Source of the DNA: Eledone cirrhosa
Lineage: Eukaryota
Reading direction: 5' to 3'
Assembly: GCA_964016885.1 (NCBI GenBank)
Contig: OZ024743.1
Location: 295,616,001 to 295,680,000 of the forward strand
Length of the DNA: 64,000 nt
Shown here: positions 1 through 64,000 of the stretch, piece after piece
Layout of the letters: each line of letters starts with the position of its first letter
Numbering within the stretch: position 1 is the stretch's first letter
Program-made: the position numbers and the translations under genes
The notes under the pieces: model-generated
Database searches by the model: none
What the model was told of the DNA's origin: nothing
Seen by the model: the letters and a program-made list of their open reading frames with translations, nothing else

Positions 1-228
1 TACATACATGTGTGTGTGTCTGTGTGCGTGTGTGTGTGTGTGTGTGTCTATGTGTGTGTGTGTGTGTGTATGCATGTTTGCGTATTTCATTTCTATATTA
101 AACTTGATGATTATACTCTAAGAATGTTCCCTACTAACTGTGGTTACCCACCATTGAATCCGGGAGTCACACGCACAGAAACATACACACACAGACACAC
201 ACATACACACAGATACACAGGCATACAT

Positions 229-280
<52 letters not shown>

Positions 281-284
<4 letters not shown>

Positions 285-458
285 GTTTCTACTTTTGGCA
301 CAAAGCCAGCAATTATCCCAGTGTATTACTGGTACTTTATTTGATCGACCCCGTAAGGATGAAAGGCAAAGTTAACCTCGGCAGGATTTGAACTCAGAAT
401 GGCTAGGGTCGTAACTCTATGCGTCCGACCCTCTACCGATACTGCCAATCCACAGCCC
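281..458 (-). mobile_element. tRNA-derived SINE (dominant family in window)
   Basis: Reverse strand has A-box-like TGGCAGTATCGG, B-box GAGTTCAAATCC, body GAGGTTAACTTTGCCTTTCATCCTTACGGGGTCGAT and tail CTTTGTGCCAAAAGTAGAAACAATT; more than 12 related copies in the window. Confidence 0.9.
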
Positions 459-1140
459 TATATATATATATAATGAATTTTAAAAGAAGTAGTTAGAGAA
501 TAAAAATAAAATATAAATTTAGAAATTTGGAGATTTATTTGGAAGCATTCCATCTTTCTACAGCAGTTAATGTCGGAGTGCATCAATAATTTGATATCCA
601 CCCACTGACCAATGTTAAACTTATTTATACATTTTATCTGCTACAGACGTAGTTAGAAATTCTTTGCTATAGCAGCGAAATAGAAGATATTTTATTTCTT
701 CCGTATATTTAATTAAATTCATAAAGGAGTTGTATATAATTATAGGTTAGACATGTATAATGTATTGATCTGCTGTACTAGCACAAAATTATTTATATTA
801 AGACTACGAGTACTTGAAAATGAAGAAGGGCTGATTTTTTGTCATATTTTTCCGTCTTGACAAGGAGCTATAGAGGATGTAAATTGAAAGAGCTCTTCGA
901 TGCAGTATTGATTCCGATTCACTGCGCTTTGATTTCAAATCTCATTGAGATCAACTTTAGTTTTCATCCGCTCGAGGTGGCTAAAATTATATATCAGTCC
1001 AGGATGTTGGATAAGCTGAATTGTCAGATATTTGGACTAGATGCTTTTTTTCTATTTTTACACGCTATTTATGTTCTGGGGTCACTCTCACTCTCCCCTC
1101 TTTCTTTCTTTCTCTCTTTCTCTCTTTCTCTCTTTCTCTT

Positions 1141-1234
<94 letters not shown>

Positions 1235-2569
1235 CGTGTGCATGCATATGTATATAGCTACATAATATTACATAATTACCTATATAAATCATTATTATTT
1301 TTCATGTAACGATGCTAGGACACAAATACATATATGTTTGTGTGTGCCTCTGTGTGTGTTTGTGTGTATTTATGTATGTATATCTTTCACTGCTGTATAT
1401 GGGCAAACAATATAAACATCGGGTGTAAGGAGAGATCAGCAACACCCTCGCGTCTCTCTCGCAGTCAGCAATCAACTAGTGATTGGTCCATTGTACCTCA
1501 ATAACCACAGACGCTATTCTTCAGAAATTGCTCTATAGAATATTTAAAATAGGAAATAAGTAGAATTTAGAAAGAATAATGGGTTAATGGTCTTTCTGTG
1601 TCAACATTTTCACCGAGCATGCTTGGATTGACTTTTGTCTCTATTTCTCTTTAATATTACCCTTCAAATGATTTGGTGAAGCGGATAAACATTACAACTC
1701 CTTTGAATATAATGTTGTGTATATGACAATAGTCTTAATTATAAATTATATGTATGGATCTCGAACCATGTATCTATCTATCTTCTATCTTACCTATTAA
1801 GATATCATTTCATCGTATTCATGGACTTAATCTTAATTTGAAATTTCCAACGGAAGTAAAATATGTAATGACCTTAGACATCAGTGGATGAGTTTATCTT
1901 TAAAAGAACTGATATGATTTAATCATGAGTTCACACACTACAGTTAAATACAAGTGTAAAAAATTAAAAACACTTAACAAGAATGGGCTTTTAGCAATCC
2001 TTCGTATAATTATTAATGTGTTCGACAAGTGATTTAGATTTCAGTAGATTTGTTTCTCAAATTGGTTCTTATAATATTTAATATCATTAACAATAAAAAC
2101 TTAAACTTTAATTCAGAATGACATGTTTATTCGAGTGAACTATTTATGAGCAACTGTAATATAGGTTTTATCAGACCCGGTGTGACAGGGGCTGATAATA
2201 TCGAGTGGTTTAAAGCTATTTATCACCCATACAGCTTTTCCTCTTACATTCTTTCGGGGTCGATAAAATAAAGTACCGGTCTAGGGCTGTGGATTGGTGG
2301 AATTGATAGAGCAACAAACATGATGGAATGTTAAATTTAGTACACCTTAGCACTATGATGGGTAGGAATATTTTGTGTCAACGTTTTATTTTTCATTTTT
2401 TATTTTATTTTATTATTTTAAAAGATTTTATGTTCTACGAACTTCACCATCTCCACAAGAAATGTATTTATCTATCGTTTTCATTGTATGATATGTTACT
2501 ATTAAAGTTTCGTTCTAAAAGTAGTGAATCAAGTAATCGACTAAGTTGATAAGTTAAATGGAGACATTC

Positions 2570-2733
2570 ACCATATCACGGCGTGTGATGAGGCTGAATC
2601 TTTGAAATACAGGTACAATGAAGCCTGAGGACTTCAAACAGTTTCCATATACCAACGGCACGCAGAAAGATCACACCCGGCACCTTATGATTGTGAAGCG
2701 AAATTCTTAATCATTCAACATCCTGGCGTCCAC
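2570..2733 (-). mobile_element. degenerate tRNA-derived SINE, second family
   Basis: Reverse strand begins with a decayed tRNA-like head (GATGTTGAATGATTAAGAATTTCGCTTCACAATCATAAGG); similar head at ~37415 (+). Confidence 0.4.
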
Positions 2734-3090
2734 AAGTTAGCTAGTAGAGAAAATAGGATTATCATGCAGATGTTACTGTCCATATATTTGGAATGTAATT
2801 TTGTAACATTTTCTTTTTATTCTTTTTCTCCAACATACAATTGGTCTAGATTTTCTGAAATAGTTGGCCGACCAGTAAGAGAGTAACAAGAGGAGAAACA
2901 ACTGACATATCGACAACACCAGCAACACTTATATAAATTACATTAGTACTAACCGAATAAATGACCTCAGCTTACGGAAATGAAATTACTGTTATTAATA
3001 CTGGTAAATGAATGCGTGTATATACTTGTGAATGTGTTTTCGTATGTGAACGTGAGATTCTATATGAATGTATACAATATATATATAGAA

Positions 3091-3171
<81 letters not shown>

Positions 3172-3342
3172 TAAATTCATATATATATATATTCATAGAC
3201 GTGAGTGGGTGAATGTTCATATTCACATATTTGAAATGTATAATAAAGGAAACCCGCTGTTAGCTGAATATTATCATGAAACCGGAAAGTTATCAGTTCT
3301 GAATATTTGTCAGTGAACCCACATTCTCGTTGTAATATTCAG

Positions 3343-4030
<688 letters not shown>

Positions 4031-5684
4031 TGCGCGTGTGTATGTATGTGTGTATAACATCGCGTGAGTAGCTAATTTTGTTATCTGAATCACGTTTAAT
4101 AACATATATATCTGTTCCCATGTGCGCATGTGCGTGTGGGCGCGCTCGTAAATATATACATGTGTGTATGTGTGTTTTTGCGTGTATGTGTGTCTATGCG
4201 TATGTGTGTGTCAGTGTGTGCGTATAAGTTTGTTTACACAATAATGTAATAAGTTTGTGAGAAAGAAAGAATGAGACACATATCGGATATCTTAATGTCA
4301 CGGTGAGAATAATATCAAGAAAGAAGAAAAAATTAAAAACTGAAAAGATGGAAGAAGAAATACAAAATGTCAAATCTTCCACACCTGAATGTCTTAACCA
4401 CCAATCTATAGGGCGTCTCCAGATTTTGCCAGCAAAATCTATTGACAAGACGTGGGACACAATACTGCAAAATCTGTTGAACAAATTTCGTAGCTTAGTT
4501 GTCGATATATTATTATTTGTTCACAATATCTAGTGTTGTTTTATTGACTTCCTTTCTTGAAATATTTATTAATGTTATGGAATATATAAGAATAAAAGTT
4601 TCAGTTATGGAATGTATAATCGTAAAAACTATAGGTAGCGATTAATCGTAGCTGTTTCCTGCCATGCTTATATTAGAAGCTAATCAATGTTAGAAATCTT
4701 ACGTAACTGGCTAGGTTCATTGGCATTTAAAAAGCAAGAGATTGATTTTAAATGAATGATGGTTATTATGCAATTTCTTGACTTTTACTAGGGAATAACC
4801 CGTTCGTTTATATCCATGTCATATGAGAAATAAAATCTCAACTCTATTGCTGATATTATTTTTCTAACATAGAAGTAAGTTTAAGAAATTTGAAAGGAGG
4901 AATTCGTCGATTAACCCGGATCTAAGTCACCCGTATCTGACTGCTATTTTATTTTATTGATCCTCGGAATGTCGAAAGAGAACGTTGACATTGACAGGAT
5001 TTGAATTCTGTGTCCTAGGTAAGCTACCGTGGGAGCCTCTGTCCTTAGCTGCTGGTGTTGGATCCCCGCCAGCAGCTTACAAACCTTTTCTAACATTGAC
5101 GACGAAGGATCGGTCAACTCTCACAAAGGAAGCTATTGCTGTATCACTATGCTCTGCTTTTTGGTAAACGATTACAGCGCCTCTTTTCATTTGCTAATTC
5201 AATTTAATGTTTGGTAATATTTATCTGAAAAAAAAAAGAAGAAAGTTAGAACTCAAGAAAGAGGTGTCCTCAAAATATAGTCCAGTTCCTTGTGTATTTT
5301 CGTTCAAATTCTCTGGAGATTTACTAAACTATACATTTATGGAAACCTTAGGATGTATTGAACACAACAATCAATGTTGCCATTTTTTTAGGGTTCTGAA
5401 AATGGCCGTCTTAGGGCTTCAAAATGGCGACCGTTTGAAATCTAAATTTACCAATATATCCACTTCCAATCCATGTAGCCTTTTACTTTCAGTGGCTAAA
5501 CTTACATTTTAAGGGACCAGAAGTCTAGAGAAATTGACTACAATCACTTACGTTTAACATGAAGAAAGATTTTTTAAATAAAAATACCAATTTTAATGAC
5601 AAAACTGCAAAACCACATGCAAATATGATATTTCTTCTCTAGATCCGCTCATAATCAGGATATCGAAGCACGAGTCAAACATAA

Positions 5685-5833
5685 TAAAAATAAATTTGTC
5701 TTCACGTACACTTTATTTTAATACATAAAACAAATAAAAATAAATTTGTCTTCACGTACACTTTATTTTAATACATTAAACAAATAAAAATAAATGTGTC
5801 TTCATGTACACTTTATTTTAATACATAAAACAA
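5685..5833. repeat. 3 x 50-bp tandem repeat inside Academ, downstream of the ORF
   Basis: Unit ATAAAAATAAATTTGTCTTCACGTACACTTTATTTTAATACATAAAACAA repeated three times. Confidence 0.9.
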
Positions 5834-5964
5834 TTAATTCGTGGATACTTTGCTTTTGTCCATTTCACGATAAAATCAGTCATGACTTTTAACAGGCAGG
5901 AATACAAATTTGTGCACACTTTGTTATTGCCACTTTTAGAACGGAATCAGTCATAACCATGATA

Positions 5965-8900
5965 TCAGTCATCACTCTCACTATTAGTATTACCTGAGTC
6001 AAGGTTTTCATAAACTCTTTCCGCATCATTTTCACACTGTGTGGTGCACAGGCAAAGGTCGGTGCACTGCAGATTCTTTGACCTGCAAGAACATCTTTGT
6101 GAGGAACAATCTCCTTTGCACTGGCATCTCGCCATCTCAATGATGGCTTTAGGTGCTGAAGGATCATCAGTAGTGGTTGGCTTTAGTTGGCCATCATCTC
6201 CCTTGTAGTAGCCATTCTGCATTGAATCCAGCGGAACTTGCTGGAGAGTGCTTGCCTGGCTCCAAACTCGTGCTTGCACATGTACCCTTAAAATGTGCTG
6301 CTTGAGGGCACCAACTGTAGGTGGTAACTTGTCACTCTCTGACATGTATTTACAGAACAGGTACCATTGCAACTCTGGAATACTTTTGATTTGGATTCCT
6401 TTGTACTGTAGGCAGGACAGACAAAACTTTCCAAGCTGGTCAGAAGTTCTTCAGTCACTTCAGTATCATCAGACAGCTTTTTCAGAGCGTCAATGGTGTT
6501 ATCGTTAGCTTCAAGGAAGATTTTGAACCATGTGGCCTTTCCTAATCTAGCAAACCTTCCCGTATTATCGGCGCCAGAAAAGGCATGGAATGCAGGTAAA
6601 GCTTTCGCCTTTGCTGGACCTAAAATGTCCCAGAATGGCGGGATCTTTAGAACACTTGATGCCATGGAGATGGAGGTGTGCCTATGTAACAAATCATAGT
6701 TGGCAATTACCAGAACCAGGACATCTGTGTGAGGTGAGAAAAAGGCTAGTTGCATATCATCAGTGTGTCAGCTTCCTCGTGGTCGTTTTCACTGAAAGGT
6801 TCCAAATCATTGTTGCTCACGGTTTGGCCAGATGCTGAAGTGATGACAAGCTTGGAGGAATATTTGCTGTAGTACAGAGTCTTTTCTACCAAGTACTTGG
6901 TCGAATCAGCCTTCGTCTTTTCATGTAACAGGAATCTTCTCATGGTTATGTGCTTGATGCTCGTCTCATCTCTGACTTGATACTGGACTGGATCCTTCCC
7001 CTGGCGTCTCTTCTGCTTGGTTGCATTCTTCAAGGAATCGGTCTTATATGTGTCAAACATGAGAATTATTTCGTCAAAGTTCTGCATGAGGTTCATTAAT
7101 CTTTCATAGAAACTTTGGCTTAGATCTCTCACTGTAACCATGGTAGCTGGTTTCCTAGTCAGCTCCTGAATAAGCACCAATCCATCTACCACCGCAACCC
7201 TCCTGTTGTGATTGAGATTGTCTTTTTCAGTGGCTTCATCTTGCAGTGAATCGCCTTGTGCTATTTTCTATGATGCTATCTGAGATGAATGAGCTTGGTC
7301 TTGTCAGTGCATGGCAACACTGACCCATTTGGGGCAAAGAGTGCTCTTGGCGTCAAGGTGAACTCGTAATTGTTAATTGCTTCTTTCTGGTTCACGTCTC
7401 GGTCGGACCTGGCAAGAAGCATAAGTCTGCCATACAAATCTTTGGTTTCCTTCATGTCAATGGTTTTGTCACGAATCTTTACAGCATGTCTCTTGTTGCC
7501 AGATGTGAACATCTCGTTATTTTGTCTCTTCACTGGTGCCCAAAGGCTGACGTCCCCATTGATCCGTTCAGCAACATATTCCTCGTACAGCTTTTGTCCA
7601 GTGTTATCCATCTCCAAGATCTGCGTTACATACTCATCGGGGATATATACATGAGTTATCAAGTTGTAGAGTGTTTCCCCATCAGCAGCAAATTGATTTC
7701 CGTGAGTCAATATAGCACTCTTGATTTTGCTTACTGCTCCAAGATCTCGCTTGATTGCAGCTGGAGATAGGTTATGATGCTCAAGAGCATGGCTTTCACC
7801 AACACCGAATTGGTCCTTAAACTCCCTTGCAAGGCAGGACATTTCAGGAGCCTTGCATTTGGATTATTCGAAATTCCAGTGAGACCAGCTTGAACTTTCA
7901 TGAATTTGTTAAGATCTTCACAGGCATGGTCACCTCCAATGGATACGAACGGGATGGCATTCTTGGTGATGGATATATTGCCCTCTTCAAGTTACCTCCA
8001 TGTGTCGAGGTGGTTGGTCTTCAATGCGTGCATATCTGCTATGTAACGTGGCCAGAGTCTCTTATACTTTAACCTGTCCATTGAGAAGAACAGCTTGCTC
8101 AGTGCTTCTCCAGCTTCAAGATGAAGATTCAGATCAGCATTCCGCGATGCCGCTACAAAGTACAGAATTGTCTCTACCCGATGCAGATCTGAATATGGCA
8201 TTCTTAGACTTCTCTGCTTCCCAGTCTTGCAGTTTCTTGATCACATCATACTCTGCTAAGACTTGCTGCAGATGAGCATTTGTATGCTTCACAGACTCAA
8301 CTTTGGTGCCTTTGTTCTGAACCGCCGCTTCTACTTGAATCGTTGCTTTTAGACACAGATCTTTCAGATGAGGATTGTCCTATAGGAACTGCTCCAATGC
8401 CAGTTCATAAAGTGCCATGTGGGAGTAAATGTGTGCACGTAGAGAACGCTTGTAGTGTGTGTACTTCAGAATTTGTCTGGTTGTGTCAGAACTATACAGA
8501 TCGGCTTCCATCCAGGCGTCGTCTATTCCCGAGTTTTCAATTGAAGAGCCATGAGCTCTCAACGCAGCCATGACAACATGAAACTCACCAAGCCTTGGCA
8601 GCACTTTGCCCTTCAAATCTGGCCTAGCATCAACCAACTGTACTGCTTTCTCGTAGAGTGCTTGTCGAAGGAAATGACAGTGAGGTACTTGTCAGCAACT
8701 GCCAGCTCTTTTAATTTGTTTGCTTGCATCATAACGGTTAGCAATGTTGGCCATTCATACGCGACTTCTGGGAGCAAAGGTAGAGCTCCAACCTCAGTTA
8801 AGGGTAGGCTTGTCGACAAAAGTGAGTTATAGCCTGCCCAGCCTGGAATTCGACTCGAGTCTCCATCGTTCATTCGGGAAACAGCGTAGGCAACGATCCA

Positions 8901-10680
8901 TCCCAGATGTATGAGCTGGTAGGTACTATCCACACCTTCTTTGTCAATGGCAAACTGAATCATCCTCTTCTCTGCTGCTTTGGTTTCTCACAAGGAACTA
9001 TAGCTGTATGATATGGGGTCACAGATTGACTGTGCATCAGTGATATTTATGGGTGATGCAATTGGTTCTCCAGGGGCATCAGCTTTCTGGTATACGGCAG
9101 CGATAGTGCCATGGGTGGTACCTTTACCATCTAGAGTGTCCTCAGTGATATCCGCATTGTCTACTGCGAAGAAGACAAAAGTGCCTTTCTTGATGAATGG
9201 TGGCACATACAGCCCTTGGAACTGTTTGGTGTTCTCCACTACAACATTGGCAACGGCGGTTTCCATCATTAACGTACGGCTGTATGAAACACAGTAATCT
9301 TGGGCGTTGAGGAGATTAACGAGCATCTTATTTCTTGTCTTTTGATGGATGCTCAGCGCCAATCCCACAACTTGGAGATTTTCTCTAACATGCTGCGACC
9401 GAAAGCCAGCATGCTCAGTTTTGGGCTTGTATGTGACTTGTCTCTTAGACTTGCATCCAAACATCAGATTTTGACTCATTGTAAGGGCAGCTCTGTCCAC
9501 AGCATGTGTTCGAACTTCAGTCTCCAGTTCATTTGCAGGCCCTGCCATGATCCAGCGAATAAGTGTATAGAGTTCCACTGGCACATCTTCTATTTTGCTG
9601 GAAATTGGGATTGAACTTTGTGGCGGTTATCTTTTGGTAACATTTTCAATGCTGTGGCGAACAAGCTGAGCTGACATATAGAGATTCTTCATGTTGTCCG
9701 TGTCATCAGAAGTGATGGCAGAGTGAACCATTTTAACCTCACAGGCTTCAGGTAATACAATACAGCTGACTTTCGCCTATTGCTTTGCAGAACAGACTGT
9801 ACACCTGGAAATTCTGTTAATATTTTGTCTTTCAGCCATTTTCTGGTATAGACAGGTCTGTGATTTGGCAAAGCCTCTGCTTCACCTAGCATATTCAAAT
9901 AGGTATTCTCAATGTCTGACATGGAAAGATATGCGCCATCTGGGGTTTGCACGTCGATAATGTTCACTAATTCAATGAAACTAGCTGTTTTCTGTTGACA
10001 CCCACTCTCTTTGTTTGCTTTGTTTTCGATAGCTTTATCTCTCAGAACATGGAATACATTTCTTGTCCAACACTGTTTATGATATTTGATATCAATAGCG
10101 TGGGCATCCCCTTCGGAGATGCAAGATGCCATTCTTGTTTTTAGTTCTGGATTAGGAGAGATTTCCACAGCTTTTTTTAGAGCTTGGCCCGCATTGGCAG
10201 TTCTAACTGCAAACAACTGTTGGTCACCAAACGTTTGACAAAAAAAGCACAAATCATTTTCCAGTGGGTTTGTTGCTGACCGTGTAAACGGCCCTAAGAT
10301 TGTGGCAGAGGTTGATGGCTCACTCCTGTCAAAGCTTGAAAGGCGTCCTCGCTTTCTGCGGATATGTGATCCAGTAGACAAAAACCGTTGGTGACGGTCT
10401 CTTGCACGTTGCATTTTGACTTTACTGGTGGCGTTGGAGTAGCACGTGCGATGCCAAAAAGCCTTATTTCTCTGCAAAGTTTCTGTTGTGCAGTCTTCTA
10501 GCCTCTTTTGAATTTTGACAAATTCGCCATCATGCAGTAATGCTCGCTCCTTCACTGCAGCTAACAAACTATGGTATGAATATAATTTTGGTTGTAACAC
10601 AAACTGGCCTGCATCTTGTAGGCACAAAATACATCGTTTCCAGTCAATTATCTCTTGTTGCTGTCTACCAAGTCGTGGTC
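5965..10680 (-). pseudogene. Academ transposase-XPG nuclease-Cys8 finger protein, frameshifted
   Basis: Collinear ORF pieces: FFAVDNADITEDTLDGKGTTH, LPRLGEFHVVM (transposase); HEEADTLM, FFSPHTDVLVL, LPAFHAFSGADNT (PIN/XPG + H3TH); LPPT..HILR; CQCKGDCSSQRCSCRSKNLQCTDLCLC; likely splice acceptor TTTTTCAG at 10680. Confidence 0.85.
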
Positions 10681-11255
10681 TGAAAAATTATAAACACTAA
10701 TGAAGTAATTACATGGCATTTGATTATTATTATTATTTTTATCATTATTATTATTGTTATTATGTTAAATTAGCCACTAAATTTAGAAGCCCAGTTGGTT
10801 AGAATTTGAGATACTGCTGACAAAGGTTATCGGTAGTACCCATTTAGAAATTCCAAGATGGCTACCACAGACACCTTGAACAAAATGGCAACAATCAATT
10901 TTTTGGATTCAGTATGTCCTAAAGTTTTCGAAAATGTATAGTTTTGCTAATCTCTAAGAAATCTGAACGAAAGTACCAATCGTTACATTATGAACTTGAC
11001 TAATACTGACGTACTTTTTATTGAAGCAGTCTTTGAATAGATATCATAAATGTATTGTAAATAATATTGTACCAATTTGTATTTAAATATAAGATTTTTT
11101 GATGTGCTAAGCATCTTTTACTAAATTCATGAAAATGTCCTCAAAAACCTGATGCACCCTATACATTGAACTGTTTAGTTTAAGCCCCCAATTTAAAGTC
11201 CATGTTCAACTTCTGTGAATAATATATGCTGTAACATAAATAGTAAGCATTATCA

Positions 11256-11372
11256 TGAGTTCAAATCCCGCCGAGGTTAACTTCACCTTTCATCCTTACA
11301 GGATCGATAAAATAAAGTACCAGTAATGTACTGGGTATTTGCTGGCCTTGTTCTTAAAGTAGAAACATTATC
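11256..11372 (+). mobile_element. SINE, 5'-truncated
   Basis: GAGTTCAAATCCCGCCGAGGTTAAC...AAAGTAGAAACATTAT. Confidence 0.85.
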
Positions 11373-11443
11373 ATAGATAGAAAAATAATTGGCTCTTTTC
11401 GTTTTGAGTCAACGGTGTGTTTCATCCTTCCAGATCCATTCTA

Positions 11444-11476
<33 letters not shown>

Positions 11477-11774
11477 ATAATAATAATAATAATGATAATA
11501 ATAATAATAATAATAATTCTTTCTTTATTAACCACAAGGGTTTACATAAAGTAGACATTAAGGACAGTACAGGACAATGCAGGACGGTACAAATAGGCAT
11601 TTCTGCGTGTAAAAAACATATCAGAGGATGTAATAAAAAAATAACAATGAAAAATTCCCCAATATGGGGGGGGGGGGGAGACTTCCGAGGGACATTTCTG
11701 GAGAAAGCCCATTAAAAGGCCACAGTGACCCAGACCACCAGGGCAAGTGCCCTCTCCCAGTTTTCCACCTTCAA

Positions 11775-14650
11775 TTTACAGGCATATACTCAGAGTATGT
11801 CCACTCACTCGGGCCATTCTTGCCTCTCTCACCCATCTTTCAACAAAAAGCTGGGAAGAGAGCACCTCCCTCTCTACCCTGATTTTCCTTTTCAATGAAA
11901 TTGGAAAAAGTTAATCAGGGCATAACCGAAGAGGTAAGTGCTCGTCTTCAGCACTTTCAAACGTGTCCACCATACTATCTCTTTCGCCATGGCCACAAGA
12001 CAGATAAAAACGCCTGCCCTTCCCGGCTAAAGAAATAGGGCGGGGCAATCCTCACGATGGACTCAGCTGATAGCTGGATCCGTCCTACACGTGACAGCAG
12101 GTGTTCGACATAAAACCACAAGTCAGCAATGGTCGAACACTAGACGAGTGCGTGCAGGACGGTTTCGTCGCCCTGCGCGCATTTCGGACATGTCCGGCTG
12201 ACGGCACCTCCATGCCTGTAGAGTTTATCCCGAACTGGCAAAGCTCCTCGGTAGCACTGCCAGGGATTTCTGGAAGTTGTCCCCGGCCCGAAAGTTCTTC
12301 CGAAGAGATTGATTTTCGTCGACGCCTAAAGTTTCTCCAAGTACGTCATCGCTCTTCCCCTCCACTAATCCTCTATAGAACGCCAAGGTGGAGTTTCCAC
12401 CGATCACATTGCCCGATGGTCGAGGGCTGTGAGCGCCTGAAGTCATTCCAGTCTCCAAGCGCTCCTCTCAGTCTTCGCTTGACCCAGGACTGCAGCTCCG
12501 TCAAGGAGACGAGCTGAGGAAAGACGCGTCTAGGAAACGGCGACCACATCTGATCACCGTCGAGGAAGAGGTGGAGATGTCGTAGCCTGAGTGCGTGTCT
12601 GCGCATCATCAGCCACGGCATGCCCAGCCCTCCACGTAGCGGCTGTTGACAGCAGATGGACCGCCTGACCATCGCAGCGCGTCCCTTCCACAAAAAGCGA
12701 AAGAGCAAAGGTTCCAGCGCAGTCAGGCGAGCTTAGGACAAGGGTCGACGGTCAGGCGTAGTAGATGACGGACGCGATGTACGCGTTAGCCACCTCCGCT
12801 CGACCTTTCAGGGATAGCTTCCTCTCCGCCCATTTCTGGGTGAGAGAAGCCACCCTGCTGTGCATGGCAGCGATCCAGCCTCTGAAGACGGGCCCAAAGC
12901 CAGCCGCCCTCAGGACTGCCACTAGGTAACGATGGTCGACCCTATCGAAAGCTTTCGACTGATGTAAATTGATCAAAGACCCACCCGTGCCAGGTTCCCT
13001 AGCTACCCTCTCTACGATGTATCGCATGAGGTGGAGGTTATCGTGGATGGATCTGTCGGGAATGGCGCATGTCTGCGCCTCTCCCACCAGACCACCAACG
13101 ACAAGCGCCAACTCTTTGTAAGCACCTTGGCCAAAATCTTGAACTCTGTGTTTAGCAGAGTTATGGGCCTGAAATTATCTATGTTATCCCCCCAGCTCAC
13201 AGAGCTGGGAATTCTCCCATTCTGTTGCCAGTTGCAGTAGACGTTCGCCAAGAGACCTCCGAACAAGTCTGGCATCTGTACGTAAAGTTCATAGGGCAGA
13301 CCATCTAAACCAGGCGATTTACCCTTTGTGCATCAGTCATTGCCTCCCGTACTTCAGCGGCTGTTATCGGCATTTCGCAACACTCCGCCTCAGTGGCCGA
13401 GGGCCGCGGCAGTCCGTCGAGGTAGACACTAAAGTCTATCCCTCGATCCGGCCCGCCGCGGCCCTCGAAGAGCTGTGCGAAGTGTCGCTGAAAAGCTTCA
13501 CAGATTTGCGCCCGTCGTGGTCCACCAAAGACCGGATCGTGGCTTTGTTTCCACGACGCGCCTCCACCACTCGGGCCCATTGAACGGCTTCCGTCCCCTT
13601 GTGTCTGAGAGCACGCACCCTAGCTCTGACAACGTAGCCTTCGTGCTTTGCATTGAAGAATTGGTCAAGGGCCAATTTCGCCGCAAGTACGTCGCGATGT
13701 CTTTGCTAAACGCACTGATCTAATTTTCTAACTAATTCTCCCTCTGCTCTATTTTTCTCTATTGCTAAAGCCTTACTAAACCTAATGGACTCTATTCTAA
13801 TCGCTCTTTTCAAAGCAAACCACCACTTGTTGTTGACGATGGCCCCCGTCAACGCCCGCTTAACTAGTTCGCTAATCCGGTCTGTAGACCTTGCGCGCTG
13901 GTAAGGACGCGTTTAGCTTCCAGTAGCCGGGTCCTCGTCTATCTAAGTCAATCACATAGATCACTAATTTGTGTTCCGTGTAGCTGACTATCTTGAATTG
14001 TGGACAGCCTATGCTAGACTTATCTATTTCCCTACAAAATACTCTATCTAGATATGATCTGGATAACCCTATGCGATTTGTTCAAGTCCACATTGGCACA
14101 TTCGGGAAATCCAATCGGTACCTGTCAGACTGTCAAAACGCCTGAGCAGGTTGGTGAGGCTCTTGCACTCTCCTCCCTTATCTGCTAATCCCACACAGTC
14201 CCAGCGTGCATCTAATATCCCGTTCCAGTCGCCCAATAACACTAAAGAGCGGGATGTTCCAAGAAAGGTCTCCAGACGCCGGAAGAAATCAGGTCGCCCT
14301 GCTCCTGTCGGGGCATAGACGGCCACTAGCCTGAAAGCTTGCCCGTCTCCGCTGGTCACATCCAGCACCACCAACTTACCTTCTGGGTCCAGGAAGATAG
14401 CCCGTATGGCGAGATCCAAACCTCTCCGAAAAAGCACAGCGACTCCTTCCCCCGAGCCAGGACGGCTGGGAGATGCGTACACATCCTAGCTGCCGAAGAT
14501 AGGTGCGATGGCCCGTGCTTCGGTGATTCTGGTCTCGATGATGGCCACTACATCTATGTTTAGTGACCTGAGGTCGTTGAGCAGGTGGCCCTGCTTCTAT
14601 GACGACCCCAAGCCACGCGTATTTATGCTGCCTATTCTGAGTGAGGTCAT
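11775..14650 (-). pseudogene. Tx1 A ORF2 (APE endonuclease-RT), frameshifted, RT core deleted
   Basis: MTSLRIGSINTRGL, VYAP, LGDWN, GYWKLN, FRPITLLNTEFKILAK, SKAFDRVDH; jumps from WIAAMHS to RVASLTQKW at ~12857 so QG/YADD are absent. Confidence 0.85.
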
Positions 14651-14714
14651 GTTGAAATGGAGTGGAAAAGATGGGAAAGACCACTAACCTTACTTCTCGT
14701 AGAGGAAAGATGGT

Positions 14715-16584
14715 TTATCCATCCTTTTCACTGCTTGTGGCCTCCTCCGGAAGGATGTCCTTATAAATCCTCCTGGAGAATGTTTGTCGGAAGTCTCTGA
14801 CGTCTTTGGGGAATTTTTGTTTCAATGTCGTGTACGTTTTCTGTGTGAATCGTGTGATTTGTATGTGTGGAGGTGGTGTGAACTTTTGGGTTGTTGTGTA
14901 GTCTTTTTCTGTGATGCTGGTGTTATGTTGGATGTAGTGTAGTAATTGGTTGTTGTTCAAATTTAATGCTGTGTAGTGTGTATCGTTTTGGTTGTTTTGT
15001 TTTGTTTGCGACTGTTGTGGGTTTGTTTCTGTTTCGCTTTTTGGTGACTTTTGTGGTGTTGGTGATGGTGGTGCTGGGGTTAATGATGGTGATGGGGTTG
15101 GTGATGCTGGTGTGGATGGTGGCATATCTGTCCTAACTTTTTTGTTTGATAGTTTATTTGTTTCCCTCTGTATTTTGTTTTTGGAGGCGGAAGGGAGAGG
15201 AATTTTTGTTTTGGGTTTCTTTTTTTCTTTTTTCCTGATACCGTTTCCCACTCCTCGTCGTCACAATCTGTCTCCAGTTGCAATAGGTCGGGGAGTGGAA
15301 GATCCTCCACAGCCGTTGGTTTTGGTTGTGGCGTGGTGGATGCTGTAGGCGCTGGTGCTAGTTCTGGCGCGTTGGGTGGTGGTGGTGTTGGTTTTGCTAC
15401 TGTTGGTGGGGTTGTTGCTGTTACAGCTGCTTCTGTTGTTGCTTCTACCGTTGTTGCTGCCATTTCTCCTGCTCTTGGTGTTGATGGTTGAGTTACTGGG
15501 GTGGGTAAGATAGGTGGCCTCAACCTTTTAGCCTGAGGGCAGAAAAGCCTTATGTGGGTTCCTTCACCACAAACCACAAACCTAGGCCTTCTTTACGGTG
15601 AGGTGGCTGCCGTCAGTGAGGTCTATTACCTCTGGGATCTCCTCAATGTTTTTTTGGTCCGCTTGGACCAGGAGCTCCATCCCAGATCCGGAGCAGTTCT
15701 CCTGCTTTTCTTTCGCTATTTCGATTATCTTGGTGTTGGCTTCGATGCCGGCGAGGACGGCAGCCATTAGCCAGGGAATTTCGATGGCCGGTGGAACGTG
15801 GGTCACCCTGATCTTCACGAGTCTCTGGCCACAATAGCTTGGGCCGAGTGTGAAGTCGTCACTTCTTAATGGGGCCATGGATTGTTCTCTGGCCTCCTGT
15901 GGTGTTTCAAAGAACACGTCCACGGTTCCATATTTCTGCCCACGTCTGATGTGGTTTTTTTGGCCCACACATGTCCCAAAGCTTTTTAGATTTGGGACTC
16001 GGATGCCCATTCCACTCGGCGCGATTTTATGTTAATCGTCCGATAAGACACGGTGCATAGGCGCCAATGGTCCATTTTATTAAGTGGGCGGTTGAGGCTG
16101 ATTCTGTACCCATCTTTCTTTAGCATTTTTTGGCTTCTTCTAATTTTTCCTGAGTTACCTGGAATGCTTAGCACTTTTTTGCTACTCTGGCAAAAGACAG
16201 GGTTTTCTTATTCTGATTGTTGCTGTTGTTATCGTTATTTTTGTTATTGTTAATTTTAGTTTCGGTTGTGGTGGTGGTGGTGGCGTCAGTGGTGTTCGGT
16301 GTGGAAGAGTTCATTTTGGCTGAATTCGTTTCGATGTTACGAGATAATTTATTTATTTCTTTTGTTTCTGTTGTCGCTGTGGTGGTGGGGGTGGCGGCTT
16401 CAACACCTGCAGTCATTGGTAATGGCGGGAAATGAATGTCTGCCTGAGACAAATTTAAAATATTGCTACTGCTTATATTTGTAGTGTTAGCAAACGTAGT
16501 AATATTTACAATGGTGGTGTCGGTGTGAGGTGTTAGTGTGTGAGGAAGGCTTTCAGCTACTGGGTTCAGCTGTGAGTCGGCCAT
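14715..16584 (-). pseudogene. Tx1 A ORF1 (gag-like, CCHC knuckle)
   Basis: Low-complexity N-terminus, RRGQKYGTVDVFF, VVCGEGTHIRLFCP knuckle remnant, Pro/Thr-rich tail; frameshifts. Confidence 0.75.
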
Positions 16585-16820
16585 GATTTTTCAAAGAAAT
16601 TTTAGTTTTGTCTGATAATTATAAAAGTTTAAATTTTGGGCTCAAGGCCCCAATCTTTTTGAGTGTCCTTTTCAGAAAACAATGTATGTGCACGTATATA
16701 GAGGAAACAATAAATATTTTCCATAAATGGCAATTTTAAACAACTGAAAACAACAAACCTTTGCGGAGCTCACGATAATACGATTTACTATGTAGGTCGC
16801 CAATAATAATAATAATAATA

Positions 16821-16992
16821 ATTGTTTCTACTTTAGGCACAAGGCCAGCAATTACCCAGTACATTACTGGTACTTTATTTTATCGACCCCGTAAGGATGA
16901 AAGGCAAAGTCAACCTCGGCGGGATTTGAACTCAGATCGTAAAGGGACGTAACTATGCTGGAAAGCATGGCGTCATACACTCTACCGATACT
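16821..16992 (-). mobile_element. SINE sandwiched between the two Tx1 copies
   Basis: Near-full SINE sequence flanked by (AAT)n on both sides. Confidence 0.9.
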
Positions 16993-17283
16993 AATAATAA
17001 TAATAATAATGATTTCATTTATTGGCCACAAGGGTCGACATATAGGGGACAATACAAAAGTCTGGGACAGTGGGGTTTTATAGAAAAGTCAAGTAAACAA
17101 AATGAATAATAATAACAAAGTAACAATAACAAAGTAACAATAAAGTGACAAGAAAATTACAAGAAAAAATTCCCCAATAGGGGGGATGACCACCTAAGGT
17201 TCGCTCAGGTACCCTACCAGTCCTTAACGACCCGACGAGAGCACCCTGGAAGGTCACCCCCTCTCCTCCTAAAATTTACCTAC

Positions 17284-19880
17284 CTACAGCCGCATGACCA
17301 GAGTAGGCCTACTCACATGGGCCATTCTCGCCACATTCACCCACCTTTCAGCAAATGTATTGGGGAGCAACACTTCTCTCACCACCCTCACCTTCCTTAC
17401 CAAGTGAAACTTGAAAAAATTGATGAGGGATTGGCCGAAGAGAAAAATGTCTGTCTTCAGTCCTTTCAACCTCGTCCACCATACAACCGCTTTTGCTACT
17501 GCCACCAGACAGAGGAAAATTGCCTGCCCTTCCTGGCCAAAAGAAGGCGGCGGGTCGATCTTCACTATGGACTCGGCCGATAGTCGGATCCGTTCTACAC
17601 GCGACAACAGCTGTTCAACATAACTCCACAAGTCAATAATGCACGGACACTGGACGAGTGAGTGCAGAACGGTTTCGTCGCTCTGCACGTATCTCGGGCG
17701 GTTCCGTCTGACAGCACTTCCGGGCCTGTAGAGTCTATCTCGAACCGGCAGTGCCCCCCGGTAGCACTGCCAAGCGAGGGATTTTTGGAAATTATCCATC
17801 GTCCCCGGCTCGAAAGTCCTCTGGTACAGAGTGGTTAGTTCGAATTCATTGACTCCCAGAGCCTCTCCGAGTGCGTCGTCGCACTTGCCCACCAATAATC
17901 CTCTATAGAACTCGAGAGTGGAAGTTCCACTAACCGCCTGGTGGAGGGCAGTGAGTGACTGGCAACATTCCAGATGCCAGTCACCCAGTCTCAGTCTCTT
18001 CTTGACCCAGGATGCAGCTTAGTCAAAGAAACGAACTGCGGAAAGGCCCGTCTGCCAAACGACGACCACACCTGTTCACTGTTTAGGCAGAATATCTGGA
18101 GATGCCGCAGCCTCAGCGCCTGCTTGCGCATCATTAGCCACGGCATGCCCAGCCCTCCACGTAGAGGGTGCTGGCAGCAGATGGACCGCCTCACCAGCGG
18201 AACCTGACCCCTCCACAAGAATCTGAAGAGGAGCTGCTCCAAGATGGCGAGGCGCGAACGGGGGCAAGGGACAATCGTCAGACGGTAGTAGATGACGGAC
18301 GCGGTGTATGCGTTCGCTACCTCTGCTCATTTCTGGGTGAGATTGGCCCCCTAGCAACTTTACCGGTGCGTCAGTCCAGCGCCTAACGACGCTGTTGGAC
18401 GTCATGGTCTTGCCTCTCCAGGTCCCGTGTTGCAAGCCCACCGACTTTTCCGTGTTATGTTTTGCTCCCGTCAACCTTTCATATTCCTCCAATAAGTTGC
18501 CGATCACCTCGATTTCTGAGGTGTCCGACACCATCAGGTTGATGTCGTCCGCATAAGCCGACGCAGCCTTTCCGCGTCCCGGTTCGTGCGGGATGCCCTG
18601 CAACATCTCCAGCTTCAGCAGTAAAGGCTCGAGAGTCAATAGGTACAGAAGGGAGGAGAGAGGGCACCCTTGACGGACCGATCGGGCGACCTGAAACGGT
18701 TCCGAGATGTGGCCATTAATTTTGACCATCGAGCAGGTGCCGCTGTGCATTGCATCGATCCAGCTTCTGAAGACGGGGCCGAAGCCAGCCGCCTTGAGGC
18801 AGCCTACGGGTACCGATGATCGACCCTATCGAATGCTTTCGATTGATCTAAATTGATCAGAGCCCCACCGTAGCCAGGTTTACACCGTACCCTCTATATA
18901 ATGTATCGCACTAGGTGGAGGTTGTCGTGTATGGACCTGGTTTTGATTGCGCAAGTTTGCGCCTCTCCAACCAAGTCCCCGACGACAAGCGCCAACCTCT
19001 TCGCTAACACCCTGGCCAAAATCTTAAACTCTGTGTTGAGCAGAGTTATGGGCCTGAAATTGTCTAATGTGTCCCTCTTGTTCTCGTCTTTCCTTATCAG
19101 CGTCACTATGTCCCGGCTCACAGAACTGGGAATACTCCCGTTTTGCTGCCAGTTGCAGTAGAGGGCTTCGAGGAGATTGGAGAACAAGTCTGGCATATTT
19201 ACGTAAAGCTCGTAGGGCATCTCTGACCCGCCACTTCCCCCGAACAACCGAGCAAAATGTTGGCGAAAGGCCTCACACATCCTTTTGGAATCGCTCAGCT
19301 CGTGCCCGTCTCGGTCCGTCAAAGACCGAATCGTGGTTTTACTACCACGCTGCGCCTCTGCCACGCGGGCCCATCGAACAGCTTTGGTTACCTCGTTTCT
19401 CAGAGCACGCGCCTTAGCTCTGACAATGCAACCTTCGTGTTTCGCATTGAAGAAATGGTCTAATGCCATTCTCGCCGCTCGCACGTCAGTTGCAATGCCA
19501 CTACGAATAGCCTCGTCTAACTTATCTACCAACTCCCGCTCCTTTCTATTTTTCTCTAAGGCTACTTCTTTGCTAAACTCTATTGACATTACTCTAATCT
19601 CTCTTTTGAGAGCCCCCACCATCTATTGTTGACGACTCCCCCTGTCAACTTTTTCTTAACTAAATTGTTGACCTGGTCCCTGTAAGCCTTATGTCCCGGA
19701 AATGACATGTTTAGCTTCCAGTAACCAGGTCCTAACCTACGCGTCTTATCTAAGTCGACCATCCTCGGAAATCCTGGTCTCGCTGACGCCAATTACATCC
19801 ATTTCTATAGACCTGAGGTCGTTGAGCAGGTGAACCTGCTTCCAGGACGATCCCGGGCCTCAAACATTTAAACACATACT
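17284..19880 (-). pseudogene. Tx1 B ORF2, RT core present, endonuclease largely deleted
   Basis: RSVRQGCPLS, AYADD, FRPITLLNTEFKILAR, ETVLHSLVQCP; endonuclease jumps from GVSETRIS to VDLDK..GPGYWKLN at ~19765. Confidence 0.85.
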
Positions 19881-19881
19881 C

Positions 19882-21827
19882 TTAATGCGGGCTCGTGTGA
19901 AGGTCGGGTTGTTCGACCTCCATAGTTGGTGGGGTTTCTTTTGGGAACCCCTTTAAAAGTCTTGAAGTGGGTTTTACGTTCGGGGTTCCCACGTCCCGAA
20001 GAAAGCTGTCTCGTATTTCTTTGAATATATCGAGCGACACTCGCACCAGAACCACATCTTCCGGCACGCGAAATGTGCTCGATTTAAAAATGTCCCCCTC
20101 TTTTTGTATATTTTCACTTCGTGCTACGAGGGCCATCAGGTTCCTTGTTGGCTCTCCTGACGTGCACGATGTTTTGTATGTTTTCTTGGTGTGATTTTAT
20201 TTGTTTGCGTGGTTGTGGTGGTGATGGTTTAGGTGGTGTTGTTTCGGTTGTATCTGTGTTTGTTGTGAGTGCGGTGTCTGTGGTTTCAGATGTTTGTGTG
20301 TATATTTCTTCTTGCGTCTGTTTAGGTTGTTTGCGTTTGGGGGATTCTGGTGATGGTGATGGTGGTGTTGACGTTGGTGTTATTGGAGAGATGTTTGCGT
20401 GGGTTGTGTCTGCGTTTTATATTGTGGCTGATTTTGTGCTTTGTTGAGTTTTTTTTTTCTTTATGTGTTTCCTTTTTTGTATTTTGGGGGATTTTGATTT
20501 TCCCTCATCTTCACTACTGGTAGATAAGGGGTCTGTGTCTGTAAGTGTGGCTCTAAGTATGTTTATGGTTTTATTGGTGTGTGTATTTTTTGGGGGGAGG
20601 GGAAATTTGACAGCTTTCCTCGTTTCCCCCCTGGGTGGTCAATGTTGGGTGGTGGTCTTTCTATTGGTGTTGTTGTTGGTGGTTTTTCCGGTGCTGATGT
20701 TGGTTGTGGTCCTCGCCCCGGTGTCGGCAGCATTGGAGCCTTTTGACCCCTTGCCTCTTTCAGCAGTTGAGGGCAGAAGGCTCGCAAATGGATTTTTCCC
20801 CACAAACAAAACACTGCGGCCTTTTGCCTTCGGTCATAATGTGAATGACCGTCCCATTCTGAAGGCGGATGTAGTCCGGGATTGTCTTCACATTCTCGGG
20901 CCTGATCTGGAGAAGGATCTCCAGGTCAACCCCGGACCAGTCCTCTCTGGCCGTTCTGGTCACTTCTATAGGGACGGTATCCGTCCCCTCCACAATCACA
21001 CATCCAAGAAGCCACCACATGTCAAGTCCTGGTGGGATTCTGGGAAAGCGGAGACGGGCCGTTCTTTTTACCATGTGGGTGGGGTACATTACGACCTTGC
21101 TGGTTTTGCAAGGAGTCATACCGTGTTTCATAGCGAGGGCTTCTGACTTGAACAACACCGAAATGATGCCGTACTGTCTGCCCCTCTCTATGTATTCGGC
21201 GTCTTCTCTGATGCACCTCAGCGCGATTTCGACATCTTCTTGTGGGATTAAAGCTGCCCTTTTGGTTTGTGCTGACATGCATCTATAATACACCGTTCTG
21301 CGCTCCACTGCCTCAATAGCTTCTACCGGGATAGTTAAGTTGGCCCAGGTTTGCTCTTGCTTGATGAGCTTCCATGCCTGGGCCAACTTTTCATCTTTGA
21401 TTGAGAGATCCATGTTGAAGCATGGCCTCTTTTTTGCTGCTGTCGCAGCGAAAGTGTTCCTCTTGTTTTCGTTGGGGGTGTTGTGGTCGTTGTCGTTGTT
21501 CTTGTTGGTGTTGTTGTTAGCACTGTCTCTGTTATCATTGTTGTCTTTGTTGCCACCGTTGTTCTCGGTGCAGTTGGTATTGTTGCTGTTGGTGTTGTCA
21601 CTATTTGTTTTCAAGTTAGTGGTGTTGATATTGTTGTTGTATTTGTTATTTTTATTTTCGTTATGTGTATTTTCGTTGTCGCTGTTACTGTCATTTTTTT
21701 CAAAATTAGTGTTTTCATTGGTATCATTGGTGTCTTTGTTTACATTGCTTGTGGTGGTGTTCGTGTTATCAATTTGTGTTAATTTCGCAGTAGCGCTCCT
21801 CTTAACTTCCACGTCGTTGTCGCACAA
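19882..21827 (-). pseudogene. Tx1 B ORF1
   Basis: Asn-rich N-terminus, YIERGRQYGIISVLF (homologous to copy A), CFVCGEK/HLRAFCP knuckle split by a frameshift. Confidence 0.78.
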
Positions 21828-22066
21828 CAGCAGACATATCGCAATTGGCGTGGCTCAGCCATTTTTTTTTCTCCGTAAATGTTTTATCGTGTAAAAAAAT
21901 GTTTATATTTGGACCAAAAGGCCCAAATATTATACTTTCCCCTTCACAGGGCAAAGTCTAAAGGTTTATATCCCTTACACAACAAGAAATATTTAACAAC
22001 AAATAATTTTAACAGGCAAATAAAGCGACTTACTGGGAGCGAGCCAAAAAGACGTCCGAACAGACC

Positions 22067-22113
<47 letters not shown>

Positions 22114-22114
<1 letters not shown>

Positions 22115-23118
22115 GTCCCATTTACTGCTGAAATGGAAAACACAGAAGAAGCAAAGCAGGTAAAAGTAACTGCAAAGAAAGAACCGCTACAGAAACTGGC
22201 TAAGAAATGGCAAGAAAAGCCTCTGTATGGAAAATACCCAGAAAGAGCTAACAATCCTGATGTTGACAAAACTTTAACCCATCAGTGGTTGGCATCCTCT
22301 GGACTGAAATCGGAAACTGAAGGACTGATTATTTCAGCAAAAGATCAGTGCCTGCCAACAAAAAATTACCAAGCCACCATAATAAAAAAAATGGATGCAA
22401 CCCATTATGCCGTGCATGTAAAAAACAACCAGAGACCATTGATCATATAATTTCAATGTGCAATCCTATAGTTCTAACCGAATACCTAAACAGTCATGAC
22501 AGAGCTGCACAATACATACATTGGATAATGTGTAAGCATTTTGACCTGCCCCATCAAAAGAGTTGGGGGGAGCATCAGCCACCTCACATACTTGAAAAAG
22601 ATCACATCTCAATCTTGTGGAACTTTAGCATCCAAACAGACCGAGAAATAGATGTAAATAGACCTGATATAATACTGAAGGACTTTAAAAAGAGGGTATG
22701 CCTGCTAATTGATATGTCCGTTCCAATAGACAATAATATATCAATAAAAACATTTGAAAAATTGAGCAAGTATAAGGACCTGAAGATAGAAATTGGAAAA
22801 ATGTGGAAATTGAGAACTAAAACAATACCAGTGGTTGTAGGCGCTCTAGGAATGATACCTAAGGGGTCTAATGATTACTTATCGCAAATCCCAGGAAACC
22901 CGCGTATAGGAGAAATACAAAAGATAGTACTAATGGGAACTGCCCATATACTAAGGAAGATTCTGTCAATATAAGTACATCACAAGTCTAAACACCTAAA
23001 GAGGCATGTGCGTGTATGTATGTTCTTTCTTGAACATGGCGGACCTTGTTGTCTCTTGAGGTCACTGGTTGTGGCTTGCTGATAACTCGTATGAACATAA
23101 AGCAAGATAAATGCAACT
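22114..23118 (+). mobile_element. R4/Dong-clade non-LTR element, 5'-truncated (Zn knuckle + restriction-like endonuclease)
   Basis: LKSETEGLIISAKDQ, CRAC..ETIDHIISMC, HD, RPDIIL..IDMSVP, K..KY, PVVVGALG, GTAHILRK; (TAA)n at both ends. Confidence 0.88.
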
Positions 23119-23239
23119 ATAATAATAATAATACTGCTGCTGCTTCTACTAATGCTGCTACTACTAATAATAATAATATTAATACTGCTGCTGCTACAAC
23201 TACTACTGCTACTAATATTGCTGCTGCTGCTACTACTAC

Positions 23240-23283
<44 letters not shown>

Positions 23284-23330
23284 TACTACTACTACTGCTG
23301 CTGCTCCTGCTACTACTGCTGCTGCTGCTG

Positions 23331-23366
<36 letters not shown>

Positions 23367-23367
23367 T

Positions 23368-23420
<53 letters not shown>

Positions 23421-23421
23421 T

Positions 23422-23470
<49 letters not shown>

Positions 23471-23567
23471 GTTACTACTACTGCTGTTACTGATGATGAT
23501 GTTACTATTACTACTACTACTACTGCTACTAATATTGCTGCTGCTGCTACTACTACTACTACTACTA

Positions 23568-23600
<33 letters not shown>

Positions 23601-23608
23601 TACTACTA

Positions 23609-23640
<32 letters not shown>

Positions 23641-23654
23641 ACTACTACTACTAT

Positions 23655-23686
<32 letters not shown>

Positions 23687-23734
23687 TTACTACTACTGCT
23701 GTTGCTGATGATGATACTATTACTACTACTCCTG

Positions 23735-23770
<36 letters not shown>

Positions 23771-23900
23771 TTACTACTACTGCTGTTGCTGATGATGATG
23801 TTACTATTACTACTACTACTACTACTTCTACTACTACTACTGCTGATGCTACTACTACTACTGCTGATGCTACTACTACTACTACTACTGCTACTACTAT

Positions 23901-23967
<67 letters not shown>

Positions 23968-24363
23968 GTTACTACTACTACTGATACTACTATACTACTA
24001 CTTCTACTACCAATTATGCTGCTACTACTACTACTACATAAATACTGTTGCTACTACTACTACTGTTACTACTACTACTACTACTACTACCACTACTTAT
24101 ACTACTATACTACTACTTCTACTACTACTATACTACTACCACTACTTCTATACTACTACTACTACTACTATTACTGCTACTGCTGCTGCTGCTACTACTA
24201 CTAGTACTACTACTACTAATAATAATAATAATAATAATAATACTACTACTACTAATACTGCTGCTGCTTCTACTACTGCTGCTACTACTACTACTGCTGC
24301 TGCTACTACTACTACTGCTACTGCTACTACTACTACTTTACTACTACTACTATACTACTACTA

Positions 24364-24403
<40 letters not shown>

Positions 24404-24448
24404 GATGATGATGATGATGATAATATTACTACTACTACTACTGCTACT
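23119..24448. repeat. 1.3-kb compound trinucleotide array (ACT/GCT/AAT/GAT)
   Basis: Direct reading; source of poly-L/T/Y ORFs. Confidence 0.95.
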
Positions 24449-25226
24449 TAATGAGCATAAATATTGATAGATTTCGAATAGCTAAGCTCTAAAGGACTTA
24501 CTTGTGGCACATAACGGTAATGGAAAAACCAAATCGAAAAAAAAAAGACGAAATACCAGCATGGCTAGACACATTCATTGTCATATTACTAAGCCATCAC
24601 TACCAGACATAATGAGAATTATAACTATACATTGCTGTAATATTGATGACAAGTGTTTTATGTGAATGATCTTAACTGAATGAATACGCTATATTCGTAT
24701 CAAGATTTTCAGTATTAGCGGCCATCAATATACTTACAATTCAGCAACTTAGCAAAACTGATCTACATGCGACTGGCCATTCAAATTTTTTCCTTAGAAA
24801 AAATGCTGTGCAGTACTTATATGATCTTCCTCCTGTGTAACAAAATGAAAATGCGAAAATGCTATGAAACTTTATCATGCACATATTCCATCACAATAGT
24901 GTGTCTAACATTTTCCATGTAAATATTACAATAATGTGATGATTAATGGCATCGATACTGAATTATTATGATTTGAATCTTAAGCGAGTTGAAGAGCAAC
25001 ATAATTACAATTCTATTGAATAAGAGATAGTAAAGCCGTTAAGTAATGTGTCCAGTGTCACATTTGTAATTGACACAAATGAGGTGATTCAGAATTAATT
25101 CTTTAGATTAGATATATTTACCAGGTCTATCATTTTGTTAAACTTAAATATTAGTATATGTTTTTACATAATATTATATATGCCAAAAGTAGAAACAATT
25201 ATATATGCATCAAAGTGGAGTAGATC

Positions 25227-25364
25227 CCCTTCTTCTTCTTCTTCTTCTTCTTCTTCTTCTTCTTCTTCTTCTTCTTCTTCTTCTTCTTCTTCTTCTTCTT
25301 CTTCCTGAAAGGTCCCTGGGGCAAAGAACCCAAACACCCCATCCAGTGAGTCTCCAATTGGTCT
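25227..25364 (-). mobile_element. very short LINE 3' end with (GAA)n tail, RTE-like
   Basis: Flanking direct repeat GAGTAGATC (25218-25226 and 25365-25373); reverse strand reads NWRLTGWGVWVLCPR then (GAA)n. Confidence 0.55.
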
Positions 25365-25600
25365 GAGTAGATCAATAAGTTTCAACATTTACAGATCATC
25401 GCAGGACTTGAAGCTGAGGTTAAAAGGGAGGTAATTGGGTTACCAGACAAAATGTATAGACACAATGCATACATTTTTGGACACAATAATTCCTACCATG
25501 CAATCAGCAAATAGTGCACTATATACACCACGTGATTAGAAGCCAATCGTGGTACTTGAAAATTGAATTGAATTAGTAACTTTGCAGAAAGTAGTCTAAA

Positions 25601-25760
25601 AATTGTTTCTACATTTTACACAAGGCCACCAATTGGAAAGGAAGTGAATAGTCGAATAAATCGACCCGAGTGCATTGCTTGTGGTTTATTTTATCGAACA
25701 TAGAAGGATGAAAGGCAAAGCCAACCTCGGCGGGATTTGAACTCAGAGCATAGAAAGTCT
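25601..25760 (-). mobile_element. SINE, diverged
   Basis: GGATGAAAGGCAAAGCCAACCTCGGCGGGATTTGAACTC. Confidence 0.8.
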
Positions 25761-27419
25761 AATATTAAGACATTCTAGGCGTTTATTAGCTCTGTTTTAA
25801 TTAAACTACTTCCTGTAGTAAAGAAAATACGTCGAAGTTACAAATTCAATTCAATTTAGTCTTCTGAATATTTCTAAAAATATCTCATATTAGGTTTCCC
25901 AATTGTTTCAATGGCATGGACATCAGTAGTATCATGAAACGCTGCGTCAAATGACCGCGAATCCACCATGCTAATCATTAGGTCTCGCACCTTCTAGGCT
26001 TCGTTACTAAAACCTTGCGAAACAGAATAGTGTATATTGTAAAGTTTTATTCGTCTAAATCAAGGCGACGCTCCAACTTGGCTGCAGACCGGAACCTGTA
26101 AAATAATATAAATAATATAATATTGTATGGGTTCATATACAACTTTATATGAACCTGTATAATATATGTATAATAAACACACCACTTCTCTAGTTGGGGT
26201 AGGGGAATACATGCAGCAATACACAAAACATATAATACCTATGGTATGCCAGCAGTTGAGTTGTCAGAAGCCATATGCTGGCCTCAGTACTTAAGCCATG
26301 CAGGTGTCAGTTCGTGATGCAAAATAATTATGAAACGGCGTATGTTTCACCCACCAGACCTCATCGCTGGTAAACTATTTCTTAAAGCGAGGTGAATATA
26401 TAACTCTAGTTGCAATTCTTGAGCCGATATCTATACTAGCAATACCTACATGTAACAATACTAAGCACCACACGCAATAAAATGTATGACATGCTAATTC
26501 ATGCGAAAGAGAAGGTTAAGTGAGTATAGTACTATAGCCAAGGCACACAGACATGTGCTCAACTTTGCTATGAGAGAACACAATAAAAATACGACTACTA
26601 AAAACAAATTAATAATATTAATGAATTGAGAAACGATTTAATCAAATCCGCTTTAAATATTATGCCCGCTCCTAGACGAAAAGAGCCAATAAATAGCATT
26701 TCCTCATAAAATATGGCTTTTATATTTAACTAACTATAGTGCCTCGCAATTTCAGAGGATTTAAAATGAGAGTATTATATAGACATACTATTTTTTGGCT
26801 ATGTTAAGAGACTTAGCAGAGATAAATATGAGAATATAATTTAAATCAGCTATAGATTTTACTTTCTCTGAACTTAGTTCTGCATTATGATGTAAAGCCA
26901 TACAGTAAGAAACAAATTATATTTCGAGTGTAGGCAACATATTCGAATACCCACATATTTTTCAATAACTAATGATAAAATGATATGAGTGAGAAACTTC
27001 TGACAGATAATATATAATATATTGAAGGAAAGACTGAAAATAACACTGCAACGTCTGGAGTGAAAATAAAATTATATTTGTGTGTATTTTTATCACTCTG
27101 TCTGAATACCACCGATTTGACTTCCGTCTGGTTCTTTATATATCTAAAAATCTTTTGCTCTCTCTTCCAACCCTCTGTACTCCTCCACTTTGCGTTAATA
27201 TATATATGTATATGTGTGTGTGTGTATGTGTGTGTGTATAATACACAAATCTATTTCTCACTCGTACACTATTACTTATTCACTCACATACGAACACAAG
27301 CTCTCAAAGCGTCTTTGTCTATATTATGTCAGTAGTTTTATTTGTAACTTTTATTGACATTCATGTATATATACATATCAATCAAGTTTTCGTAACCGAC
27401 TCAGCCAGACTTTGGGATG

Positions 27420-28800
27420 CCACTCTAGATGTTTCCCCAATCTGTCATCGCCACTGGTCTTCCGTCATGTACAGAAGAATGATAGTTTTGTGACCTGTCC
27501 AATCGTTAAGCCGTCGGATCAGGATTTGTTTCGTCTCTGTCTCTTCGTCGTCCTTCAACTGAGTCTTAAAGAACGATTTTAGACGGGGAATCGTAATAGA
27601 ATATGACCGTACCAGGCAAGCCTCCTTTCCGTCGTTTTAACAACGCACGCTGTGGCCCGTGCTTACCAGCATATTTGTTATCTTGCTGCCTAACAAAGCT
27701 GTTTGTTCTGTTATGAGTACAGGATACTTAGCAAACTTCTGAAGTAATTGTCTTCGAAAGACTGCATTCTTCGTCTCTTATCGGCTGTAAGCTACCAGTT
27801 CTCACGCTCATATGGAATGATAGAAGTCACTAAGGTCTTGTATATTTTGAGCTTCGTTGGAAAACTGATGACTTTCGTCCTTGTTCAAAATGGATCCTAG
27901 GCAAATGGCGTTGTCCACTTCTTCAAAATTTCTTCCATCCAACATGATGTCTACTGTTATATTCTGGTTATGCGTTGAATATTCTTTTCAATCTGGTAGT
28001 AAATTTCTTGAGTTGTATTTTACTGCTTTCCAGCAGGTCGGTAGCGTCGGAAAAACGTTGATTGGAAAGGGGACCACCTGCCAATTGATATGGAGATATG
28101 CATGATGCTTTCCTATAAGATTGTGAAAATCACTGGAAAGAGGAAACAAGTGTGTCAAGCTCCAGCTCTTGTCTTCAAGAAATGTCTAATATAGTTATGT
28201 TGGATTGCACTGTTTAACTTTTCATACAGTGCTTCATTTACAGAGGATACAATTACTGTCGAAGTCGTCACCCCACAAAATCTGACACAAATCAGAGTCA
28301 AATACTGTTAAACGTCGATGAAGTTATAGTAGAGGTCACATTAATGCTGCAGGTGTCTCTTGGACAGCAGTCTGATGTTAAATATCTGATCTACTGTAAT
28401 CCTGCCTCTTCTATTGCTAAGAGTCCTTCTGACATCCCTTTCATTCTGATTAGCAGAATTCTAGGTAATACTTTATTTGGATAGAAAAATGGTCTGAATA
28501 TTCTGGAATTCTAGCAGTCTTAATTACCTTTTTTTTAATTGTTATCATCAGCAACTATGTATATTCCTTTGAACAGTGCTTCCTTTGTCATATTTTCTGA
28601 GGGGTAACTTTCAGTGTCATGGTGTGCTTTGCCCTTCAATGCTTTAGGAGCTCGAATGAGGTGTTGACTACACCTGTGATATTCCGTCTTTGATCATGCA
28701 GATTAGCTTTATGGCGTATCTCCAAATTCTCTAACAATGTTGGCGGAATAATGCGGGTTGCTGGGGACATCACTCTGTTTCTGGTTAAAGACGTTTCTGT
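27420..28800 (-). pseudogene. old RTE-clade LINE remnant
   Basis: Reverse-strand peptides RRMQSFEDNYFRSLL, RRLAWYGHI, VEGRRR typical of the RTE RT C-terminus; many stops. Confidence 0.6.
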
Positions 28801-28973
28801 AGTCATACTCTTTACCTACATCTTGTATATTTATTTGTTAGATATGAATTCAAAATAATATTATATACCTATATATATATATACATATAATTATGCATAT
28901 ATATATTAATATTATATACATATACATATATATATATATATATACATATATATATACATATATATATGCATTT

Positions 28974-29044
<71 letters not shown>

Positions 29045-29046
29045 CA

Positions 29047-29500
29047 TAGTAGTGTTTATCCATGGAAGTTACGTTGTAACGCCGCGAGGATCAACCGCTT
29101 TATTTAATACAAAATCACTTCACATCAACAGTAAAACCCTAGCGAAATGTTGGTTACTATGTTTGACGGAGTTTCATTTATGAACTGTTTTTTAGGACCG
29201 GGTTACTTTTGCATAATAGTTTCATTGCATACTAGATATTTCCATCATATGGTTATGCAATGGTTATATCATTGAAAGACTCCATGTGATATCATCAGAT
29301 ATTCATATAATTACGAGGTTTAATTATGCAAGTATACTGATATGATACTGATAATGTATTACCATCTAATTTCTTATTAATGTATAATCGCATGTGTATC
29401 TGCCTTTTGATTGATGGAATGTTTAGGCTCTAAGAAATGGCACCAACAAGGGCAACAATGGGTCTATTACGTACAACAACAGCATCACTAATAATAACGA
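29047..29500 (-). mobile_element. PLE 3' end / pseudo-LTR with decayed HHR
   Basis: Homologous in inverted orientation to 31495-31935; CTGATGA (29292-29298, - strand) ... GAAACTAT; ends in (TA)n. Confidence 0.55.
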
Positions 29501-29799
29501 ACAAGAAGAAGAAGAAGAAGAAGAAGAAGAAGAATGACCATGCTATTAATGATACAACGGTGCAGATGTAAATAAAAGTAAAAATAAATAATAATAATAT
29601 TACTTTTATAGGGAAAATAAACTGGGAACAAGCTAATGTAGTACTATATAAATTGCTTTTTAGACTGCCTATTCTAGCAAGTTAAGTAACCACGTGATGT
29701 CTCCTACGCTTGCTAGTTTGAAATTAAAGGTCACGTAAACTTTTACACAATCTTCTAAAAAAGCTATCAATTTTCATATGAAAGTATAAATGTGTGATA

Positions 29800-30110
29800 T
29801 CCGAACGAGTATCCTCCACCTCCAACAAACATAACCTCCTCTCTAGGCCTCGGTTGACAGAATGGAGAATGCATTACCCCGGTGGACGGCGAAGGGGATA
29901 CCCTGGAACAACCACTCAACCTCGTGGGGATGGCACCAGCGGGCAGCCAGCTCCTCTCCGATTCCAGTCAGTGAAGATGTTATCAGGGAGCCAATAATGC
30001 TGGAGTTCTCCATTGCTACAGGCTCTGCAACAAACCTATCAGTGAACGACTGGGACTGTGACAGTTGGCCCTTTTCGGACCTAGGAACTGCTAGACGTCG
30101 GGTTTGACAA
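29800..30110 (-). pseudogene. CRE-like restriction-endonuclease non-LTR 3' fragment
   Basis: Reverse strand PVAMENSSIIG...EVEWLFQGIPFAVHRGNAFSIL. Confidence 0.6.
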
Positions 30111-30292
30111 CACCGAATGGAAGTAGGCCACCTTACCCATCAAATATAATGACACCATTTTTTTATATGTATATTTCCTGAATCAACGTGATTTGCATTC
30201 TGCATAATTTATGTCTATATATTTATTTATGAAGTCCTTATATTTCAACATTTATCAATGCACTATCTATAATACACACCTTAGATCCCACA

Positions 30293-30435
30293 TATTTAAA
30301 CTTCGTCCCGTTACGATCTGAGTTCAAATCCCGCCGTGGTTAACTTTGCCTTTCATCCTTACGGGGTCAATAAAATAGAGTACCAGTAATGCACTGGGTA
30401 ATTGTGGTCTTGTGCCAAATGTAGAAAAAATTATT
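30293..30435 (+). mobile_element. SINE with ATTTAAACTTCGTCCC 5' junction
   Basis: SINE body; same junction at 45962 and 52734. Confidence 0.85.
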
Positions 30436-31494
30436 GATTTTACCTTTATTATAATGTTTGAATTAAATACGGTGTTCTATATATTCTATATGTTATGAAT
30501 TGCATGCTATATAAGGTGTATATTGTACAAGTAATCACCAGATCTTGTCTCTAATCTCCTTTACTTCTCTACTTTGTTTTACGTAGTAAGGCCTATATAT
30601 CTTACATATAATTCAAATCTCCATATATTATATTCTGCTATTGATAATTAGATTTTACATATATTACCTCTTAGTTTATCTTATTTTTCTGTATGTTACT
30701 CCTAGGTTTTATTTATACTTAATTAGATTCTCCACATCTTATCTCTCTGTTAAGTATATTATGATTGAAAATTCCATATACTTTCTCTCGATTCACTCTG
30801 TTATATATAACTGAATTCCTGTATATTACCCCTCAGTTTTTACTGTCGTACTTAATTTGAACATTCCATATTTTACTAATAATTTAGCATAATATAGACA
30901 ATTATAATTTCTACTCATTCCTAATTCCACCCCTCTCAAACATTATTAACCTAATAAATTTTATCTTTTCATCCTTATCTATTCCCTCCCTCCACTCTGC
31001 CTTCATCTTACCCCTTCCTTACCTCTGACCTTTTCCCTCCCTTTCCTTCTTTCTGTCTATAATTCTGGAGAGCTTCACGACAACATAGCCCTAATACACC
31101 TGGTAATTAACACAAAATTAATGATGGCCGGAAATGTTCTAGGCTCTTTCAGTCTGCTGCTTTAGCATCTCGATTCTATCTCTGTTCACTACATTTTATT
31201 TGTTTACTTATATTCCATTCTCTTTGTTTATTATTATATTTTTATTATTCATTTATTTACTTTGGTTTTGTTTTTACTTTCGCCCTTTTTATTCGGAATC
31301 TTTATTTTAATACTTTATATGTATTTCTTTATTTCTTATTTCTTTATATTTTTATTATCTTTAATTTCTTATCTTACATCTCTTTTATATTGACTTATTT
31401 GTTTCATATCCTTTACGTATTAAGATTATTATTTAATTTTTATCTCTTATTTATATTCAATCTGTATTTAGTATCAAAACAACCCCCAACTCCC

Positions 31495-31934
31495 TTATTA
31501 TTATTGTTGATGTTGTTGTACAGGAGAGACCCACTGTTGCCCTTGCTGGTGCAGCGGCAGTAGTGTTAAAGTGATAAAAGAACGACGATAAACGGAAGAT
31601 GCCCAGACTGACCGGCAACTGATTATACATGTAAACAAGAGACTGAACAATGAGCCGAGTTAGAGGTAATTAATTTGTCAATAGTAACAAGAACGTACAC
31701 ATTCCACAACTAAAAAGGCAAATACAACTTCCATCAGATATTAATAAGAAACGAGACTTAGTATCTCATATGTTCACTCACAACACACTAAGATACTAAT
31801 ATATAGTATGAGTATCTGATGATGTCACATGGAGACTATCAAAGATATAACCATTGCATAACCATGCTAGTGGAATATATATATTGTGCAATAAAACTAT
31901 TATGTAAATGTAACCCTTCCTTAGCAGCATTTCG

Positions 31935-31935
<1 letters not shown>
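31495..31935 (+). mobile_element. PLE 3' end / pseudo-LTR with decayed HHR
   Basis: INKKRDLVSH remnant resembling the Neptune C-terminus; CTGATGA at 31816; homolog of 29047-29500. Confidence 0.55.
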
Positions 31936-31973
<38 letters not shown>

Positions 31974-31977
<4 letters not shown>

Positions 31978-32673
31978 TGTATGTATACGTACATACATAT
32001 ATGTATACAGACGTACAGTAGTATGTATATACATACATGCGCACATATATACATGCACGTATCGATACGTGCATGTATATATGTGTGCATATATGTATAT
32101 ATATATACATACTACTGTACCTCTGTAAACATATATGTATGTACGTATACACACATACATACTTACATTTAAGTAAGTGCCGTACTAAGAGTGAGAAATG
32201 AAATTTCGTTTCATTCTATTCCATTTATCGTTTTCGGTGTGCCCGGCCGACTGAACTCGCTCAATATCCAAATTAGGCTGCTCAGCCGTTAATATGCATA
32301 AGGAAAGTATATACTTTCAGACGTTCAACCATCTGGCAGGAAGGTATACGATGCTGACGATAGCTAATAAGCTTGAAACTAGTACATCGTTCCTGTGTCA
32401 TTGTTGAACAAAAAGGTGACGTGGTTACCTAAACACTGTACGGCGTAATTCGGGCTGTTTGTTTGTTTACAAACAAACAAACCGAGCATTATAATAAATG
32501 TTCGATAAACCGATACGTGCATGTATGTATGTGTGCATGTATGTATATATATACATACTACTGTACGTCTGTATACATATATGTATGTACGTATACACAC
32601 ATACATACTTACATTTAAGTAAGTGCCGTACTAAGAGTGAGAAATGAAATTTCGTTTCATTCTATTCCATTTA
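31974..32673 (+). mobile_element. retrozyme-like non-coding element, family 1 (~447-nt unit, 1.35 copies, hairpin cap)
   Basis: Direct repeat 32063-32227 / 32511-32673; inverted copy 31974-32063; HHR inside; (TA)n flanks. Confidence 0.8.
32348..32390 (+). ncRNA. type I hammerhead ribozyme, intact minimal
   Basis: ACGATG-CTGACGA-T-AGCT-AATA-AGCT-T-GAAA-CTAG-TA-CATCGT: 6-bp stem I, canonical core, palindromic stem III ACTAGT. Confidence 0.9.
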
Positions 32674-33227
32674 TATACATATATATAGCTCAACTATATA
32701 CGACGCAAGCCCAGAGATGCAAAGACACCAAGTCTCAAGTAAAGTTGTGCAGTTCACCTGGCCAGCGTCTTCTACTACTACAGCCTGATGTTGACCAATG
32801 CGATGTGAGTTAAATCGCGCGTAAACTGATCCTATTTAGAAAAATATGTTTATAGGCTTTTAGATTAACACAATTTCATTAACAAGTGTTACACCCATTC
32901 TTCGTATTTGAATGATATGTAAATAAGCAATTGACAGATGTAGACTATTTACAAAATTTATACAGTCAACTATTGACATCCGTACATTAGTAGCCTTGTA
33001 ATAATGAAGCACTTACTGAAAGTGGATACAAATATTGGATTACACGGAAAGACCTCGTAAATCGACACTGAGGAAACTGAGATTTGATCACAGCTTAAAA
33101 TAAACTCAGTGAGACTATGTGTATTATGTTTATTTATACATAAATATATTGCATATGGGTAAATTTACGCCTATATACATATGTGCGGGCGTGAATATGT
33201 TTATAAACATATTCATATATATATATG

Positions 33228-33348
<121 letters not shown>

Positions 33349-34031
33349 CTGTGTTTGCGTGTGTGTTTGTGTGTGTGTAAATGTGTATGTATTCATGTGA
33401 GCATGTATCTGTATGTGAGTATATATAAGTGTAATTATTATATACAAGAACTCATATATGCCAATTTGAAAACGGGTTTGAATGATATATATGAGTGTAA
33501 GGTTAATCGCAACCACAAATTCTGCGGTAGAGGAAGTCTTCCAATAATTATTTTTTTACCCATTATTGTACTTGCAATTGTTTTCTTCGTGTACACCTCC
33601 CACTACCCGACACACAAACATACACATAAACTGACACACATACATGTACGACAATGTTTTCCTCCCTCATCATATACTTTTAACTAATATAGTTTCGTCT
33701 TACGGACACCACAATTGGTTGACAGCAGAAAGTCTATTTCCTGTAAAGCTGTGCATCAGCTGTAATAACAGTCTCATGTTAAGGTCAAACATCCTGAAAC
33801 GACGGATTCTTGATTGCTGCACTTGTAATTTGTTCACAGAAAATTTGGAAACATTCCGCCACGCATAACAATTAGTTGTTCCATTCCCATATAAAACAAA
33901 TCGTCACACCACCCTCCACAGTTTTGTGACAATGCTCTACTTTCAAGATGCGACTTAAACCAATTTAAAAGCAATCTTTCTGTCCTGTTCTCATTTTCAG
34001 GACACGTATGGGAACCCCCCGCCCCCACACA

Positions 34032-34063
<32 letters not shown>

Positions 34064-34089
34064 TACACACATATATATATGTGTGAGTG

Positions 34090-34133
<44 letters not shown>

Positions 34134-35149
34134 TATATATGTGTGCGTGTGTGTGTGTTCGTATGTGTGTAATAAAATGACTTAAAATATCATCTTTGGT
34201 TCTTCACTTGAATTAAAATTACTAAGCATTGTGGGTTTTTTTTTCCATAGCCAATTAATACATTGAGCTTTGTCGCATTTGGTATCGAACAAGTGATATA
34301 CTCACTCCTATTCATCTCCTATATATTTATCAATATATTATATACATATACGTATATACATATAATACATACAAGGTCGGATTTATTCATTAGGGGCCCG
34401 GTGTACTTCATGTTTTGGGACGGGGGATCATATACAAAAAATTAGAATATACAGCAATCCCCGAATCTTACATATCAAAGTACGCTTGGCGCGAGTAATA
34501 GGAATTGAAAAGTTATACACAGTAATTATTTTTTTTTTAATCTAACCATCCTGAATTTATGTCCACTTTCTACACTGGCATGTGTTGGATGGCTTAACAC
34601 AGCCCGGGACCAGACATAGCGGAGCGACCTCATTTTGATCATACATTACATATTTGACATGGTTTCTATGGCTGGATGCCCTTCGGAATATAACCTCTGT
34701 AGAGTATTTATTGGTTGCATTACTTTTGTGATACCAGCACAAACATTTTACACAGTTCACTAGGTATATTCTATCAAGGCACTAACACTAACAATTTACA
34801 TGCTATACTGATCATATTTTATTGTAGTAGTAGCACTAAAGAGATCGCCACATGATCAGTCAGACTATTGTGTTCTCTTAATCACTATATTTTCTCCATT
34901 CAATTGCCAAACCATGAAACCTCCTATCTCTCACAACACTTACTTTCTGTGTCTCATGTCTTTTGTATTATGGCATATCATCAACCAGCTCTATCCTGTG
35001 TCATCTCATTTGTAGGATTCAGTTTCTTGACGTCATTCTTTACAACTTCGTCTCATGTAATGAATGGAGGTAAATCGTTCGGAATATCGATTTTCTTAAG
35101 ACAATTGTTAGTCTTGAAGAGAATATATATGTCTATATGATAAGACAGT

Positions 35150-35480
35150 AGGCATGCACATACACGTAAACCAGGTCCGAACACAAAGGAGCCGAACTCC
35201 CACTGTTATTACCTCCATCTCTCTCGCCTCGCCCCCACCCCCCATCTGTCACTATTATGAGTAAATGAGGTCCCACGTGCTGGCCGCCCCACGGCGCCGG
35301 CGAACAGAATGGAGAAGGCATTTTCCCGGAGGATGGTAAGGGAGATGCACTGGAAGAGCCATTCCATTTCGCGAGGTTCACATCTACGGTTCACCAGCTA
35401 AGCGCTTTATGGTAGCAATTAGGGAGGTAGCCCTAGGGCCAAGGACACCAGGAGTCCGTGATCCTCTACTTCAAACGTTT
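35150..35480 (-). pseudogene. CRE-like non-LTR 3' fragment
   Basis: TPGVLGPRATSLI...EPREMEWLFQCISLTILRENAFSIL, same motif as 29800-30110. Confidence 0.6.
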
Positions 35481-36272
35481 GACACATTTTTTATACAAAT
35501 CTTGCTCTCCTTTTTAATGACATTTCTATATCAGCGCAATCATCACTCTTGCATTCTTTCTTCCACAATATTTTCTCTCAGCTAAGTTGTGCTCTGTCGT
35601 TCACATGCACTAATATTGCTCATCCAACGAAGCCACGGCAAATATTCTGACCAGTTTATACATAAATCTAACATGAAAAAGTATTAATTGTAAATGTAGA
35701 GGCGTATATAGAAGCACATACAATATGTTTATGTATAACAAACATTCGTAGCTCTCACTTTGATCATGTTTGTCACTTTCATCACGTCATACAATCTGAT
35801 GTCTCTTAAGTTAGAAATTTGGTGAATTTGTTAAAAATATAGTTCTCGGTATCAAACGGTTAAAATTATGAAGTCCATCAGGGGGCCCATATATATTACT
35901 ACGGCTGTCACTGGTGCCCCCCCCCCCCCCACACACACACACTGTTGGTGGGAGCCAGGGGCAATTGACCCCCTTTTTTCTTATTAAATCAGACCATGAT
36001 TATATACATACATAATTGCATACAAAGTATGTATCATGACTACGTTTCCATTTTGGAATGGGTTGGATAGGTTATAATTATTTAATATGATTTAACTAGA
36101 GCGGAGCTTTTAGATTCACATACACATAGGGCCCCACGCCACACTTGCACACGTTCCAGTTTTGACTGGAAAACTACGGGGATTTCCAGAAGTTTACAGA
36201 GAAGTGACTGTCAGTTTTTCCATTTATTTTTCGTTGTATTTGTCTTCACGTTTTTGATTCCCATATATGTAC

Positions 36273-36328
<56 letters not shown>

Positions 36329-36354
36329 GTGTGTGTGTGTGTGTGCGTATATAC

Positions 36355-36393
<39 letters not shown>

Positions 36394-36641
36394 AAATGGA
36401 ACGGGAACAAAACAGAAAGGCAGTACGAACAAAGGTTTATATATATATTATAAAACGCGAAGCAGCGAGAAACAGTTGTCAGCCATTCTCCCAGCCTTTG
36501 CCGAAAATATAAGTCACATAGTCATTACTTTAAAACTGATAGCGAATAGTCTTCTAAATGTTTTTAATTAAGCATACGGCATGTGGCGAAATATTCTATA
36601 CATACATTCATGTATACATCGCTATTTGAGAGCACCAATAC

Positions 36642-36672
<31 letters not shown>

Positions 36673-36674
<2 letters not shown>

Positions 36675-36996
36675 CAAAAGGGATATTGAATTTGTTGGTA
36701 ATTCAACATATATAAATGTTTATAACTGATTTAATGCACTCGACAGATTTTCTGGGCTATAATATTCAATGATATTAATAAATGGAAACTATATTTATAA
36801 AACCATATTTATTTTACTATATATATTTCAAGGGTACCAAAACGCACTCATCGGATAAAATACAAAGTTTGTTTCATAAATATTGACATAACAGGAAAGA
36901 AGAACTTAACGGTTCAAGTTTTTCCTGAGAGCGTACCAAAGTTTTAGAATAAATATGGTTTTATAAATATAGTTTCCATTTATTTAATATCATTGT
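36673..36996 (-). mobile_element. pLTR-like inverted-repeat unit with decayed HHR
   Basis: Arms 36767-36813 / 36947-36995; - strand TTTTAT-CCGATGA...GAAA-TATATA-TA-GTAAAA at 36811-36860. Confidence 0.55.
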
Positions 36997-38641
36997 ATAT
37001 ATATATATATATACATTTCCGCCAACGAATGTAGCATACGCAACACATGCAGTAGAATATATGGATCATGATTGAAGTTTTCATATCCACGAGTGCTGTT
37101 TAATCACCAGATGGTATTGCCACAAGATCTTAATCAAATAAGAGTGTTATACACTTATTGCTATTTTTCCTTTACAATGTATTCGTAATGTACTAGAATC
37201 TATTACATTAGGAATACATTGTAAAGGAAAAACGGCAATAAGTACTAGAATCTAGTACATTAGGATCCTAACAAATAAAATATAAATGTTTGTTGTTGGG
37301 ATCACTGGTTTCCACTGAAGTATTTATAAATCTTGTGTGGATTACAATCTCTGACTAGAGTGCAAGAATTATGTTGTAGCTTTGTTTAGGGTACAGTAGT
37401 TATTTTACTCATAGCAGGCATGGCTGACTGGTTAAAGACGTTACTTTGAAATCATGAGCTATTTCGTATCGATCCAACTGAAAAAAATCAATGCAGAGAT
37501 TGTACGGGTAAATCTAACTGGCAGGAAACCCAAAAGTATACTCCCAACCAGAAGTTTGGATAAGATCCATGACCTAGGCTGGTCTTGCTTGAGGATCCAG
37601 CCTTATCAATTGGAGACCTTTCTATTTGATGGAAGTAGTGCTTGACAAGTTTGCCGCCATGTCTGTCCCAGAAATAAGCGCGCGAAGCAGAAGAATGTTA
37701 CTCTGGAATACTCCACTTAGAGTTCAATGCAGGACTAAGCAGTTCAGTGGAATGAAATACTGAAACATCATCGTTGAAACCGATGAAGGATCCATTTTGG
37801 TTAATTTAAGAAAAGGAGGATGTTAAATATGCTTCAGAACAGTAATATATATGGAAATTTAAAGGGCCGAAATTATAAAGATGTCAGTCACTATTACTTT
37901 ATGGTATAGGGTGTTAACGGCGGAAAGAATGGTGGATAAATTGATAGACACTATAGAGATAATAGTGATTTAAACCGAATAGGGAAACAAAGAGAGTAGG
38001 ATTTCTCCTGTTAAGTAAAGTATTTATGGATTCAATCGGTGTCGATATACCCTTTCATTATTTCATTACATAATTATCAAAGTGACGACATTTAGTGACC
38101 AAATATTTAGATAGTTTGCCGATTTATTACTGTTGTTGAGTGTGAACTGCTTTTCAGATATCAATAACCCGCATAAACCGCAATGATTTGTTCCATTCCT
38201 TTACGAGCTACATCTCCCGAGAAACTTCAACTTGATATTGAATTCAGCAGTATGTAAAGCTTAAACTCTATTTTCTCGAATGTCAACCATACGCACAACA
38301 TAATTTGCACAACGTTGAAAAGATTTTATCAACATTTCCCTACATATGCTTACATCAAATCAAGAAATCCTCTCGTTGTCACCTGCATAATTTGTACTGA
38401 CATAACTAGATTGCATCTCAACTATTTTACTTTAACTGGCTCTTCCAAACTGTCTCTGGAGGAATTTCTTTAAAAATACCCATTAATTCACAAAAACTAA
38501 AACAGGGTTCAATCAATAATAACTACCTGCTTAGGTAGCATATGGGTTGCCATATTATGATTGCAACCACTGTAACAGATAGTGCTATTAAAATAAACCT
38601 GGCCTGAGACAATATGGGCCATGTAAACACACACACACACA

Positions 38642-38684
<43 letters not shown>

Positions 38685-38851
38685 CAGTGTTAAGCTAGTA
38701 AATTATTTTATCAGAACGACAAGAGTTCAGCCGTCGCGCCCCGACTCTCTCTAATATATATATATATATATTATGTCTTGGCCTTATTACACATATTCAA
38801 ACGTTTATACCTCATTACACAATGCTTCAAGTGAACTATAACCTCCTCCTT

Positions 38852-38960
<109 letters not shown>

Positions 38961-38979
38961 GAGTTTATGTTGGTTGTAT

Positions 38980-39557
<578 letters not shown>

Positions 39558-39740
39558 CAATTATTAGGTAGAAAAATATATTGTTTTCCTATTTTGTTTC
39601 TCTCTCTCTTTTTTCTGGGTTAGCAAATGATTAAAACGAAATGTTTTACTTTGTGTGAAGTGTTAAGGTATTAGTTGATTTATTTATTATTTAACAATGG
39701 CATTTATTTATCATCTCCACATTTTATTATTATTATTATA

Positions 39741-39927
39741 GGGCGGTGAATTGCCAGTATCGGTAGAGGGTTGGACGCCATGCTTTCTAGCATAGTTACG
39801 TCCCTTTACAGTCTGAGTTCAAATCCCGCCGAGGTTAACTTTGCCTTTCATCCTAACGGGTTCGATAAGATAAAGTACCAGTAATGTACTGAGTAATTGC
39901 TGGCCTTGTGCCTAAAGCAGAAACAAT

Positions 39928-39930
<3 letters not shown>
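39741..39930 (+). mobile_element. SINE, full length
   Basis: GGGCGGTGAATTGCCAGTATCGG...GAAACAATTATTAT, preceded by (ATT)n. Confidence 0.9.
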
Positions 39931-39960
<30 letters not shown>

Positions 39961-39964
<4 letters not shown>

Positions 39965-40097
39965 TTAAAATAACAGATTAAAGTTTAAGCAAAGAATCGG
40001 TGCTTTCACCTTAAGGGGATCTTCTGAAACAGTTTCAGAAGATCCCCTTAAGGTGAAAGCACCGATTCTTTGCTTAAACCTTAATCTCTTATTTTAA

Positions 40098-40101
<4 letters not shown>
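39961..40101. repeat. 141-bp near-perfect palindrome of an HHR-variant unit
   Basis: Arms 39961-40030 / 40032-40101; single copies at 40345-40440 (-) and 52437-52533 (+). Confidence 0.85.
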
Positions 40102-40130
<29 letters not shown>

Positions 40131-40133
<3 letters not shown>

Positions 40134-40324
40134 AAACAGTACGACTCCGACGGCAAAGCTCGAGCCGTTTCGCCGGCTATTTCTGGACTCAGAAATAGCG
40201 GTCGAAACGGCTTGAGCTCTGCCGTCGGGGTCATACTTTTTCCTATTACCCACTCTACTACCTTAAGTATTGAGTACTCTGGTGCGTTATGGTCCATCTG
40301 GTTCCCTACCACAACTCCTTTGTT
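40131..40324 (+). mobile_element. hairpin-capped pLTR fragment (3' half of an HHR)
   Basis: Palindrome 40131-40244 around loop GACT; GAAA-CGGC..GCCG-TC; homolog at 59037-59231 (-). Confidence 0.7.
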
Positions 40325-40612
40325 ATATATATATATATATATATATTATTAAAACAACAGATTAAAGTTTAAGCAAAGAATCGCTGCTTTCACCCTTAAC
40401 GGGATCTTCTGAAACTAACAAAGTCAATCTGTAAACGCAGAAGTGGATATTTAAAAAAAACGTTGCAACCGGAGGAAGACAGGAAGACGATACCTTGGTT
40501 CGTGGAAACGTTCCCTGGCAAAGAACGGGAAAAAACGAATATAAAACGTCATTATTTGGAGAGGTGAAAAAAAATTACACGCAAATAATTTATTATTATT
40601 ACCATATATGTA

Positions 40613-40915
40613 TGGGCGGTGGATTGGCAGTATCGGTAGAGGGTCGGACGCCATGCTTTCCAGCATAGTTACGTCCCTTTACGATCTGAGTTCAAATCCC
40701 GCCGAGGTTGACTTTGCCTTTCATCCTTACGGGGTCGATAAAATAAAGTACCAGTAATGCACTGGGTAATTGCTGGTCTTGTGCCTAAAGTAGAAACAAT
40801 TATTTCTCACTATAGCGGTTAACTTTGCCTTTCATTCTTACGGGCTCGATAATATAAAGTACCAGTAATACACTGGGTATTTGCTGGCCTTGTGCCAAAA
40901 AGTAGAAACAATTAT

Positions 40916-40917
<2 letters not shown>
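40613..40917 (+). mobile_element. SINE, full length, plus tandem partial copy
   Basis: 40613-40803 full; 40818-40917 repeats the 3' half. Confidence 0.9.
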
Positions 40918-40949
<32 letters not shown>

Positions 40950-40972
40950 ATATACATATATATATATACATA

Positions 40973-41623
40973 TTTATTCAGGTCTGAGGTTCACCACTGG
41001 ATAGAGCTGGTCAATTCCGTATGGTCAATCGCAATGTAATAATATGGAGAGTACTCAACGTAAAGCAGTTCAACCGTCTTTGTTTTTGTAGTTGGTGGTG
41101 CTATTACGGAGTTAAATATTATAATGAAATGACAGGAGGCTGGATTTGTGTAAATCCTTGAAAGGTTGATTATACTATGGTCATTTCAATGACCGGGTTC
41201 CGTATGAATCCGGTGATATCATCAGGTATTCGGAATATAATACGTGAATGTAATAGATAAAATCCATGGGGCTGAAAATCGAGGACTCGAGGGCGTCCGC
41301 TATTCAGCACCTTCTAACTTTGCCGGCCACCCTCGAGTGACGTGGCTAAAGCTTACAATGTGCTACCACCGGTCAGATAAAGGAAAACAGAAAGGGATGG
41401 GAACATAGAGTTTCGTCGAAGTCCGAATATTCTGAGAAGGCCAGGTTGGTGGTAGGCAAAAACACTGAGCACCCAAAGTCCGAATGGTGGTTAGATATAT
41501 TCAGTCCCATGCCGCTGTTCTTTATTACGGTTAGATATATTCAGTCCCATGCCGCTGTTCTTTATTACATTTGGAAGTGCTCAACATTTCAGGAGCATTA
41601 TTTTTCAGGTTTGAGGTTCACCA
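40973..41623 (-). mobile_element. retrozyme/pLTR-like unit, family 3 (627-bp period)
   Basis: Terminal redundancy TTCAGGTYTGAGGTTCACCA at 40977 and 41604; HHR inside; internal 40-bp tandem duplication 41489-41568; (TA)n flanks. Confidence 0.7.
41172..41229 (-). ncRNA. type I hammerhead ribozyme
   Basis: ATAC-CTGATGA-T-ATCACCGG..CCGGTCAT-T-GAAA-TGACCA-TA-GTAT. Confidence 0.8.
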
Positions 41624-41775
41624 ATATATACCTATATATATATATATATATATTTATTAAAATATTTATTATATATATATACATATATATATATATTTAT
41701 TAAAATATTTATTATATATATATATATATTTATTTATTTATTTATTTATTTATATATTTATTTATATAATATATA

Positions 41776-41816
<41 letters not shown>

Positions 41817-42328
41817 ATGTGTGTATATATATATATATATATACACAGAGAAAGAGAGAGAGAGGGACTATTAGGTTATTCACAGATTGAGGAATATATG
41901 TCGTATGTATTCATAAAAACTAGGTTTTTATAAAGTATAATTTCTATGAGGTTACTGAAACTATTATCAGTTTTTATCTGTATCTTGACAATTTTATCTA
42001 ACATAATTTTGATGTACTACCATTTTGTTTTAAAACGGTCGCCACGTACGATGTAACAGATAATGGGTGTCATATGACATAAATGTATTTCAACTCATAC
42101 AGATCTTTTTTTATTCCATTCATTTATTTATTCATTCTTATCTTACACAATTATTTTACTACATTGAAAGAAACATTTTCCTTCATATTTTGATTTTAGC
42201 TTACAAAATACTTTGTAAAACACACCATATTCAACAGGGCTCCATCAAGCATGTATATATATATACATATGCATATATATATATGTGTGTGTGTGTGTGT
42301 ATATATATATCTATATATATATATTTAT

Positions 42329-42963
42329 GTCAGGTCACCAGTTGGTGCTACTGGTAACATGTATCCCAGTACAACCTGTCTCATGGTCGGGTCGTTGGCG
42401 ACTAAACTGGCAACCCCACCAAGGTTTCTTGGTGAGGAGGGTGACTTTGGACATCCTGCAGGACTAAAAACAAAACCTGTCAAAGGGCAAAGGAGCTCTT
42501 AAAAGTCAATGGCCATCCAAAATCACCGGGAGAGATGACCCCTTTAGCCTTAGTCAAGGCAGAATTCTAGGAGAAGGAAAACTCTGATATAACACCTGCA
42601 ACCCTGATGGTATCCAATGATGTTGACTTGTTCTTCTTTTTGGTAAATAGCATCTTGGTTAAGAGAGTGGGACTGGCTTTGTGCAGTGCCTTTGCTCACT
42701 ATAAAAGCTTCACGGCACAGGCATTGCTTTATATCTGGAGATCTCTCTGCACTTGTCCTCACATGGGCCCAGCACTATGTGTCAATAATTGTCCTACCAT
42801 GGGCCTAGCACTATGTGTCAATGATTGTCACAGGTGTAGTGTTTGTACCAGAGGTTTCAAGTCGCTGGCTGGACTAAAAAGTCACACTCGTTCAGCGCTT
42901 CGGTAGGGGTTATCCTATATGGATGTAAAGTAGTGGCCGTACTCGAAAACGAGTTGGCAGCCA

Positions 42964-42965
<2 letters not shown>
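42329..42965 (+). mobile_element. non-autonomous bipartite RTE derivative, copy 1
   Basis: Structured 5' part joined to [19 protein letters not shown] (C2H2 end of RTE ORFs) and 3' stem-loop GTGGC..ACTCG-AAAA-CGAGT..GCCAC. Confidence 0.65.
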
Positions 42966-43023
<58 letters not shown>

Positions 43024-43046
43024 ATGTATATATATACATATATGTA

Positions 43047-43110
<64 letters not shown>

Positions 43111-43806
43111 AATATAAATTTAGCGAGAATCGCATTTCGGCGGGTAGAAATTAGCGAAACGCAACTTCCATATTCTGCAGACAAGCGGTCCATTGATATG
43201 AAGAAGATACCAGATGTATAAACATAAGTTTAAATGGTCATACACGCTGAGACGATGGTTAAGAAGCCATTAACCACCTTAGCCAAAAAAGCGAACAAGC
43301 TAAACGGGTCAAACAAAATAAGATATGATTGAAATAGTTACCCGGACCCTCGGGGAAGATGGAATACTCCGAAATTGGGTTTCTGCAACACCTAAATCAA
43401 TAATACTGTCTGCTTATAAAAATAAGGTTTGGGTATAAAGATCGAACAAGGCATCGCTTTCTCAACAGGTTTTGTTCTTCGTGCGCCTGAATCTCACAGG
43501 TTATGAAAGCACATGTGAGGTTCTAAGGGGAGATAACCCCTATTTTGGCCAGTGAATTCAGCATGTGTAGTTATTGCAAACATTTGCAAATACCGCACAA
43601 CACGAATTAAGCCTTCGACCGAATTGTTTTTAAAATAAACTTAAGCGATTAATCAGTCAATATATATATATATGTATATAGATGTATATATATAATACAC
43701 ATATATGTATGAATATATGAATATATAAGTGTATGTGTATAAGTATATATGTATATATGTGTATATATATTCTTATATATATATACACATATATACATAT
43801 ATACAT

Positions 43807-44398
43807 GGTGGCTGCCAACTCGTTGTCGAGTACGGCAACAACTTTATATCCATGTAGGAGAACCCCTACCGATGCGCTGAACTTTTTAGTCCAGCCAGCG
43901 ACTTGAAAACTCTGGTAGAAACACTACACTTGTGACAATCATTGACACATAGTGCTGGCACCATGGTACCATGTGACGACAAGTGCAGAGATATCTCAAG
44001 ATATAAAGCAATGCCTGTGCCGTGAAGCTTTTATAGTGAGCAAAGGCACTGCACAAAGCCAGTCCCACTCTCTTAACCAAGATGATATTTACCAAAAAGA
44101 AGAACAAGTCAACATCATTGGATACCATCAGGGTTGCAGGTGTTATATCAGAGTTTTCCTTCTCCTAGAATTCTGCCCTGACAAAGGCTAAGGGGTCATC
44201 TCTCCCGGTGATTTTGGATGGCCATTGGCTCTTAAGAGCTCCTTTGACAGGTTTTGTTTTTAGTCCTGCAGGATGTCCAAAGTCACCCTCCTCACCAAGA
44301 AACCTTGTTGGGGTTGCCAGTTTAGTCGCCAACGACCCGACCATGAGACAGGTTGTACTGGGATACATGTTACCAGTAGCACCAACTGGTGACCTGAC
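43807..44398 (-). mobile_element. non-autonomous bipartite RTE derivative, copy 2
   Basis: Highly similar reverse complement of 42329-42965 with the same two ends. Confidence 0.7.
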
Positions 44399-44467
44399 AT
44401 AACATATATACATACATATATGCATACACACACACATACACATACACACACAAATATATATATAATA

Positions 44468-44508
<41 letters not shown>

Positions 44509-45027
44509 AGTGTAATTTTCTACACAAAACGAAGGTTATAGAGAAAATTGAGGTTGGTAATGGCACATGGAATATATAAGAGACAGAATACTTTTTTGTG
44601 AAAAAAACATATAATTTTATAAGGTAAGGAAATAATAAAGGGTATAAAAAATGACCGGTTTCGATGGGTCTGCAAAAGCCATCTTTTCAAATGTTGATTA
44701 ATATTAAGAAAAATTAATAATACGATGAGTTAAAATTTGAGATTTGAAAATTCAAGTATAAAATTCATTGTGCTTTCATATATTAGCTATATGGTTTACT
44801 TTCTGTAATTTCACATGATCTATGTGAACTTTACTTTGCTTATATAAAGTGGTGTAACAAATAAGCTATCCTTATTCGCAAGAATACACAAGCTACAATT
44901 TGGAAGCAACTACAGCTAAGTAACAGACTAATGACACTAAAAGAAGGGATAATGTTCTTTGTACACAATATAACGAGATTCAAGACTATCTCCCTTATTA
45001 TCAAAACATTTAAAACTGTTTATCATT

Positions 45028-45429
<402 letters not shown>

Positions 45430-45484
45430 AAGAGAGAAAGGGAGAGAGAAGTATGTATGAATATATATATATATATATATATAC

Positions 45485-45676
45485 GTTATTCCGGGTTGAA
45501 TCGGAGGTAACCACAGTAAGTAAGGTACTCAATACATTGCAGAGTATAAAAGTTCTAATATAGATGAGATTCTACAGGACTAGAACTGTTTCATTCTTTA
45601 GAAATCATCAGAGATTACTGATGATTTCTAAAGAATGAAACAGTTCTAGTCCTGTAGAATCTCATCTATATTAGAA
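45485..45676. mobile_element. hairpin-capped pLTR fragment
   Basis: Perfect 59-bp arms 45553-45611 / 45618-45676; unpaired tail 45485-45552 homologous to ~100-170 in the opposite orientation. Confidence 0.75.
45611..45663 (+). ncRNA. type I hammerhead ribozyme
   Basis: GAGATTA-CTGATGA-T-TTC-TAAA-GAA-T-GAAA-CAG-TTCTAGTC-CTG-TA-GAATCTC. Confidence 0.78.
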
Positions 45677-45750
<74 letters not shown>

Positions 45751-45796
45751 TACATACATATATATATATATTCATTCATACATATATATATATATA

Positions 45797-46243
45797 ACAA
45801 AAAGTAATCGCTCTACATGGCTGAATACAATAAATCTGAATTTTTCGCATATTAATAATTGTTTCTACCTTTAGCACAAGGCCAGCAATTATCCCGGTGT
45901 GTTACTGATACTTTATTTTATCGACCCCATAAGGATGAAAGGCAAAGTTAACCTCGGCGGGATTTAAACTTCGTCCTTTTACGGTCTGAGTTCAAATTCC
46001 GCCAAGGTTAACTTTGCCTTTCATCCTTATGGGGTCGATAAAATAAAGTACCATTAACACACTGGGATAATTGCTGGCCTTGTGCCAAAAGTAGAAACAA
46101 TTATTAATATTCGGAAAACTCTGATTACATCTTGTGTTTACATGCCAACACAAGAGCAAGAATGAGAGGCTCATTGTACTGATATGGCTTAAAAGATGTT
46201 GTTTGAATAATTGCAAACGAATCAAATATTAATATTGATATTC
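45797..46243. mobile_element. chimera: family 2 retrozyme-like sequence carrying a head-to-head SINE dimer
   Basis: CATGGCTGAATACAATAAAT flank + SINE(-) + SINE(+) + inverted flank; same structure at 52553-52822. Confidence 0.7.
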
Positions 46244-46255
46244 AAAAAACTGATA

Positions 46256-46446
46256 CGGCGGTAAATTGGCAGTATCGGTAGAGGTTTGCACGCCATGCTT
46301 TCTAGCACAGTTACGTCCCTTTACAGTCTGAGTTCAAATCTCGCCGAGGTTAACTTTGCCTTTCATCCTTACGGGGTCGATAAAATAAAGTACCAGTAAT
46401 ACACTGGGTATTTGCTGGTCTTGTGCCTAAAGTAGAAACAATTATA
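46256..46446 (+). mobile_element. SINE, full length
   Basis: GGCGGTAAATTGGCAGTATCGG...GAAACAATTAT. Confidence 0.9.
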
Positions 46447-47009
46447 ACTCCGGTACTTATATCTTCGTTGAGTGCTCCCTATCCTCATACTGAAGTACTG
46501 GATTTTACCAACATTTACTTTCTTGCTTATATATATATATATATATATATATAGTTAAAAGAATAGAGATGTAACACACAAGTTATTATATATTGGTAAA
46601 CGGAATAGAAAATGCTGACAAATTGTTCACAGTTGAAAGATGGTTTAATTAGGAATAAAAGAGTATTAGTAATTGTATGGGTTAGTATTCAGTTGTGGTT
46701 TTAAGTTTTTAAGTTTTTACCGGTTGTGCATTTCTAAATGCTTTTCAAAAATAATTTTGAGATAGAGTGTCCGTGTTGTTTGCTCTGATCTGATTAGTTT
46801 TGGGAATTCTACCTGTTTTTATGTTAAAAAAGTGGCTCCAGGGCTACTTTGGTGTTGCAAAAATTCTTGTGGTCAAAACAATTTTGATTGGTAGGTAGAG
46901 GTCATGTGAATGTAAAAAATTGATTTTTACATTCACATGACCTCTACCGACCAATCAAATATATATATGTATATATATATATATGAATGTATATATATAT
47001 ATATATATA

Positions 47010-47727
<718 letters not shown>

Positions 47728-47843
47728 TGTATGTATATATGTATATGTGTATGTATATATATATATATATGTATATATATATACATATGTATATATGCAT
47801 ACACACATACAAATGCAATGCACACGCACACACACAGGTATAT

Positions 47844-47892
<49 letters not shown>

Positions 47893-48000
47893 AAGAATGA
47901 GTTTTACAATATATTGGAAGCACTCAACAAAAAATGTTTTCCAGAGTTATTAATATTAATTCAAAATATTAACAAAATAGATATTCTTGTGATCAATTAT

Positions 48001-48065
48001 ATTTTATTATACATATTTCAGAGGTACTGAGTTAAGTTCAACAGTACGTCCTCATCAGATAAAAT
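48001..48065 (-). ncRNA. type I hammerhead ribozyme
   Basis: ATTTTAT-CTGATGA-GGACGTACTG..CAGTACCTCT-GAAA-TATGTA-TA-ATAAAAT. Confidence 0.82.
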
Positions 48066-49574
48066 AAGCTGATGCATGTCATACCCTGACATAGTAGATG
48101 GTTAAGATTTAGTCATGGTAGGGATTAACATATGACAAAACTCAATATTTATAGCCTAATATTGAGAACATGAGATAACATAATACATACAATAGAGAGG
48201 GTGCGTGTAATACAGCTTAAAAAATACATGGCATCAATATAACAGTTAAAAATCTTTTTGTTTTAAACTACTGAAGAAAGAGGAGGGAAAGGAAAGCATA
48301 GAGGAAGAAACAGCTGATCTGATAATATATTTAGTAGGTGGCTCGAAAAAACAAATGAAAGATGATTAAAGAGAGAGAGAGACAAAGGGGAGTAATATAT
48401 GTTAAAGTTTATATACAGTTTTCCATATATGCAACATATATCAAAATTAATATAGTTGGCCGTTAATATTCAAAATATTTAATGTAAGTTATTTCAGAGT
48501 AATGAATATTAATTTAGGTTTTAAAAGTTAGGTATTTGTATTAATATTATAATTATGTTTAATGTCTAAAATTCAAATTTTATGGAAACAAATTTAAAGG
48601 ATTCACGAAACACGAGGAAGAAAATATATAATACTTTTATACCCTCACGAAGGTAATCTTTACCAAAATTATTTATAATATTGACAACAGTTTATATAAT
48701 ATAATTTATAAAATAATTATAGTTATAATTATTAAAGAATTTATTGTTAAATAGTTTGAGTGCCTAAAGGATCAACTGGCCTTATAACTAAACTTAAGGA
48801 AGTCTGAATTTTTAATTATATATATGTGTTGATCAAGAAATATACAAGGATTATAGTTTATTATTTGTTTATAATTGAGGTGATACCTTTCAAATATATA
48901 TAATATAATACAATAATACAATATAGTAAATAAGTTACTGAAAATATTGTTAAAAAAATATATAGTTAAAAAATATTGTTGAAATATATTGCTAAAAAAT
49001 TTATGTTTTATATCAATTATTTTCATTTAGTTATAAGCATATAAGTCAAAACTATATGAGTCCTAATGATAGGGGCTGGATACAAAATAAATATACAAAT
49101 AAAAGATAATGAATTGTTTGTGAAACTTAAAGATGCCCAATATTAAAATATATTATAAATGTAATAGGGTTTAATATAGTAGACAAAAGATACATCTAAA
49201 ATATTTTAATGAATGTGATAGAAAGAGGAGCTAAATATTTGAAAAAGCCGAGGTAATCTAAATTTAATTAAAATAAAATTACGTAAATTAAATTATATTA
49301 TATTAAGTAAAAATCATTATATAAATTCGAACTTCCAGGGAATATCAAACACTTATAACAACATAGAGTCATTTCAGTGTCTAAATTATTTATAAATGTA
49401 ACTACGAGATAAAGATATTTGTACAAGTATATAGAGATATTAATATGAAACGGTATACATTTAATAAAAAATAATTATAATCATTATTAGTAATGCTATA
49501 ATTGTAGTTTTACCTCCAGTTCAGTGGAGAGAGAGACAGACCAATATTTGTTGACTATTATGGTTTGTTATATC

Positions 49575-49744
49575 TTTGGACACACTAGAAGAGGAAGACC
49601 AAGGTTAACGTATGTTGATGCCCTAAGGACAGATACTGGTCTGTTGGAGATGCAGGACATGGCAGAGATAATGAGGGACAGAGACCGCTGGAGAGAACTC
49701 GTCCATGGATCTCGGGAATTTCACCCGCCTTAGATAGATAGATA
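49575..49744 (+). mobile_element. RTE/RTEX-like LINE 3' end with (TAGA)n tail
   Basis: RRGRPRLTYVDALRTDTG..MRDRDRWRELV then stop and TAGATAGATAGA. Confidence 0.8.
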
Positions 49745-50096
49745 TCTATACCTAGATATATATTTTAGAAAAAGTAAATAATTAAATGCAAATCTAACTT
49801 TCTTAGTCCCCCAAAACATACTCAAAATGAGTAAAATATGTAAAATATGCAAACGCAAGAATGATCCACAGTTCAATTATAATCAGTAAATTTACAAGTT
49901 AAATATCCAAAATATATATTTAAAACAGAGACAGATAAATAAAGATCTGCATCAAAATAATAAATATCTAAAAAAAAAAATTATAAATATCTAAAAAAAT
50001 CATAAGGTATGCATGTTTATCAAGTAAACAATTTATCAAAAGAGTATCCTTCATTCTAACATTAATTCTATCATAAATGATTAGAAGATAAAGCAT

Positions 50097-50287
50097 TGGT
50101 GAATTGGCAGTATCGGTAGAGAGTTGGACGCCATGCTTTGACGCATAGAGTTACTGCCCTTGCCATTCTGAGTTCAAATCCCGCCGAGGTTAACTTTGCC
50201 TTTCATCCTTACGGGGTCGATAAAATAAAGTACCAGTAATGTACTGGGTAATTGCTGGCCTTGTGCCAAAAGTAGAAACAATTATTA
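50097..50287 (+). mobile_element. SINE, near full length
   Basis: GGTGAATTGGCAGTATCGG...GAAACAATTATT. Confidence 0.9.
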
Positions 50288-50337
50288 AAGTTTTATAAAC
50301 CGTTATGACTTCTTAGGCCCAACAGTTGATAAGAGAC

Positions 50338-51508
50338 GTTAAAAATGTAGGCCTGATTGTTTAGTGTTTTTTCCTGACTTTTGCGAGGCTTGGAATGTAG
50401 ACAAAGCTTTATGAAGGCAGTTTGAGAATAATTCACTTTTTTTGTTAATTAAGTTTTCATAATTAGTAATTATTAATAGGGTCTCCTTTGTGCAGAGGTT
50501 GCAGTTAGTAAATATAGATGAGTGCGTATATATTTTACTATTACAAAGCTTCGTTCAAAAGATCGAGTATTTTAAATTTTTGTCTTTTAATGACCATATA
50601 AGTTGTGATAAAGAAGTCGAAGACTTCCTATTAAAATTCGAAAATGAGCATTTGTGATTCGCAAATCTTGATTTAAATGTCGAAGAGGTTGTTCCTATGT
50701 AGTTGTATGTGTTGTTATTTGTTTTTACGGTGCATTTATACACCAGATTTCTATCCAGACAATTATTTTGCAGAGGGCAATCTGGTTTATTTCTACAATT
50801 ACATTTCGATTTATTATTATTTATATTAATACTATTATTAATAGCATTATGTTGATTTTGGTTTAGAATTATACTATTTAGTTTAGCGATGTTTTGGGCC
50901 ATATTCATAGTTGTAGAATAAGACAGTTTAATTGTGTGTCTAATAAATATGGAGTGGCATTTATGTTGACTAGGGAACGAACTATGTAAAGCTTGAAAAA
51001 ATAGATTAGCTATTGGTGTTGTTACTGCTACAGAAGCAGGGGCCGCAAACCATATAACTGATTTAGTTCTGGTTCTTTTCCCCGATTTATTCACAGTACA
51101 GGTGTTTGAATTACAATTATTAGAATTTCGTTTATATATGCCATCGTTTATATATGCCATTATTTTTATCAGGATTAAGACTCGGATTATTATTGTCTAT
51201 ATATTCTATATTATTTTTATAACCTGCCCTTCTTAGCGCATCATTGTAATATTCTGCTTTTTCATCAAATATTAATTTATTGGCAGATATTCTAGTTATG
51301 CGTTTTTGTACACTATTTACAATTGCGTTTTTCACAGATTTAGGATGATTAAAGTAATAACTAACGTAATTTAAGTTTTCATTGGGCTTATGGGAAGGGT
51401 AATAAAAACCAGAGTTTAAGTTAAGGGTAACATCAAAGAAATTAACTATTTTGGTACCACTTTCTACCTTTAGTTTAAGGTCGTAATTTTTAAAGAATTC
51501 AATTATAT
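50338..51508 (-). pseudogene. Neptune-type Penelope-like element: RT thumb, Cys linker, GIY-YIG endonuclease; 5'-truncated, frameshifted
   Basis: VNFFDVTLNL, NHP, VIWF..P, IKLSYS, CNCRNKPDCPLQNNC, LVYKC..YIGTTSSTFKSRFANH, CNLCTKE..LINKKSELFSNCLH. Confidence 0.88.
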
Positions 51509-51510
51509 GA

Positions 51511-52384
51511 AAATTGTGTAATATGGAATTATTTTGTATTATGAAATGCAAAAATATTTTATTAAATAACAGAATAGAGCGATCGTTATACTGTAACCAT
51601 CGCTTGAAATCTACATTTTCATATTACAAACACTACCAGGATTGAACGCCTGTCTCCATCTCCGTTTGATTGTCAAAATACATATTAACATTCTCTATCA
51701 GTCTTAATTCTATCAACTCTTCTATTCTTTACCATTTAATATAAATTGCTATAGATAAAATGTGATTTCTTAATTCAATTCCCTAATGCATATACCAGCA
51801 GACTACCAGCATTGTTGTTATTCAGTAGCAGTGTAAATCTCCCTCTTCCTTAATTGACACTTTATATCTATTAATACTACTACACCAAACGACCAGCCCT
51901 GTTCATTGTTCAATTGGTCAAGTATAGATTAAAATAGGCACTCCCCAAAATTCTTATTTAGATAAAATAAACCATATTCTCATTAGAAACCCTTTATATA
52001 CTTGTTTACCAGTAAATTGAATTGCCATCTGTCATATACTATCCCCTCTCTTCCTTTCTTACAACTAATATAAATACTTCAATTTTTCTGATTTTTTCCA
52101 ATTTATCCAATATCTCTGAAGAAGTGACAACTGATTATACATTTGCTATCGAATACTTGCTAACATTATATGATTATGCAAGCAGCGATACATAGGTATT
52201 CCGTCTGTTACAGAAACATATGTCAATACCTAATAAATTCCTTTTTAAAAAAGCACTTTCATTTTATATTCATCTTTTCTACATTTTCTCCGGATTATAA
52301 TGTATACTCGTTGAGTAAACCTACTCGTACGCTGTTCATCTCTAACGTGACGATATATTATCACTACATTATTGATAACCTGAA

Positions 52385-52385
<1 letters not shown>
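51511..52385 (+). mobile_element. 3' end + pLTR of a different Neptune-type PLE
   Basis: + strand KLCNMELFCIMKCKNILLNNRIERSLYCNHR, then HHR-like motif, then (TA)n. Confidence 0.6.
52111..52228 (+). ncRNA. hammerhead motif with long stem II and weak stem I
   Basis: CTGAAGA (52116)-A-GTGACA..TGTTAC-A-GAAA-CATATG-TC; palindromic stem III ACATATGT. Confidence 0.6.
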
Positions 52386-52417
<32 letters not shown>

Positions 52418-52552
52418 TCATACACGAAATAATTACATCTGCGTTCACAGATTGATTTTTTTAGTTTCAGAAGATCCCGTTAAGGATGAAAGCAGCGATT
52501 CTTTGCTTAAACTTTAATCTGTTATTTTAATAAATATATATATATATATATG

Positions 52553-52822
52553 ACAAAAAGTTATCGCTCAACATGGCTGAATACAATAAATTTAATCTGA
52601 ATTTTTCGAATATTAAAATATTAATAATTGTTTCTACTTTTGGCACTAAGTGTTTTGGCAATTATCTCAGTGTTTTACTGGTACTTTAGTTTCTCGACCC
52701 CATAAGGATGAAGGCAAAGTTAACCTCAGCGGGATTTAAACTTCGTCCCTTTACGGTCTGAATTCAAATCCCGCCGAGGTTAACTTTGCCTTTCATTCTT
52801 ATGGAGTCTATAAAATAAAGTA
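52553..52822. mobile_element. second retrozyme-flank + head-to-head SINE dimer
   Basis: Same flank and same GATTTAAACTTCGTCC junction as 45797-46130. Confidence 0.75.
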
Positions 52823-53697
52823 ATATATATACATTCATTTTTTTAGTGTGTGCGCAAAGAGGAGTGTGTTTCTACAATTTTTCGTTTCCCTGAGAAAACC
52901 TAGAGGTTAGAATTCTTGTCAAACCGAGTTGTATATATCTTTTGTGTTACTAGCTGGGTAAAAGTTATTTTATTTACGTCACTATTTAATCTGAAAACTC
53001 ATAGACATCACAATTAATGTTTCCATTGAAGTTTAGCTTAACAAATGTATGTCTTTTAAAGATAAAACTTTTAACTACATATATATAAACACACGGTGAG
53101 AACATTTTAATAATTTCCGCTAGTCTCATTGTTCCAACTTATTTGAGCGCCTAGGTGTCATGTCATTAACTAGAGAAATGAAACCTTTTTTTTTATTTTG
53201 TATATATTTAGATATAATATACACAATGTAAAAATTCTTTTCTGTCCAGCTAATTGTAATGGAATATAGGAATAGACAGACATTCAGCAATCCTAAATAG
53301 AGTTTATCAAGCAAATGAGATACGTTTGCTATTTCATAACAGGAATCAATACAAAATTTACCCACCTTGGTATTCTCATAACTTTTGATAGATTATGGTG
53401 CACTGAGATTGTAATGACATAGCTGGGGAAACAGTCTCACAATATTTTTCAGTCTAGAACATTAATCATAAAATTCGAATTATACACATGCATCTTCTAT
53501 ATCACAGCGCTTGATTTAACAGTTCTCAATATCACAAATGTGAGCTCTAGACAAAGCGAGAGTTTGAGGGAGAAAAACAGAGAGAAGAACATATGGATAA
53601 GTAGATCTCCGTCTCCCTCTCTCTCGCCTACTCTATTGTCCTCTCTCCATCATACCCCTCTCTCTCTCCTCCTTCTCTCTCTCTTTTTTTGTATGTA

Positions 53698-53758
<61 letters not shown>

Positions 53759-54271
53759 GAGATGGATAGGTATGTACGTAGATAGCTAGATAGATAGATA
53801 GATAGATACATACATAGATACATAGTCACAGATAAATAAATAAGTAAATAAGGGGGGAAGGAGGTAGATAGATAGATACATTGGTGGATAGATAGATCAA
53901 CCTATTCTAAGGGAATGCTATTTATCACATTACGATAGTGTGACTGCGCTGACGACGTGTGTAGCTGCAGAAACATTTAGATATCCAGTTTTGAAACTGT
54001 GAAGTATATGTACGAATATATCTTTGACCATATTTAAGACATTGTTTTCCTTTAATTTATTTCCCATAAGTGGCAAAATTTTGATATAATCCCCACCTTT
54101 AAAATAATATACACATTTAACTCTATCTTTGGGATTGAGTATATTATTTGGTTAATATATACTTTGTTTTCATATAAAAAATATACGATATATGTGTATG
54201 CCTACATATATACACATATTTATGTGTATATATATATATGTATATATATAAATATATATATATACATATAT

Positions 54272-54387
<116 letters not shown>

Positions 54388-54404
54388 TGTGTGTATGTAT
54401 ATAA

Positions 54405-54566
<162 letters not shown>

Positions 54567-55262
54567 TATGTGTGTATGTATATAAATATACATATATATA
54601 TATATATATATATATTCACACGAAGACAACCAGACGTTTTGTATTGTTTTGTTATTGTATCAGTTACAAATTTAGTTTATACTAATAGAAATAAAAAAAA
54701 TAAGAAGAAATATATATAAGAAAAATAACACTCTAAAACTCAAATGCTCCTTTTATAGGTTACATTATCTGGAATTGCTCTTAACTCGGAACAATAAATA
54801 GCCTTCATGTTGAAGAAAGAAAACAATTTATATAAATTAGTTCCTATATCAAACATCAAAGTTTAAGTTCGCTATTTTCTTCTCCTTTGTTTCTTCAAAA
54901 CGAAAAAGAATCATTTTGCGCAGTGAAGCCAAAGCTATAAAACAAAATTTATGATACCTAATATTTTATTTTTATCTATTTATCTTCCCTTTTATTTTTG
55001 ATTTTATTTTATTTTAGTATACTGCTTTCAATTTATATGTTATTTGTTACGTTTTCGAGTTGCCATTTTGTCATCTGATTTCTTATATATCTTCTATATT
55101 TTTTTCCTTATCCACTTTTCAAATTTGTCATTATCTCTTTGTCTCCAATCTATGTCAATGTCATTTACTTTTCTGTTTATCTCTCATTCATTATCTCTCG
55201 TTCACTCTTCTCTATATATCTAATCTTACACAGTATATCTATATCTATATCTATATCCACCA

Positions 55263-55293
<31 letters not shown>

Positions 55294-57302
55294 AATATAT
55301 AATTCTATATATATGTGTGTGTGTGTGGTTATCCATATACGTCTGTTGGCACGCGTATATAATCTTATATTGGCATTAGAAAGTTCTTTCATTTTTTTTA
55401 CTAACAGTATTTTTTAATTAGTGTTTTTATTTATTATTTCTGTAGATTGTTGCCTCTTATAGTTGTTGCTTAGCATTTTCGATTTTAGAATTGTAAAACG
55501 CCTTTATACCATTTAGAAAACAATACATGGTAATATATTTTCGCTATTACTATATTTTTATTACAACTTACTGGTGTTGTTGGATATTCTTGTGTAGCTG
55601 TTTTTATCTTTGTTTATTATTAATATTATAGCTATGTGGAATGACTAATATTGTTGTGGCTGTTGTTATTGTTGTCTTTCTTGTCATTGTGATTCTTATA
55701 TTCTTTTAACTTACTGTGTTTCTAAATGTTATGTATCGACAAATTTATAATTTTTTATCATTATTTGTTTTTTTTTGTTTTGTAATTTTTTAATAGATTA
55801 TGTTGTTGATGTGGTGGATTTGATGGTGATGATGGTTATTATAGTTTTAGTGTGTGTATTTTTATTGTTGTGGTGGTGGTATTAGTTGTTGCGGTGGTAT
55901 TGTTGTTTTTCTGGTTGTATTGGTTGTTGTTTATGGTGGTGATGGTTTTTGTTTTTATTGTTTCATTATTTTCTATATTCAATTCGTATTTTGCTTTATC
56001 ATTCCATTTCATATCTACAGTATTGTATGCAAACTAGCGAAAATGAGATGTTATATGATAATAACCCTGCTTGCACACTAACCAATGAGAAGTGTAAGTG
56101 ATAAAACTGTTAGACAGTAAATTCATAAGAAAGGTAGATCCCAGGAGAAAGAGAAATGGAGAGTCACAGGGAAAGTAAAGTAATTTAGAAACAAGTTGAA
56201 GTTAGAGATAGAAAGAGCGAGGCCTGGCATGAGACAAAGAAAAGGCGGGAGGGAAGTATAATAAAAGACAGCAAGTAAACAAGCAAGAAAGAAAATAGAT
56301 AGAAATAAAGAAAATCCAAATGAATGAATAAATAAATGGGAATTCGGAGATTCATAGATAAGTAGTTATATACGTATGTAGTTAGACATAGTGTATTTTT
56401 GTTTTGTGTGTTTGGAGGATAGGAATTGTCAATGACGTTCACAGACTCTCTAAGATCAGACAGATTAATGTTGTTAATTTTCCGCTTAAAGAAAGACATA
56501 AGTAAAGAGGTGTAGGAAATGAATACAATATGGGTGAGAGGAGGAAAGATGAGTGAGGCAGGAGTGTCTTAATGGGTATGACATGAGGCTAGTCAACGGC
56601 GAATAGCAGATACCAATACAGGAGCAGTACGAAAAGCAGAAACTAGAGTGTGATTTTGAGTGACTTTCTGCCAATTAGTCAAGCGGCTTTTCTCTTGATA
56701 CATTCTAAGACGTCTGTGTATAAACAAGTAACACCGTTACAGATGAAGGAGCAAAACTTCCTTGTATATCTCAACTTGTGATTATAAATGTATCCCTAGG
56801 AGGCGTTCTGCTGTTATGAACAAAGTTTAAAACCCTGATATGAAAAGAACGAGCTAAAATATGATAAGAGGTATTCCAGTCATGATCATACGGGATCCAT
56901 CAATTTAATACGTCATTTGGTGGAGATTTGACGGCTATTTCTAGCAGGTTTAACCCCCTAGGCTACGCTAGGAAAAATAGTAGAACATCTTCGACTACAC
57001 AGCACCTGGCATTTGGCATTCCACCTCACCTAACTGCAATCCCCTTGACTCCTTAATGTGGGGCGCGGTTGAACGAAAGACTAACAGATGAGTTACAACA
57101 CGAAGGACGAGCTGAGAGCCAGGACACAGTAGTTTCTTCGTTTAAAAATACGAGTATCTATATTAGTGTAATCAGCTAGCAGCCTTGTCATGAAAATAAA
57201 AGGTATAGATTCGATTCCCAAGCACGTTTATTCCCAATTTTTTTCTGATCTATGGGTATATATGCAATTATTAAACTATTTTCTGCATTCAAAATTCGAT
57301 TC

Positions 57303-57362
<60 letters not shown>

Positions 57363-58106
57363 GTGCGTCAAAATGTGTTATTTGCGTTCTGTGCATGAGA
57401 TATTTTTAAGTTGCGTTGTCCATTCTCTAAGTATATTTGATCATGTTGTGGATGAGGTTGAAGAAATCTGCTTTACACAACACAATTAAGTGTTCTACCT
57501 ACTTGGATATATTTTATGAAATCCAACTTCAGTATACATATATAAGTGTTTTGTGTATGTATATATATATGTATATATATATTATATATATATATGTGTG
57601 TGTGTCTGTAGATATATATGTATGCATATATATAAATGGGAGTTATATATATATATATGTGTGTGTGTGTGTTTGATGGTAGCTATGATGTTTCCATAGG
57701 CGGTATGCCGGTTGAGCACTATATGTTCTTACAGAGCCGAGTGTGATATAATATAAAACGAAAAATCATTGATTAATCTGGACTCAATTTATTGGGTGTT
57801 ACAATTGTTTCGCCGGCAGACAGCTCGAGACACGATCATTGTATGGATCTGTCTGATTCTGGAACTGCAGGTTCCTCGGACACTGGCAATAATTTCGGAT
57901 CAAATTTTCTCACTGGGGTGTTAGCATATATAAACATCTTGTTGTTTTTCTATGTCATCATAAATTCTGGCCATTGTTGCTGTCACACCAGCCATCAGCT
58001 GTCCCTCCGCCTGACACACTTCAATGAATCCAGGCTGGGTTTGGTATTTCACAAGTCCACTCATACACACATATACACACATACACATATACATACATAC
58101 ACATAT

Positions 58107-58142
<36 letters not shown>

Positions 58143-58469
58143 CTATATATGTATTATATATATATATACCCATATATATATATAAACACTCACATAAACA
58201 CACACACACGCGCACACAACCATATAACTAACAACATACACGTCCACAGACGCCTGCCTACATTCCCACGTACATCAGCTCTCACACGCACGCACACACG
58301 CACTCGCACATACACACAAGTGTCCGTATATAGAGGCACAAAAACAGACTCGCTCCCAAACACACACACATATATATATATATAACTCCCATTTATATAC
58401 ATGCATACATATATATCTACACACACACATATATAAATTGAGTCCAGATGCATCACTGATTTTTCGTTT

Positions 58470-58538
<69 letters not shown>

Positions 58539-58541
<3 letters not shown>

Positions 58542-58591
58542 AGTATGTATGTATACGTACATACATATATGTATACAGACGTACAGTAACA

Positions 58592-58659
<68 letters not shown>

Positions 58660-58852
58660 CAGGTACACATACATATATGTACGCATCAGTTTAGCGGACG
58701 CTTATTACAGCGCCCGCTTTGTTCGTTTGTAAATAAACTGAACAGCCTGAATTTATGCCGCACGGTGTTAAGGCAACCACGTCACCTTTTTTAAACTGAT
58801 GCGTACATATATGTATGTGTACCTGATGCGTACATATATGTATGTGTACCTG

Positions 58853-58900
<48 letters not shown>

Positions 58901-59010
58901 TGCTACTATACGTCTGTATACATATATGTATGTACGTATACATACATACTTACATTTAAGTAAGTGCCGTACTAAGAGTGAGAAATGAAATTTCATTTTC
59001 ATTTTATTAC
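58539..59010 (+). mobile_element. diverged partial copy of retrozyme-like family 1 with inversion
   Basis: ACTTACATTTAAGTAAGTGCCGTACTAAGAGTGAGAAATGAAATTTC shared with 32161/32607; 58539-58791 is the reverse complement of the 32410-32615 type sequence. Confidence 0.8.
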
Positions 59011-59036
59011 AACTATATATATATATATATATATAT

Positions 59037-59231
59037 TACGAAAGAAGTGTGGTAAGGAACCAGGTGAACCATAATGCACCAGAGTACTCGATATTTAGGG
59101 TAGTATAGTGGGTAATAAGAAAATGTTCACGGCCCCGACGGCAGAGCTCAATCCGTTTCGACGGCTATTTGTGGGTCAGAAATAGCCGTCGAAACGGCTT
59201 GGGCTCTGTCGCCGGAGTCCTGAACATTTTC
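59037..59231 (-). mobile_element. hairpin-capped pLTR fragment, homolog of 40131-40324
   Basis: Palindrome 59119-59231 centred ~59174. Confidence 0.7.
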
Positions 59232-59239
59232 ATTTATAT

Positions 59240-59271
<32 letters not shown>

Positions 59272-59538
59272 GGGGGAGAGAAAGAGAGAGAGAGAGGGGG
59301 AGAGAGACAGACAGACAGACAGAGAGAGCATAGTGCCGTATTCAACAAAACCATGTAAACGAACTTGGGTAAACGAGAATGCCGTGGAGGATTATCGTTT
59401 TCATTGAAGCTGACATTCGAAGAGTACATATTGTGTCACGATATAAGTAAAGAATTACATCAGTGCTACACTTATTCGTAGCATACTTAACCACATACAA
59501 TTTGTATGTCCAATTGATCGATAGACTCAATACTTATA

Positions 59539-59575
<37 letters not shown>

Positions 59576-59722
59576 AGGAGTTGACGGACCCAGCATATTT
59601 ATCAATGCCAGGACCGGTTGTATCTCAGCGTACTCAATAGGCAATGTAAGATACATTCCCAGAGTATACACATAGTTATTTGCTTCAATACAACACACGT
59701 AAAACGGGTGCCTATAATAGTT

Positions 59723-59832
59723 CCCGGACTCGAGGTTCGGCCACACTTAATGCAGCATAAGGTGCACTGCACCCTCCGTCTGCATATTTTATGCAACAAT
59801 GCATAATTGGCGCATGAGGCTTCATCAGCGGG
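59723..59832 (-). ncRNA. type I hammerhead with ~80-nt stem II, one core mutation
   Basis: CCCG-CTGATGA-A-GCC...GGC-C-GAAC-CTCGAG-TC-CGGG (GAAA to GAAC) within a ~630-bp TA-flanked unit 59572-60205. Confidence 0.65.
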
Positions 59833-60393
59833 TATCTCCTAATCAATAGCCAATCGATCCACAGAATCCAGCCCATGCCGACACGGTAAAGCGACTAGCA
59901 ACTGGAATCCAATACAACTCTGTCCCTCGACTAGCCACCGATTTACAAACTTTACGTGGTGGCGGGAGAATAGAAAACAAATCTTTTCGTTCCCGTCAAA
60001 AATACCCAGCCAACGTGTCTCACACACGAATTAATAAGAGGTGAAAAGATGGTTATTAGAAATAGCAGCCCCACATCGATGTATAATAGAATGATAGCAT
60101 TCGGCTCATGTCTCCACGTTCCATGGCTAGAGGAAAGCGATAGTAACAATGGTAGTGCCAAGAACCTTTAACGGACATTAAATGCCAGTATCTATTATAG
60201 AGCGATATATATATATATATTGTGGTAAAAACACAGGAGGTTATATTCCGTAGTAAGTAGATCGCTCAGTCTATAGGATGAATTCGGTATAGAGTTAGTT
60301 CTCATCGCATCTATACACGGGTTGAAAAACCGCTCGGTGAAACACACGTCCTCGAGTATGGTTCACTAACTTGTTCTAGAACTAACACACACA

Positions 60394-60456
<63 letters not shown>

Positions 60457-61064
60457 TGTGTGAGTGTGTGTGTAACTTTTGCTCTCAATAAATAAACACA
60501 CTACAACTCCTTTTTAGATTGTATTGTATATGTATAAATATAAATATAACTACACTGGAAGAATAGTAATAACTACAAACACTATCATCTTCTTAAAAAG
60601 GTTATTTGCATGTATGAAATTATGTATAAATCGCAATCATATTCGTGCGTATGTTGTAGATATGTATGTATGTGTGTATGTATGTGTGTATGTACGTATG
60701 TGTGTATGTAGATTGCGTAATATTCATTTCACGTAAGGTCTGCAACTCTATTTGTGGATTAGATGGACAGTTAGCTATACATCACTATACACCTCTGCAT
60801 ACTGATGTGCATCTATATAGCTTTGTTTTTAACGTCTACCAGGGGATATGTAGGTGTCAGGGTCAGTTTGAAGAGCCTCTCTAGAAAACACGATTACTTT
60901 TAAATATCAGTGATCGTCTGCGAATACCAGTGGACAGCTTTCATGTATACATATATAAATGTATTTCGGTATGAATGTATATATATACATTCATACCTCT
61001 ATTTATATGCATGTATAGATGCATGTATGTATATGTATATGAATATATATGTATATATATGTAC

Positions 61065-61144
<80 letters not shown>

Positions 61145-61396
61145 AAGAAAGCAAAAGAATGACTTCACTTGTAGTGTTAAAAAATTTTTGATTTAATGTT
61201 ATATTATAATATTATGAGTTTGATCTACCAACTCATAATATTATAATATTATGACATTAAATCAAAATGTTTTAACACTATAAGTGAAGACATTCTTTTT
61301 CTTTTTTTCAAATATACCTAACTCTACCAAGCATCTCACACATTTTCCAATATATATATATATAAGTATATATATATATATAGATATATATGTATA

Positions 61397-62432
61397 TCTA
61401 TATATATATAAAGTTGTAGTTCTTGTCCGTTTGTTTGTTTGTCTGTTTGTTTGTTCACGAACTCCTATGGTTTTGGAGATAGACCCCCATAACCATATAT
61501 ATTCTGAAATTCCATTGCCCAGGGTACTTGGATAAGTATATTTCATTTTAATCAAAGGGTTCCCCGGGGGCATAAACCCCCGCTGAATTTTTTTCCCTTC
61601 GATTCATATGAAATTTAGACCATAGGATAGGTAAATGACAAGATGTGATGCCTATTCACAAAATTTCAGCAAATTTCAATAATATTATGACACCCTAATG
61701 GGGTTTTAAACCTCCTATAGTGAAAATGTTGGCCAATAAATGGAACAAGATGTGTTGTAATGAAGATTACATGAGAACTTGATTGAAGCAACCATTATAT
61801 TCGGGGCTTACAAAGGTCAAGCTCTTCTCATTCCGAGGATTCCACTTATACCAAGTGATAGCGAGTTGCCTTTTACATTTAAGAGGCTGCAATTCCCAGT
61901 GAGGCCATGACTCGCCATGAGCCTAAGAGTCAATGTGAAACTTTCAAAACTATTGGTATAGATCTGACTAACCCATGTTTCAGCCATGGCATGTTTTCTG
62001 TGGCTGTTTCAAGGACTGGAACTTCAAAAAATCTCTACATTTTAGCTAATCAAAGAAAAACAAGTAATGATGTTTACCCTGAAGGTCTTCATTAGGACAA
62101 AGTATGAAATATATGTTCATGTATTTATTATGTTAAAAAATAAATAATTAAACTTTGAATTTCTAATTTGAAAATAATGCTTTACACAAAAATGAAATGA
62201 TCAAGTTTTGAATTGATAATTTGAAAAAAATAAGAATAAGATTTAATAATGTAATTTTGATTTGATATATTACAAAAAATAACGTTTTCCAATTTTTCAT
62301 GCATTACATTTTACATTGAGTAATATTGAAATGCTGAGTTTTTCTCCATAAATTATATCACTAAATTAAAATCAATCATCATTTTCTTGCAAAAAAATGT
62401 GAAACGCAGCAAGGCACGGGTAATTCGGCTGG
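61397..62432 (+). mobile_element. non-autonomous Helitron retaining Pif1 helicase C-terminus
   Basis: A|TC 5' end; IPRIPLIPSDSELPFTFKRLQFPVR, KSQ..GIDL..CFSHG..VAVSR; decayed subterminal hairpin then CTGG|T. Confidence 0.85.
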
Positions 62433-63127
62433 TATATACATATATATATATGTGTGTGTGTGCGTGTGTGTGTGTGTGTGTGTGTACAGGAGTGTCAGTG
62501 TGGGTGGGTGTAAATATGTATATATGTATGTATGTCCGTGCATGTAAGTATGTATAGATAGACAGATAGGTAGATAGATAATGATATTGAATTGAAGAAT
62601 AATGGAAATAGACACTGAAAGAAAATAGATTAAAGCGATCCTTATAGGTATGTGTGTTAATGTAGTCATACGCAAAATTATTAAAACGCAATTAAAATGT
62701 TCACTAAAAAGATAGAAAATGTAAATTAGGGAGAAAGATATATGAATTAAACTGTAGTGAAACAATACCGATTAAATATATTCACAAAAGGTATGGGAGG
62801 GGCAAATGAAACCAGGAAGTGGATGGAAAACGTAAAGTGGATAGAAATAAATAAAAAAGTGGAATATAAAATATAGCTTTAAAAATCACAGAATCGAAAT
62901 AAAAGATTATAAAGGTGATGGGAAAGATTGATTTTACAAGATATGTATAACGAATGTGAATGTCAGAATTCCTAGAATTGTGAACCAAAATACCCTCGGA
63001 GGTTTAGTTATAATTAATGAACTTGTGAGTGCAAACTAGATTGGAGTTGATCTAATAGGTATCAAATCAGATTTGTCGTGAAAATCACCGACTGTACGTT
63101 CAGTAATATGTGTAGCGCCATGAATAA

Positions 63128-63322
63128 TGGTTTCTGATTTAGGCACAAGGCCAACAATTTGGGAAATCAATTAAATCGATCGCCGTGTGTTACTGATACT
63201 ATATTATATCGAACCGGTCAGGATGAAAAGCAAATCTAATCACGGCGGGAATTGAACTTATAACGTAAAAAAATGTGACTTATATGCCACAAAGGATGTT
63301 GTCCAGCGCTCTACCGATACTA
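63128..63322 (-). mobile_element. SINE, diverged
   Basis: TTTAGGCACAAGGCC...GGATGAAAAGCAAA...GGCGGGAATTGAACT...CTCTACCGATAC. Confidence 0.75.
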
Positions 63323-63519
63323 CTGTGTCGGACCAAAGGTTGACAGGCTTTCATGCCTAGTTTCATGATCCACACGCTATCAAAGCTGGCGGTATTGAAT
63401 GTTCTGGTTCGTTCCCTGGTTGCGTTGAAATCTAAGTTGTCAGAACTTGATTTTACACGAAATTTATTGTATTCTGCCAGTTGTTCTACACTTTTTTTAA
63501 CAGATATTTTTTGAAACTT

Positions 63520-63818
63520 GCTGCAAGCTGGAATTCCTAGATTATGGGTCGAGCTGTAGTGGAGGTGTGGAGAAAAGTTTAAAAAATGTGGAGTGTTATA
63601 GACAATACCAGGCCCGCAACTCTTTAAGATTCTCTCAAATTATTGAGCATTTTTGCTATGCATCACGGAGATACACGATTCTAGATCTAACTTCGATTAA
63701 GTGCTGATCAAGTTGGATGATTCTAAAGCATTTGAGAGGGTCGATCACCGATACGTGACAGGGTTTGGTGCAAGGGATTTGGAACCAATATTCAGAGGCT
63801 AGAACACTGCAGTGTATC
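63520..63818 (+). pseudogene. Tx1 RT fragment, heavily decayed
   Basis: VLIKLDDSKAFERVDHRYV matches the RT motif of the two Tx1 copies. Confidence 0.7.
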
Positions 63819-64000
63819 TTCTAAGTTGAGTTATCATCAGGCTTTCATTCCACGCAATCATTTTGTCGAAAGTATCCTCTACTAACATGTATTTCTTGGA
63901 TAACAACTAACCGTTGTGTTATTATATTTTCATTCTTTTTTGTATTTTATCTAATTTGTCTGTTTAATTATAAACAACAATTAGATAAACAAAGGCCTTT

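Follow-up and report, generated by a model that had tools for sequence, protein, structure and literature searches.

A high-copy, ORF-less hammerhead ribozyme repeat of Eledone cirrhosa is a likely non-autonomous PLE with a putative U6-type promoter

The stretch of DNA analysed here, 64,000 nucleotides from Eledone cirrhosa (the "window"), contains an insertion that has no open reading frame (ORF) and bears a hammerhead ribozyme (HHR). Its parts are listed in Table 1; unit positions are counted from u1 = 32226, and the unit of this copy is 446 nt long. The insertion reads, in order, (TA)n, an inverted arm (u379 back to u286), a sense arm (u286 to u446), a full unit that stops at u449, and TA. 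A sequence-only reading of the window had described a direct repeat with a period of 446-448, the lack of an ORF and an HHR at 32348-32390, and all three are confirmed. The repeat (32063-32227 versus 32511-32674) is 96.4% identical over 165 nt, its offset changing from 448 to 446 through a 2-nt indel; no stop-free frame in the circularised unit is longer than 83 aa; and the helices and core of the HHR are in place. The cap described around ATCGAT is indeed an inverted copy (31975-32064), but it is a second 5'-truncated arm and not a designed hairpin.

Table 1. Features of the hammerhead-bearing insertion in the window
Feature	Position	Strand	Basis
(TA)n target tract, left side	31935-31974		sequence
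Inverted 5'-truncated arm, u286-379; its 3' end, site A, adjoins (TA)n	31975-32064	-	alignment
Head-to-head junction ATCGAT; CG is the overlap of the two arms	32061-32066		alignment
5'-truncated partial unit, u286-446 (pseudo-LTR)	32063-32225	+	alignment
Single full 446-nt unit, ORF-less	32226-32671	+	alignment, frame check
T4 run immediately beyond the preceding unit's site B; might act as a leaky Pol III terminator	32231-32234	+	inferred
U6-type upstream box; family majority TATGCAAATTAGG, with octamer ATGCAAAT inside; 32268 is C, not G, in the window copy	32265-32277	+	motif comparison
TATA box inside palindrome 32303-32318	32308-32313	+	sequence
Predicted transcription start (TATA+30 to box+77), in GGCAGG common to family 2	32338-32343	+	inferred
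Type I hammerhead; predicted cut after A32384 (u159); palindromic helix III (dimer type)	32348-32390	+	sequence/fold
Double hairpin kept in family 2; candidate protein-binding site; several 5' breakpoints inside	32456-32504	+	binding role inferred
TA/TG-rich segment up to site A (u~389), the first fixed 3' end	32511-32614	+	end mapping
60-nt tail up to site B (u449 = 32674), the second fixed 3' end	32615-32674	+	end mapping
TA-rich target, right side	32675-32688		sequence

The window copy is probably inert, a dead end, because it has a single HHR and a mutated upstream box (the C at 32268, where the majority letter is G, is found in 3 of 106 family copies). An HHR count of one also falls short of that of a retrozyme, which other loci of the family, such as L199 and L302, do reach. 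Elsewhere in the window, at 58534-59011, lies an older second insertion of the same family ("family 1"), without an HHR and with its internal TA expanded; its arms are u185-392 on the minus strand, ending at site A, and u287-444 on the plus strand, ending at site B.

Family 1 is large. A search of the organism's own genome with the unit returned 2,408 candidates, of which 40 were scored, at 97-100%. A 22-mer from downstream of the HHR has 19,538 exact genomic matches, which are motif matches rather than loci and suggest about 20,000 copies. There are several subfamilies, with units of 420-446 nt, and the median divergence from the majority letters is 2.7% (166 unit copies). Each unit has a type I HHR; the tandem units are short, have neither ORF nor LTR, and form arrays of up to 7.5 units. 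By its sequence organisation, then, the family is a large ORF-less non-LTR retrozyme, a known class of element. One young array, L302 (G000:C1:9966800-9974500), is a palindrome of 7.5 plus 2.4 units centred on the u231 hairpin, with the octamer mutated in most of its units. Diverged, low-depth family-1 contigs were also seen, among runs X5 and X6, in a run labelled as organism B, and may reflect a relative or contamination.

The HHR of the window consists of a 6-bp helix I (ACGAUG/CAUCGU), CUGACGA, a 4-bp helix II with a U.U pair at its base, GAAA, and a 1-bp helix III with the palindromic loop CUAG. With such helices it is not "minimal" in the published sense, as had been proposed; this is the helix geometry of the canonical metazoan type I HHR (PMC4209133). 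In computed folds, the active monomer lies at -1.7 kcal/mol versus a minimum free energy (MFE) of -8.5, and the active dimer at -20.2 versus a cofold MFE of -20.4 kcal/mol. The family HHR is predicted to be of the canonical metazoan type and to act as a dimer. An Rfam scan of the window gave 0 matches, with no family at its gathering score. The exact 36-nt HHR core has 3,352 genomic matches and its reversed control none, so its count is far above chance. Covariation was assessed in 67 HHRs from loci that had not been selected for the HHR, with at most nine substitutions and no indels; units of one array are not independent in this set. The helix I pair 126/162 is U.G in 53, G.U in 7, A-U in 3 and C-G in 2 of these, and pair 136/149 is U.U in 63 and C-G in 3. 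Recurrent variants of the core region fall at N7 and H17. These patterns suggest that the HHR is under selection and that helix I covaries, and self-cleavage is predicted.

The ends of the copies were mapped in two samples. Sample 1 took the HHR loci of C1 in place order up to the 60th (one previously examined locus was skipped) and comprised 101 segments. Its 99 3' ends that lay within the stretch fell at site A in 40 cases (u361-399, mode about 389), at site B in 43 (u430-452, mode 449) and elsewhere in 16. Thus, 83 of 99 ends are at one of two sites 60 nt apart, whose windows cover 14% of the unit, the share expected under the null (P~1e-54). Sample 2, which was unselected for the HHR, comprised the first 100 matches of the 22-mer in 58 stretches (13 loci overlap sample 1, and one segment was unmapped); there, 63 of 71 3' ends were at site A or B. 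The sequence-only reading had the endpoints permuted. That proposal fails, because the 3' ends occupy two fixed sites. TA-rich DNA lies 3' of 60 of the 83 defined ends versus 3 of the 16 others in sample 1. The 5' ends, by comparison, are scattered round the unit, i.e., the copies are 5'-truncated.

The arms are paired in a near-strict manner. Sample 1 has 30 head-to-head pairs, and in all 19 pairs with both ends defined, one arm ends at A and the other at B. Sample 2 added five new A+B pairs, after the removal of one segmental duplicate and two repeats, for 24 of 24 in the place-ordered samples combined. Among the 30 best-hit loci, 12 of 14 pairs were A+B; the exceptions were A+A (L010) and B+B (L020), in each of which one end has no adjoining TA. 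An inverted family arm is joined at 93 of 156 5' junctions, each arm being counted. In PLEs, the "tail" is the interval between two internal start sites of reverse transcription, both target strands being cut and extended (PMC11167929), and Fig. 2 of PMC8557442 depicts PLE anatomy as a tandem with an inverted arm and a one-sided tail. The two-site 3' ends and inverted arms of the family are, in their DNA pattern, this tail insertion signature.

Coding PLEs with similar ends are resident in the genome. A young PLE family has an intact 713-aa ORF (L164:2359-4497) with the marks of the Hydra type, namely DKT, RWR (RWK-like) and CxCx5C. Its nearest Atlas clusters are HTH_animal/GIY-YIG/RVT_1 (0.96-0.99), and Pfam and PDB searches returned no name for it. 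Loci of this family that were read by eye have (TA)n targets and inverted arms, and their 3' ends fall at two sites about 85 nt apart. The pLTR of the family contains an HHR-like fold whose core, CAGAAGA, has A in place of U4, a form that standard descriptors would overlook, and a 3' fragment of the family lies at about 52440-52535 of the window. The window also holds a broken Hydra-type PLE on the minus strand (50555-51623) with an RT thumb, CxCx5C and GIY-YIG; an HHR core at 48058 (minus strand) belongs to that PLE family and accompanies 6 of 30 relatives. No sequence similarity was seen between the unit and the pLTRs of these two coding families. Because it has the PLE end signature and none of 156 5' junctions is attached to a PLE ORF, family 1 is likely a non-autonomous PLE (a non-LTR retrozyme). 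Two seeming chimeras with a coding PLE were rejected: L068 is an insertion into an ORF with a 9-bp duplication, and at L063 the two share a TA tract.

What template gave rise to the copies? More than one unit is present at 33 of the 60 sample-1 loci and more than two at 6 (54 have under two), the units being joined head to tail without an ORF between them. Subfamily letters mismatch in 7% of comparisons within arrays, 11% between inverted arms and 37% between loci. Rare variants are common to both copies in 16 of 588 cases within arrays versus 72 of 19,817 when different loci of the same subfamily are compared. Units are nearly homogeneous in the young arrays L199, L274 and L302; in L199, ten non-majority letters recur in all three units, and five of these are also in L117. 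Older arrays are mosaic, with private variants only patchily common to their units. The ABAB array L292 was entertained as the copy of a dimer circle. This was rejected in favour of a later DNA duplication, because the pieces at its ends correspond to neither A nor B.

Linear monomers cut by the ribozyme were likewise rejected as the main template, because breaks at the cleavage site are rare: 5' breaks fall there in 2 of 55 cases, without a pile-up, and 45 pattern matches break there versus 3,352 intact cores. Of 12 such breaks inspected, four were true truncations, and the others belonged to a GUU-type subfamily in which a letter differs; breaks at a control position numbered 26, with fewer subfamilies covered than at the cleavage site. 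The template must have been longer than one unit, with an intact cleavage junction, and a circle and a linear multimer fit equally well. The chances that a circle rather than an uncut multimer is the main template seem to us evenly balanced.

The unit has a possible promoter of its own. Family 2, a homologous ORF-less HHR unit of 443 nt (window 47005-47631, minus strand; 2,259 genomic candidates), has an inverted arm, two 3' sites, a TA target and a T-run at its site B. The two families have colinear blocks in common: the octamer box, the TATA palindrome, GGCAGG, the HHR and the double hairpin. The octamer stands no more than 320 nt upstream of 133 of 185 HHRs in family 1 (123 of them at -88) and of 14 of 15 in family 2, against 2 of 136 HHRs in eight other HHR families. 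In the host, the U6 loci L218, L219 and L220 and the best U6atac locus, L303, carry TATG(C/G)(A/T)AAT(T/G)AG at -76 to -78 and TATA at -30. The family box, TATGCAAATTAGG, is identical to this host element in 12/12 or 12/13 letters, and its distance to TATA is 42 nt in family 1 and 45 nt in family 2, against 46-48 nt in U6/U6atac. When box alignments were set against 100 shuffles, a single alignment beat all of them on its own. The predicted start (u113-118) is 5-10 nt before helix I. The family is therefore likely transcribed from a U6-type promoter of its own, as judged from these resemblances. An external promoter upstream of the start, if inherited, implies that the template must run into the next unit, as a multimer or circle would.

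The box is absent at the equivalent place in the five host U2 upstream regions inspected. In two more U6 array copies that were inspected, the promoter is interrupted by an insertion, and five other U6atac matches, which are pseudogene-like, have no box at the equivalent place. Several observations qualify the promoter assignment, the short spacing from box to TATA among them. A Pol III reading is strained by the commonest subfamily, in which a T6 run lies ten nt ahead of site B, 8 nt are deleted after TATA, and TTGGG replaces TTAGG. At the predicted start lie 10 of 60 5' ends (P=0.03), yet another bin also has 10, and there is no significant pile-up. An octamer with TATA is also a Pol II layout, and the promoter of newt satellite 2 reportedly contains an octamer. 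The family-2 copy at 47005-47631 has up to three octamer-like boxes with a 33-nt period. In the literature searched, which did not extend to Repbase, Dfam and some supplements, no paper was found that deals with the family or that assigns a U6-type promoter to any retrozyme. The putative U6-like promoter of families 1 and 2 thus appears to be new; a review states that retrozymes seem promoterless (PMC7761336).

On balance, we hold it probable that the high-copy HHR repeat is a non-autonomous PLE, mobilised in trans through the protein of a Hydra-type PLE and likely transcribed from its own U6-type promoter. The box and TATA of one tandem unit would direct initiation 5-10 nt ahead of the HHR, with read-through extending over the next unit and its promoter. 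Two HHRs, pairing via the palindromic helix III, are predicted to excise a monomer, which could be ligated to a circle. By analogy with PLE biochemistry, the PLE endonuclease would cut both strands of (TA)n, and reverse transcription would begin internally on the RNA, one strand using site A and the opposite strand site B. The outcome, seen as a pattern in the DNA, would be two 5'-truncated arms in head-to-head orientation, of which just one carries the tail. Copies often longer than a unit would again have a promoter upstream of the HHR. A bolder version, which we regard as doubtful, holds that the retrozyme lineage captured a host U6-type promoter and inherits it via HHR-made circles. Rare read-through transcripts would be cut and closed into stable circles; if a dimeric PLE protein then used two fixed sites of a single circle to prime both strands, the A/B arm pairing would follow and the promoter would be restored upstream of the ribozyme.

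Other explanations must be weighed against this one. Satellite DNA spread by DNA mechanisms, or a SINE driven by a LINE, is scarcely credible. Although LINE-type RT ORFs are present in the window (RVT_1, 1.8e-9) and one array did duplicate at the DNA level, the single 3' end with a poly(A) or repeat tail is absent, and the copies are dispersed, mostly with under two units. Nor does L1 twin priming fit two internal ends with A/B complementarity. Broken LINE-type elements (RVT_1 at 18079-18825) and a run of broken ORFs that resembles a large transposon occupy 12000-21900 and 5965-10687 of the window; a search with one ORF gave no Pfam match. It also seems quite unlikely that the repeats are ordinary pLTR debris, i.e., 5'-truncated 3' ends of a coding PLE. 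Coding PLEs do have the same kind of fixed 3' ends, tail, inverted arm and (TA)n target, and the genome contains about 60,000 and 39,000 PLE-like candidates. The head-to-tail units without an ORF between them, however, speak against debris. So do the 5' flanks: with a library of four reference stretches from three families, none of 156 entered a coding PLE or a common upstream sequence, a count compatible with a coding parent at less than about 5% of copies. Fixed ends attached to a coding PLE had been named in the sequence-only reading as the mark of such an origin; the ends are fixed, but the attachment is absent.

That reading's own account, put as rolling-circle copying of a ~447-nt circRNA with random entry and permuted ends, is very improbable in our judgement. 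Copies longer than a unit with an intact cleavage junction, the rare variants common to arrays, and the letters common to L199 and L117 agree with it, whereas the two fixed 3' sites do not, and arrays also grow after insertion, as in L292. Of copying more than once round a circle, the more-than-unit template stands, and a linear multimer fits as well as the circle. A retrozyme-like family is borne out by dispersed ORF-less HHR units, tandem arrays and more-than-unit copies. The interpretation, which included neither the PLE tail signature nor the U6-like promoter, is thus partly supported. An unlikely, though more serious, contender keeps the PLE and dispenses with both promoter and circle: read-through or Pol II transcripts of arrays would be copied uncut, and the box would be a DNA- or protein-binding relic. 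The apparent lack of promoters in retrozymes (PMC7761336), the dispensability of HHR cleavage for insertion in vitro (PMC11167929), the T6 before site B and the short box-TATA spacing favour it. On the other side stand the near-identity of the box to the host U6/U6atac element, at a similar TATA distance and upstream of the HHR, and its presence in two diverged families but not in eight other HHR families.

The preferred reading, a PLE-mobilised unit with its own promoter, can be set beside known systems. Metazoan non-LTR retrozymes, in the accessible part of PMC7229834, are like the family in being ORF-less and low in GC, in having type I HHRs, in ranging from monomers to multimers and in co-existing with PLEs. 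The helix III of the family is like that of the axolotl HHR_Amex1, and its U.U at the base of helix II like that of HHR_Amex2. Its DNA unit of 420-446 nt compares with RNAs of ~170-400 nt and repeats of 150-450 bp in that source, the accessible part of which does not describe the fixed ends, inverted arms and putative promoter of the family. The available portion of a preprint (bioRxiv 10.64898/2026.07.22.740005) concludes that retrozymes are non-autonomous PLEs, i.e., the same origin and driver. Its basis is vertebrate co-occurrence and pLTR similarity, with the mechanism left open; ours is the insertion signature, and a parent pLTR was not found in the two coding families compared.

The resemblance to PLEs is close. 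Poseidon PAc (PMC11167929) and the Hydra clade (PMC8557442) have, like the family, a tail set by two internal RT starts, use of both strands, an AT-rich or (TA)n target, a tandem plus an inverted arm, and an HHR upstream of the tail. Unlike those PLEs, the family has no ORF, and its tail measures 60 nt versus the typical 30-40. Its near-strict A/B pairing also differs from PAc in vitro, where start sites were alike between strands (PMC11167929). Newt satellite 2 and schistosome Sm-alpha, according to PMC2220036, are HHR repeats with their own promoters, of snRNA type (Pol II) in the former and Pol III in the latter; the motifs of the family match the upstream elements of host U6/U6atac, not U2. 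Relative to the literature searched, the ORF-free PLE insertion signature with A/B pairing appears to be new.

For animal retrozymes, it is an open question in the field what copies them, how transcription occurs and what purpose the HHR serves. A PLE two-start-site signature without an ORF would constitute direct genomic evidence of PLE mobilisation in trans. Keeping an external promoter is a suggested reason for both the ribozyme and the tandem form, and the A/B rule would constrain models of PLE integration. A 446-nt RNA and a resident, intact 713-aa PLE protein could together provide a compact test system.

The family has company in its target sites. The flanks of L001-L182 contain ten or more distinct HHR families that terminate in (TA)n and share TA tracts, where they are stacked tail to tail. 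In several of these HHR families a hairpin-like motif, ACTC...GAGT(A/G)C, lies between the two end sites, and several have the motif TTCCATTTAT near one end.
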